Below are positions 1 through 64,000 of a stretch of DNA of 64,000 nt, piece by piece. The stretch is taken from NCBI GenBank assembly GCA_001662655.1, contig KV460267.1, one strand, 5' to 3'. The stretch comes from Pseudogymnoascus verrucosus. Taxonomy: Eukaryota. A program made the position numbers and the translations under genes. The notes under the pieces were generated by a model, which saw nothing but the letters and a program-made list of their open reading frames with translations, did no database searches and was not told where the DNA came from. Numbering within the stretch: position 1 is the stretch's first letter; every line of letters begins with the position of its first letter.

Positions 1-764
1 CCTTTGTATGATTCTGTGCTCAACTGCACTTTCCTCTATATGATTTGTGTCCTGGCCGCACTTTCCCTGGTAGAGCTACGACCCCAGACGCCCTTTCCAT
101 CGACCGCTCCTCTGGATAGTTGTGTGCCGGCCTGCACTTACCTTTCTTGCATAGCTGATTTGCATAACTGATTTGTATATTTGATTTGAATTTGCGAACT
201 GCAACATGGAGCTCTGTCTTTGTCGTGAGACAGTAGAAGTGAGATAGTCTTGTTTCTGTTTCGAGTACTAGTGGGATCGTAGCCGCCAAGATCGAGGCAA
301 GCGCGGATACCCACGTGCTTTAGCTCCAACGCTCGATCCCCGCCAATGCTCTCAATATAGCTTAGCGCCGAGCGTGTACCGTTTACCGGTTAGCGTTTAC
401 ATGGTTCCAGTCCAGCCTCTCTCTTACTCCACACACCCAGGAAAGAACAGAACCTCCTTTCCCTCAATTAACCACCCACCCCCACAGTTCCTCTTTGCCT
501 TTGGAGATCGTCGTCTTCGTCGTCGCCTTCAATCTCCCTTCTTCCTCTTTGTCGTTAAATTTGTTGTTTATGTATTTACAAGGCTTCTTTTGTTGACCGC
601 CGCTCTTTCTACTGTACATTCTTCTGCATTCTGCATGGCGCCTTGAGGTATTACTTTGTTTGTCCTTCTGTGCGACGATCCCTGGACCCTGGCTTGACCT
701 TCTTTGATCGCGGTTCCCAGCTGGAGATACACTCTTGGCCACACATACACAACACAACCCCATT

Positions 765-3179
765 ATGTCGTCGGGATTGAGTAAGCGGCAGCAGGCGCGC
801 AATGAGCGTACACTGCAGAACCTCGTCAAGAGCGTTCCGGGAAATTCGACATGCGCCGACTGCGGAGCGAGGAACCCAGGTGAGCCGCCGCAATCAATCC
901 GTACATGAGATCTCAGGACCCTAACCCGTATACCAGGCTGGGCGAGTTGGAGTGTAAGTCGAGCGCCAGAACCGTCTGCGGTATCGTCCATGAATCATCA
1001 GTGCTAAGTCTCTGTAGTTGGGCATTTTTCTGTGTGTACGATGCGCCGCCGTGCACCGAGGGTTGGGCACCCATATTTCGAAGGTTAAGTCGCTGAGCAT
1101 GGATTCATGGTCTAATGAGCAAGTTGAAGTATGTCGAGTTCTTTCTAGTGATGCGCAATCGGCTCTAACACAAGCCAGAATATGAAGCAGAGGGGAAATA
1201 CGATGTCGAACCTGATTTATAATCCGAAGAACACGAGGCCACCCGTTCCAGTTGATGCGGACGAGGCCGACTCCGCGGTGGAACGGTTCATCCGAAACAA
1301 ATACAAGAATAGTGCCCCAGCTACGAACTACGACGATAGTCGCGACTATGAGACATCCGCGGCATACCGGGAACCTGAGTCAAACCGCCGGGAACCCGAG
1401 CCGGTCCGCCGCGAGACTACCTCGAACCACCACCGGCGGACTGGCAGCGCGGATTCCGAGGACGAGCATCCCCTCCCGGCACCGCCTCAGAAGACGAGCA
1501 GGTTTGGATTTAGGTCGGCATCCTCCATTTTCCCCATGTCATCGAAGGCGAAGAGGGAGGCAGCTGCAAGAGTATATCTAGAGAACCAAAACCAGAACGA
1601 CAGAGCTAGACGGGATGACGACGATGAGGGTCCGCCACCACCAAGGAAAGGGAAGCCCGCACGCATATTCGGGAACTCTAATGCATCCGATCGATCTGTG
1701 GATGAGTGGGAAAAGAAACTGGGCCAACTTCGTGAGATGGGTTTCAAGAACGACAGGCGGAATTCCACCGTTTTGAAGGGATTCAATGGCAATATGGAGA
1801 AGACACTTGAAACATTAGTACGGCTTGGAGAACGCGAGGCACCGTCAAGGTCAAGGACGCCTTCGACGGCACCAGTGAGCGCGGGACTCTCCATAAATCC
1901 CTCGAAAGACTCTCCAGCTTCTCCAACTCCATCAAAGAACCCATGGGATATGCCACCTGCGCCACTACAGTCTTCGCAGTCCACAGGCGCTCTTTCTCTC
2001 CAGGACCAGCATATCAAGAACAATCCGCAGCAAGCTTCCCTCAATCCATTTGGGTTTGCAACTTCCAAGTCGCAGTATAATCTGAACCAGCAATACACCA
2101 ATGTCGAACAGCCATTCCAAAACATGTCAATCTCTCCAAATCAACCACTATTTCCGCACCACACTGGTGGGACTGCTCAGAGACAGCCGTTTATGGCAGC
2201 TGCTGCTCCATCCATGCCGTCTATCCCGCAAGGACAATACGCCTCTTCCCCGTATGGCGCTCCACTACAGACCCAATATTCACCTGCCACGAGCCCAGGA
2301 TATAACCCTTTCCTACAGCAGCAGCCGACTGGGCAGACTCAAAGTTTGAATGTGACGCCGGTTACTGCGACTGCTCCAAACCCATTCCATACCCTGACAC
2401 GCAACCAAACGTTTCCGATGCAACAGGGTAGCCAGGCGCAGCCCCAAGTATCGATGCAAGACTACTTTAATTTGGGTCAGCAACAGCAGCAACCACAGCT
2501 TAATCCATACGGCCAGCAGCAAACGCCACAGCAGCCGAATCTGTTTAACCAGATGCAGCAGCCTCAACAGCAGCCACAGCTTCAACAGCTCAATCCTTAT
2601 AACCAGCCTCAGCAAATGCAGCAGCAGCTGAACCCTTACAACAACTTCCAGCAGCAGCCGCAGCAGCTACTTCCTCAACAAACGGGGCGAGCGGATAAAA
2701 CGAGCATTATGGCGCTATACGGCAGCAATCCTCAATCACCTCCGCTCCCCTCGCCACAGCCGCAACAACAACCACAATTTGCGAACTTGCCACAACAGCT
2801 AACCCAAAACCCATACCAACCCCAGCCCGTGAATACCAACCAACAAATCGGCAACCCCACTCAACAACAGCCTGGCGTATCTAGCCCTCTCTCATCTAGT
2901 GTTGGCTTTGGTGGCTCCAAAAACCCCTTCATGCACGGCTCCACCAATCCCTCCCCTTTTGCCCAACCCAACCAAAACAACGGCACCGCCGGGGGCGCAC
3001 CACAGGGCGGACTCTTAGCCGCTAGCGGCGTCGGTGGGATCGGGAGCGCGAATGGCGGGAACCCGTCGAGACATGTCAGCCAGGAGAGCATGAGCGTTGA
3101 TCCAAATGGGTGGCATGCGCACAGTGGGCGTCACAGCCCGGATGCGTTTGCGAGTTTGAGTTCGAGGGCTGTGCGGTGA
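765..3179 (+). CDS. GTS1: ArfGAP zinc-finger + UBA domain protein (Gts1-like), 4 exons
   Basis: Spliced N-terminus [75 protein letters not shown] matches the ArfGAP CxxC-x16-CxxC motif. Introns about 880-936, 954-1017, 1129-1178. UBA-like QLREMGF...TLETLVRL, then NPF motifs and a Q-rich tail in ORF 1182..3179. Confidence 0.85.
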
Positions 3180-3540
3180 GGGATGAACGATGAATACGGG
3201 ATATTCAGTCTAAGGGATAGAAATGGGATATGGCATGGATTGGTCTGTCCATGTAGCTAGAAATTATAACGTGTCATGCAGTTATATGGATAGAAATTCA
3301 GGATCAACGTTCGAAGTTAGGATGTCATGAAGGGGTACGGAAGATGGGCAAGCCAAGATGAGGGGCCAGGGGATTGAGGAAGGGGATTAATGGATGATGG
3401 GGCCACATACTGCTGTATAACGAAGAGAACAATACCAATAAGTTTTATTGAATCCCTCAATTATGAATTCCTCGCGGCACACCTCTCAACAGTGAAAATC
3501 AGCGCACAGTCTCGATCTCCCCCCAAAACTATCAACCGCC

Positions 3541-5990
3541 TCAAGACCCAAACCACCCAAGAAACCTACTCCCTCTCCGTTGCCCCTTCCCTTTGTTCTT
3601 ACCTTTATGCCCGTCTCCGCTACGTGTATCCACTATCCCATCTACTTCCCACGGTCGCGGCGGAAGAGGGCCTAGATCTATGACCTCGCGTCTCCTCTTC
3701 AGTCGCGGGAATGGCCTATATTCATGTCCATAATCATCGTACTCACAATCCACTTCCACATAACCACGCACCTGACGTGGTGGTGGGTGTGCAATGCCAA
3801 TAGGCGCTCGTCGCTCAGTCACTCCCTTGCGCAACTCATAAGCATCCTTCTCATGCGCCTCAAAACTTCGCGAGCTCGGCTCACTGAGCGGGATCCCTCT
3901 CTCTGCCGCGTCCTCAAGGCATTCAAGTAGTGCTTCGGGGCTCATCGGTGGATTGACGCGGAGGGAGGAAGCGAGTGACTTGGGGAGAGCTGCTGAGACT
4001 CCGCTGGGAGATGTGAATTCCCGGGTCGATTGGTTGCAGTTGTAGGGATACGACGTGGTTGGTGGTTTGTTTGTCCCTGAGGAATGTGGGATGTCCAAAG
4101 GAAGGTTCCGAGCACCCTCCCCGGCTCCAAAGATAGTCCAACCACCCGTCTTCTTGCGGGTTTCTCGGGTGCTACTTCCGTTTAGGCCAGAGAGCTGGCT
4201 AGCACGCGTCAGTTATCCTACATCTCGTGGGGATCAGGAAACGTCAATGACGAGAGACAAGAAAAACAACTTACCTTCCCCCCTCCCCTGCCACCAGCAA
4301 TATAGGCCACCCCGCCCTTCCCATCCAGCCCTTCAAAATCCCAAGTCGGTTTTCCAGTCCCCTCCTCAAACTCTCTTATTTCATCCTCGCGCTTCTGCTT
4401 CGCTGCAGCTTCCATCCTCGCAGCTGCCGCTGCCGCTGCCGCAGAACTAGGGTTTGAAGGCTCAGAGGGAGGGGGTTTATCCACTTTCGGTTTCGGTGGT
4501 GGCGCGGTTGTTTTGGTGGTTTGTTTAGGTTTTTCTTTGGCAGTTGCTTGCTTTGGAGGTGCTGGCTTAGGCGCAGGTACGGATTTCGAGGGAGCGGGTT
4601 TGGACGCCGCAGTTGGGGTTTTCGGAGCAGGTTTCGCTGCAGGTTTCGCTGTTTTGGCGACTTTCGCAGCTTTGGCGGCCTCTCTTTCGTCCTCGGCTTG
4701 CTGTTTTCGCGCTGCTTCTTCGCGCCGACGCGCTGCAGCTGCGACTGCTTCGCGGGGGTTGAGAGGTTGCTCGGGTTCGGGTTCGGGCTCTGGCTGTTTG
4801 GGTGTTGGTTTGACGGGTGCTTGTTTCGCAGCTGGCTTTGGCTCGGCAAAAGTGACGTTTGAATTTTTGGCAGACATAGAGGCTGGCGCGGATTTGAGGG
4901 CTGGTTTAGCAGGTTGCTTCTGCGTCGTAACAGGTTCTTTCGTAGGAGGTTTGGGGGTGCTTAGTAGATCTTTAGAAACCGCCTTGCTAGGCTTCATCTT
5001 CGCATCTTTCTTCGCCTTCGCTTCTTCATCCCTCCTCGCCCTCTCCCCCTCAACTGTTCTCCTCTCTGCCGCCTCAGCTGCCGCGCTCCTAACTCCCATT
5101 GTTTTCTCTCTTGTTTCCCGCTCCCTTCTCTCTCTTCCTTCCCTATCCCTGACCAGCTTCTCCGCCCCCTCCCTCTCCATCCTATCCTTTTCCTCCGCAG
5201 CCCTTTCACGTGCTTCCCTAATTCGGTCAGCCTTCTCCCTCTCCCATCTTGCCGCCTCCTCTCTCTGTCTCTCTCCCTCCCTCTCCTGTCTCCCCTTCGA
5301 ACCCTCATCCTTCTTCCTTGCCGCCTCCGCAGCCGCTCCTCTAGCTTTTTCAGCCTTCACCCTGTCATCTCTCTCCCTCCTATCCCTGGCATCCCTATCC
5401 CTAGCCAACTTCTCCTCTGCAGCCCTCTCCAACTCCTCCCTCTCTCTAGTCGCTTTCTCCCTCCTCTCCCTATCACGTTCTCTCTTCTCTCTTTCCCTCC
5501 TCTCCTCCTCCCTCCTTAACTGCTCCCCCCTCCGCATCTGCGCGTCCTTACTCCCCTGATCCCTTCTCTTCGCCGCCTCGGCCGCCTTCTCCCTAGCAAA
5601 CGCAGCTTTGTCCTTGTCCTCTCTCGCCCTCCGCTCTCTAGCCTCTCTTCCCCTCTCCAATCTCTCCCTCTCCTCGCGTTCCTTCTCCCTTTTCTCTCTC
5701 TCTACCTTTTCCTTCGCGATAAGGTTCTTATTCTTCTTATCCCACGCCTTCCGCGCTTCTTCTTCCTTTAGGGCCCGTTTCTTGTGCTCTTGCTCGCCTT
5801 TGGTGGCTGCGTCCCGACGAGCTGCTGCTTCGGCTGCTGCGCTCCTGCTTGCCCTTCTGGCGTCGAATCCACGGGACGGGGTACTACTGTCGAGGGTGCG
5901 GTTACTACCCGCAGCGTCGAAGCCACGAGCGACGACACCGGTGCGGGCACGTATTGGGGCACCAAGAGGAAGGGGGTTCGTCCTAGACAT
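3541..5990 (-). CDS. Hypothetical charged coiled-coil (E/R/K/A-rich) and P/K-rich protein, probably 2 exons
   Basis: Long ORF 4218..6329, first ATG at 5990 (MSRTNPLP). GTAAGT donor near 4274 and a CTGAC...CAG acceptor near 4196 join it in frame to ORF 3541..4098. No recognisable domain; start uncertain. Confidence 0.5.
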
Positions 5991-6256
5991 GGAACACCGC
6001 CGGCACTGCCTAGGGGTCCGTCCCAGCCATCGTTGTATCCGCCTTGTGGGGGGTAGGAGGGGTTTTGAGAAGGAGGGTAAGACGGAGGGTATGACGGAGG
6101 GTATGACGGAGGGTATGATGGAGGGTAAGATGTGGGGTAAGGAGAGGGGTATCCAGCTGTGAAAAAGGGGGGGGAGGTGGAGTCGAAGAAGTCCGAGAAG
6201 TTGAATCCTGGGAACCAGGAATCGAAGGATGACCAGAAGTCTGGATGGTATGACAT
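5768..6256 (-). CDS. Short YPPS-repeat ORF overlapping the start of the coiled-coil ORF in another frame
   Basis: ATG at 6256 gives MSYHPDFWSS...YPTSYPPSYPPSYPPSYPPSYPPS. 12-bp tandem repeat at about 6075-6140. Confidence 0.35.
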   Translation of the reverse strand: MSYHPDFWSSFDSWFPGFNFSDFFDSTSPPFFTAGYPSPYPTSYPPSYPPSYPPSYPPSYPPSQNPSYPPQGGYNDGWDGPLGSAGGVPCLGRTPFLLVPQYVPAPVSSLVASTLRVVTAPSTVVPRPVDSTPEGQAGAQQPKQQLVGTQPPKASKSTRNGP

Positions 6257-6656
6257 ATTGTGGGTTGCGGTTAGTGTCGGTGCTTGCGTGATGGCCTGAG
6301 GGTCGTGTGTGAGAGGTTTGCTGGAACAAATAAAGGCGGGGAGCAGAAGGTGGGCTATATGAAATGTTGGGTAGAGAAGTGATTGAGTGGTAATGATCCC
6401 GGATTCGGGGATGGTGTTGTGAATAGAGACTAAAAAAGCATAATGGACGGGCAGATGATTCTCATGATTGCACTTGCACATTCATTCGATAGACAGTCCA
6501 TCCACATCCTCACTCAACTCGTGCGGCTACCAATGGTAGTGTGTTTATTTGATTGTATTCTTGCTATAAAACTCTTGCGATGGTGATCCCTCTTTGATAT
6601 CTAACGTCTGTCCTTACCCCCAAGTGACAAACTATTTCTACTACACTAAACTAAAT

Positions 6657-8106
6657 CTACTCCTCCGAATCGAGACCGCCAAACATGGTCTCCATCATTA
6701 TACCCGTAATCTGATACGGGTCCGCGTTACTCGCGGGCCTCCTGTCCTCGAAGTATCCGAAACCCTTGCTGCCACATTCCCTGGGAATCCTGACCGACGC
6801 ACCACGGTCCGCAACACCATACGAAAAGGTGTCGATGCTGCCGGTCTCGTGACGGCCCGTCAGGCGCAGCGTGTTGTCCTCGCCGTAGACGGCGATGTGC
6901 TCCTTATGGCGGAGCTCGAGCTTCTTGATCGCGGCCTCGATGAACTTCATGCCGCCGGGCTTGCGCATATCGGCGGACGAGAAGTTGGAGTGAAGACCGG
7001 CTCCGTTCCAGTCACCGGGGATGGGCTTGGGGTGGAAAGAGATCTTGGCGCCGAACTCCTCCGCGATGCGGTGTAGGAGGAAACGGGCAATCCAGAGGTG
7101 GTCACCCACTGCGTTTCGTTAGTATTGATTATGATGCAATGGATGGACTTGTGGACTTACTCTCAATTCCGTCGCAGGGGCCGACCTGGAACTCCCACTG
7201 GGCGGGCATGACTTCGGCGTTGGTGCCGGAGATCTTGACGCCGGCATTGAGGCAGGCCTTGTAATGCGCCTCGACAATGTCACGGCAAAAGACCTTGCCG
7301 GTACCGACACCACAGTAATACGGGCCCTGGGGTCCAGGGTAGCCGTTGACGGGCCATCCGTAAGGACGATCCGACATGTCGAGCAGGGTGTACTCCTGCT
7401 CGAGACCGAACCACGGCTCCTGGGCCTTGTGGGTCTCCATCAGCTTCGCGGCCTCGTGGCGGTGGTTGTACTTGTTTGGGGTTCCATCAGGATCCCAGCA
7501 CTCGCACAGAACGAGGATGTTGGGGTCGCCGCGCATTGGGTCGGGGAAGATGGCGACGGGGCGGAGGTAGATGTCAGAGTCGCCACCGGGGGCCTGACCC
7601 GTCGACGAACCGTCAAAGTTCCATTCTGGGAGGTCGGCGAGGTTGATCTTTCCGTCGTCGGGGACCTTGAGGATTGTCTGTTGTGTGATGCGGTTAGGAA
7701 AAGTCTCGGTGGTGGGGGTGGGGCAAATCGGGGGAAGCGACTCACCTTTGATTTGGAGCGCACGCCGCCGAAAGAATCGATCCAGATGTACTCGGCCATC
7801 GCCGTGCCCTTCTGGTCGAGGCTCATGTACTTGAGCAACTATAACGGCGGTTTGTTAGTAAACCATTTTTATTTCACATTTATGTCATATCGATGTCGTG
7901 GGGTTGCGGAATCGGTGGTCGGGCGGGGTCGGAGTGAAGGCCGTGATCGCAGCAAGCCAGGGTAAAAACTCACATTTGCCGTATATGACACTGTTGATGA
8001 TGGGTTCGCCTGGGAGTCATTGTCAGTTCAAAATCCTTGAAAGAATGATGATAGAAGGCGCATTGAGTGCATTGAGGAGTATATGGAGCAGGATCAAACT
8101 CACCAT
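6657..8106 (-). CDS. GLN1: Glutamine synthetase (GSII), multi-exon
   Basis: Motifs [80 protein letters not shown]. First exon is the ATG alone (8106-8104), followed by GTGAGT. Confidence 0.97.
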
Positions 8107-8457
8107 GACTGCGGTTGTGTGTGAAGAAACGGAAAACGCGTGTGGGGAGGGTTTATGAGAGAGGGCGACAAAAAAGTCTTTGGTTGTAAGCTGGAGAAGT
8201 CAAACCGGTGGGTTGAGGAGTGTCGACTATGCCGACAACGAGGTCGATTTAGTGTATTAAGAGTATAAGAAGTCAAGGATAGGATGAGTAAGAGGTTGAG
8301 AGGAGATTTGGGTAGTAAATGGGTTTGGTGGTGACAGTTAGAGTAGGAAAGAGTTGAAGGGAATGAATCATCTTTAAGTGGGAAGTGGGAAGTAAGTGGG
8401 AGGGATAGTGGGATGGGGATTGGTAGTGTGTGTGGGATAGTGGGATGAGGGAAATAA

Positions 8458-8684
8458 CTGTGTACCGGACTGTGTACCGCACAGTGTACCGCACTGGAAA
8501 GAAGTTACAGGTTGTACTGGTAGTTGTACTGGTAGTTGTACTGGAAGTTTGTAGTACTGGTTTTGTAGTACTGGTAAGTTGTACTGGTAGTTTGTACTGG
8601 TAGTGGAAGAGTACTTGCAGTGGTACGGGGAGTGGTATAAGTGGTACGGCGAGTGGTACGGCGGGAATAGCGTGGTACGTACCG
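8458..8684. repeat. Degenerate GTAC-core tandem repeats upstream of GLN1
   Basis: Three CTGTGTACCG(G/C)A-like units, about six GTTGTACTGGTA-like units and about four GTGGTACG-like units in series. Confidence 0.7.
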
Positions 8685-9807
8685 AGGGAAGAGGGAATTT
8701 GTGGGTGTCTGGAATTTCTTGTTGCCGCGTTGGCGCAGTAATGGGGGATTCTAGTTCAGACGAGCCACGGTACAAATAGAGTCCAAAAGGGCCAAAAGGG
8801 CTCAAAATGTGTATCGCAGGGCGTATCTAGACGGTACCTAGGCGTATCTGAGGCGTATCGCACTCCGTATCGCACATATCGCCAACAGGGCGGAATCCCG
8901 AGTACTTCCACGAAATGTACAGTACAAAGAAAACGCCCCGCCGCCACCGGCTTATCGAGCCAATCACGGTCATCCCACAAACTAAATCGCCCAACTAACC
9001 TAATCTCTACCTACGAAGAAGGACTAGGTAGAGATCTATTCATGGTATCGCTGCCGCTACTCTGCCACTTTCATGCCGTATCGGAGGGGTGTAGCACGTG
9101 ACACTCCACGGTCTGTTTGCTTTGCTTTGCTTTGCTCGAGATAGAGTGTGTACCGTACGGAGTGTATCTTAATATAGTATACTCTACCACTATACAGCCA
9201 CTATACAGCCACTATAGAGGAGTCGTTGGGGATTTCTAGTCTGGTTGAGAAGTGCGGGTTGGGAATGTCTAGTTTGACAGTTTGCTAGATTCCTCCACGT
9301 CAACCTATATTTATTTTCTCGTATATAAACCGTATACATATAAAAACGACAAGAACCCTTCCTAAACGAGAATATCAACCGTACTCCGTACAAAATGTTT
9401 GCTCTCCATCCCTCCATCTCAACGAGAAACGGCATGTGCTATTCTGTCCTACGCTACACACATACACCCACCCACACACGTAACCCTACGCGTTTCTTTT
9501 TCTGATCGCGCGCTATGAAGTCAATGCTGCTCACTACTGTCAAACGGGCCCAGCCGCCGACGAGGCGAAAATGACGACTCAAGAGACCGAGGCACATGGC
9601 CTAACATAGCGTGGGGACACGAAACTAAAAAAAGAGCTATTATATTCGAGCTCTCCTAAAAGTATCCACGCTATCTACGTCGACGTGGATGGTGATCAAA
9701 CATCACAAAGAAGCGGTCAGTCGAGGTGCAAATATTTTATCACTTCTTCGCGACCGGCGGCTTCATGAGCCGCATGGACCACGATGAACCTTGCTAGATG
9801 TCCGCGC

Positions 9808-9952
9808 TGAGTCAACCCGATTCAATTTTACCACCTCTCCCAACTCCACCACTTAAATGACTTCAACCAAACCCAATACATCTTGCTGCCTCACATGAAT
9901 TTTCTTCAGCTCTTTCTTCACACATCGTACCCTTCATCGCGCTCTTGACTCA
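9808..9952. promoter_or_regulatory. Two candidate Gcn4/CpcA sites (TGAGTCA at 9808, TGACTCA at 9946)
   Basis: Exact TGA(C/G)TCA heptamers about 1.7-1.85 kb upstream of the GLN1 ATG. Yeast GLN1 is under general amino-acid control, but the distance is large. Confidence 0.3.
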
Positions 9953-10979
9953 AAATTTCGATTCCCAGTATACTCCACAAATGTAACCCTTCAATCTGGC
10001 CCATTCCAGCCCAATAGGACCGTGTCCCCTGGCAACCTCAATAGCAGCCCAAACCAATCCGAATGAGTCGATAGTAATCTCAAGCATCCTTGAGGGAGTC
10101 CGGCCAGAGGGAAAGTACATTTTTCAAAAGTGGTACTCCCCAAAAGAAACGATAACCCCAGAGACCGTGTATCTATGTACAGTAGCCTCGTCAACTTCCC
10201 TCGTCAGCTCAGCCAGGTCCCCTCCTTCCCCAGACCGTCGCTCCCCCAGACAGACGCCCCCACTTACTTATCACTTATCAGAGCCAACGACCACCCCCAC
10301 TCCCCCTTTAGTCGATCTGACAGCCACAAATCCGTGATCAAAGAACTCAAGCACTCACCCCCCGCAGTCTTCGGGTCGTCGTCCGAGCTCTAGGATGGCC
10401 TCGCTACAAATGCATAGAGTCTATATCTGCGTCTAGCCCGCGCGCGACTCGATTCCCGCTCGGTTCGGCGCTCGCCTAGGGCTATGTCGCCAGCGATCTG
10501 CGTGGTCCCGCGCGGTCGGGTGTGCTCCTTGCGGCGTAGGAAGGAATCCTGCGGGATATACTGCGTGGGTTTCAGTGTCTCATGACAGGAACATGTTTTA
10601 TTTTGATCAGTTCCTGGCATTGAGCATCCCACGCCCTCAGGCACGAGGTGATATTCGATCCGCTTTAGGAATTGAAAAATAAAGTGGAAACCGACGGATC
10701 GACGACAGGAGCTGGTGGTGGGGTGAGAGTGAGATGGCGATGATATCCCAGGGTTTGATGGGGGTTTTAAGGATCTGGTGGCAGGTAGGTGTAATTTCTA
10801 TCCTAAAAGACGGGTGACGGCGTGGGAGGGCTTGGAGCATAGGCTGTTTCCTGACGCCGCAGGGTGGGAAAGGGGTGTTATAAAATCACTGCTTGAATTA
10901 CACAAAGCCTAACTAACCTATCTATAACCCATATACCACTTCAAATCAACCAAAGCTAATGGTACATCTCATCATTATC

Positions 10980-13900
10980 CTACACCCCCCTCGATCCCAA
11001 CCGCTGCACCAGATCCACATGCATATCGCGCAACAACTCAAAAGCTACCATCAACCGTACCATCTGTTCCTCAGTTAGGGGGGAGTCAGGTCCCCGGGAT
11101 GAAGGGTCTAGAGGAGCTGGCTGCGGACCTGTCGCTTGCGTGATGCGTGCTGGGTTTTGCGTGGCAGTAGAAGGCGCATGTTCGTGGTTGCTGCCGGATT
11201 GCTGTTGCCCGGCACCTTGGTCAGGTGGTGTGGGGAAGCGGAGTCTTGCAGGTCGGCCGTCGGGATAGAAATAGTTGCTTTCTGGGATTTCAGGCGGGAT
11301 GGAGGGAGGTTGGTGGACCCCCTGGGGATGGTTGTGGGGGTATAAGTTTTGGGGGTGCGGGATAAAGGGGCTGTAATGCGTGAATTGGGGGTGGGGTGCT
11401 GATGGAGGGTGTTGGTAATGGATGCTTGGGAATTCGTGGGGTGGGAAGAATTGAATCGTGGTGATGGTAGGCTGTCCTGAAAGGTGAAAGGGTGAGGGTG
11501 GAGGGTGAAGGGGATAGAAGGTAGGGAGGTGAAGAGGTCCTTGAAGTGGATGAAACTCATGGGCACGCCTATCAGTATAGGTTTGCGGCTGTCTTCCTGC
11601 GGTATTTCCCACTGCGGTATTTCCTATAGTATTTCCCGCAGTATTTCCTTCTGTGGTATTTCCTCTTGCAGTTTCTCCTATGACGTTCGTAAAGTTGGTG
11701 CCTTCATTTGCAACATTTTCGCGCTGGCTGGAATATACATGAGAGCCATTCCGAGAACCCACAGGCGTATCACCTTCAGGTTGCCCTTCTAGCCCACTGA
11801 CGGGGCCTGGACCACCCTGACTCTTCACCTGCCGTCTGTCATCATCATCGCGCTGCTTTTTCGGTGCATCCCCGCTTGGAGAACCCAAAGGCTTTGGCAC
11901 TGACGAGGCCCTGTTGGGAGGAACTGCATCTTCTGGACCCTTGGAGCTTGAAGCGTGGTTTGCAATATTTTCCTCCAAGTTTCCCCTCACCTCACTGACC
12001 CACTCGCCATGGGAATCTTCGTATGCTGTACACGAATGACTATATGGCTCATTCGGTGGCCCACTACGAAGAAACTCCTGGTACCGAGGGCTGAAGTAAC
12101 CACCAGTCCACGGCTCTGGAACGGGGGTTTCTGGACTCGCGGGGCGGATGCAGGTACACTGCGGGGGACCCGCGTTGGTGTCGGCATCGGTGATGGGTCG
12201 GTCGAGACAGGGACAGCTTCCGAGGACGTAGTCGGGTTCTGGGTTCTCGATGCGGTGGGGTGGGCCGAGTGTCTGGACGTAGTCGGCTGGGGTTTCGAAG
12301 AATAGTGGAATGGAGCCGTGGCTTTCGGAGTCGGAGTGGTAGTGATTTCGAGGGGTAACATCGCCATCTTCAACTGCTTTCCCTTTTCCCTTGCCTTGTC
12401 TTGTCTTTTGTGGCACCTCTGCTTCGATTTCATCGTTGCTGGGGAGACTACCCACAGTCGAAGAGTCAGTTGTTGCTCGTCCCTTTCCTTTGTCTGCTCC
12501 AATATTCTCGAGACCCTTTTCTCCTTGACTGTATCCATTCCCATTGCCCTTATCTCCACCCCCTCTCAAATCAACGCCTCTACCAGCCATCTTAGCACCA
12601 TCATCCTCACTCGATTCCCCATCACCCGCGTTGATCTCAATTACCACCCCTCCCACATGCACAATCTCAACCCTGGCAACCCTCTTCCACATGATCACCA
12701 GGGAACCCCTTCTATCTCTCAACCGCACGGTAAAGCCATCACCCTTCTCAGAGCCTCGTAAATTGATGCTGTAGTCTCCGACATTCGCATACCTCGACAA
12801 CGGCTTGTTGGGATCATCGTGGATCACATCAAGAATATACGGCCTCGTCTCACCAGGCCCAAGAACAAAATCCTGGTTGGCTGGTTGGGCGTTGAGCTGG
12901 GCTACCGCGCCTTCAGGATCTGATGCAGCCCCTATTGTTCCCTCGTCGTCGCCGTCATAGAAACCACTCGGGGAATCTCTTCCCATCTTGGCCTCCTTAT
13001 TCAATTCGGCCTCCTTCCCCTTCAAGTTGAGCTCCCATTTATCCCCCCCTTTAAACTCAATCACAGATCCCTTGACCCCTCCCCACCCGCGTATCACCTC
13101 GTCACACCCGCCGTTGCTCCTAATTTCCCTCATCCCATAACCTCCCCCTAGCAACCCAATTTCAGCCGTCACCTGCACATCCGCCACGTTGTTAAACTGT
13201 GCACCGACTGTGCCCTGCGGCGTGAGGAGCTGTATGATGGAGGGGTCAGGAATGAATTCTGGGGAGCCTGTCCGATAGCGTCGACGACCACGATATGACA
13301 CAGCTCTAGCAGGTGGCTTCCGAATACATACCGGCACCGAAGCCGGCAAGCGATGGATCTCTCTCCCTGGCCCAGGAGGCGCAAACCTCGCAACCTCATC
13401 GCTGATGCGCTGACCCTCGCTCCTCTCAGGCGCCAAGGGAAACTCGAGTTCACAACCAACGGACACTATCACCTCATCCTCGCCATCACCGCCCCTCTCA
13501 TGCATATCTCTATTCTCGCCCTCGTAGCTGTTGCGAAACACAAAACTCCCCCGTTTCACAGGCGCCGTTTGCGAATCATGGAATGAAGGCACGAATGGCC
13601 CTGCTCGTCGAGGCCCCTCGTCTCCTGTCGCTGTCCCAGAATCGCTGAAATAGCCGTCATGGTGGGGGTCTGAGTCGGGGTCGCAGTACGCACAATCACA
13701 TGCCTTGCGTTTGCCCTTCTTGTTTCCTTCGCCTGCACCGTTGTCGTCGTTATTGAGGTGGTGCTCATGGTCAGGAGGCCCGGCCCGTACACTCTCACCC
13801 AAATATCCGCTTCTGTGGTCAAGGTAAGCACGGCTTGCCCATAGTGAACTGAGGGAGCTGGCTTCGCTCCCCGAGCCGATGTCTGCGTCTGCGTAGAAAT

Positions 13901-14498
13901 CCTCATCGGCTAAATCGCCTATCTCGAATCCACTTGAGTTCACAATCTCATCCAGCGATCTCATGACACCATGACTTTCCACATTGCCATGTGGCTCTCC
14001 CACCCCGGTTTCAGGACGGAGACGCAGAACCGGACGTGTCCCAGAATCCTCCTTTGGCGGTTCAAAGATATCCGGAACTGGGATTGGAGAACCCCTGTCA
14101 TCAACGGGCTGTAGAGTGAGCGGCCCAGACTGACTGCTTGCAACTGGGTATGAAGAGAACGGTGGCTGAGGGAAACTGGGACCAGCGATAGGGGTACCCG
14201 GTGGCGTATTTGCACCGTCCAAGCCGCAGACTCGGTCCGGGAGAGGTAGCGGTGGTCTTGGTGTAGGTGGGCGAGGCCAAGGAGGGCCTGATAAGTCTGA
14301 CATTGTAGCGATGGGCGTGGTGGGAGGGCTGGGTGGAGAGATTCCGGATGGGACGCCGGCTGCTGGGGTTGGTATGGATGCTGGGACAGTGAGGGGAGTG
14401 GTAATGATGGTGGACGTTGGTGGTGAAGCTGTGGACGAGGAGTCGATCTCATGTCCTCCCACTGGTGACTGTGGTGGTGCGGGATTGTGAGGATCCAT
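10980..14498 (-). CDS. Large intronless hypothetical protein (1172 aa), mostly low complexity
   Basis: Uninterrupted 3.5-kb ORF from ATG. P-rich ends, CDCAYC and CPC..CTC cysteine clusters, GNT(T/A) repeats at about 11598-11670. No domain recognised. Confidence 0.7.
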   Translation of the reverse strand: MDPHNPAPPQSPVGGHEIDSSSTASPPTSTIITTPLTVPASIPTPAAGVPSGISPPSPPTTPIATMSDLSGPPWPRPPTPRPPLPLPDRVCGLDGANTPPGTPIAGPSFPQPPFSSYPVASSQSGPLTLQPVDDRGSPIPVPDIFEPPKEDSGTRPVLRLRPETGVGEPHGNVESHGVMRSLDEIVNSSGFEIGDLADEDFYADADIGSGSEASSLSSLWASRAYLDHRSGYLGESVRAGPPDHEHHLNNDDNGAGEGNKKGKRKACDCAYCDPDSDPHHDGYFSDSGTATGDEGPRRAGPFVPSFHDSQTAPVKRGSFVFRNSYEGENRDMHERGGDGEDEVIVSVGCELEFPLAPERSEGQRISDEVARFAPPGPGREIHRLPASVPVCIRKPPARAVSYRGRRRYRTGSPEFIPDPSIIQLLTPQGTVGAQFNNVADVQVTAEIGLLGGGYGMREIRSNGGCDEVIRGWGGVKGSVIEFKGGDKWELNLKGKEAELNKEAKMGRDSPSGFYDGDDEGTIGAASDPEGAVAQLNAQPANQDFVLGPGETRPYILDVIHDDPNKPLSRYANVGDYSINLRGSEKGDGFTVRLRDRRGSLVIMWKRVARVEIVHVGGVVIEINAGDGESSEDDGAKMAGRGVDLRGGGDKGNGNGYSQGEKGLENIGADKGKGRATTDSSTVGSLPSNDEIEAEVPQKTRQGKGKGKAVEDGDVTPRNHYHSDSESHGSIPLFFETPADYVQTLGPPHRIENPEPDYVLGSCPCLDRPITDADTNAGPPQCTCIRPASPETPVPEPWTGGYFSPRYQEFLRSGPPNEPYSHSCTAYEDSHGEWVSEVRGNLEENIANHASSSKGPEDAVPPNRASSVPKPLGSPSGDAPKKQRDDDDRRQVKSQGGPGPVSGLEGQPEGDTPVGSRNGSHVYSSQRENVANEGTNFTNVIGETARGNTTEGNTAGNTIGNTAVGNTAGRQPQTYTDRRAHEFHPLQGPLHLPTFYPLHPPPSPFHLSGQPTITTIQFFPPHEFPSIHYQHPPSAPHPQFTHYSPFIPHPQNLYPHNHPQGVHQPPSIPPEIPESNYFYPDGRPARLRFPTPPDQGAGQQQSGSNHEHAPSTATQNPARITQATGPQPAPLDPSSRGPDSPLTEEQMVRLMVAFELLRDMHVDLVQRLGSRGV

Positions 14499-15336
14499 TG
14501 TGCTGTTTAATGGACGAGCTTTTCAAGGCGGTGTGTGCATAGGTGTTTTAAATGGATGGGTATCTCCAAACCCTTGCGATGATAGGTATGTTGAAGGCAA
14601 TATAAAAAATATATGAGCAGCGTTATCCAGCTTCAAGTCGACGTTGGGATGTAGAAAATATGATAATGAACCAAGCCCACCAAGACTCAGGACCGAGACG
14701 AGAGGTGATATGTAACCTACCCTCAATCATCTGTCCACTCTGAATCTTTGGCGTGGATGAATGAGCTGTCAGTGAATGGCTTCTAAGACAAACGTACCAA
14801 GAATGGTGAATGAAGACTCACCTATGATGACTCCTCTGAAATAAAAGCAACACACAAGAGGTATTTACTATTTTTCCCCCCTCGGTATATAGGGTGGCAG
14901 ATGGATAAATATTGTAGGTAGATATGTAGGTTCAATTTATTATTATATATATTATTTTTGGGAAAGGAATATTTTAAGCGGTGACACTTATCCCCTTACT
15001 TTATTATTTTTCATCCCCGCAATTAGAATGACAAACCCACAATGGCAAACAAATACCCCTCCCCTCAAAATAAACACAAAACAACGCGTGTCAATAAAAG
15101 TTCATAATCATATTAATCATCTACCTCACCTCATTGCCGACTCCAAACCCCAAAGGCAAACTATAGCTCAAGCCCCATCCTACACTCTCCGAAAAATTGT
15201 GGCCCATAACGCTCGATATCCCCTCCCTCGCCACAATAAACGCCCTAAACACCCAAATACCTCATTTCAAAGAATCGCTGCAGATATTAAACCCCCTTCC
15301 ACACACATGAAAAAATAGTAGGGGCCGTTATTCGTT

Positions 15337-15400
15337 TACGCGCGTGCGTACGTGCATTCGTGCGTGCGTACGTGCATTCGTGCATGCGTACATGCGTGCA
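15337..15400. repeat. Largely alternating purine-pyrimidine repeat (GCGTGCGTACGTGCATTCGT x2-3)
   Basis: Directly visible about 40-100 bp downstream of the FHA gene stop. Confidence 0.7.
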
Positions 15401-15436
15401 ACTGTCTCCAGCCGATCTGAGATCAAGAACCTCACT

Positions 15437-17834
15437 TCACATGAATCCCCCGAAATCTGGTGCTGTTGCCACCAGGGCAACAAACAAACCCGCGCCCGCC
15501 ACGAAGCCGCTAAATGTTGCATATGCGAATCGTTTTGCAGCCTTCGTTGCCTCCTGCTTCTGGCGTTTTGCTGGCCGCTCATTTTCTTGTTGCGTGGGCT
15601 CGACACTGGCTGCCGATGCCGCTGAGGTCGCGGCTGCAATTGTGGATTTGACAGCAGGTGTAGGCGCTGGGGTGGGGTTGTCTGCCTTTGCCAGCGTGTT
15701 GGAGACTGTACCTGTGGCAGTAACCGTTGTCATATGTATGTTCGCAGCCCCTATTGCCTTATCATGTCCATAAACAGCTGTAAGTGCTTGTGCTCTCCTC
15801 ATAGCCCTCGCATCAGATATGGCCTTGATATTCCTCGCAGAGGCAATAGCCTGCGCTGTCTCAGGAGCCTTGGTAACTACAAGAGGTTCGTCAACCGTAA
15901 TTTCATCCATCTTGCGCTTCAGGGGTAGCTCCTTCGGAGACTCCAACAACATCGCCTGGACGGACGGCTTCTCTCGCAGTGACACGACGCCCTCCGGGAT
16001 CATGCTATTGCTGGTAGAGCTAGGCTTCTCCTCCTCATTATATTCATTTGGCTTAGGCGCAAAACCACCTAAAGAGCCACCTGCAGCAGACGACTCGCCT
16101 CCCACAGCTGTGTGCTTCAGAGGCCCCATATCCATCCAATGGGTCGCAAACTTAGCACGATTATCTACACGTGCGGCGAGGAACTCTTGTTTCTCCGTCC
16201 GCCACGGCGGTGTCGTGGACCGACGGCCCTTGAGGGCTGCGTCAGAAGGGCTCGGCATGGAAAAGGGTATGACGGGGGTTGGCTGCTGTTCGGTATCTAG
16301 GTCGATAAGCTTCAGGGTAGCAGAGTCAACTCTAATTGGGACGAGGGGTGGGAACATGGGCGCAAGCGGGGCCTGCGTGTTTGGAGACACGGCATGTTCG
16401 ATTTGTTCGATTCCTGGGAGGTGGGTGCTTGATTTTGGGTTCAACAACTGGGGCTGGCTTTCAGTCGTTGGGTCATGAGGAGGTGTATTGGATAGGTTGG
16501 TTCCGGGTTCGGCTGGTACAGATGTATCGAAGCCAGGTTTAGGGGATCCGTAGGCCGCCAGAAAGTCGTCGTCTAAGAAGTCGTCAATGTCCTCGTCAGA
16601 GTTGTCGGAGTCAGGCCAAGAAGCTTGATCGTCCGAGAATTCGATCCCAGAATCGCTTGAAATTTCAAGGTTATTATCATCGGCTTCAACGCCTGCTCGG
16701 ACAGATGCGCGTTCTGCCGTGATTTCCACGGAAGAGCCTCGTCCAATCGGTCGCTCAGATGGTTCACGGTCACTCGAGGCAATAGAATCGTCGTCAGAAT
16801 CCGAGACCTCCATTGGCTCGTCGACGGATTCGACATCAGCCTGGAAGGGCTTTGCTGTCTCGGTGGGGAGTCTTGAAAACTCGTACACAGGTGGGTCGAC
16901 CTCGACGACATCGTCATCGTCTGCCGTGGCATCCAAGGCTCCCGGCATCATATTCGGCTTCGCTTCAGGAGTGGAGGTGGAAGGACTGTCCTTTCTTTGG
17001 ATTTCTTCGTCATCATCTGAAACCTCAAAGGGTTCGTCATCTGAAATCTCAAAGGGTTCATCGTCGGAGAGGAGCTGATAGGTGCGTCCCGTGGACGGGC
17101 TGATACAAGTCAGTCTATGAGCATGGCATGTGTGGATGAGCGAACTTACAAATACGGCAGAAGCTCATAATTAACCTGGAAGCGGCACTCTGGGTAGGTC
17201 TCGATGCCTCGCTTGACCTCTGCACCGAGCGATATAACGTCGTCGTTGGCCAGGGGGATAGGGTCGTTCTTGGGGATCTGTCTGTTGTTGATGCGGGTGC
17301 CATGCATCGAATTGGTGTCCTCGATGAATACTCTCTGCATCATGTCAGTTCGGTTCAGTATCACAGCGGAGAGAGTGGGGATATTTCAACTAACCTTCAG
17401 ATCCGAGTCAAAATTGAGGCGTGCATGGTCTCGGGACACAACATCGCTATCGACCCAGCAGTTGTCTGTAGCTGCGACGAGGTGCTTCAGAGGGTTCTTC
17501 GAGGATCGGCCGATCGGGATGGACTCATTATATTCGTGTAGATGGAGTATACGAATCAAGGGGAAGATGCCTGCCGTCAAGGCTGTGAGGGTAACCTTTG
17601 CTGTGAGTGAGTTAGCAGGTGCGTGTAGAATATATGCTGGCAGTAACAGTAACAAAAATAATGAGGGCCAATTTGCTTGTGCAGTATCATGAAGACAAAC
17701 GCAGAAATGTGCGCCCTCGTATCGTAAGATCTGGGGTGATCATGAAGCAATAGGCTGCCGACCTTACTCGCAGATCGGACGACGAGGGTTTGGAGAACTT
17801 GATAGAAATGCATACCTTGAATAGTATCCGACAT
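15437..17834 (-). CDS. FHA-domain protein with acidic middle region and C-terminal transmembrane anchor
   Basis: MSDTIQ|AKVTLT...IPIGRSS...VVSRDHA...IEDTNSMHGTRIN...LANDDVISLG carries the FHA GR/S..HA/D..S..GT motifs. Introns about 17815-17601, 17393-17337, 17149-17076. C-terminal FAYATFSGFVAGAGLFVALVA. Confidence 0.8.
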
Positions 17835-19562
17835 GGTGATACCAGTGGTGTTCTGCACGAACTGCCTTGGAAGGCGAGTGTGATCCTTCTTGAAAGGTGA
17901 AGTTGATGTTTGATGTTCGATGATGGATTCAGCCCCGCACCCGCCGTGCACTTGATAGACAGGCAGGTGACGGATGAATGTAGATAAGATAGCGAGCCTT
18001 GCCTTGGGTTGCCTTTTGCTAGATGTAAGTTTGACAAGCCGTCACACGTTTCACGATGTTCTGATGAAGTTGATAGAAGGATGTTCTGGTATGAAGCCTT
18101 GAAGGTGTATTATTTCATTGGTGTAGTGCCGCCTTGTAGTGGCTTTTCTTATGGAGGGGAAGATAGTATGAGGTGACCTTGATGGTCGGTCGGGCGAGGC
18201 AAGGGAGGGGAGAGGAGGAGGGGAAGTACGACCCACGCCAGTTGGTTGCAGCCAGTCCAGCCAGTACTGCACTCCCGTACAGACAGGCAGCCAGATGCGC
18301 TACGGCGGGGCACTCGGGCAGTCGGACAATCAACAATCAAACCCAGAGGAAGTGGACTTCGCTAAGGCTGTTGGTGGTGGTGTCGGTTGGCGATGGAAGC
18401 TGCGTCTAAGTGGCCCGTAAGTGGCCGTAGGTGGTGACAGATAGTGCTTTATAAAGGGCTTGTAGCTCGTAAGGGATTATAAGTGGTTGTAGGTGGTTAT
18501 AAGTGGCAATTTAGTGACTACAAGTGCATCAAATAAGGTTTCATAGGCTAGAAAGTCAGACAGTGTGCCCATGAAAGAAAGGCCGAGGGGTTTATGTTCC
18601 AATATGCTATGCTTGCTTACTGTACTGTACTCTTGTAGGGTTGACTTGTTGCACATGATGGGGAGACATTATATACGCAAGAAACACACATAAAATGCAC
18701 CTGAATCTTTGTAAAACATCTCTTAAAACATATGATATATATTATATACTGCCTGCCTATCATTTATTCCTTCATCTTACCCCCTTATTGCTTCCATCTT
18801 TGCTTTCTTATCGAGGTGAATTCACGCTTCGCTATCGCCTCACTATCGCTGCACTATCACTGCCTGATGTCTACCGTACCCCACCTTCCACCGCACTCCC
18901 GTCCCACACTAAACCCGATCGGGCACCTATGATTCACCCCTCCATGCAACTTGCCCATACTATGGCCTATGGCCTAAGGCCAAGGCTCTTGGTACTTTGC
19001 CACACTGCAAATAATCAGTATAAATACAAGTACCTCCTGCCCGCCTGCCACCTGGTTGGCACCTGACCCTACCTGACTACTGGACTACTTGACCCCTCAT
19101 TCGCCCACGTCGGCCCACAAACACTGTGCGAATTCTTGACGCTGGTCATCATCACTTTTCCTGCCCTGCCTTGCCTTGCCTTGCTTTGCCCTGCCCCGGA
19201 TAATTATCTCCACCAAGCTTCCTTCAATACAACTCTCTCCGGCTCGACAACACCAACACACACACACAAACATCATCCTTCCATCCCATACCGAGTACAG
19301 ACGTACATATACGCACCTTGACCCTAGAGCCAGCGCCCTCAGACACATGGAGTTCGCATCTTCCACGACCTTTTTCCGCTACATGTACCACAAAGCTCTG
19401 CGATAACATCCAGCACACCCTCAGCCAGCGAAAAAAGGTGGACCACACCGCTAGATCAACACACACGTGTACAACTCATATAGTGCCCATCGCCCTTCCT
19501 TCCTCGGGCCCAAACTTTTTCCTTCAGCCTCGATAAGCTTGCAAGAGACGAAAACCGCCAAC

Positions 19563-21014
19563 ATGCGCGACCTCAGACGTCAAGCTCTCGAGAGCCACAA
19601 GACCGTGTCGCGAAAGGCCCAGTCCAAGGTCTCCTCGCGCGCCTCCTCCGCCGCTGGATCCCGCGCATCATCTCACGCAGGCTCGAGAAATGCGAGCAGG
19701 CACGGCTCAGATGAAGAGGAAGAGAATCTAAGTGATAGCACGAACTGGAGGTTTGTACCCCGCGTCTACCCGCCAACCCCTCCCAAGAAATAAAAGCTAA
19801 CCTACCACCCAGCACAAACTCGATCGACGAACTACTCTCCGGCGAAGGCGTTGAGGATGACGGCACCGACGCCTGGAAACAGACCCTCAGTGTCCGCATC
19901 GAAGAGATCATCGACCGCAAGCGCAGCAGCATCCAGGGTCGCGAGCTTGCCTACGCAGTCTATGTGCACCTCCTGACTACACACTACGCTTTCGATACTA
20001 TCTCGTCCCGGAAATCAGACCTTCTCGCCGCCTTCCTCAAGAGTATCAAGGCCGAGAGCAGCGAGAAGGAGACACAGCTCGCCATCCGCGCCATCGCCGT
20101 GACCCTCATCACTTCGCCGTCCGACGCTGCCTATGCCACCGTTTTCCCAGCCATCAAGCGCATCTACACGAGCTCCGAGTCGATTGCCGCGAAGACCACG
20201 GCGATTTCCTCCCTCGGTTCAGTCCTCATGTACGGTGGCGCAGCAGACGAAGCCACCGAGGAACTCCTTGACGAGCTCCTCGAGATTATCGAATCCGACG
20301 GCACCTCCATCGACGCAGCTGACGAAGCACCCGTCGTCGTCGCTGCACTCGAGTCCTGGGGCTTCCTGGCTACCTCCCTCGACGACATGGAAGACCGTAG
20401 TGAAGAAGCCATAGAAGCCTTTGTCGAGCAGCTCGAGAGCACTGACGCCGCCGTCCAGATCGCCGCAGGGGAGAACATCGCTTTGCTGTTTGAGAAATCA
20501 TACACCGATCGCGAAGAAGATGACGGGCCCCCTGAGGAGATAGAAGATGAGGAGGGATTTCCCTTGGATACCTCGCTAGTCAAGCGCTACAACGTCTACC
20601 GCCAGACCAACCAGCTTCAGCACACCCTGCGCCAGCTCGCAGCCGTTTCCTCCAAGTCCATCAGCCGTAAGGACCGCAAGCACCTGCACTCCAGCTTCGG
20701 CGATATCCTGTGTACCGTCGAGCACCCACAGCGCGGACCGCGATACCAGAAGGCGATTGACCAGGAGACTGGGAAGCGATACGGGAGCCGGATGAAGGTT
20801 AAGGTTCACGGTGGGGGTTCGATGACGATTGACCGGTGGTGGAAGCTGATGCGACTGCATGAGCTAAGACGTGTGTTGGGAGGTGGCTTTGTTGTGCATT
20901 ACGAACATAACGAGGTGGTGTTTGATAGCTTACCGTGAGTTTCCCTCTTTAATCTTCGGTGGTGGCAAAATGCTAATTTGGTGCAGGATTATGATGTCTC
21001 TACAAGACGACTAA
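19563..21014 (+). CDS. IFRD (interferon-related developmental regulator) family protein
   Basis: MRDLRRQALESHKTVSRKA start; AALESWGFLAT, VQIAAGENIALLFE, SRKDRK..HSSF and IDRWWKL..L..LRRVLGGGF..HY..N motifs. Introns 19751-19812 and 20935-20986. Confidence 0.85.
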
Positions 21015-21451
21015 ATGCAGACTTCGCTCCCAAAAACGGACTCCTGAGTCAACCCATCAGATGTCTCTTGGCCGACTTCAACTAAACACATATTTCGGGA
21101 AGCATACGATACCCTGGCGTTTATCATTTACAGCCCACGGACAAGACACATACCGTGGCGCTTGGAGGTTTTCTCTCATTTATCTATCTCTTGATTTAAT
21201 ATTTGTTTTTGGGGCGGTGGTTGTGCAGGATGGAAAAAAAGGGTGGAATTCTTTAAGAGAATCTTAAATGACCTTTCGGCGGATTTGCCTACTTGGTTGA
21301 TAGTTTATTTATCTTTGTTTTATAAGATGATTTTAAGCATGACGTGCGCGAGAATATAAGAAATCGTTCTCCCAAATTGATAGATGAGTTTATCAACCTT
21401 TGAGTGTTGTGTTACGTTTGATCAAGATGCATGAGATACCCATCGGCAACT

Positions 21452-22600
21452 GGAGAAATGCCTTCTCCTCACCGTTGCTGATAGTCTGCTAAGAACGATG
21501 AGAAGCAAAACAAAGCCAAGGCGAAGCATGGCATCGCTCTCCAAGAGGCAAAATAAGACGACATGAGGCATGTAACTGCCTTTGGGAAGGTAAGAACGAC
21601 CATACCGCTACTCTTGCGGGCGATAGTGCTGTATGAGCGACGATGAGAAGATGGCCTTCGTGGAGGGTATCTTCTCGCCGCCGCTGACAGTCTGCTGTCA
21701 CTACTCATCCCTGCTGTCGCTGAGTTTACCGTCGCCTCCTCTTACCGTCACCCAATCTCATAACCTAGTTAAGACTCCGAGCATTTGTTCGAGGTTGAAG
21801 ATCTGAACATCTTCAGAGCCTCTCTGCGCAAAGAATTCCTCGTCAAAGCGGTCATCGTTGAGGCATGGCGATGGGGGTTTAAAGACTTCAAAAGCTACAT
21901 GGGACATCGACATTTTGACATTTTCCTCATAACGGTTAGTTGACAGACACGGAGACGGGATGACTGTTTCCACGCCTCTGTATTCGGAGATTCCTGTGGA
22001 TATGCTATTTCACGCTGCCTCTGTTTTCGGAGAGTTCTAGCAAATATGACGACTATGAAGTCCAGCTCTCACAACGGCGGTACCTGCATCATGAACTTAT
22101 TTAACGCCTGTGGTCATCATCTCTTCCCAGCATCTACGGCCCAAAATAACAAGGAATCCTGGGCATCCGTCGAAGCGGAAGCTACAATAATTAGCATCGA
22201 GGAAATGAGCGTGGCTCGACGGCGATACCATGTGCGGGTGGTCGCGAGTTAGGGAAGTGACAGTAAACTCGGCGGTGGTGGGCTGTGTAGGTGACAGCAG
22301 AGTATGATCGACAGTGAGAAAAAGCCTTCACGGTGGATTTCATCTCGCCGTCGCTGATATCTGCTGTCACTACTCAACCTTGCCGTCGATTACCTTCAGA
22401 CCCGCTCGCGCTTTACCGCATTGATATCCACGTCAAAGCGAGTAGCTTAGCCCTTTAGCCCGTCAACTCATACTCCTGCTTCTTAATAGCGGCTTCAAGA
22501 TCGATAACCTAGCGAGTAGCTCCTGTGAGGTTCGAGGGGGCCTTTAGGTTCGCTGCTAAGGCGGTCTCTCATTCGATTAATGAACCGCCACATCCCATGT
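21452..22600. repeat. Degenerate dispersed repeat copies in both orientations, plus a stop-containing coding relic
   Basis: About 70-bp unit with core TCTGCTGTCAC at 21672-21742 (+), 22251-22320 (-) and 22343-22393 (+). Minus-strand relic ETALAANLKAPSNLTGATR*VIDLEAAIKKQEYELTG*RAKLL at about 22430-22570. Confidence 0.55.
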
Positions 22601-22792
22601 TGTTAGCGGTAGAATGTGTAGTATTTCAGTAACTTGTTGAGGGGGTGCTGCTAGTCCAGACTTTGAAATCACTGTGGACTACGAATCCTATATCAAGGAC
22701 CGCTGTTGGGGTTTACTCCATGAACACATGAATGCTTCAGTGGCCTCCGATTTCATTTCGTTGATATATTATTTACACCATATCGGACTGTC

Positions 22793-23249
22793 CTATAATG
22801 TTGCTGCTGCTTCAATAGCCCCAGCCATTCTAAATGCCGCCTTATTCGTATATCTCACTTCGACTGCGTACATCCATTCCATGTATTTCGCCCAGCCTGT
22901 ATCGTAGTCAGTAACTGTCCCCAAGCCTCGTCTGCATCGCAACCCTCAAATAAAAGCAACGCGGAAGAGCGGACTCACTCCAATAAGCACACTTCCTCCC
23001 GAAATATTTCCCCACGTACGGCACAACAACCATTGTGAGCAGGAGCTCGATCTGTTGCAGGCTAGCCTCCCACTCCTTCTGCGCATCCGAGCTGTATTCC
23101 GAGCTTTCCTCCGAGCTATCTATCGATGATGGTAGGGAATCGAGGTCGTCATTATCTGATGCGAGCTCATCATGAGCATCCGAGGCTGTGGCTGGCGTCG
23201 ACCATTGTTCGGATGGGAAGACGTATGAGGAGGATGTTGAGGACGACAT
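22793..23249 (-). CDS. MIM2: Mitochondrial import protein Mim2
   Basis: Acidic N-terminus, then SDAQKEWEASLQQIELLLTMVVVPYVGKYFGRKCAYW|SWAKYMEW. Intron 22978-22897. Confidence 0.8.
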
Positions 23250-23660
23250 TGCGAGTTGGGCGGCTCTGGAAGTGTGGAGCGGGATGTGCTTCCAAGGCAC
23301 AGGTAACGTCTTTGTGAACCCAGCCTACAGTAGCAGGTCGTGCACTGGAGGGATCAAATATCTGGCATGCCAATGTGTGGTAATCGTGAGTCGCGCGTCG
23401 TCAGTTGTGCTTTACCCGTAGCTCTTAGGAGCTCCCAGTTCACGTGGGGAGCGGTCTTCCCCACGCTCTCGGCAACGAATAAATGTTGCTTACATAAGCT
23501 GCATTTTGACTCACGAAGCCCACCTTGGAATTTGAACGGCGAATATCGAATCGACCTTACCTACCCAAGACAACAACAAGGTTCCATAACGAATACGACG
23601 AGACCACACACCTGATCGCGTCGATATTATCAATAGAGGGATTTTCATAGGGTTGCAATC

Positions 23661-24800
23661 ATGGCGGGCGAGGTAAATACAAACCCACGCTGGATGAGGG
23701 GCGAAATGCCACATCAGGTCAAACTAACACGTTTGCGACAGGATACTATCGCAGAGCGCAAACCGCGCAAGTCTGTCGCGTTCAGCGAGGGAGCAACTAT
23801 CGTGGATGAGAATGGAGAGGTCTCCACCGAGGGAGCCGACGGATCGAAGGACACAGCAATGTCGCACTCGAGTTTGTCACCCCACATTTCACCTACAAAT
23901 TCGCCTGTGGCGACTAACAATATACCAGGCCCTGACGGAGAGGAGCCAAAAGAGGATGACGACGATGTCGCCAACATGCTCAAGGGCATGAAGAAGAAGA
24001 AGGCCAAGAAGCCTAAGGCTGATGACGAAGCCGGCGAGGCTGATGCAGCTGCTGACGGTGGCCTCGACCTCACACTGATGAAGAAGAAGAAGAAGAAGAA
24101 GGTGCCAAAAGAGGGAGAGGATGACTTTGCCGCCAAGCTCGCTGCTCTGGACATGGACAAGGAGGAGGGAGATGAGGAGGTCGCCGCCAAGCCCGAGAAG
24201 GTTGAGGATTCCGGCGATATGGAGAAGGGAACCGGTATCTGGGCGCACAACGACATCAAGCCGATCGGATACGAGCTACTCCTTACCCGTTTCTTTAGCC
24301 TGCTGGCCCAAAAGAACCCAGATCACGCAAGCAGCGGCTCGAGATCGTACAAGATCCCCCCACCACAGTGTCTCCGTGAAGGAAACAAGAAGACCATTTT
24401 CGCCAACCTGAACGAGATCTGCAAGAGGATGAAGAGGACCGACGAGCACGTTACATCATACCTGTTCGCTGAGTTGGGTACGAGCGGTTCCGTGGACGGA
24501 AGCAGGAGATTGGTTATCAAGGGTCGCTTCCAGCAGAAGCAGATCGAGAACGTCTTGAGGAGATATATCAGTGAGTTTTCCCAGAATCGAGCTGCGTTTG
24601 CATAGAAAACCAGAAACTAATCAATAACAGTGGAATACGTCACTTGCAAAACTTGCAGATCCCCGGATACGGAGCTCAACAAGGGAGAGAACAGACTGTA
24701 CTTCATCACCTGCAACTCCTGCGGATCGCGTCGTTCGGTCACGGCTATCAAGACTGGTTTCTCCGCACAAGTCGGAAAGCGCAAGAGACAACAGGGTTAG
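23661..24800 (+). CDS. SUI3: Translation initiation factor eIF2 beta subunit
   Basis: Poly-lysine boxes, [39 protein letters not shown] and C-terminal zinc finger CKTC...CNSC. Three introns. Confidence 0.95.
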
Positions 24801-25844
24801 AGTGTGCCTTGGGGTATTTCCTCGGCTTCTTGTTTGGTGTTCTTGGCTTTTTATGGGCGGAGAGGAATCAAGATCAAGGATGCTTTCATGTAGGGTACGG
24901 ATGACAAGGGAAGGGAAACTAAAATATGATGCTCATGATGCATGGATAGGTTATATATGTTCTGGCAGAGAGAATGATGCGATGCGATGCGATGCGATGA
25001 CGAGAAAGTGACTTTTTCGCAAACTTGCTTGAGCCTTTTAGAGACAGACAGCTCGTAGTGGTATAGATACAAAAATTGCAAGATCATGAAAACATCGCCA
25101 AAGTTGACAATATTATTGTGCGTGATGTGTGATGTCCCTATTGCCTGTGTAGCGATGGTGATTGATCGTCGATATGTGGTGCCCAGAGAGTACTATACGG
25201 GAGTATGCTGTGTCTCCATTGTGTCTCTTTTCGCCCTTTTCGCGCTGCCGAGCCCCCAGGGCTCATCAATCTCTCCACCTGTAAGCGCCCACGGCACACC
25301 CAAGCGGAAGCGGGCCCAATTGACGGCGCTGATAGCCACCGATCCCGCAACCACACAACCCTCGTCGATAGGTCTATACCGACGAGATGGGTTGCAGGAA
25401 TGGCGCTATTGGTCGCATGCTGGCGACCGTCTGCCACAGTGCTACTATGTAAGGATGTTTCGAGGGAGTTGATCGCTGGCGCTAGAAATAGATGCAGTCT
25501 CCAATTACTGGGCATGGGCCATTCAGCGTCAAGCCCAGCTGCAGGTAGGTGAGCGGGTATATAGATGTGCCTGCTTCCCCGATACACGTCGCTGCTTCAT
25601 TTCTACAATTTCTGCATTTCTTGTCTTGCTATTTGGAGCTGATTTGTCGCCGTTTAAAGAAGGTTGGTGTCCCTTTGTTATCCGTGATAGGTGCGGGGTA
25701 AAGCTGGGGGATGGAGAGCTGACAGCAACCAGGTAGCATTGTTCACGAGGCGTCAATTTCAACTCTCCATATCCTACGTATAGCTTCAAATCTATACTCT
25801 GTCCTTTTCTATCGCTGTTGTCATTGTGTTTCGAAACTGTCGCC

Positions 25845-27157
25845 ATGTCTGGTTACTATCCCCGTAAGGATCCCATTCCTCTACCCCGCTCCTTCGTGAT
25901 CCTTCAAGCTCCACCGTCATTTCACTCTGAAGCTAACAGCATTTAATTACAGCTCCCCCGGGCAGTCAACCAGCCCAGCAGCAGCAGCAGCATTTTGCCC
26001 CGCCCCCGACAACTCCTACTCCTCCGGCCCCGGCTCAAGGGCAATACTACCCACCACCCCCAACAGTTGCCGCACCCTCAAACACGCAATCATACCCTCC
26101 GCCCCCTGCTCCAGGGCAGCAAGCACAAAAACAATATGCGCCGCCCCCAAACTTCTCTCACCGCACATCGTACCAGAAGCCCTCCAGTCCGCCTGCTCCG
26201 GCGGGTCTTCCGCAATATGCGCCCCCGCCGGGGGTAGCTGCTGACCAGTATCCCGATGAGAAACAAGAGTATGAAGAGGAGCAGCAGCAGCAGCAGCAGC
26301 AAGGCGTGAACATGCATGCTGGTGCACCTGCAGCGGGGCGTTTATGGGAGCAGTTGCTACGCAAGATGACGTTGGGACGTTCAATGGAGGGAGTTATAGG
26401 ATTAGCCACAGGGATACGAATAGTATCATTACTCTGCAGCTGGCATTTGGTTGTCCGCTGTCCGTAAAGCCTGGTATGTGTTAACCAATTCTTCGCTGCT
26501 GTATTTGGGAGAGCTGGCACTGATATCTAGTAGGATGTATGATCGCCATGTCTCCAACTGTAACGCTCAAGGGAAACATGAAATTTAGCATGACAAAAAT
26601 CATGGCTGGCCATGTTTCACAGTCGACATTCACAGGCCCAGGAGAACTGCTTCTTGCCCCACAGGCTCTTGGCGATATCACGTCGATTCGCCTCACCGGA
26701 AGCGAGCAGTGGAGCGTGGGAAAGGATGCTCTACTTGCATCGACGCAAGGCGTGGTGAAAGACTTCAAGCGCCAGGGCCTAGGGAAGGCTATGTTCTCAG
26801 GCGAAGGTCTTTTCGTGTTCAAAATTTCTGGAACCGGAATTATGTGGATTACCAGCTTCGGTGCTATTATTCGGAAAGATGTGAGTTCTCTACCATACCT
26901 CAATCATGAGAGGCATTCTGACACAGTAATAGCTCCAAGAAGGCGAGCGATATGTTGTCGATAACGGCCATCTCGTTGCGTGGAACACGAAGTACGTCCT
27001 TGAGCGTATCGCCTCTGGGGGTATTATGTCTGGTGTGGCATCAGGAGAAGGACTGGTGTGCAAATTTACCGGTCCCGGGACCGTCTTCCTGCAGACAAGG
27101 AACCCAGCCGGATTCGCCCAATGGATGGCTGCTCAGGCTGCTGCTGGCGGTATGTAG
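25845..27157 (+). CDS. Aim24/DUF124-family protein with P/Q-rich N-terminus
   Basis: [88 protein letters not shown]. Three introns. Confidence 0.85.
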
Positions 27158-28068
27158 GGCTGCGCCTGTACATCGTTTTCGTTGGTTTTGGGGCAAGAGC
27201 AGGCAGTCATGGTTTATGCCCATACTGGTTTTTGGATAGCTTAAGCGTTTGGGTCGCCATTTTGCAAGCAATCAATGTACCTGATTTTAGCATTGCTGGT
27301 ATTCTATCAACTATGAGAAGAGGGAGGGTGTGTAAATTCTTGGCTGTCACCTCATGGTCGTTCTTTCCAAAAAAATATTGCTCCAGGGCACTTTCCAACT
27401 CCATCAGCTTCATAGCTCAGGTAAGGGTATCCCCAATATACTGAACATATCTACTTGATTCTTAGAATTTCTATTTCTTCTCTTTGGCTAGTTTCCGCAG
27501 TATAAAACGTTCGTCCTTCATTGCCGCCTGTGCCTGGATCTATTCGCAGGCGACGCCCGCAAAAGGTTAAAATATGGCAAGAACGCAGGTCGCTCCTTCC
27601 ACACGGTGGTGTCTAGACCCACCAAGCTCCAAAACTTCAGAGCTTGCCATCTTGTTTTCCTTCTCTTCTCTCTTTCAAACCATGAAGCGACCTCACTGGC
27701 CTTCGCAGCGTTACATCATCTCGAAGCGTATTATATAGCCGCAGCTTCATTCCGATACGGTCATTTACTCTTCATTGAGTGCTTAAATTCACTCATCTCC
27801 TGCATGGATATGTGCAACTATCTGAACGTCCCGAACTTCCAAACTGGTATGCTTAGATTGAGCTTCCTGAAGTTGGAACGAGAGACATCATATACGCTGC
27901 ATCACTGAAGAGGCAGGGTGGGTTCCATCCTTCAGGATACACTTGGTGCCATACGAACTGAACAATTCAGGCATATATCCCTTCCCGATTCTATCGATCG
28001 CCACCTAAACTCCCGGCTCGCCGGCAAGCGTGCGAGAAAATAGCTGCGTTCAAGTAGCAAGCCCCAAG

Positions 28069-30948
28069 ATGTCGAAACCTCCGCCACATAGCGGTAGTGG
28101 GAAGAAGCTTGGATTGTCGCCAACACCCCAACAAACCCTACGGCAGAAGACTGCAAAACAACCCTGGCCCTGGAATTCGGGGGTTTCCCCAGCAGAAAAA
28201 GGAATATCAGCGGCATCCCCATCGAAGCAGCCATCGAAGGCGTTATCGAAGCAAACACTGAGGCAGCCACAACAACAGCTACCAAAGCAGACACCAAGGC
28301 AGACTCCAGATCAGACGCAAAGGCAGCCAAAGCAAACGCCAAAAGAACTGCCAAAGCAGATGTCAAAACAGCCACCAAAACAACCAACAACAACCAATTC
28401 ATGGCGCAGTAGCGCATCTCGAAATACAGGTGAAAGCCCGCATGTTTCTTCGGCGGGGGATGTCCACAGATGGAGCCCATTCCATAAACGGGGTTACGAA
28501 AACGCGTCACTTTTGGACTCCCATTCAAAGAAACTACCTGCGCCTGTTCCGAAGGAAAGCAAGGCTGGCTCATTGCCCGGTCGTAACAGATCTCCTGTTA
28601 AAGATGATGAGTACTTCTCATCTCTACTAAAAAGAAGCAGGCTAGATCTAGGCGCTCCATCAAAAGCCCCAAATGCTTTTGAAGTACCGTCGCAAAATGA
28701 TAAGGGCCTTGGTTTTGATCAGATATGCGACAACAAATCCCTTGTATCTGGGGTGCACTCCTCTGGCATCAAAGACAGATGTCTCTTTCCGCCAGGTTTC
28801 ATCGCAGAAAGAGATGAGGAACAGGATATACCTTCAAGATTTGCTAACGAGACTATTATTTGCGAACGCATGCAACCCAGTAGACGCACCGGGAAACTCA
28901 GAAGTCCTGTAGGGACGCCAGTGGATGAAAGTCAGGAATCATGGCTGCCAGCAGATAATACTGGCGATGACTGGCAGGCGTGGAGGCCACCTCAAAGTCT
29001 CAGGACCACCCCTGAGCCAATCCCGGATCCAGCAATTCTATCGAGGCAATTGAGACAAAGGCTTGTCAATTTTACCAATGACAGTGTCGACGAGCTTCGC
29101 GGTGTGCCTATGAGAGCCACGTTCGTACCAGGAGGTGTAGCGCCTCCAGCTCAGCGAATTGAAGCTACATACCCAAATCCTGAAGCACATATCTTGGCAA
29201 TGGATCCGAACATAACGCTCCACACACCCAGATCGAGGAGGTCGGCAACTGTGAGCGACCCAGTGCATCCTACAGCGGCAACGCATGGGGAGAGCCTCAA
29301 TAGCCAGGCGAGGCAATATTTCACTGGGCATTTCAGAGCTCAAATAATACAAAACGACGATCATGCATTCCAAATGGTGCCAAAATCAGGCTCGCAGCAT
29401 TATGCCGATGCAGAACCTCAGAATTCGAAGGACGTATGCCAACCTGCCGATCGAGAGTCCGCGTATCAAGCAATGCTAAGAAAGGCTCACTACAAACCTG
29501 ATCAGATCTACCAACCCAGGCATCTACGTAGGGGAGGGATTCATAAGAGCGAGAGTAGAGAGAAAGATGCGCCCTTCTCGCGCATAGTGATACAGAATGA
29601 TGCACTCGAGGAGGATCCAAATATTGTCCTGGAACCCACTCCTACCTCTGTCGGCCGCTATCTTCAACCCTCAAGTCGGAATATTATTCGGGCAAATGGC
29701 TCAATCATCAAGGGAGTTTCTGGCAAGCCTCAAAAACCAGAACCAAAGAAGGACGATATCACTCGTAATTCCAGGCGACAAGGGGAACTTTCTCCGATAT
29801 ATAAGCCGATTCGTGAGCCCATCTCTCCAAATAAACACAGCTCTCCGGGTCGCGCAGGGAACTCTTACACGTCTGACGGATGGTTTGTGGACCAAGAAAG
29901 ACAACAAGATCAAGATAACAAGGCAGATCCTCCACGTCCAAACTCGACTAGCAGGTCGGCACTGGATCCCACGGAAAATGGCCATCCTTCGGCACCACCT
30001 GTCGTACTTTCGGCAGTCGGCCATAGCCCATCTATTAGTTCGCCACACCGTACGAACAATAAAAGCGTTTCATGGGATCCTGCTATCACCCTTATTGGCC
30101 CGGTCATTAACCTTGTAAACGAAAGGCCAACTGCAGAAGCGATGTTTGAGAGGCTCTTTGTGGAAGATAGAGAGAAAGAGGCTGCAGAGCGGCAAGAAAC
30201 GGGCGGCGATGAAGATGTCGATGCCTTTGTCTCGACTTTTAAGCGATGGAAGAAGGGAGACAGGAGCAAGTTGGACTCTCTGTTGAAAGCATTGAGGAAT
30301 ATCGAGACAGATACTGACACTGATTCTGAAAATGGAGAGAAAGTTGACGAGGATATGCAAAACAGTGCCCAAGGTCAGGACACAACTACTGGATTTGATC
30401 CCAGAGTGCCTGATTTTAAGCCATTGATCTTCAGAGAAAACGAGATCTGGGTACAAAAAGTCCGCCCCCATACTCGTCCAACATTGCCAGCATCAACTAG
30501 ACCAGCATATCCTGCAACTATTAATATACCATTCCGCGCCGCGCTCCCAGGGCGTCCACCCTGGCATATCACTGGCAAGTTTCGAAATACCTTGCCGTAT
30601 CACCGTCCACTAAGAATTAATACACGGCCCAATTCACGAGGCGATTCTCAACCGACCAAGAAACGGGTAATCTGGGATAATCCGGAAGATCCGGGGGGGA
30701 GAGAAGCTGTCATGCAGTCTCAGCGCTGGGCAGGAGAGCTTCTGGAGCGGTTTACTAAGAAATATCCATTAACTGGCCAGAAGGCTGCTGTCGTTCCCAA
30801 GAAACGCCTTGAGGACCTGCCAATATCAAGATCAAATAGCAATACTCTGAAAGTGGCGAAGATGGTATCTAATGCAGCAGACATCCAGCAAAAGTTAGAA
30901 GTATTGTTGATGCAAAAGAAGGAGGCGAAGGCCAGGGGAATTCGGTGA
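28069..30948 (+). CDS. Hypothetical protein (about 960 aa) with KQP repeats and a possible PAM2-like motif
   Basis: Uninterrupted ORF, first ATG at 28069. Tetrapeptide KQ(P/T)x repeats; GFDPRVPDFKP; helical C-terminus WAGELLERFTKKYPLTG...IQQKLEVLL. Confidence 0.7.
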   Translation: MSKPPPHSGSGKKLGLSPTPQQTLRQKTAKQPWPWNSGVSPAEKGISAASPSKQPSKALSKQTLRQPQQQLPKQTPRQTPDQTQRQPKQTPKELPKQMSKQPPKQPTTTNSWRSSASRNTGESPHVSSAGDVHRWSPFHKRGYENASLLDSHSKKLPAPVPKESKAGSLPGRNRSPVKDDEYFSSLLKRSRLDLGAPSKAPNAFEVPSQNDKGLGFDQICDNKSLVSGVHSSGIKDRCLFPPGFIAERDEEQDIPSRFANETIICERMQPSRRTGKLRSPVGTPVDESQESWLPADNTGDDWQAWRPPQSLRTTPEPIPDPAILSRQLRQRLVNFTNDSVDELRGVPMRATFVPGGVAPPAQRIEATYPNPEAHILAMDPNITLHTPRSRRSATVSDPVHPTAATHGESLNSQARQYFTGHFRAQIIQNDDHAFQMVPKSGSQHYADAEPQNSKDVCQPADRESAYQAMLRKAHYKPDQIYQPRHLRRGGIHKSESREKDAPFSRIVIQNDALEEDPNIVLEPTPTSVGRYLQPSSRNIIRANGSIIKGVSGKPQKPEPKKDDITRNSRRQGELSPIYKPIREPISPNKHSSPGRAGNSYTSDGWFVDQERQQDQDNKADPPRPNSTSRSALDPTENGHPSAPPVVLSAVGHSPSISSPHRTNNKSVSWDPAITLIGPVINLVNERPTAEAMFERLFVEDREKEAAERQETGGDEDVDAFVSTFKRWKKGDRSKLDSLLKALRNIETDTDTDSENGEKVDEDMQNSAQGQDTTTGFDPRVPDFKPLIFRENEIWVQKVRPHTRPTLPASTRPAYPATINIPFRAALPGRPPWHITGKFRNTLPYHRPLRINTRPNSRGDSQPTKKRVIWDNPEDPGGREAVMQSQRWAGELLERFTKKYPLTGQKAAVVPKKRLEDLPISRSNSNTLKVAKMVSNAADIQQKLEVLLMQKKEAKARGIR

Positions 30949-31647
30949 GATGAGCGTGCGTCTCATAGGTTATGTTCGGTCACAAAAACGTCGATAGCGA
31001 AGAGCAGGCTAGAGGTATTATTAGCAGATGGCAGGCCTTCAGGCAGCGCATCAGAGGTATTATTTGTTATTGTTTAGCAGTTTGTTAGGACTTCGGTGGT
31101 GGTTTGTCCTTGAGCTGGGTAGTAATACATGTTTTAGTCATTCGGTGTGCCTCACCAGCTTGTCTCATCGACATTATAATCCCAAGACTACCATTTTCGG
31201 CACAGCCGAGCTGTTAAAGAAATGAGGTAAAGATATTGTATCCATATGCAAAATTGGCATCTTGCCGAATTTGTTGTGGGCGTCGCTGAGCATACCGAGT
31301 ATGGTAATTAGTAAATTCTCAGATAGGCGAGGCGAGGTGACGTTGAATTGAACCAAAGCAGCTTGGCCAGCCTGTTTGCAAGGCTGAACAATTCCTCCAC
31401 ACTCCTCCACCTCAACGGGCAACGCCTATTAAACTGTGCGATACCACTCCAGCTATAATTGCCAATTGAACAAAACTCTCGAATAAATAGCCTCATTCCG
31501 CAAGATCGTCTCTCACGCCACTATCTACGCGTCGTCTCCACACAAGCGATTGACGCGGCACAGGGTCGAATGTTAACGACAAAGCGTCAACAACCGCCCC
31601 GAAGCGATATCCAACTCCACGACACGTCGAAGCATTGAGCGTGTCCA

Positions 31648-33672
31648 ATGGCTACCCCGACGCCTGTCGGAAAGCATCCTGCCGGCCTCGGGGCAGGCTT
31701 GACGCCACCTGTCTCCACGCCTTTCTCGGCGAGCAAATCAGTCAACCTCTCGCCTCAGCAGTACAAGAAGAGCCCCGCAAACTCGAACCAGTACGCGCAC
31801 CCGACAGCCTCCTCGTTCGGCGGAATAAATTTTGACAGCCCGACTACAGCAGCGGCTTTGGCAACACTGCCGCTGGGAGACCTGGGGCTCGATGCATCGG
31901 CTGGTGGATTGGGGGGTGGGCTGGGACATCTGGGCGGGGGGTTGGGGCTGGGGGCTGGGCTGGGCGGGCTACAAGGGATCGGAAGGCTTGATGAGGATGA
32001 GCGAAAGAGGAGGAAGTTGATGCAGATTGTTGATACCCTAAAAGCAGTGAAAGGCAGGGTCAGCGAGGATGGTATCGAGAGGCTGGCACGGTCCGTGGGT
32101 TTGGAGTGTTTATGGGAGACTGGGATGGGGAGGGGAGGGAAGTCAAAGACTCTCATTATCGCTGGGACTGGATTGTCGATCGATATTGAGTTCACGGATA
32201 ATGTCGTCGAGACGGTAACGCTCGGATTCCCGGAGAGCCCAGAGAGTGTGACGCGACATGCAGACCAAGCGGGGAAGATTCTACTCGACGATCTGAAGCT
32301 CGGCAAGGACGAAACCGTGTTGACGAAACGGGTGGACCGATTTGCGGGAAACCTGGATAGGATGGCGAGATTGGACAAACTCAGTGTGATGCCCCAGCTG
32401 AACTGTCACGAGGCAATTGCCGGAATATATGACAGCTTAGAGAAGCTACACAAGTGGGAAGTGGCCAGGCTGACGGAGGAGGAGGCAATGTCAGGTAAGA
32501 CACAAGAGCAAATCGTGAGGGCTGCGCTGTTGCAGAAGAGCGGCCGACCTGCCATGAATGCCCATGGTAGTGTCGGGCTCTGCTTGGAGTACTGGCAAGA
32601 GAGGCACGCTACTGCACAGGGAGAAAGTTGCAAAACATGGTCGCTACTTCTTGAATGTGACCAGTCGTCATCCATGGTCTACCCTCCTGTTCGCGTTTCT
32701 TCAGCATGGATCTCACCTTCCGTCGCCAAATCCAATCCAACGGCTGACGACGTCCTCCTTTCAGCCTCCGATGTCGTTCTCGACTGGCAAGATCCTCCAA
32801 ACATCTTTCTCCCTTCGGACCCCGACCAGAAGGATGACAGTGGCATGGAAGGCATCGAACAGCCAGGCCAGCTACCCAATCAAAAATTCCCAGATGTGCG
32901 CTTTGTGGCCAAGTTCAGCCCGCCCTTAACCTTACCCTACAGCGTAGCAATGCAAATCTACGACTCGACTGGCGCACACCTTGAGCCGGATGCTTTAGCG
33001 GCATTCGATGCTCTTGCCTTCCCACCCCAAACCGCGGAACCGAGCGAACCAGATGGTGCCCACCGAAGAATACGGAAGGAGCAACTAGTCAGTGTGTATA
33101 ACCGCGCAGGCAAGCATGAAAAGCAGTGCCACACAAACACGCTCACTATTCCAAAAATGGAATACGCTCTAACGTTAACGGAGGTGCCGTTCAGTCATCC
33201 GAGGGAGCTAGTGCAAATGCTACCCATTTTGAGGCAATATACCAGACTATCTACGCTACTTGAAAGAAGCTTTGGGTCGAAATATACATCGGACCACAAA
33301 ACGGAGAGCGAGGATGTACCAGGAGAGGAGATTACCGTGAAGGACGAGTTTGACGCCTTCATGGCGGAGGCCAGCGACAAGGATAAAGAGCTACAGTTTA
33401 CGAAAATACCCGTCGACGTCAGCTTATACACTCAGCCAGGACCAAGCCTAAGGATAATCTTCCCCGTTGGTCCACGGATAGCGGACATTTTAGTGGGGAT
33501 CGAATCGAACGGTTCACTTAGTGTTGTCTCACAGAACATTCTTCCCGATGGAGATGGCGTGATGGAAACCACCAAGACGAAATCTCTGACCGTGGATGAT
33601 CTAGGAAGGATATTGGAAACGTGCGAAGATATTGGGATATTTGCGGAGTTTCTGCGGCAGAGACTGGTATGA
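31648..33672 (+). CDS. MED1: Mediator of RNA polymerase II transcription subunit 1
   Basis: MATPTPVGKH...; VSEDGIERLARSVGLECLWE; LIIAGTGLSIDIEF; FAGNLDRMARLDKLS..PQLNCHEAIAGIY; EVPFSHPREL. Matches fungal Med1 architecture. Confidence 0.85.
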   Translation: MATPTPVGKHPAGLGAGLTPPVSTPFSASKSVNLSPQQYKKSPANSNQYAHPTASSFGGINFDSPTTAAALATLPLGDLGLDASAGGLGGGLGHLGGGLGLGAGLGGLQGIGRLDEDERKRRKLMQIVDTLKAVKGRVSEDGIERLARSVGLECLWETGMGRGGKSKTLIIAGTGLSIDIEFTDNVVETVTLGFPESPESVTRHADQAGKILLDDLKLGKDETVLTKRVDRFAGNLDRMARLDKLSVMPQLNCHEAIAGIYDSLEKLHKWEVARLTEEEAMSGKTQEQIVRAALLQKSGRPAMNAHGSVGLCLEYWQERHATAQGESCKTWSLLLECDQSSSMVYPPVRVSSAWISPSVAKSNPTADDVLLSASDVVLDWQDPPNIFLPSDPDQKDDSGMEGIEQPGQLPNQKFPDVRFVAKFSPPLTLPYSVAMQIYDSTGAHLEPDALAAFDALAFPPQTAEPSEPDGAHRRIRKEQLVSVYNRAGKHEKQCHTNTLTIPKMEYALTLTEVPFSHPRELVQMLPILRQYTRLSTLLERSFGSKYTSDHKTESEDVPGEEITVKDEFDAFMAEASDKDKELQFTKIPVDVSLYTQPGPSLRIIFPVGPRIADILVGIESNGSLSVVSQNILPDGDGVMETTKTKSLTVDDLGRILETCEDIGIFAEFLRQRLV

Positions 33673-34409
33673 GTAATAGAGAATGTGCCAGATTGCGGAG
33701 AAGAGACCCCTTACGCTGAGGCCATAGAATAGGCGATGACGATGATACCCACAAATAAGATTCAATAAGCTCCAATTTGATCTGACGACGGCGAGGTTCC
33801 AGTGCCATAACTCACGCCACGATTTCCGATTCATACCCACGGCTTGCTAGCGTCCTCAAATGCAAGTGCATTTGAGAACACTATCTTTGTGCCTAAAGTA
33901 GTAAGTCCATATTGAGATCCATCAAGTCTTGAACTTAACGGGGTGTTGTTGATGTATTCTTAATGCGAGTTGAATGTAAGTTGGGTTTCCTTGTACGATC
34001 ACAGTTTATTTAATTCCTCTCGAACTGTATTTAAGAGTCCACGATATCAGATATTAAAGCTTCCTTGATGTCAGATTCTCGTCGTGAAGGCGGGCATTAG
34101 CGTGGTCAACTTCACCAGCGTCAAATTCTCAGATCGACGGCGAGCATTAGCGTGTGGGGGTCAACGCGCCAAACATTAGCCAGGAACCACAAATCAGGAA
34201 CGGATCCATCGCCTGATGTCTTTAATTTATTACGGCACCTCTCCCCCATGGCCTCGAAATTTCTCTCCTTCCGTTTTATCTTCTCTTTTCCTCATATACA
34301 AGGGATGAGAAGATTTACATGTCAAATATTCGACTGGTATTAATTCTCGCCCAAGTTTGATATTCTCACTTCATACAACTTTTGTTGGAGCTCTTGGTAT
34401 TTATACACC

Positions 34410-37400
34410 ATGGCACCTGGACGTATCAGTCCCAGGGCTGCGCAAGAGCCATGGGACACGGAAGAGCAATGGGAGAACGATGGGGAGCATGATGAGGAAT
34501 ATGATGAGTATGATGGGGAACATGATGAAGAGTATGATGAAGAGTATGATGGTGAATATGACGCTGAATTGGATTCTAACGGCGATGCCACTGATGGTGA
34601 TGATGCCACTGATGGTGAATGGGACTTGAAATCTGCAGATGCGGAGGAAGCATCTGCACTAGCATCTGAAGAACTAGAAGCTGAAGAGCCACAAACTCAA
34701 GAGCCACAAGAGCCAGAAACTCAAGAGCCAGAAACTCAAGAGCCAGAAACTCACGAGCCAGAAACTCAAGAGCCAGAAACTCAAGGACCAGCTCTAGTCT
34801 CCACCGAAGAAGCTCCAGGCAACCCGGGCACCTTGTTAGCCGACGGAGAAGCTTCGTTGCCAAATAAGGAGGATAGCGTTCCCAACCTCGACTCATTTGA
34901 TGCTGATAAAACGCTGGAACAAGCACATCAAAAGGCTGAGAATGAGCCTGTTGATCCGCAAGTTCCACAAGAAGAAAAGTCAAAATTAACACCAGAAGAG
35001 CAAGCTATGAAGGATAGAGAAGCATGGCAATTGGCGGTTGCCGATCGCAAAGAAAGACTCCGAGAGGGTCAAATGGCCAAAAACGATAGGGCGCGCAAGT
35101 TGTTTGATATTTTCCAGAAAGATCGCAAGGAGGAAAAACTCAAGACGCCCAAAAAGGTCGTTGATGTGAAATCTGGCAGATATAAGAGCCGCATCAACAA
35201 TAGAGGAATAGTTGGTGAGCTCGGAAAGAAGGTTGCGGGCAAGGTGGTGGATGCGGTAGCAGAAAAGTTGGCGGAAAAGCTAGCAAGTAAGAAGGCAGGG
35301 GCAGAGAAGGAAAATAAAGGGGAGATATCAGATAAGAAGCCAGGGGAAGAAGTGCTAACTGCATCTGGACCTTCCAATAACTTCGTTGATCAAACCTTCA
35401 TGGACAACCTGATGAAAGCCATCGAGGGCCCAAATCTCCCAGTCATGGATGGCTTGCCTGGTGTGACTAGCTACGACGAGGATGCACCAAGCAGCCCCGA
35501 GGACCCACGCCGAATTCACAGAGTTCTTAAAGTCGTTTTGGGCAGCGATCTCTTTGAGGAGCTTAGCGAACTTTCTTTGCACGACTACGAAGCCCAAGAG
35601 CAGGCTGCTCGTAAAGAGCTCGTGAATAAAGTCGTCTTCGCCGTGAGGGAGAACCCGGCCACTGAGAAGATCAAAATCGAACTCTTGGAGGGGCTGCCTG
35701 GACTTGGAGACTGTGGACTCCCCCTTCCTCTCAGAAAGCCCGTCGCTAATGCAGTTGATCCTTGCGAACTTGCTGAGCTATGTGCGCCTGATATCCTTTG
35801 CCCTGCGGCCGACTTGTGCCGGGAGGCGAATGCTCACAGGCCAGATAATGATATCACCCCGACAAGCACTGCCAGAGACATTGCATCTGATGGTGCCGAG
35901 CGTAAAGTCTCTCCAATGTTGACACTTCTCAGGCTATTCAGAGCTGCCAGACTATCCCCTGGGTCACCCAAAGAGCCCCAACAAAAGACATATGAGGGCT
36001 TTCGTGGAATTGGAAAACGCGATGTAGGTGAATTTGAAGCCTACATGGCCGACCTCAACAATGCTTGCAGCTTCAATATGCGGGAAGTTCGTAAGGAGGT
36101 TGTTGGAGCTCCTCGCAAATTAAGTCCCAACTTCAAGACGGTTGAGCACACTATAACTGTGGCAGGTGCGACCAGTAAACCACTAGGGGATGATGAAAAA
36201 GAGGAAGGTGCCTCCCTGGAATCTGAAGAGGATGAGGAAGGTGCGAAGGACGACTCGGATACAGAAAACGAGGAAGGCGCGGAGGATGAATCAGGTGAGG
36301 AAAACGAGGATATGCCTGCTTCTGAGAAATCGACTGCTCGCCACGGCAACCATAACGGATGGTTCCCATCTATCGTCTACCGTCGGTCGATCGAACCTGC
36401 GCAAGATGGCGTCCCAGCCGTGGCAGATTCTCCATCCGTTCCTGCCGCCATACTTGCCCCAATCGAGCCTGTCGTTCCTTCCCCTTTCAGCGAAAACGCC
36501 GTGGATGACCTTATTGCAGAGACTATTGCTGTAGCATCACTTGGACCAGCTCGGCCGCCATTCACCACCCCTGAGTCAGTTTTCGGCACTACACAGTCCG
36601 CTACAACTACACCCACTGGAGGAATAACTGGAGAATCGGAGCCAATTACCACAGAAGCCAATTCCGGTGCGACAGACCCAACCATCGCCGGCACCACCCC
36701 CGCCAAAAAAAAAGAAATGGCCTACAAAGCCGTCAAACCCAAGCCCACGCAAACTATGAGCAAAGAAGCCGCATCCTGGGAAAAGAAGCAACGCCAAAGA
36801 GCGCGTCGCATCAGGAAGGAGCGCGAGGCCCGCGCCCGCGCCCTGCGTCGCATCAAATTCGCCAAGAAGCTTGAGGAGGAACGCGCACGCAAGGCCGTTG
36901 ATCGCGCTGCCTTCCTCGAGGAGATCGGCTACCAGCCTCCAACCCTACCTCAGTACAGCAAGCGCGCGCCGCCATCGCCGTTGGAGGCGCATGCGCCGAC
37001 ATGGACGGGGCATGGGGTCAAGGAAGAGGAGCAAAGATGGAGGGCTGGGGAGGGAGGGGTGAGCGCTGCTGATCGAGAGGAGGCTGCGCGGGAGATTGCG
37101 AAGGTTGCGAAGTTGAGGGAGGCGGAGAGACAGAAGGGTGTGGAGGATGCGGCGACGAGAGCGAGCGTCGCGGCGCCGGACGATGGGGTTGGCAACCCGT
37201 ATCTAGATCACAAGTCGTATTTCCCGGCTCAGGCGCATGTGGATGAAGCGACTGGTGTGCGGTTCCCGTACAAGGGGGTTGGAGATGCGGCGCCGGAGTT
37301 GGGGAATGTGGGGGTTGTGGTAACGATTCTGGTGTGGATCGTGTTGATAGTCGCGATTTTGAGATGTCAGCGGCGCAGGAGGGTGGGGTCGCCGGACTGG

Positions 37401-37490
37401 GAAAGAGAGCGTCGTGGACGGGGGTTTTTGAGGCAGGGCAGGAAGAAGAGGCAGAGTGAAGAGCAGGACAGGGAGAAGTTGGATGTTTAA
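34410..37490 (+). CDS. Hypothetical acidic protein with one C-terminal transmembrane helix (1026 aa)
   Basis: Uninterrupted ORF with DEEY and QEPET repeats. TM segment VGVVVTILVWIVLIVAIL followed by RRRR. Confidence 0.7.
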   Translation: MAPGRISPRAAQEPWDTEEQWENDGEHDEEYDEYDGEHDEEYDEEYDGEYDAELDSNGDATDGDDATDGEWDLKSADAEEASALASEELEAEEPQTQEPQEPETQEPETQEPETHEPETQEPETQGPALVSTEEAPGNPGTLLADGEASLPNKEDSVPNLDSFDADKTLEQAHQKAENEPVDPQVPQEEKSKLTPEEQAMKDREAWQLAVADRKERLREGQMAKNDRARKLFDIFQKDRKEEKLKTPKKVVDVKSGRYKSRINNRGIVGELGKKVAGKVVDAVAEKLAEKLASKKAGAEKENKGEISDKKPGEEVLTASGPSNNFVDQTFMDNLMKAIEGPNLPVMDGLPGVTSYDEDAPSSPEDPRRIHRVLKVVLGSDLFEELSELSLHDYEAQEQAARKELVNKVVFAVRENPATEKIKIELLEGLPGLGDCGLPLPLRKPVANAVDPCELAELCAPDILCPAADLCREANAHRPDNDITPTSTARDIASDGAERKVSPMLTLLRLFRAARLSPGSPKEPQQKTYEGFRGIGKRDVGEFEAYMADLNNACSFNMREVRKEVVGAPRKLSPNFKTVEHTITVAGATSKPLGDDEKEEGASLESEEDEEGAKDDSDTENEEGAEDESGEENEDMPASEKSTARHGNHNGWFPSIVYRRSIEPAQDGVPAVADSPSVPAAILAPIEPVVPSPFSENAVDDLIAETIAVASLGPARPPFTTPESVFGTTQSATTTPTGGITGESEPITTEANSGATDPTIAGTTPAKKKEMAYKAVKPKPTQTMSKEAASWEKKQRQRARRIRKEREARARALRRIKFAKKLEEERARKAVDRAAFLEEIGYQPPTLPQYSKRAPPSPLEAHAPTWTGHGVKEEEQRWRAGEGGVSAADREEAAREIAKVAKLREAERQKGVEDAATRASVAAPDDGVGNPYLDHKSYFPAQAHVDEATGVRFPYKGVGDAAPELGNVGVVVTILVWIVLIVAILRCQRRRRVGSPDWERERRGRGFLRQGRKKRQSEEQDREKLDV
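34697..34786 (+). repeat. 15-bp coding minisatellite CAAGAGCCAGAAACT (QEPET), about 5-6 units
   Basis: Directly visible tandem units. Confidence 0.9.
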
Positions 37491-37939
37491 TGGTGGATGT
37501 GACGATTTTTTTGTGTTTTGGATATGGCCGTCGAGCCCGCTGGCGGCGTCGGTGTTGTGCACACGCGTTGTATTATCCTCGGGGCCGTTGAAAACGCATC
37601 GAGGTAATCTTCTATTCTATCCTGGATCGTCAAACCCACATCGGAATTATCTTATGTTCTATCATGGATTGTCGAACCCGCTTCGTCAAAATCTGTTCGT
37701 TCTTTTTCGTGCTTTAGATCGTCATTTCAACTGGGTGGTCGAGCTGCTCTGTTCACTTTAACTTTGTTTAATGGAATGGGGTGGAAGTGTATGCCTAGCT
37801 TAATAGTGGTTGGGGAGGGCTCTGGAATGGCGGGGGTGATGGGTATACCTGGTTAATATATTTGATTTTAAATTTTGGTTTTATTCGTTATGGTGAGATT
37901 GGTTTTCTTTTATGTGTGTGTTTTTGTGATGGGGTTCAT

Positions 37940-40489
37940 CAGTGTTGCCCGAATACCGCTCCGAGTACTACTCGAGCATCCTCGAGTAGAGTACTCAAAA
38001 TTGAAGCTCGAGTACTGGTATTCGAGTACCGGTACTCGAATACCCGAGTAGTACTCGCATATAAATAGAAATAGAGTAGAAATTAAAATATCACTATATA
38101 TATACTATTCTAACTCTCATTATCTGCATCGTCGCCGCTGTCTTCGTCGTCGCCTTGTGATAGAACACCCCAATTCCGTAGGCAGAGTAGATATCTAAGT
38201 GTAGAAGGTGATAATCGGTTCCGTTTCTTTGTGATAATATCACCACCAACACTAAATACTCGTTCCGAGTCTGCTGAAGTAGCTGGAATAGCTAGGTAAT
38301 CCTTCGCAATAGAAGCAATTAATGGATATTAGTATTGTTTACTCTGCCAATACTTGAGAATATCCGTATCCCGACCAACTGTTGGCTCCTTCATCCATTG
38401 CTTCCATTCTGGCTCAATATCGTGGCGGCTTTGTGATACGTATAACTCATCTTCTGAGTCAACATCGATATTTATAGCTTGCTCTATAGCTAGATCCTCA
38501 GCTTCGATACTGTCCATAACGTCTGCTGCTCGAATATCAGACTCGCGGCCTGAATATCGATAGAAGCAGTCCTGCCACTGCGCTTTTGCCCGATTCTTCT
38601 TAGTTAAGTGCGTGCTATCCTTCCATATAATATTAAAGACGTTAAAGTTATACCGAGGATCACAGATCGTAGCAATTGTAGAGTGGCTCTGGTACTGATT
38701 TGTAGCTAGAGTATAGTAATCATTAAGCTTCTTTAACGCAATTGAAGTAGCAGTAGCAATTGGGCTTCGTTCTAGTAGCTCACGTCTCATATCTTCAAGC
38801 TTCTTAATCATCCTCATATACTGCGGAACAGCGTAGTTGAGAGTTAGATAAGAAGAGCCCTGTAACTTCTCAGTTGGGCGGACGAAGATATAGAATAGCT
38901 TTAATAAGTTATGTAGCGTAGCCCAGTCTGTTGCTGTTAAAGCGATATCTCTCATACTAATATCAAGTTGCTGTGATGCGCATAAAGCTGTAATCGGAAT
39001 CTGAAGCTTTAAAGCTATATCAATCATATGATAAGTTGAGCTCCATCGGACTGGCATATCGAGCGTCAACCGACAGACTTTAATACCTACAGCTTTACAC
39101 TGATTCTTTAAGGCGTCTTTCCACCCGCGGCGGTTCCGAAACACATATATATGACGCCGGAGCTTAGCAAGAACAGTGACGATATCATTTTCAGAAGTAA
39201 GTGGTATCCGTGCCTCCCCAATCTCAAGCCGATATGCCTCTGGGCCTTCATCTGGCGTTGCTTTTAAAGAGGCCAAAGCAGCTTGAACAGCAATATTGAT
39301 AATATGCCTAATACAGCGTACGTCTCCTACTTTTGCTGTAAAAGCCCACGGCTGTTTAAGGGTAACAGGTTGCGCCGAAGCTAGCTTCTCATATTCAAAT
39401 AGCATCGTTGTATTTGTAGAGGCGTTATCTCTTGTAATAGTAAAGATCGCAGGCGTAATACCATAATCGTCCGTTATATTTATCATCTGTTCAGCGAGGT
39501 ATTCGCCAGAGTGGATTGGCTCTTGTAGGTGTATAACGTCAAGTATAGTATTTCTCATTTGCCAATTATCATTAATCCAGTGTACTGTAACCGCTGCATA
39601 CTCAGAATAGTTTCGAGCAGACCAAGTATCCGTCGTTATTGCCAGTCGTCCACCGCTTCTAACATGCTGCTGTAATTCTACTTCAAGCCGTGCTTTATGA
39701 TAGCAGAATAGTCGATATAGATCCCGTCCAATCGTAGTTCTACTAACGGTTAAGACCGTAGGATTTAAATGGTGAACTAATTGCCGAAAGGATTGGCTTT
39801 CGACAAGGCGTAATGGTAGGTTATTTGATACTATAAAAGAGAGAACAAGCTCTCTATATTTCGACGAACTTGGGGCGTTACTAGGTGCTTGGCGAGGCTG
39901 GAAGAAAGCAGACGTAGAGGGTGTTGATGAGCTTCGAATTGAAGATGATTTATCATATTCTGCGTACACTAATGGGTGCTGATTCTTAAGATGCTTCCAT
40001 AGATTGCTCGTCGTCTGGTTCTTTAGGGGCTGGCTCGGCGTATATCCACAATTAATTTGAAGGCATTGGTATTGGATTCTAGTAGGCACTGTATCTAATA
40101 TAGTACGGTAGAATAGTCCTTTGGAAAAGAGAATTGAAGTAGAATCAGGTATTTGAAGCCGTAGAGGCATTTGCGGCACTGAAATAAGGGGCATCGGAAT
40201 AAGGGGCGGCAGCTCTAAAGTATCAGACTGATACTCAGCCGGCACCGGCGACAGCGAAGAGTCACTCATTACAGGAAGTAATACAGAACGCTCAAGTAGA
40301 AGAAAGCTTCAATTATCTATTCTATTCTACGATCTATTTTACCCCTCTTTGCCAAGGGCTTGGCAGTACTCCAGTATTCGGAGTAGTACTCGGCGAATAC
40401 TCGAGTACTCGAAAATATCACCCGAGTAGAGTAGTACTCGGGGTATTCGGCGAGTAGTATTCACAGCGAGTACTACTCGGGCAACACTG
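37940..40489 (-). mobile_element. Full-length hAT DNA transposon (2550 bp)
   Basis: 13-bp TIR CAGTGTTGCCCGA at 37940 with its reverse complement ending at 40489. Perfect 8-bp TSD GGGTTCAT at 37932-37939 and 40490-40497. Subterminal CGAGTA/TACTCG arrays at both ends. Confidence 0.97.
38110..40269 (-). pseudogene. hAT transposase (BED finger, DDE, hATC) interrupted by one premature TAA
   Basis: C..C...TSNLWKHL..H, ITTDTWS, ITRDNAS, RC..HIIN, LDMPVRWSST. After the stop at 38331-38329 the frame continues YPLIASIAKDYLAIPATSADSERVFS...KKRNRLSP to TAG at 38110. Confidence 0.92.
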
Positions 40490-40779
40490 GGGTTCATTTA
40501 TTTCTGGTTTGATAAGTAGTTTTACTATTCGGAATTATATTCATCAACACGAACAATATATTCTACCACTTAAAAGGTTTATTCTCAGAGCTAACTTATT
40601 CTCCTCTGTATTATATTCTTTAATTACTATTAAACCTATACTTATCCTTTAGGAACTCCTTAAAGTCTATTATTAGGTGTTATATAGGGTATTTAGGTAC
40701 TAGTAGGACGTGTAGGAAACCTTGCTACTTTATAACATTAGTGTGAGAAAGTTAGCACGTTATGTAGTTATATATAGTA

Positions 40780-41454
40780 ATTGATTTGGGATGCTTCATC
40801 GATGAAGAAGCCATCGGTTTCTCCAAAAATGGTTTGAGCAGTGTCGAGCAGCCACTATGCCTGTTATTAGCTACCGTGGAGTATTGAAGAATTTCAAGCA
40901 ACATGCCTCCCAGGACGCCCAAGCACTACCAACATCTCACCGCTCTTGATCAATCCGTCGAAATTTCGTAGAATCTGAATCTTTATCCTTCCATTCTCGC
41001 CTCGCAGGTTGTTAAAAAGACTGGAGGCTGCCAAAGGGTAGTTACCAAATGTCTTTTGATAGTCCGTAGGCTCACCGAACCCATGCACGTTGAGGTTCTT
41101 GTACGAAACACCTGCAATCCTAGCTGGATATCGCTATGGGTCCCTAGAAGCAATACCCATTACAGCCTTAATCCAGGCGCGTTGATTGAATTGGCCTGAT
41201 TGGGGATCCAATGAGGGATTTTCGGATCCTTCGAACGGATTGACATACTGTCCATGGCCATTCTTGACCGAGTGCTGTGTGAAGGTCCTGGCAAGATGTG
41301 TGACTGATTCGCGCAGATCCTCTTTTTCGTTATCAGAGTCGTCTGGTGTTGCAGTTTTAGTTCCTGCGGTGCCATTGCCAGCAACCGTCTCTCTAATATC
41401 CTCGACGACACCATGGGACAGAGCAGCCGCACCGAACGGCAGAGACGCGGCCAT
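40780..41454 (-). pseudogene. 5' fragment of a PDR/ABCG multidrug transporter
   Basis: ...[31 protein letters not shown]...QILRNFDGLIKSGEMLVVLGRPG|SGCSTLLK. In-frame TAG at 41136-41134, a 1-nt frameshift after TLLK (restoring it gives TIFGETDGFFIDEASQINY), then AT-rich sequence. Confidence 0.9.
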
Positions 41455-42226
41455 CGTTTTCCCTTGGTATAGAACTGGTGCGTTTCAAAGGAAATAAACG
41501 ACTATTCGTGTAGAAATGAAACCTGACATTGATGAAGTTGTCGGCACTTGAAGCAGTTTATAGCAGAGAACTATCAGATCTTCCAATCTTAATCCGGATT
41601 GAAAGATTTCCGCTTCCAGCCAGCCAAGCTGTGGCGGCTCGAAATAAGCCCGCACAGCCATTAGGGTCGGATTCATATTCGGATCGGATTCGTATTCAGG
41701 TGACAACTGGGAGCGTACGCAGTTTTGGCATAATGAAGCGCCCTACCTCCGTACAACATCTCGGCCCTCATCGAGAATCTTCCCCTTAGATCACTATCTA
41801 TATTTGTGATTTTGATTATCGTGCCAATTCCCGGCAGCGACCAATACTATCCCCTACCCCTGATACATGTTAATCTTTCTAGTAGGTTCTGGAGCACAAA
41901 CTTAACAAATAACAGGGGTAGGTGATGGTAGCCAATATCGGAGCGAGAAAAGTGTTTAAAAGTCGTCCACAAGTGGAGTCCAGGATAACTCTAATCCAAC
42001 GAAAACCGAGTACTTCTAAGCACGAGTCCTCGCATTCTCGCATAACCACCGGCCGGCTAGGAAGTTCGAATAGAGTTTAATCCTGGTCGGATCGTATTCG
42101 TAAATTTTGGAACAGGTACCGGAGCCGTGCATGCGACGGGGAGTACCTTCATCCCTGTCTGCTACGAGCTCCCCTGTCCTCAATGCGTCCTAGGAATGAA
42201 CCATCACAGGTTTACAGCACGACTCG

Positions 42227-42559
42227 ACTTTGGAGTTTGCGGAACTTGGGCTAAAATATCATCCGATGGCTCCGAGATTAACTCAAAACGCCTTGGCTGA
42301 AAGCTTCACAGCGATATTCATTTGAGGTAAGTCCCAAGATGCCTCCGTAAATGCCAAGACGATGATAGTACGGGAAGGTATCAAGAAGCTCAACTTTGGA
42401 GTTTGCCGAACTCGGGCTGAAATATCATCCGATAGCTCCGAGATTAACTCAAAATACCTTGGCTGAAAGCTTCACAGCGATATTCATTTGAGGTAAGTCC
42501 CAAGAAGCCTCCGTAAATGCCGAGACGATGATAGTATGGAAGGGGGGTATCAAGAAGTC
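42227..42559. repeat. Tandem direct duplication of a 166-bp non-coding unit
   Basis: ACTTTGGAGTTTGC...GGTATCAAGAAG at 42227-42392 and 42393-42559, roughly 90% identical by eye. Confidence 0.95.
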
Positions 42560-42828
42560 AAGCACACCCGTTGCAACGCGGTGAGACGGTTAGACTAATC
42601 GAAACTATAGATTACCAGCTATAGTCCCACAAATTCCCTCTTCAAGCGCGGCAAAGCAGGGCTGGTGTGCTTGATTTCTTGAGACTCCCTTCCGTACATA
42701 AGGGTGGCATTGCTAATATTATCAGAGCTGTCTACGCATTATCACTCAGCTCCTGTTCCCATCGGCTTACAAGAAATCAGGAAACAACATCAAATCGCCC
42801 CAGCAAGAACGTCAGTACAAGTGCAAAC

Positions 42829-43851
42829 ATGGTCAGCAATCGGTACGCTGCCGCTCACGCTAATCCCAAGGGAGCTGGAGATGCCCGACCAACCGCCGAT
42901 CAAATAGTGGAAGACGAAGGCCTCGAAGGCAAACTTCTAGACAAAATCATCGTCATCACAGGCTGCTCTTCAGGACTCGGGCTGGAAACAACACGCGCGC
43001 TCTTCAAAACTGGTGCACGACTCTTCCTAACAGCTCGGAACCTCGAAAAAGCACGAGAAGCCTTGAAAGATGTATCAGAAGACAAGCAACGAATTCAGAT
43101 ATTTCAGCTTGACCAGACGAGCCTGGATAGTGTTAGAAAATGCGCCGGGGAGATCAACAAAGCGGCAAACGGCAAGCTGAACATCCTTATCTGTAATGCC
43201 GGAGTTTGGCGGCTGCCTGAAGGCCGAACGAAAGATGGCTTCGAGACGCAATGGGCCGTCAATCACCTCAGTCATTTTCTGCTCTTCCAGCTCCTCAAAC
43301 CTTCCCTTCTCGCTGCATCAACACCTGCATTCAACTCGAGGGTTGTGGTAGTTGCATCAATGGAACACAGAGAAGCCAAGCAAATCAACTGGGAGAACGT
43401 CAACCTTGAAGGACAATACGACCGCAGCAGAGCCTACGCTCAAAGTAAACTCGCGAACATCTATATGGCGAATGAGATCGAACGGAGGTATGGCGGCAAT
43501 GGTCTCCATGCTCTGGCAGTCCATCCCGGTGGCGCGGCTACTGGAATTCAAAAGATGGATTGGGCGAATGTATTGTTTGTGATCAAGAAGATGGTCTCAC
43601 CTCGAGTTAGAACTGTAATGAGGATGGTTAAGAGCCCTGCTCAGGCTGCTGGGACGCAGGTTTGGGCAGCCATTAGCCACGAGTTGGAGGGGGTGGGTGG
43701 AAAGTATCTTGAGGACTGCCAAGAAAGTGAGCCGGTGAAGAAGGGGTATCATGGTGATGATGCGGGGTATGAATCGTTTACATACAATAAAGAAGCGGAA
43801 AAGAAATGTTGGATTAAGTCTTGTGAGCAAGTCGGGTTCACCGACAGCTAG
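42829..43851 (+). CDS. Short-chain dehydrogenase/reductase (WWOX/retinol-dehydrogenase-like)
   Basis: GDARPTA.QIV.DEGL N-terminal motif, ITGCSSGLG, LICNAGV, DGFETQWAVNHLSHF, YAQSK catalytic motif, AVHPGG. Confidence 0.93.
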   Translation: MVSNRYAAAHANPKGAGDARPTADQIVEDEGLEGKLLDKIIVITGCSSGLGLETTRALFKTGARLFLTARNLEKAREALKDVSEDKQRIQIFQLDQTSLDSVRKCAGEINKAANGKLNILICNAGVWRLPEGRTKDGFETQWAVNHLSHFLLFQLLKPSLLAASTPAFNSRVVVVASMEHREAKQINWENVNLEGQYDRSRAYAQSKLANIYMANEIERRYGGNGLHALAVHPGGAATGIQKMDWANVLFVIKKMVSPRVRTVMRMVKSPAQAAGTQVWAAISHELEGVGGKYLEDCQESEPVKKGYHGDDAGYESFTYNKEAEKKCWIKSCEQVGFTDS

Positions 43852-44339
43852 ATGTAGCTATTAGTAGGTTTTCTTAGATGCATGTTCTAATGGACGACAG
43901 CACTCATCCCCGCCATACACTAATGTCGTTTTAAGAAGGTTTAGAATTCTATGTAGCAGATAGTAACCACAAATGTCATCTTATTTACTTGTATTCGTTC
44001 AGTCCCTTCCTAATAATGAGCTCTTTCTCCCAGCTTGTTGAACTAGACCATGGTTGTTTGAACGATGCGGCAAGGGAGAAACGCTCCCGATCATTCAAAG
44101 ACAAGAGTTGCACAATCTGCGGAGAATTATTCTTACAATCGCGCCACGTCGAGTATCTGGCTGTAGTCCCCCACAGCTTCCCCTGCACAAGATCACGCAC
44201 CTTGTTCGACAGCGAACGAACCTCTTACAGCCAGCGCTGATCAACATGAATCAGCAGACTAAGCATTACCCCAGAAATCAGGGCCACAAAGCCACCATGA
44301 GTAACCTATGCTATGAGGTTTTAGGTGCGGGTTACAGGG

Positions 44340-44720
44340 GTATAGGGGATCTCTCGTAGGATGAGAACTAGCCTAGGGGTAGTTAGGGTAAGCTAGTTAA
44401 GCACTATTTAACCTCCTAAATCTTCTTAGTACTATACTAACTTAACTATACTATCTTAAGTAAGTCGTCTATGAAACGCATTTAGGAGACTAATGGTTAT
44501 ATTAATATAACTCTAGACATAGTTTTCTAGCTTCTAATTTAGCCTCTTCTATACTCTTTTTATTCGCTTACTAACACCCCTACTTTCTAGACTAAGTTCT
44601 AAGTTTAATGTTCTTGTCTAGTATTTGTTATAGTTTATTAAGGACATTTTAGTAGGTCCCTCTTCTATTTGTTATAGAGCTCTTAGTTTAGAAAGGTAAT
44701 GTTAGGTTATGACTATGTCA
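44340..44720. other. AT-rich, TpA-rich RIP-like relic
   Basis: Abrupt AT enrichment with many TAG/TAA/CTA and few CpA/TpG. A similar tract lies at 40500-40780. Confidence 0.65.
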
Positions 44721-45230
44721 ACGTCATAGAAATCGATGGGCCGTATGCTAAAACGTTAGCTTTAAAGAGCTCGAATGAGGTAAACAGACGCACCTTTATA
44801 GCGTCAGAACCAAGAACTTGATTCCTTCCGTCTCGTATATATTCGGGGATATCTCTCGCCGCCAATTTAACATTGAAGATTTCTTGGTCACATCGATGCA
44901 CAGAGCTCTGCGTCTCTTCAGCCTATCACCATTCCAATTGGCGTCTTCATTCCGCGCAGCGACAGTGGTATCGAGGATGACTAACAGAGACAACAGCGTC
45001 TTCTCCAGTCCCATGGTATCTCTAAGAATTCCCCCCCTCATTGGTGATTCATATAGTATGTGACAAGACTCGATATGCATATTCAAGATAACAAGCAACA
45101 GTGGTCGATAGTGGCAGCAGAACCGTTTCAGAAGCTGACGAATTCGAAAGGATGGGTGACAACGGTTAAAGATGATGGGGTTGATGGCGACGACACGCAA
45201 ACTAAGTCGTTTTAGAACTTCTCTGGGCAT
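44713..45230 (-). pseudogene. SNF2-family helicase fragment
   Basis: MRGGILRDTMGLEKTLLSL resembles SNF2 motif I (GGILAD.MGLGKT) with degenerate key residues; broken frames follow. Confidence 0.5.
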
Positions 45231-45483
45231 AAAACAAGTTCAGATGTCATACTCAGAGCGGACCAAAAGTGCCATTTTGTCTGGTGTAAGGGCGTCATTA
45301 CGATGAAGCTGAATGAGGTTGTGGATGGTGAAGCTACGTTGGATATTACGGGGAAAATGAGAGCAACGGAGTAGTTATTAAGGAGTTCAAGGGATAATTT
45401 CCGATCTCTTCGGTTTATGCTATCTCTCTTGGCGCAAATTCTACAATGTCTCTCAAAGCTCTTGCCTCTACACACCTCACCTC

Positions 45484-46600
45484 CTAAAGCTCTCGCCTCT
45501 ATATACCTCAACTTCAGCTAATAACCTGCGCTAATATTTTGATACCATCTAAAGATGAACATTGGATACCACAAAAAATTAATTGGGGTCGTCAATGACG
45601 GCCGATATGGGCGAGGTGTGGAATACGTCGGGAACAGAAGGCGAAGGACCGGCGAAAGAAGATCTTGCCGCCACTGACACCTCTGCTGTCACCAACCTAT
45701 CTCACTGCCGCTAATAGTCTGCTGTCACCTACTGCTCTACTGTCGTCGATGCCTAGCAAACAGGAACGGCAGTAGGGATGCCATAACTATCGACGGAAAG
45801 GGGACTGCTTCGTCATAGCGCCCTCTAAACCGCCCCCCTCCTGATTTTCAATCGCCTTTGCGAGCTCCTCTTTCATAATCTCAAGTTCAACTCCAAGTCG
45901 AACCTTGTCTGCTGACTTATATTTAGCAATGGCTGCTGCCTTTGCACGCTTGTGTGCGGCTCTATCCGTAAGGAGCTGCTTGATGCTGGCCTCGAATTCG
46001 TCGGCAGCTCTCCCCACTCGATCGCCTCTTCCTTATAGCAGTCGTTCTCCTGCTCAAGCTTATCGAGGTCCCCCTTCGCCTCCTCGAGGCATCTTATGCT
46101 CTCGGCCCTCTAGGCTAGCTCGACAACCGTTTTGTGCCAGTTGCTGACATGCTCTACCCCACGACCATAACTGTTGCCATTAACGACCCCTACTAATTTC
46201 TTATAGTAGCTAATATTTATAGCGCAGGCGAGCCGTTGGCCAAAATAAAGGCGATCAACCTCTGCAAGATTGCTAGGACTCCCAGAGGCTTTCTGTACTG
46301 TCCATCCTTCCCAAACCTCTCGCATTTGCATATTTCAACTTTAGCCAACAGCCGTCCCGAAGCTCTCGTCTGTGAATATCTCAACTTTAGCCAACAACTC
46401 TCCCGAATCTTTCGATGCCCTCCAAAAATGAATATTGGGTATCACAAAAAGCTCGTGGGGCTTGTAAATGACGACCGCTATGGGCGCGGAGTGGAGCATG
46501 TTGGCAGGCGCCGCAAGACGATTGTGGAGCTGGCTGAGAGGGCCGAGAGTATGAGATGCCTCAAAGAAGCAAAGGAAGACCTTGCCGCCGCCGACACCTC
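45484..46600. pseudogene. Three decayed copies of an orphan coding segment MNIGYHKKLxGxVNDxRYGRGVE
   Basis: Copies start at 45555 (+), 46220 (-, start ATA, internal TAG) and 46428 (+). Confidence 0.7.
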
Positions 46601-49488
46601 TGCTGCCACCTACCTATCTTGCTGTCACCAGCCTATCCTGCTGTCACCAACCCATCCCGCCGCCGCTTCGTCTCCTGTCACCTCCCTATCCCACCACCAC
46701 CTACCAGGTCCTGTCATCCTGCCCCTTTGCAATCACCTGGATCAAACAAAGCGCAGCTTGCCAATCTGCAACCTGCCGAATCCGAACCAATTCATAGTTT
46801 GTTTGGCGGATGTCATATTTGTATAATTCTGCAGCACTACGCTGTACTGGACAGTACTTATACGAAAATAGGAACGGCGAAAAAGGAGAACACGTGACGC
46901 ACACTTTCCACCATCAAAGAGCTCTTCTCCCAGTGCCTGTCCTCTCATCCCACCCCCTTGTTCCCTCATCAAATAGAGTAACCCCAGCTAGACGCTCGCT
47001 GGCTGGAATCCTTCCTTCCGGCCACCATCTCGAACTTTACATCCTTTGTACTCCTCCCAACCCTCTTCCCTCCTCCTTCCCACTCAATGCACTCACCTCG
47101 ACGCAGGTACAGTACGTATCACACCCAACCCAACCCCACCACCACTCCCACCACTCCCACCACAGACGACGGACCGCACAAGCACAGCGTCGTCGATCCC
47201 CGATCGTCCTCTCTGAAACGGTGTGTATACGCTACTACCCCCTCTGCGCATAACTTGGCGGCGTGGGAGGTACAGGCTACGCGCGCGGTGCAGGAAGTGC
47301 TACTGCAAGGGGGCGCTAATGAGTCGGGGAAGGTGGATTGGGGCGGAGTCGTGAGCCAAGGGCTGGGTGGTGGAGTGGGGTGGAGTGGAGGAGGAGGAGG
47401 GAGAGGAGGACGGCGGGCGGGGCGGGGTGGAGCGGAGATTGCAGTGCTGGGCGGGCGGTTGGCGGAGGGTTGTTGGTGGTGGTGGTGGGACGAGAGGTGT
47501 GTTGGGTTTGTTTGGGGTGGACGGGAGGGGGCACGTGAGGGAGATGTTGATGGGTGGTGGGTGGGTCTAGAGTGCGAGAGGGTGTGCTAAGTATAGCATT
47601 TATACGGGAAGAAGGGAAGAAGGGAGGTCTGATGAGGGTGGCAGGAGACAGATAATCGGGGGAAGCGATGCGATGGTTGCCAGTCGTATGGGATGTACTC
47701 TGGCTGGTATAAACAATCGGCTAGCTAGTAGCGATAAAGAAGTTATGTCCAGCCAGCACCACTATACTACCCAGCATACATACATACGTAGGTGTGTGTA
47801 TGATATCTCATGTTGAAGGCTAAGCTATGGCCCGCGCTTTAATGTACTCTACCTTTTCTGTATGTACTGGCGCACTATACTGTTTGTTGCTCTGCACTGT
47901 GAACCGGTTTTGGGTGTGTTTCTCTATGTTTTCTCTGTTTGCTTGTGGTTGCTGTGGTTGCTGTGGTTGCTTGTGTGATGTGCACCAGCGACCTGCAAGT
48001 ACCTTTTCGAACGAGGCTGTGCAGGATGAGAAAGTGGATGGCCGATGACGACGACCTCACCCTAAGCCATAGGGACGGACTGGCTTGGTTGCAGCTAGGC
48101 GGGTAGAGGAGAGGTACTTGCACACATCATATTGTCTTACTGTTTACTGAATAATTAGCTTGTATGGCTACGGCACCCTCACACCTACTACCGACGACTT
48201 GTAGTACTGTCGTACTTTAGTATACGAGCGCAAGGTTAAAACTCGATCGATACGATGCCCGTATTATGCTATCCGTATACTATCCGTATACTGTACATAT
48301 ACTGTCCACATATACTGTCCACATATACTATCCCCAGCACAGCCGCCTGTATATTACTGCACCTGCCTACACCTCCTGACGGTGTTGTGTATATCTGTAT
48401 GGTGGTTAGTCAGTATTTACTTTCTTTAACTCTCTACTACTTGATGAATTACAGCCACAGTGGCAAAGAAACCCTTCAACGCCTTCCCCGTATTCGCATC
48501 TTTTATTAGAATCTCTAAATGTCTGACTTAGCTTAGCACTTTGTTACCGCTTTCGCCCCGTCGTCGCCATGGTCACCGTACCATCACCAGCGCAGCCACG
48601 CAGCCACGTACCACCGTAATGTTAAAAAATTGGCAGTAACAGTAACTGTACATACAAACGATGCTAGAATATAGTTGGTGCCCTATATATAAGGCCAAAT
48701 TACAACCACATCAGGCCACAATTACCCGTTGCAGCAACAAAAGACCATCATTAATGCCAAGTGTGCCAAGATTTCCCACGATTAACACGCGCTATTCCAC
48801 TCGCACCCACTAACATCACTACCCACCACAAGCAAAGTACCTTTTCTACGCATTGTACTATACTTTGGTACTTCTAACCCACTAACAACTCTACTCATCC
48901 TCCCCCATCCCCCCGACCCTTCCCCCTTCCATTTCTAAACTGTACAAAATATGTACTTCCGCTTCTACTTCCAAAACTAAACTATACCCAAACCACCCTG
49001 TAACAACTCCACACCCTACTACTCTCGAACCCGATCCCTCTTTCTCTCTTTACGACCTCACTTCCCTTCCCAAACCTACCCTCTCAACCTCACCGCTGCG
49101 ACTTCCCTCACTATACCGACTTTGTGCCGATTTTGATCGCTCTTCCATCCAGCAAACACACTCGTTCTCGTGGCAGAGGCAGGACCCTTACCGTTCGCTC
49201 GCTCATCGCACATCCCCGACAGTGCCGCAACCCCTGGCGATCAACGCCTAGAATATATACGACAATCCGCCCATTACACCCATCTCGATCGCTGAATCCG
49301 ACTTCCCATACATACTGCACGAACTCGTGAAAGCCTAATAAAGAGAATCAGCCCAGGGCGCACGAGAAAGAGACTCCAACGACGTCTTAATGGTCTGATT
49401 CTAGACTCCCGATACCGATTACCGAATACCCAACAACAACAACCACATACTGGCGCCGACTTGTCGTCGACGACAGAAATCGCCCAGT

Positions 49489-51820
49489 ATGCGCTTCGCA
49501 GCGTTCTCCCCGCTGACAGCCGTCGTCACAACACTCTCGTTACTCGCCGGAACGGCCGTGGCAGACGAGAGGCTCCTCATTTCCACATCTCTCAACACCT
49601 GTGTAGCGAACTCAAACTTCACAGCTAGTCTGTTCAATGTCGTCTTCACGCCTGATAACCGCACTATTACATTCGATGTCACGGGTATCACCTCACTGAC
49701 TGGAAACTTCACCCTCCACGTCGAGGGTGCCGCGTACGGATACAAGATCTTCGACACCGACATCGACCCTTGCGCATCCAAGGAGCTGTCCGGTGTGTGC
49801 CACATGCAGCCGGGTCCCATCACCATCACATCCAATCTCGACTTCAGCCAGGAGGTCGTGGACTCTATCCCGTCCATTGCGTATACCATCCCCGATCTCG
49901 ATGCCACCGTGAGAATCAAGATCGCCTCCAAGGCGACCCCTGATATCATCAAGGCCTGTGTGGAGGCCCGTCTGTCGAACGGAAAGACTGTCGAGCAGAA
50001 GGGTGTGAGCTGGGCCACTGCTGTGGTTGCCGGTCTGGCGCTCGTCGTGTCCGCCGTCGTTGCAGGACTGGGCCATGACAACACTGCGGCGCATATTGCC
50101 GCGTACGCGCTTTCGCTCTTCAGCTACTTCCAGGCCATCGCCATGGTCGGTCTCACGGCCGTCCCACTGCCACCAATCGTGCAATCGTGGACCCAGAACT
50201 TCCAGTGGACCATGGGTATTATTGGCGTCGAGTTCATGCAGACCATCGCGACGTGGTACCAAAAGTCCACGGGCGGCACCCCAGCCACCATCCTCAACAC
50301 GCTCACCACCAATTCTGTCCAGGTGCAGAAGCGATCGCTGGAGATTGCCTCCCAGGCGACCTCAATCATGCGCCGCTCCAACAACGAGAACGCCATCGAC
50401 GCCGTGTCTGGCACCTACACCGTCAAGGGCATGGACAGAGTCGCGTTCCGTGCTGATATGGAGGCTACTAACCTGTTCATTACCGGCCTCATGTTCTTCT
50501 GCATCTTTGTGACTGCTACAGTCCTCGGCGTCGCCGCCTTCAAGGGCATCTGCGAGCTGGCCGTTAAGCAAAGGTGGATGAAGTCCTCCCGATTCGAGGA
50601 CTTCCGCAACGGCTGGAAGGTCGTGTTGAAGGGTATCATGTTCCGTATGGTCCTCATTGGTTTCCCGCAGATGACCATCCTCTGCCTCTGGGAGTTCACA
50701 AAGGTCGATTCCCCAGCCGAGGTTGTCCTGGCCGTCTTCTTCTTCTTCGGAATGGGCGGAACGCTTGCCTGGGCCGCTTTTAAGGTGGTGATGATTGCGA
50801 AGCGCTCAAAGTCCATGCACAAGAACCCAGCCTACATTCTCTACTCGGACCCAACTTCGCTGAACAAGTGGGGTTTCCTGTACGTCCAGTTCCGCGCCTC
50901 AGCCTACTACTACATCATCCCGACCCTGGTATACATCCTCGTCAAGGGCATGTTTATCGCGCTCGGACAGGAAAGTGGCACCGCACAAGCCGTCGGACTC
51001 CTGATCATCGAAGCCGGCGTTCTCATTGCCGCGTCCGTGATGAAGCCATGGATGGACAAGAGCACCAACACGGTCAACATCTCGATCTGCTCCATCAACT
51101 TCTTCAACGCGATCTGCCTGCTCGTCTTCTCGGCCATCTTCAACCAACCCGCCATTGTCACCGGTGTCTTCGGTGTCGTTTTCTTCGTTGTTAACGCCAT
51201 CTTCGCCCTTGTCCTGCTCATCCTGGTTATCGTCTCCACCGTCCTGGCCGCCACGCGCAAGAACCCAGATACGCGCTACCAACCCATGGGCGACGACCGC
51301 GCCTCTTTCATCAAGTCCCAGACGCAGCTGACCACTGAGCTCGACGCTCTAGGTGCTACTGCCCGCGGTGAGATGAAGGGCGGCTACAAGCCCGGACTCG
51401 ACCTCGATGATGATGACACCTGGGACGCAGAGAGCAACCGCCGTCACCCAGCAAACATGCCCCTACCACCCTCGACGGCAAATTCGCACGAGCCACCGCG
51501 CTCGCCGATTAACCCGTCAGTGCCACTATTCCCGAGCGGCGCGAGCCCATACGACGAGAAGAGCCGTGGGGTGTACCAGGGTTCGTACACTGCGGATCGC
51601 GATGAGGCTACGCCGACGACACCCTTTGGATTAGGGCCGGTCGCGGGTGCAGCGGCACCGTACAACCGGGCGAATACAGCGAGTCCATTGAGCCATAGGG
51701 GGCAAAATGGCGCGAGGTAAGATTCTCCCACATGCTTGTCTTTGGCCAACGGCCTTTGGTGAATTGAAAGCTAACGAATATAATAGTCCTTGGCAGCGCG
51801 GCGCAGGTTACGACCATTAG
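49489..51820 (+). CDS. FLC/Pkd2-family TRP-like membrane protein (flavin carrier/calcium channel)
   Basis: Signal peptide, ML-like domain (AYTIPDLDATV...ACVEARLSNGKTV), WTQNFQWTMGII, PAYILYSDP..LNKWGFLYVQFRA, multiple TM helices. Intron 51717-51786, then SPWQRGAGYDH*. Confidence 0.93.
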
Positions 51821-53356
51821 AGGAGTCGCTTTCACGAAACTTTTGTTGTGTGGATCGCAATGCATTTTTTTTACGGCTGGCGTTTTGAGAATTACTCGGA
51901 ACTACGCTTCCACAATACTATACACACGGATCATATCATAGACCGTACATAACGTACCGTCCATTATAGTTCACCTCACCTCTATCACGGAGAAACAAAG
52001 GAGGCGACGCGGGGTATATTCGACAGATCGATTTACCCACGTGCCTCACTCCACGAGAGGTCACCGAGACGAAACAACCACCAAATCAAACCGACCTTGT
52101 ACTTTTTTCAACCTCGAACATTCGACACATCTTTTCATTATTCTGTGAGAACAAACCAACGTGCTGTGCTGTCTAGTGTTAGTTATTTTTTTCCTATGTT
52201 ATTTATACTGGGATGGGATGGGATGGATGGTGGGGGTGCGATGCATTTGTGGATTTTTTTTTATAGAGGGGATGGCCCCTGGGAGCGAGGAGGGATATAT
52301 GGGGGGGAGAAAGAAGAAGATGTGGGAAGGAAGAATGATAGGAGGAGGGGTGTAAGGGAGATGAAGATGCTGGCAGACTGGCTAGTAGGGATGAAATATG
52401 AAATTCAAAACTAAAATCTAAGAACTTGCTCGTGCTCGTGCTGTATCGTGACATGCATGGTGTTCCTTTTTCCCCAATTAGAGCTCCTTGTTTGGTATAT
52501 ATCCCCCCTCACATCAAGAACTGATACATACGACCATAGCCTCAAGAGAATTGGGCATCCCGTCCGCTCTGCCATACACAAGCTTGCGTAATACATTGAT
52601 AATAGTCTCAATCGTGCCAATAGGCATAGCGCGGAACCGAGGCCTCTTGCCGCTTGAAGGGCTGGTCAGAAATGGAAGTGCATGAAAGAGCGAAGTTGAA
52701 AAGCGCTGAGTGGAGTGACCGAACGAGGACAGGGTGACGAGATGAGATGAGATAAATTACATTCAATAGATTGCTGCGCTTGCATCGGCGAGGGAGGGAA
52801 AATTGAGATGCTGGAAGCTTCGGAGGAGTGGTTGGTGAAGCCCTTGCTCGAAGGCGTTAATGCCTAGCTTGGATTGGCTTGGTGGAGAGAGCTGGGGTTG
52901 GCTTGATTGTGTAACTGTGTTGTGTATAATCTAGAGCGCGTATTTGGAGCCTGCGAGGCGAAATGGGGGGTCCTTCGCTGGACATGGCTGATGGAAAGTG
53001 GAGGTCGACAGAATGGGCCATAGCATATGAGTGGAATGAGATGAATATAAACACTTCGTGTGATTAGATTGCTCATCCCTGTACGTTCTGTTTGGTTTGG
53101 GTCTGGACCCAGATGGGTTGTTATGGCGATTAGCTGGACAAGAGTAAGAGCGAGCTTGAGATGTGCAATACAGTACTTGTGTTTGTCTAATGCTATTCTT
53201 ATCGTTGAGCTGTGCCTCTTGGCTTGGGGAATAGCTGTACTGCGAGGCTACAACGTTATTCTATGAAAGACGTAATCCCCGACTAGGTCAAGGAAGCAAA
53301 AGCTGGCAATAGGTTTACTGAAAGTGGTAGTATCCACAGTATGTTTTATTATTATT

Positions 53357-54851
53357 CTAATAGCTTCTAGGTAGATCTAATACTCTTTCCGACACAAAAT
53401 TTAATATCATCTCGCGACTTACTGGCGCAATTCGAGGAATGAAGCACTCCCTCAGATATCTCTCAACATGGTACTCTGCCGCGTATCCCATCCCACCCAA
53501 CGTCAAAACGGCCCGCTCACAAGCCTTAAACGCCGCCTCGGCCGCCAAAAATTTCGCACTGTTGCAAGCTACGCCTACTGCTTGCTGGCTGATGCTCTTG
53601 TCCTCCACACTCTGATCGTACAAGCGAGCTGCGTGATACGTCGCCAGCTTCGCGGCTTCCAGGTTCATATACGCCTTCGACAGCGGATGCGCAATCCCTT
53701 GATTCATGCCTATCGGGCGTCCGAAAACCTCGCGCTCTTTGGCGTACTTCGATGCTCGGTATAGCGCGGCGTATCCGAGACCCAGTGCCTCGCCGGCAAG
53801 TAAACAACGTTCGGCGTTCATACCGTGAAGGACGATCTTAAACCCTTGTCCCTCCTCCCCGATCAAGGAGTTCGCGGGGATTTGGTAGCCGTCGAAGAAT
53901 ACCTCATTTGCGTCGATTGCTCGAGCGCCCATCTTGGAAATCTTCTTCAGGTCCAGCCCCGGCTTCGTCTGGTCGCAGTCGATAAAGAAAAGACTCAGGC
54001 CCTCTGACGGCTTCTTGCATTCCTCCAATGGCGTCGTCCGCGCAAGAAGGACCATCTTCTGGGCAACTTGGGCAGAGGAAATCCAGATCTTTTGCCCGCT
54101 GATAGAATAGGAGTCGCCAGATGCAGATTTGACTGCCTTCGTTTTAAGAGCAAGCGTGTTGAGGCCAGTGTTGGGCTCAGTAACTCCGAAGCAAACGCGC
54201 CAATCTCCAGCAATCAACCTGGGGAGCATTTCTTTCCGTTGCTCTGCGGTGGCGAATTTCGCTACTGGCTGGGTGGCATAGACGTTGGCGTGGATGGATT
54301 GAGCTCCTGCCATGCCGGCGCCGCTCCTGTTTTCCAGTTAGATATCAGGGATATTGAAATAGGGGGTCAAAGTTGGCAATCAATAGCCAGAGACATTTGA
54401 GGTCCTAGCACGGGGTAGTCTTACTCAGAAATCGTTTGGAGCATCATCGTCGCTTCTGAAATCCCCAGTCCTCCACCACCAAGGTCAGTGGGTAACGCGA
54501 TCCCAATCCATCCATCCTTTGCAAGTTCGGCGTGCAGTTCGCGAGGATACGTTCCCGTCTGATCGCGCTCAAGCCAATATTCCTGCAGCCTAGTGTTAGA
54601 CTGGAGTCTGGAGTTTTTGGGATCCGGAGCTACCAAGAGCGACTTGCCTCTGGGAATTTTTTACAAATTTTTGCGATAGCACTACGGACTTCCAGCTGTG
54701 TCTCTGAGAAGCCGCTTGTTTCCATCAAAGTATTTGAGCTCCGCGAAACTGTTGTTGAGAATGGTCTGCTGGAATGATTCGCGCATTTCGGGCCGGGTCT
54801 CGACACACGGCTCGCCCACCCAATGTGACGACTGATTAATTTGGAGGCCAT
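53357..54851 (-). CDS. Mitochondrial acyl-CoA dehydrogenase (candidate methylsuccinyl-CoA dehydrogenase)
   Basis: Presequence-like N-terminus; CFGVTEPNTG, ISGQKIWIS, LIGEEGQGF, REVFGRPIG.NQ, TLGGMGYAAEYHVERYLRE. Introns 54647-54583 (GC-AG) and 54424-54327. Substrate is inferred from context. Confidence 0.9.
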
Positions 54852-55175
54852 TGTCGAAGAAATGAATACAAGACTAGCAATTAATCGTACATGCAATCTA
54901 ATTGCTCAAGAGCTTATATCTTCCCTTGGGAAACCGAGCTTTGAAAGTTAGAAGAGACAGGATCTGCGGCGGTATGAGATAGATAAGTGAAAACAAGGCG
55001 CTGATATATACATAGTTGTCCAGATAGCCATAGAATATTTGTCCATGTGTTACCTGGTAGGCCTGCCCCATAATACCTGTGACCGAACTAAATCATGACC
55101 CCGCAGGTCAATTTTGAATATGAGCGAGGTCTTTGGGCGAGTGGAGAAGCTGGGGTTGTGGTTGTGTTTGGAAAT

Positions 55176-55186
55176 GCCGAATTTCG
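55176..55186. promoter_or_regulatory. Cluster motif GCCGA-ATT-TCG
   Basis: In the divergent dehydrogenase/carrier promoter; same pattern at 61323 and 62689. Confidence 0.45.
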
Positions 55187-55512
55187 TGCCTAAAATCGGT
55201 TAACCTCGCACTGTGCGGAGCACCATCACTCACCGAAGTAGCCGACTGTTGATAGACCAACTCCTCGAACCAACGATCGCGCTATTCCCGCTATTCCCGT
55301 ACCGACATTTGTTTCTGCCCTTTCTCCTGCGCCTTCGCCTTCTGTATCCCTTATCATAGTTTCGGCTCAAGTTGCATAATTCGTGTATTTCAGATTGTCA
55401 TGTGTATATATCTGGTAAATTGTGAAGTAACGTTTAATAAATATATTATTCTCACTTGCACACTGTGGTAGCACGTTAAAGCAGAATACTTGACAGTGAT
55501 ACTACGCAAGCT

Positions 55513-56614
55513 ATGCGTCCCGACTTGAGGCAAGAGTATACCTACCCTCTGTGGTTTGGTGGTTCAGCGTCATGCTTCGCTGTCTGCTTAACGCATCCAT
55601 TAGACCTCAGTAAGTCAGTAATGTGAACTTGTTATTATGCAGTTCTAATTGCAATTCTAGCCAAAGTAAGACTGATCTCACAACAGAGATATCTGTCATT
55701 GACCAACCCTGTGGCTTCGTAGGTGCGCATGCAAACGTCCCAGCTTAGATTTGGTATGTTCAGGACCTTCTTGAATGTGGTCAAGAATGACGGCTTTCTG
55801 GGAATTTATAATGGGGTGTGTGAAATCCACTTTCACCTCAAATACTTCATCAGTAACGTCTGTGTAGTTATCGGCAGGAATTGCGCGGCAATGTAGAATC
55901 CCCATCACAAGGGCAGTACCATTGCTTTGCTAATTTAAAACAGTGCTTTATGGAAGCAGTCGATTCGCGATATATGAGACCGTCAAGAGCGAATATACGC
56001 AAAGAACTCGACAAGAGGCACCAATGTCTGTAATGGTATCTGCCGCAGCTTTGGCCGGTTTCGTTGGTGGTGTTGTTGGTAATCCAGCAGATCTAGCAAA
56101 CGTCCGTATGCAAAGCGACAGTGCTATTCCTCTGCGGGCTCGCAGAAATTACAAGAATGTAATTGACGCCTTTGTGCGGTTTGGGCGGGAGGAAGGGTGG
56201 CGCGGATATACCAGAGGAATCTGGACGAATTCTTCAAGAGCCTCAATTATAAGCGTTTGTCAGCTGGCGTCGTATGATGCATTCAAGAACTTGCTAATTG
56301 AGAGGGAGAAGTTCGAGGATAGCTTGGGGATGCATTTCGCTGCCTCTGTTTTTGCAGGACTTGTAGCAACGACCATTTGCAGCCCAGTTGATGTGATTAA
56401 GAGTCGAATCATGTCCCTTGCTGGAAGTGCATCTATATTTGAAGTTGCAAGAGGTCTCTGGCATACAGAGGGACTCCGATGGATGTTCAAGGGGTGGACC
56501 CCTAGTTTCATTCGAACGGGGCCTCATACCATTGCTACATTTATCTTTCTTGAGCAGCATAAGAAGATATATAGACAACTAAAAACCCCAAAGCAAGAAT
56601 TAGCAATGATTTAA
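55513..56614 (+). CDS. Mitochondrial carrier, Dic1-like dicarboxylate carrier
   Basis: YPLWFGGSASCFAVCLTHPLDL|TK|VRMQ, GNPADLANVRMQSD, QLASYD.FK, ATTICSPVDVIKSRIM, FKGWTPSFIR.GPHT..TF.FLEQ. Four introns including a 5-nt exon. Confidence 0.9.
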
Positions 56615-56738
56615 TAAAAAACTTCAGCAAAAATAACCACTAAACGACCAGGTAGCTAACTTACGGTCACGGTTAGTTCGTAAATGCAATAGCTGTTCAT
56701 CGCTAGTTTTGTCTGGACTACAAGAACATATGCAGAAG

Positions 56739-59203
56739 TTATGGGCCTTGCATGTGAAGTCCAATCTGTAAGCCGTCCGAGTCATTATTGCTGAGCAAAT
56801 ATTGATCCAGAAAGACGCTGAAATCATCTGCTGAACCGCCTTGACTTAAGATATTACGTGGCATGTCAAAGAAGACGGAGTCATGACCCGCTGTTGGATG
56901 TGGGACCTGTAAAATATATTCGTCCGGGGATCCACAACCCGTGTAAGACACCGAGGGCACATGATTTGTTGGTAAAGATCTCGTGGCCGTATTTTCGCCT
57001 GTTGTCGGATCTTGGCTGTGGCCAATATGGTCCATATCGGGCAGATTTTCTACCACGCCGCCACGTAATTTTTTTGCAGTCGACGCATCTAAGTGTTGAA
57101 AAAAAAGTTCCAACACCAAATTGTTGACCTCCCAGTATTTTTGCATCTCCTTTAAGCCAAGTAAACAGATCTGAGCCCTATGCTCCGCTAGTTTCCGAGG
57201 GATCCCCCCTAATCGCTGAAGTTGGATGGTATGGATGCAAAGTGAAGAAAAGAGACTAGTAATTCTGTGACTATGATTAAACTCTGTGATTAGGTGGGTT
57301 GGAAGTAACGTACAAATGCATTTGACCGAATTGGATAAGATTTTGAGAAAGCATATCTTCAACGATTCTCGTCACCCTGCATGCCGCTTGAAGTGCCGGT
57401 CCGCTTTCAGACCTGTTGCGATTGGTTTGGGTCTGCGTATAATCATGGCGGTCAAGTAAAATATGAAGGTAGCTGTTTCCAGGTGAGTTGAAGGTCATAC
57501 GTGTAGCTTTCCTGTGACCTACTTGTACGCGAGGTGCAAAAGGTATGCCCAAATACTCTCACTGCCCCCCTCTGTTTCGCATGACCTCATGCTCTCTGGT
57601 AACATGGCCTTCCACTCTTCAAGTGAATGAATAAGCCCAAATCTTTCGTCGTCGTCAGGATGATGTCCATTAGGCCTAAATTGATTTGTTATGACTCTCC
57701 CAACTTGTAGAATAAGTTAGCAGTGCGAGATAAGCCTGGGCTTGAAGTACATACGCAGTTGGGCCAACCGAGCCATTTGGACAGCGTAGATTCCATGTGC
57801 TGACTTATGAGTTCCAATAAAGTCTGGAATAATGACATCGCTATCTTCTTCAAAATCTGCATAGCTGAGCATTTCGATGTCACAATCCTCATCTCGAATT
57901 CGACTTGGCAAACCTAGCGACGCCGAGGACTGACGATCTCGAACCTGGTAGGTTTAGTTGTGCAATCTTCTCTGGTGTGTGGATTAACAAACATATATTG
58001 ACCACCAGATCCGCTTCCTAAGTTTGGATTCTTTCACGTTCGTGGGAGATGAATGCTGTCTGGAAAGGGTGTCAACAATCGTGGCAATGAACGTCCATGT
58101 GAAGCTTACGATCTGTGAAATCCGCGAGCTTGGGCAAGACTGATGGCTGCTCCAAGCCAGTATCGAGTATTCTTTACATTGAGCGGCCCTGCCCTCCAAA
58201 AACTAATCAAGAACAATACTTGAAGAATAGTAACTTCGTTTGACTCCCAATCAGCATCGTAGAGAATTTTTGTTTGGTTATATAGCTGAGACTTTGCCTC
58301 TGGACGATCTTTGAATCCCATTCGGCGAACCGTGTCTTCGTCACAGTAACTTGCTCCAATGAACAGCATTGCTTTGAGCAAAAGGGGAGACATTTCACCC
58401 TTATTGTATCGATTTGCTATTTCGACACGATCGACAATCGGAAAGCAAGGATGAAACCATTGAAAATATGCTCGGAGGACAGCAACACAGTCTTGAGGGG
58501 ATGGAAGCGTGAAAGCACCTTCTTGAGCCAGGTAATGAGCTTTAGCTGAGCTAGTGGGGAGACTATGCTCTGCAAATAACTCTGATGCTCTAACGTTGAT
58601 AGCGTCTGAAATGGAATAACGAAGTCTTTTCTGGGTTTCAGCTGCAGTCTCGGAAGCACCAGGACTGATGACACAGGTTAGGAGATTCGACTCGCCAAAA
58701 AACAAGACTTGGTTGGTGGCTTGTGATGGAGGTGCGTCGCTGGCCGAAGGGATAGAAGATTGCTGACGAGCTTGCAAAGTTTCAGCTGGAATGGAGCTCT
58801 GGTCATCTGCAATGGAATTTGGTTGTTGGCTCTGAGTATGAGATCTTGGGGAAGGCGGCTCATCGGCGTTCATGTGATCTAGATCTATGGGACCCATATT
58901 CTCTAGGTCATTTTGTGGGTGCAGCGGTTTCCGTGTCCGATAACGCCTGTATCTAGTTTAGCTCGATGCGGCTTTTTGAAGAAAACGATTCGAATTGATT
59001 TTGGTATTGGGCCATGTTGACACCTACCTGCCTCGTCTTGATGGCACAACCTCACACAATGCGTGAGCTGCTGCACAATTATCACACGGGTGCATTTCCA
59101 AAACATTGCAACGAACTCTCCGCGCATTGCACTCCCTACATGCTTGCTTCGCTCGCGTGCGCTTGATTTCAGGCCGCGAATCACTGGGGGAAGGTGATGC
59201 CAT
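56739..59203 (-). CDS. Zn(II)2Cys6 transcription factor with fungal-specific TF domain
   Basis: Exon 1 RAKQACRECNARRVRCNVLEMHPCDNCAAAHALC; YFQWFHPCFPIVDR; WLGAAISLAQARGFHR; RKRIWWSIY|VRDR. Several introns. Confidence 0.92.
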
Positions 59204-59669
59204 CGCTGAAAGGTGAGCAAAGCCTCAGACAGATTGATAAACAGCCAATATATGATAGATCCTGTCGGCGGAGTATTATACGACTCTACCGTGAGCTAAT
59301 AGTACTCGAGTAGCGGATATTAAATTCGTCAAACTTTTGGAGCAGGAGGCCGAAAGAGGAGGAAGGCTGCATGCGATGCGGGGAAGTGCAACGGAAATAA
59401 AAGGTGGGGTTGGCTGATTGTGCTCATTACCGTGGCTTAGCCCCGAGCTTCTCCGCCTTCTCTTCCATGTGAGGAGGACAACATCAGGCACCACACACAG
59501 TCTTCACTAATCATGAGGAGAAAATATCAATTTATTTTGATATGGCTTTCTGTTTTAATATTTACTTCCTAACGTTCATATTTATGTATCAGGAATGCAC
59601 ATTGGCGAGGTCAACGCTAAGTGCTTCGCAATGTGGGTTCGAATACGCAACATCTAATACTTGCCCCTC

Positions 59670-61079
59670 TTACATGTCCATGCCCAGCTCCGCCAAAATC
59701 GTTTTGTTATGTTCGCCAACAGCAGGAACGGCATCCATTCGAGGTCCACTTGCGTCTTGAGACCCCGAAGCAGCAATTCCCGGCGGTACTAGAGCTGGCA
59801 CATAACCCGCAGGCGTTTTGACCTGTGTCCAGCGCCCTCGAGCACGAAGTTGCGGGTGGTTCCATACATCGTGCATGTCGTTGACCTTCGCATTTGCAAT
59901 TCCCGCAGTTTCCAATTGCTCTACCACTTGATTAGCGTTGGAGGTCGAAAATGCGTCGCATATGATTCTCTTAAGCTCATCACGGTTCTTCACCCGGAGA
60001 CTATTGCTTGAGAATCGTGAGTCCGTCGCAAGATTTGAGTCGCGCAGCACCTCCCGACAGAAAATTGCCCATTCTCTTTCATTCTGAATGCCAAGCATAA
60101 CTGTTTTTCCATCTCCACTGTTAAATGGTCCATAAGGATATATGGAAGCGTGTGCGGCGCCGGATGGAACGGGGCTAGGGGCATCGTTGTACGTATAGTA
60201 CATTGGGTAGCCCATCCACTCCACCATGCTTTCAAGCATGGAAATATCTATCTTGCACCCTTGGCCAGTCTTGCCTCGTTGTATGATAGCAGCCAGAATG
60301 TTGCTGTATGCGTACATTCCTGCCGCGATATCTGCGACAGAGTTACCTGCCTTTGCTGGTTCACCTTCTGTCCCCGTGACAGAAAGCATGCCTGCCTCGC
60401 TCTGGACAAGTAAGTCGTAAGCCTTTTTATCTTTGTATGGGCCTTCATTCCCATATCCTGATATGTCGCAAACAATCAGTGCAGGATTATGTTCCCTTAA
60501 CGTCTCATAGGAAAGGCCAAGTCGGGCGCTTGCACCAGGTGCCAGGTTCTGGACGAGGACATCTGCACGTCCGATGAGCTTCTTCAATACTTGAAGGTCT
60601 TGAGGATTTTTCAGATCAAGCGCCAAACTCTCTTTTGACCTATTCGTCCAGACGAAATGTGATGCTAAACCATTGACTCGTGTGTCGTAGTGACGTGCAA
60701 AGTCCCCTACTACTGGGCGCTCGACTTTAATGACACGAGCACCCAGGTCTGCGAGTTGTCGGGTACAGAAAGGGGCTGCAATTGCTTGTTCAATGCTAAC
60801 CACTGTGACTCCACTTAACGGACGAGATGAATCAGTAACAGTGTTCTCAGACTGGGTATGCGCCTTTCGGTTTAATCTTGTTGATGCTATATGCCGCCGT
60901 TGCTCGAAATTGCTGCATGAAATCTTTCTGGATTGTGATTTACGTCCAGAAACACGTACACATCCCGGAAGGGCCGTTGGAAGTCGATGAAGGGTTATTG
61001 GTGAACTGTTTCCGCAACAGGAGGGCCAACAGGCGGGCCGGCTAAGAGCAGACAACACTGTTTTGACTCTGGATTTCAT
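59670..61079 (-). CDS. Family III (CaiB/BaiF) CoA-transferase, candidate itaconate CoA-transferase (Ict)
   Basis: PLSGVTVVSIEQAIAAPFCTRQLADLGARVIKVERP..GDFAR.YD, NRSKESLALDLK, KAYDLLVQSEAG, VPAVGEHN. Long basic presequence; intronless. Confidence 0.92.
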   Translation of the reverse strand: MKSRVKTVLSALSRPACWPSCCGNSSPITLHRLPTALPGCVRVSGRKSQSRKISCSNFEQRRHIASTRLNRKAHTQSENTVTDSSRPLSGVTVVSIEQAIAAPFCTRQLADLGARVIKVERPVVGDFARHYDTRVNGLASHFVWTNRSKESLALDLKNPQDLQVLKKLIGRADVLVQNLAPGASARLGLSYETLREHNPALIVCDISGYGNEGPYKDKKAYDLLVQSEAGMLSVTGTEGEPAKAGNSVADIAAGMYAYSNILAAIIQRGKTGQGCKIDISMLESMVEWMGYPMYYTYNDAPSPVPSGAAHASIYPYGPFNSGDGKTVMLGIQNEREWAIFCREVLRDSNLATDSRFSSNSLRVKNRDELKRIICDAFSTSNANQVVEQLETAGIANAKVNDMHDVWNHPQLRARGRWTQVKTPAGYVPALVPPGIAASGSQDASGPRMDAVPAVGEHNKTILAELGMDM

Positions 61080-61322
61080 GGTCACCAAGTGGGCATTTGC
61101 GAATTGCCTTGTGGGAATCGTTTGGATACTTGATTTATACTCTGAACGAAGTCCGGTGATGGTGCGATTTATCAACTTACATTTGGATTCTGTGAAGGCT
61201 CTTTACTGTGGGTCTTCTTTTAGTACGCTGGTAGATAAATGCAATTGTATGAGGTTCGTGGCCATTGCAACCCCGCACGCATCAACGGAAAGCTTTCCCC
61301 ACAGTACAAACCACTTCAAGTA

Positions 61323-61335
61323 GCCGAAACTCGGC
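61323..61335. promoter_or_regulatory. Cluster motif, palindromic form GCCGA-AAC-TCGGC
   Basis: CCG-N5-CGG arrangement about 245 bp upstream of the CoA-transferase ATG. Confidence 0.5.
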
Positions 61336-61524
61336 AATTAAACCCTTTCAAATTCCTGCATAATCGGCTCCAAGAAACGAGCACTAGAGAATGTAACACT
61401 TCTAATGTGCAATTTAGTAGTGAGCAGCAAGTCACCAAGTCATAGAAAAACCCCCCCTGATTTGGCCCGCACATGAAGCGTATATTGTTACATTCATCTC
61501 AACTATTGCTGATCGCAAAACAAG

Positions 61525-62601
61525 TTACTCTGGTTGTTGATCTTTCCATTTGGCGAGGAGTTTCCCAGTATCGTAGCCGCATAATCCTGCTCTTGCTACA
61601 ATTGCCACACACTTCTTCACGACTGGGACGTCAATCATCTTCCCATCGAGGGTCCAAGCACCCCTTCCCACGCTCTCTGCTTTCTTATTTCCAACAACTA
61701 CTCTCACCGCCCACTCCAATTCCTTTAGATTTGGGCCATAGATCCTCTGAACTACTTCAACTTGTGAAGGATGGATACACTGTTTGCCATTGAATCCCAT
61801 AACCTTACCGCCACGTGACTCCTCCTCGAGTGAAAGTTTGGCGTCGTCTCCCTTATAAGCAGTACAAACAAGATCGATAGCAGAAGGTAGGTTGTATGCC
61901 CTGCTTGCAGTAACAATGGCAGATCGAGCATATAAGAATTCAGAGAGTGAAGGTGTACGGGTGATTGAAAGATCAGCCGCAAAATCCTCTGCGGCAAAGA
62001 TTAGGCCGTCAAGATATGGCGAGGCAGTGCAAATTTCCCGTAGCGACATTAACGCTTGCGCAGACTCAATTAACGCCAGTATTTTCACCGGCGGTCTGGA
62101 TCCAGCAGATGGCTGGCGGTCTTGATCAGGAAGTGTGTGGCGGATAACATCGGAAATGAAATGGAGATCAGCTGCTTGGTTGACCTTTGGCACGACGATC
62201 GTGTCGACGGAAGGTGCTTTAAGCTGAGTAGGTGTTAATGTCATTGATTAGAATTGAAGCCATTTCCCCATTGGTGATGCTTACCACTTCGGTCAGATCC
62301 TGCAATGCGTATCCGCTGTCAACGGCGTTGATACGGACTGCTTGTTCGCGTATGTTGTCCGCCTTCGGTTGCATAAGAAAATCCCTGACAGCAAATCGAG
62401 CTTCATGCTTCGAATGCGGTGCTACTGAATCTTCGAGATCATATGCAACCAAGTCTACGTTGAGTGAACGTGATTTGTTCAGCATCTTTTGGGAAGAACC
62501 CGGGACTGCATTCCTGGTCAACCTCTGGTCTATTATCTGCTCTGGAAACTTCGCATACCATAGAGCAATGCTCTTCTCAAGACGGAGGCTGCCGAGCTCA
62601 T
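61525..62601 (-). CDS. CitE/HpcH-family C-C lyase, candidate (S)-citramalyl-CoA lyase (Ccl)
   Basis: MSSAASVLRRALLY|VPGSS.KML.KS, YDLEDSV, AVRIN, ALIESA, LIFAAEDF, GFNGKQCIHPSQV, GAWTLDGKMIDVPV. Two introns. Confidence 0.92.
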
Positions 62602-62688
62602 TTTTCAGTATATCTTGGACAAGACCTCTCAAACGTTACGTCCATTATTTTTTATTTGAGTGCTACAGTACGACTGATGTTGTTGTCA

Positions 62689-62699
62689 GCCGAGTGTCG
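62689..62699. promoter_or_regulatory. Cluster motif GCCGA-GTG-TCG
   Basis: In the 351-bp divergent lyase/hydratase promoter. Confidence 0.45.
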
Positions 62700-62952
62700 T
62701 CTATTGATTTCGGCCCGTATCCATCAATTAGCCGACTTCGAACCTCCGGTTATCCGATAAGGCAACCCATGCTCTCGAAAGCACAATTTTACAGGTAGGA
62801 TAGATCCTGAGTGAAATAGGGCGGGCCTGCTAAATATTCTTGAAATTTGGTTTTCGTTACAGCATAGTATCATCTATATTACTAAAGTAAAGCTCTACGT
62901 CTGTCATTCATATCCATAGAGTTGAACACCAACCGTAAACCTACGTCTGAGA

Positions 62953-64000
62953 ATGGTCCGGATCTCTATGCGCCTATGCTCGAAGGCGGCTTCTTCATCT
63001 GCCGCTGCGGCAGCCGAATTCTTGCAGCGTACGTCCAAAGCTGTCTCTTTCGTACAGGAGCAGTTTCTTGATCCAAACCAGCTCCAGAAGCTGTCGCTCA
63101 CTCTGGGACGGCCGACACTCTACAAGTCCCTGAGAATTGACTCAAAACCTCCACCTCAAGGTACACCACTGCCTCCAGGATATCATCTAGCCTATTTCAC
63201 GCCCTCAGGATGTGAGCAAGAACTTGGTCTTGATGGTACCGATCGTACGGTAAATCCACCGCATCCTTTTACCAGAAGGATGTGGGCTGGGGGTTCACTG
63301 CACTGGGTTCGCGATAACTTGTTGAAAGTTGGCCAGACGGTAAGAGAGACGACGGAAGTTATGTCGGCAATACCAAAAACAACGAGGGAAGGAGAAGAAA
63401 TGATTGTGGTTGGGGTCAAGAAAACGTTTGAGAACGATGCGGGAATAGCACTCGTTGACACGAGGTAATTTTTACTCTCACATTGCGAAAAGATCTGATA
63501 CATTGCTCTAGAAATTGGCTTTTCCGAAAAGAGATTACAAATCCCCAGCCGCCCTCTGAAAAACAGAAAAGCATTCAATTGCCAAAAGGTAAAATATATA
63601 AAATTGATACCAAGGGAGACACTGTGCCATCAGCTGACTAAATTAACTTGCCAGGAACCATTACCCGCGACCACTGCCAATCACCAGTTTCGCTATTTCG
63701 ATTTTCAGCTCTCACTTTCAATGCGCATAAGATCCATTATTCACGAGAGTGGTGCCGTGATGTCGAGGGGCATCGAGATATAGTGGTCCATGGGCCGCTC
63801 AATCTTATCAACATGCTCGACCTTTGGCGGGACAATCAGGAAGCCGGCGACCATGTGATTCCCCAGAGCATTGATTATCGAGCAACTTCACCACTGTATG
63901 CTGGAGACCGTTACCGGGCTGTGATGGAGAAGGGGGAGAACGGCCACGCTGATAATCTGTCTATCTATACACCGTCAGGGGCAGTTGCCATGCGAGGCAA
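62953..64000 (+). CDS. Double-hotdog MaoC/HTD2-type hydratase, candidate itaconyl-CoA/mesaconyl-C4-CoA hydratase (Ich); runs past the window end
   Basis: LPPGYHLAYF, LGLDGTD, RRMWAGGSL, LFRFSALTFNAHKIHY...EGHRDIVVHGPL, YRATSPLYAG. Introns about 63465-63511 and 63589-63654. Confidence 0.9.

What the first reader, a model, noticed from the sequence alone, without database searches (positions are those of the whole stretch)
53357..64000. Complete clustered fungal itaconate/methylsuccinate catabolic pathway with its own carrier and regulator
Seen: six contiguous genes in about 10.6 kb with short intergenic gaps, including two divergent pairs: acyl-CoA dehydrogenase, Dic1-like carrier, Zn2Cys6 TF, family III CoA-transferase, CitE-like lyase and MaoC/HTD2-like hydratase. 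Established: itaconate is degraded by Ict, then Ich (itaconyl-CoA to mesaconyl-C4-CoA to (S)-citramalyl-CoA), then Ccl (acetyl-CoA + pyruvate). Pseudomonas aeruginosa uses exactly these three families in an operon that also has an acyl-CoA dehydrogenase. Aspergillus terreus and A. niger have ictA/ichA/cclA, which as I recall are dispersed rather than clustered. Inference: this is an operon-like eukaryotic module that imports C5-dicarboxylates into mitochondria and degrades them under a dedicated TF. It could serve as a carbon source or to detoxify itaconate, an isocitrate lyase inhibitor made by competing fungi and by animal macrophages.
Basis: partly seen in the sequence, partly recalled or inferred. 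Interest (0 to 1): 0.9.

Follow-up and report, generated by a model that had tools for sequence, protein, structure and literature searches.

The report
Clustered fungal itaconate breakdown genes
A Pseudogymnoascus-type fungus keeps the three known genes for breaking down itaconate side by side with a regulator, a mitochondrial carrier and an extra dehydrogenase, which points to candidates for the still unknown transporter and regulator of this pathway in fungi.

Summary
Six genes lie at 53357-64000: an acyl-CoA dehydrogenase (ACAD), a mitochondrial carrier, a Zn2Cys6 factor, a family III CoA-transferase, a CitE/CLYBL-like lyase and a double hot-dog hydratase, with two divergent pairs. Spliced transcript contigs from relatives confirm introns in four genes and cover a fifth.

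The three core genes are orthologues of the characterised Aspergillus IctA, IchA and CclA. IctA is 74% identical to the deposited A. terreus itaconyl-CoA transferase. Its closest bacterial relatives (64-69%) sit in Ich-ACAD-Ict-Ccl operons.

The ACAD is not an orthologue of the operon's methylsuccinyl-CoA dehydrogenase. It is sister to a different, uncharacterised bacterial clade inside the same superclade. In five other fungal species the ACAD and IchA lie on different contigs.

The six-gene cluster recurs in several Pseudogymnoascus strains. IctA and IchA are also adjacent in a Xylaria. The genes are dispersed in Aspergillus, as published.

Best reading: a lineage-restricted mitochondrial itaconate/C5-dicarboxylate catabolic cluster. 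The pathway is known. The clustering with a regulator, a carrier and an ACAD was not found in print. The roles of carrier, regulator and ACAD are inferred only.

The parts
53357..54851 (-). Acyl-CoA dehydrogenase, 450 aa. Exons 54851-54634, 54589-54425 and 54326-53357. The N-terminus is basic with no acidic residue in the first 30.
   Evidence: Pfam; gene model; intron 54327-54424 seen as a spliced joint in run X19; 95% identical to Pseudogymnoascus sp. 03VT05 VE02_09278 and 76-86% to many Pezizomycotina; tree. The first intron (54590-54633) has no transcript support and leaves a 7-residue insert relative to homologues.
55513..56614 (+). Mitochondrial carrier, 297 aa. Exons 55513-55617, 55723-55815, 55868-55892 and 55944-56614. 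It belongs to the oxoglutarate/dicarboxylate-carrier-like group.
   Evidence: Pfam Mito_carr 2e-38; the only GT-AG model that gives more than 280 aa; the Atlas's nearest named clusters are '2-oxoglutarate/malate carrier' at scores 0.93-0.95. The introns are not confirmed by transcripts.
56739..59203 (-). Zn2Cys6 transcription factor, 711 aa, seven exons: 59203-59028, 58946-58110, 58059-57993, 57944-57755, 57703-57523, 57472-57314 and 57264-56739.
   Evidence: Zn2Cys6 motif; Fungal_trans 3.9e-19; four introns seen as spliced joints and two as loose ends of transcript contigs in runs X18 and X20.
59670..61079 (-). IctA, a family III CoA-transferase in a single exon, with an N-terminal extension of about 90 residues.
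   Evidence: CoA_transf_3 2.6e-109; 282/383 (74%) identical to A. terreus 'itaconyl-CoA transferase' AND01113.1, which shares a 90% cluster with ATEG_06299; tree; a transcript contig covers 59879-60110.
61525..62601 (-). CclA, a CitE/CLYBL-like citramalyl-CoA lyase, 320 aa. Exons 62601-62559, 62505-62285 and 62223-61525.
   Evidence: HpcH_HpaI; gene model; both introns seen as joints in two or three runs; the best solved relative is human CLYBL at 3.9e-46, ahead of the chain I take to be P. aeruginosa Ccl (8khl) at 6.9e-25; by eye 36 of 54 N-terminal residues match A. niger CclA in the paper's supplement.
62953..64000 (+). IchA, a double hot-dog itaconyl-CoA hydratase, 316 aa. Exons 62953-63464, 63512-63588 and 63655 to beyond 64000; the last five codons are off the window.
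   Evidence: P0001; gene model; both introns seen as joints in X19 and X20; the only solved-structure hits are 8khg and 8huc; 53% identical to A. nomiae P0110, which matches A. niger IchA in 88 of 101 residues by eye.
54852..55512 (.). Bidirectional promoter region between the ACAD and the carrier.
   Evidence: Gene models. It holds one of four copies of GCCGAAA that lie in the four promoter regions of the cluster; the window has 10 copies in all. This is a weak, post hoc signal.
62602..62952 (.). Bidirectional promoter region between CclA and IchA.
   Evidence: Gene models; a GCCGAAA copy at 62708.

Best explanation
This is a eukaryotic catabolic gene cluster for itaconate and probably related branched C5-dicarboxylates. 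IctA would transfer CoA, presumably from succinyl-CoA, to itaconate. IchA would hydrate and isomerise itaconyl-CoA through mesaconyl-C4-CoA to (S)-citramalyl-CoA. CclA would cleave that to acetyl-CoA and pyruvate, all inside mitochondria. Shown here: the genes, their splicing, their orthology to the characterised Aspergillus genes, and the clustering. Inferred: the neighbouring oxoglutarate/dicarboxylate-type carrier brings the acid into the matrix; the Zn2Cys6 factor switches the genes on; the ACAD feeds a saturated acid such as methylsuccinate into the same route by making the enoyl-CoA. The cluster was put together in fungi from genes of different ancestry. It is not a transferred bacterial operon.
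For: Orthology. IctA is 74% identical (282/383) to the deposited A. terreus itaconyl-CoA transferase, which shares a 90% cluster with ATEG_06299. IchA is 53% identical to the A. nomiae orthologue of A. niger IchA, and its only two solved-structure hits are 8khg, deposited as itaconyl-CoA hydratase, and 8huc. CclA's best solved relative is CLYBL, the mammalian citramalyl-CoA lyase (that function is recalled), at 3.9e-46. A. niger ictA and ichA knock-outs stop itaconate consumption (abstract and passages).

Bacterial relatives. The 80 metagenome loci kept by the scan all hold an Ict 64-69% identical to the fungal one. Within 6 kb, 63 have an Ich homologue, 49 a Ccl homologue, 46 an ACAD of at least 40% identity, and 25 all three. 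Among the 36 loci with at least 3 kb on both sides the counts are 35, 26 and 21. Fungal IctA falls inside the operon-type Ict superclade (SH-aLRT 100). The ACAD belongs to the superclade (95) that also holds the ACADs of those operons, a kind characterised as methylsuccinyl-C4-CoA dehydrogenase.

Expression and linkage. Spliced transcript contigs cover the ACAD, the factor, IctA, CclA and IchA. The cluster recurs in Pseudogymnoascus strains by locus tags (V492_07773/07776, V494_07775/07778, VE00_08312/08314, VE04_05983/05986) and in one contig of run X5 that covers the whole stretch laid. IctA and IchA carry consecutive accession numbers on one contig in Xylaria cf. heliscus.

Localisation. 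The first 30 residues of all four enzymes are basic (4-6 K/R) with 0-1 acidic residue. A. niger IctA, IchA and CclA are predicted to be mitochondrial.
Against: No enzyme activity, induction or localisation was measured here. The ACAD is not orthologous to the operon dehydrogenase. It is sister (97) to bacterial 'group A' ACADs (52-59% identical), whose neighbours are other family III CoA-transferases, CitE-like lyases (13 of 80 loci) and crotonases (12 of 80), but never a hot-dog Ich (0 of 80). The substrate of that clade is unknown.

In 5 of 5 other fungal species named in both lists (Coleophoma, Cucurbitaria, Pyrenochaeta, Paecilomyces lecythidis, Rasamsonia), the ACAD and IchA lie on contigs of different length. 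A sixth species, P. variotii, was dropped because the two rows name different strains. In A. niger no ACAD appears among the genes induced under itaconate production, and cclA is not induced there.

In Aspergillus section Flavi the IctA and IchA accession numbers are far apart. No MmgE/PrpD gene was found among the window ORFs scanned. The shared promoter word is not significant after allowing for the search. The carrier's introns and expression are unconfirmed.
Confidence: 0.72

Rival explanations
1. Only the IctA-CclA-IchA trio, perhaps with the factor, is the itaconate module. The ACAD and the carrier are a separate, widely conserved housekeeping pair that merely lies next to it in Pseudogymnoascus.
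For: The ACAD is 76-86% identical across the other genera among the 120 listed hits, and several genera in that list do not appear in the truncated IctA and IchA lists. It lies on a different contig from IchA in 5 of 5 other species. It is not in the operon-dehydrogenase clade. No ACAD is among the itaconate-induced A. niger genes.
Against: The ACAD's superclade, including the operon dehydrogenases and 'group A', is tied in bacteria to family III CoA-transferases and CitE-like lyases. That is the same chemistry as this cluster. A '2-oxoglutarate/malate carrier' gene (An11g02540) is induced in a high-itaconate A. niger strain, although its orthology to this carrier is untested. The six genes stay together in several Pseudogymnoascus strains.
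Confidence: 0.3
2. The cluster is real, but its natural substrate is another branched C5-dicarboxylate (mesaconate, citramalate or methylsuccinate) or an endogenous CoA ester. Itaconate would be only a side substrate.
For: Bacterial homologous clusters act on methylsuccinate, mesaconate and citramalate as well. The presence of an ACAD suggests a saturated substrate. No itaconate-synthesis gene family (MmgE/PrpD-type cis-aconitate decarboxylase) turned up among the window ORFs scanned.
Against: The Aspergillus orthologues were characterised on itaconate, and their deletion stops itaconate consumption.
Confidence: 0.2
3. The neighbours are unrelated enzymes: the mitochondrial fatty-acid-synthesis dehydratase Htd2, a SUGCT-like glutarate CoA-transferase and a malyl-CoA-type lyase. 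Their proximity would be accidental.
For: JGI names homologues of the hydratase 'HTD2-like'. The best solved relative of the transferase is human SUGCT (2e-67).
Against: The transferase is far closer to characterised IctA (74%) and to operon Ict (64-69%) than the SUGCT score suggests. A. niger carries a separate HTD2 gene beside IchA, and the window's protein matches the IchA lineage. Adjacency recurs in Xylaria.
Confidence: 0.03

Closest known systems
Aspergillus terreus / A. niger itaconate degradation genes ictA, ichA and cclA (Chen et al. 2016, known to me only through citations; Hossain et al. 2019, PMC6320622)
   Same: The same three enzymes by orthology (IctA 74%; IchA and CclA as described above), the same predicted mitochondrial location, and the same expected products, acetyl-CoA and pyruvate.
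   Different: In A. niger the genes are stated not to be clustered, and the A. terreus locus tags are far apart. Here they are adjacent and joined by a Zn2Cys6 factor, a carrier and an ACAD. Hossain et al. state that the transporters of the Aspergillus pathway are unknown, and I saw no regulator named in the passages read.
Pseudomonadal itaconate/methylsuccinate cluster (P. aeruginosa PA0878-PA0883; C. necator operon 1; Gonner et al. 2025, PMC12290011)
   Same: The same four enzyme families: family III Ict, double hot-dog Ich, CitE-like Ccl and an ACAD of the same superclade. Fungal IctA is 64-69% identical to Ict of such operons.
   Different: These are separate spliced eukaryotic genes on both strands, not an operon. 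The ACAD belongs to a sister clade. There is no MmgE/PrpD isomerase. The lyase is nearer to CLYBL than to the chain I take to be P. aeruginosa Ccl. A mitochondrial carrier and a Zn2Cys6 factor stand in place of a TRAP/TctC uptake system and a LysR regulator.
Mammalian mitochondrial itaconate disposal (CLYBL, with SUGCT-type CoA-transferase; this pathway is recalled, not taken from a call)
   Same: A CLYBL-like lyase and a family III CoA-transferase acting in mitochondria.
   Different: The fungal hydratase is a hot-dog enzyme of the bacterial Ich type. The transferase is of the bacterial Ict type rather than SUGCT. The genes are clustered.
Fungal catabolic gene clusters with their own Zn2Cys6 factor and transporter (for example quinate and proline utilisation clusters; recalled)
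   Same: Pathway enzymes, a transporter and a Zn2Cys6 factor in one locus with divergent promoters.
   Different: The transporter here is a mitochondrial inner-membrane carrier, not a plasma-membrane permease. Regulation is untested.

Membership tests
Fungal itaconate degradation pathway (IctA/IchA/CclA) | CoA-transferase orthologous to characterised IctA | tested here: met
   282/383 identical to AND01113.1, which shares a 90% cluster with ATEG_06299. Fungal clade supported at 99 in the tree, including the A. terreus and A. niger rows.
Fungal itaconate degradation pathway (IctA/IchA/CclA) | Hydratase orthologous to IchA and not to the HTD2 paralogue | tested here: met
   53% identical to A. 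nomiae P0110, which matches A. niger IchA in 88 of 101 residues by eye. Only 8khg and 8huc hit among solved structures. The HTD2 paralogue itself could not be fetched for a tree.
Fungal itaconate degradation pathway (IctA/IchA/CclA) | Lyase orthologous to CclA / CLYBL | tested here: met
   CLYBL is the best solved relative at 3.9e-46. 36 of 54 N-terminal residues match A. niger CclA by eye, and the two proteins end alike. No tree was made.
Fungal itaconate degradation pathway (IctA/IchA/CclA) | Enzyme activities and induction by itaconate | not testable with these tools
   Transcript contigs show only that the genes are expressed and spliced.
Pseudomonadal itaconate/methylsuccinate cluster | ACAD orthologous to (RS)-methylsuccinyl-C4-CoA dehydrogenase | tested here: not met
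   The fungal clade is sister to 'group A' (97). The operon ACADs form a separate clade with rep_P0254 (100; the operon rows alone at 93). Identity is 43-46% to operon ACADs against 52-59% to group A.
Pseudomonadal itaconate/methylsuccinate cluster | MmgE/PrpD methylsuccinate isomerase in the cluster | tested here: not met
   No MmgE_PrpD hit among the 11 cluster ORFs or among 37 other window ORFs sent to Pfam out of 119 of at least 110 aa. DNA beyond 64000 was not seen.
Pseudomonadal itaconate/methylsuccinate cluster | One polycistronic operon | tested here: not met
   Both strands are used, and 14 introns in five genes were modelled, 11 of them backed by transcript contigs.
Fungal catabolic gene cluster with own regulator and transporter | Linkage conserved beyond one strain | tested here: inconclusive
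   Kept in several Pseudogymnoascus strains. The IctA-IchA pair is also adjacent in Xylaria cf. heliscus. The genes are dispersed in Aspergillus. The ACAD is unlinked from IchA in 5 of 5 other species. No fungal genome collection was available for a proper synteny scan.
Fungal catabolic gene cluster with own regulator and transporter | Co-regulation by the resident factor | not testable with these tools
   Only a weak shared word (GCCGAAA) in the four promoters.
Mitochondrial dicarboxylate carrier Dic1 | Orthology to Dic1 rather than to oxoglutarate or other carriers | tested here: inconclusive
   The Atlas's nearest named clusters are '2-oxoglutarate/malate carrier' (0.93-0.95). No Dic1 sequence was in hand for a tree.

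The most novel reading that the evidence does not exclude
A fungus has convergently rebuilt the bacterial itaconate/methylsuccinate operon as a eukaryotic gene cluster from parts of different ancestry. These are a proteobacterial-type Ict (possibly acquired by gene transfer), a CLYBL-type lyase, a hot-dog Ich, and an ACAD from the sister clade of the bacterial methylsuccinyl-CoA dehydrogenase. It added what would be the first dedicated mitochondrial itaconate/C5-dicarboxylate importer and the first pathway-specific itaconate-responsive transcription factor known in eukaryotes.
Probability: 0.35. Interest if true: 0.75.

Novelty: new variant of a known kind. Interest (0 to 1): 0.6.

Why it matters
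Itaconate is an industrial product of fungi, an inhibitor of isocitrate lyase, and an antimicrobial made by animal macrophages. Fungal breakdown of itaconate lowers production yields. Hossain et al. write that the transporters that bring itaconate to the mitochondrial enzymes are unknown. This cluster puts a carrier and a Zn2Cys6 factor next to the three known genes, so it names two concrete candidates that can be tested by deletion. It also names a conserved fungal ACAD of unknown substrate whose bacterial relatives all sit with CoA-transferases and CitE-like lyases. It is also a clean example of a eukaryotic cluster that mirrors a bacterial operon without being a copy of it.

Tried and rejected
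1. No whole genome is held for the window, so paralogues such as a separate Htd2 or SUGCT, and the DNA beyond 64000, could not be examined.

2. The metagenome scan with IctA returned only contigs that I take to be bacterial (54-73% G+C, matches without introns). It gave no fungal synteny.

3. Comparing contig lengths between the top-120 lists of IchA, IctA and ACAD gave a single shared contig between the IchA and IctA lists (Xylaria). The lists are truncated and overlap little in species.

4. Shared promoter words: one 7-mer (GCCGAAA) occurs in all four promoter regions, with about 0.09 expected by my rough estimate. A 10-mer is shared by two promoters, with about 0.6 expected. Neither is convincing.

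5. No RNA holder was listed by the run search. Three runs guessed to be RNA were laid. The carrier gene and most of IctA had no cover in them, which says nothing about expression. An odd joint at 61662-61769 (CC..AA, one contig) was ignored.

6. NCBIfam has no equivalog for the fungal proteins or for the bacterial Ict, Ich and operon ACADs. All scores are far below the cut-offs.

7. Earlier findings of this scan hold no fungal look-alike.

8. Five literature searches found no description of a fungal itaconate catabolic cluster. The library holds open-access papers only. Chen et al. 2016 and the two PaIch structure papers were not readable.

9. Catalytic residues of IchA were not assessed, because the structure papers were not available.


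Full report
WHAT IS THERE

Stop-to-stop reading frames and Pfam show six genes between 53357 and 64000:
- an acyl-CoA dehydrogenase (ACAD, minus strand);
- a mitochondrial carrier (plus strand);
- a protein with a fungal transcription-factor domain (minus strand);
- a family III CoA-transferase (minus strand, 2.6e-109);
- an HpcH/CitE-type lyase (minus strand);
- a gene on the plus strand without a Pfam hit, which runs off the window.

The protein collection holds the window's own version of that last gene (P0001, 316 aa). Only its last five residues lie beyond 64000.

I built exon models with homologues as guides. For the transcription factor I used transcript contigs. The factor's first exon carries a full Zn2Cys6 motif.

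Start codons of the two divergent pairs are 661 bp apart (ACAD|carrier) and 351 bp apart (CclA|IchA). The other gaps are 124, 466 and 445 bp.

Upstream of 53357 the window holds unrelated genes. They include a TRP-like channel, a short-chain dehydrogenase, Med1 and an IFRD-family protein (37 of the 119 ORFs of at least 110 aa listed were sent to Pfam).

The nearest named relatives are Pseudogymnoascus strains: ACAD 95%, IctA 88%.

TRANSCRIPTS

The run search listed no RNA holder. Three runs guessed to be RNA gave contigs that skip canonical GT-AG introns exactly where I had modelled them:
- one intron in the ACAD;
- four in the factor, plus two more seen as loose ends;
- both introns in CclA;
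- both introns in IchA.

One contig lies on IctA. So five of the six genes are transcribed and spliced in close relatives. Contigs cannot rank expression. One contig of run X5 covers the whole stretch laid, at about 99% identity (105 other letters in 11,000).

THE CORE THREE GENES

IctA:
- The transferase is 74% identical (282 of 383) to the protein deposited as 'itaconyl-CoA transferase [Aspergillus terreus]'.
- That protein shares a 90% cluster with ATEG_06299.

IchA:
- The hydratase is 53% identical over 311 residues to A. nomiae P0110.
- By eye, P0110 matches the A. niger IchA sequence in supplement 6 of Hossain et al. 2019 in 88 of 101 residues.
- Its only hits among solved structures are 8khg, deposited as itaconyl-CoA hydratase, and 8huc (6e-23 and 1.1e-22). 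I take both to be the P. aeruginosa enzyme; the organism is recalled, supported by the paper titles seen.

CclA:
- By eye, the lyase matches A. niger CclA in 36 of 54 N-terminal residues, and the two proteins end alike.
- Through the fused gene model P0596 of a sister strain, its best solved relative is human CLYBL (3.9e-46). The chain I take to be P. aeruginosa Ccl (8khl) scores 6.9e-25 and 3qll, which I recall as Yersinia RipC, 7.4e-24.

From Hossain et al. (abstract, passages and supplements read):
- Deleting ictA or ichA stops itaconate consumption.
- All three proteins are predicted to be mitochondrial.
- A. niger has separate paralogues, a second CoA-transferase and an 'HTD2 protein'.
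- The A. terreus locus tags (06299, 03709, 03186) are far apart.

Here the first 30 residues of each of the four enzymes hold 4-6 basic and 0-1 acidic residues. That fits a mitochondrial presequence, but it is only a rule of thumb.

BACTERIAL RELATIVES OF IctA

All 80 are 64-69% identical over the full length without introns, on DNA of 54-73% G+C.

Fungal-type neighbours within 6 kb of that Ict:

| Loci | Ich homologue | Ccl homologue | ACAD (≥40% identity) | All three |
|---|---|---|---|---|
| All 80 | 63 | 49 | 46 | 25 |
| The 36 with ≥3 kb on both sides | 35 | 26 | 21 | not counted |

The usual order is Ich-ACAD-Ict-(gap)-Ccl. This is the arrangement described for P. aeruginosa and C. necator.

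I built a tree of 61 rows. It used 24 of the 80 operon-type Ict rows, 16 of 54 distant transferases, one intermediate row, the C. necator Ict, and 19 rows that I labelled fungal (the window's protein and 18 others). The fungal proteins form one clade (99) inside a superclade of operon-type Ict (100), far from the other transferases. One row that I had labelled fungal (P0446) fell among the bacterial rows.

So IctA is an Ict in the narrow sense. It is much closer to bacterial Ict than its score against human SUGCT (2e-67) would suggest.

THE ACAD

- It is 76-86% identical across Pezizomycotina outside its own genus, among the 120 hits listed.
- Among solved structures it resembles generic short-chain ACADs (1e-45). 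The chain 6es9, which I recall as the ethylmalonyl-pathway methylsuccinyl-CoA dehydrogenase, scores only 1.4e-28.
- A search of 1.84 billion representative proteins, followed by a scan of prokaryote genomes with an alignment, gave 80 loci with ACADs 52-59% identical. I call these 'group A'.

Within 4 kb of the group A ACADs:

| Neighbour | Loci out of 80 |
|---|---|
| Family III CoA-transferase of one type | 29 |
| Family III CoA-transferase of a second type | 14 |
| CitE-like lyase | 13 |
| Crotonase | 12 |
| TctC | 21 |
| IclR | 10 |
| Hot-dog Ich | 0 |

The two transferase labels were counted separately.

In one genome titled Cupriavidus necator, the best match to the fungal ACAD (59%) lies in a TctC-ACAD-CoA-transferase-IclR unit. 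The next two matches (47% and 48%) lie beside Ich homologues. One sits in a CoA-transferase/lyase/Ich/ACAD row. The other sits with an MmgE/PrpD gene. All 21 further matches are 35% or less.

I built a tree of 77 rows. It used 25 of 79 group A rows, 22 of 39 operon ACADs plus two from C. necator, 5 of 7 distant ACADs as outgroup, 13 fungal rows and 10 representatives, by the quick method. The results:
- the fungal clade is supported at 100;
- it is sister to group A (97);
- the operon ACADs and one representative (rep_P0254) form a separate clade (100);
- all three lie within one superclade (95).

The operon enzyme was shown to be an (RS)-methylsuccinyl-C4-CoA dehydrogenase (section read). Two paralogues act so in C. 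necator (passages read).

The fungal ACAD is therefore a cousin of that enzyme, not its orthologue. Its own clade is uncharacterised, though it also keeps company with CoA-transferases and lyases.

HOW FAR THE CLUSTER REACHES

- Within Pseudogymnoascus, locus tags place the ACAD, IctA, CclA and IchA within three or four gene numbers of each other in four strains.
- In Xylaria cf. heliscus, IctA and IchA have consecutive accession numbers on one 992,812-bp contig.
- In A. pseudonomiae and A. bombycis their accession numbers are far apart.
- For the ACAD against IchA, six species occur in both top-120 lists. One (P. variotii) names different strains and was dropped. In the other five the two genes lie on contigs of different length. 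In Paecilomyces lecythidis the locus tags are 2,845 apart, and in Coleophoma the accession numbers are far apart.

Contig length is a proxy, and the lists are truncated, so this is a partial test. A true synteny scan of fungal genomes could not be run.

HINTS FROM A. NIGER EXPRESSION DATA

From supplement 4 of Hossain et al.:
- The gene next to ictA (An07g00750, 'hypothetical protein') rises with itaconate production, from about 0.5 to 28.
- A '2-oxoglutarate/malate carrier' (An11g02540) rises in one high producer.
- No ACAD is in the induced list.

The Atlas places the window's carrier nearest to clusters named '2-oxoglutarate/malate carrier' (0.93-0.95). Orthology of these A. niger genes to the window's factor and carrier could not be tested.

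READING

The core is an orthologous copy of the known fungal itaconate pathway. What is new is its arrangement as a cluster with a Zn2Cys6 factor, an inner-membrane carrier and a cousin of the methylsuccinyl-CoA dehydrogenase.

The levels of identity to the bacterial operon genes are very uneven:
- Ict 64-69%;
- ACAD 43-46%;
- Ich 27-51%;
- Ccl 28-38%, with CLYBL nearer than the bacterial lyases.

That unevenness argues against transfer of a whole operon and for assembly within fungi.

The parts played by the carrier, the factor and the ACAD are inferred from position and family alone. The ACAD's loose linkage in other fungi is real evidence against a fixed role in this pathway.

NOVELTY

Five full-text searches found no description of such a fungal cluster. 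The one explicit statement found says the genes are unclustered in A. niger. The library is limited to open-access papers. Chen et al. 2016 was not readable and is known to me only through citations.

Noticed in passing
window 59670-61079; loci L087-L166: Fungal IctA is 64-69% identical to Ict of bacterial itaconate operons and nests within that bacterial superclade. Human SUGCT is a much more distant relative. This may reflect an old gene transfer into fungi, or the loss of this type in animals.
   Followed up: partly
L017, L040, L046, L067 (about 8.5-14 kb in each locus): Bacterial units of CoA-transferase, group A ACAD, CitE-like lyase and crotonase. This is an uncharacterised route that parallels the methylsuccinate pathway but uses a crotonase in place of the hot-dog hydratase.
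   Followed up: partly
L043 8893-18297: One betaproteobacterial contig carries a group A ACAD, further ACADs, a crotonase and, 5 kb on, Ich, an Ict (52% identical to the fungal one; the frame looks broken) and Ccl. Both ACAD types lie side by side.
   Followed up: no
P0162: An ACAD 81% identical to the window's carries the label of a basidiomycete (Mycena crocata) and sits inside the ascomycete clade in the tree. This could be contamination or gene transfer.
   Followed up: no
P0598 and P0596: Public gene models of sister strains fuse neighbours. One is a 798-aa model joining the ACAD to a downstream cysteine/histidine-rich protein. The other is a 700-aa model joining CclA to IctA. These are annotation errors that hide the cluster in databases.
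   Followed up: partly
window 55360, 59349, 61323, 62708: GCCGAAA occurs once in each of the four promoter regions of the cluster (4 of the window's 10 copies). A 10-base word is shared by the ACAD|carrier and ictA promoters. This may be a binding site, but it is not significant on this evidence.
   Followed up: partly
window 61662-61769: One transcript-like contig of run X20 skips 106 bases inside the last CclA exon with non-canonical ends (CC..AA). This is probably an assembly artefact or comes from another organism.
   Followed up: no
window 54590-54654: The first ACAD intron as modelled leaves a 7-residue insert relative to homologues, and no transcript covers it. The true donor site may differ.
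   Followed up: no
P0110 and P0586: UniRef names the A. nomiae and A. bombycis IchA orthologues 'C6 transcription factor'. The name may have been carried over from a fused gene model. That would hint that IchA lies next to a Zn2Cys6 gene in some Aspergillus.
   Followed up: no
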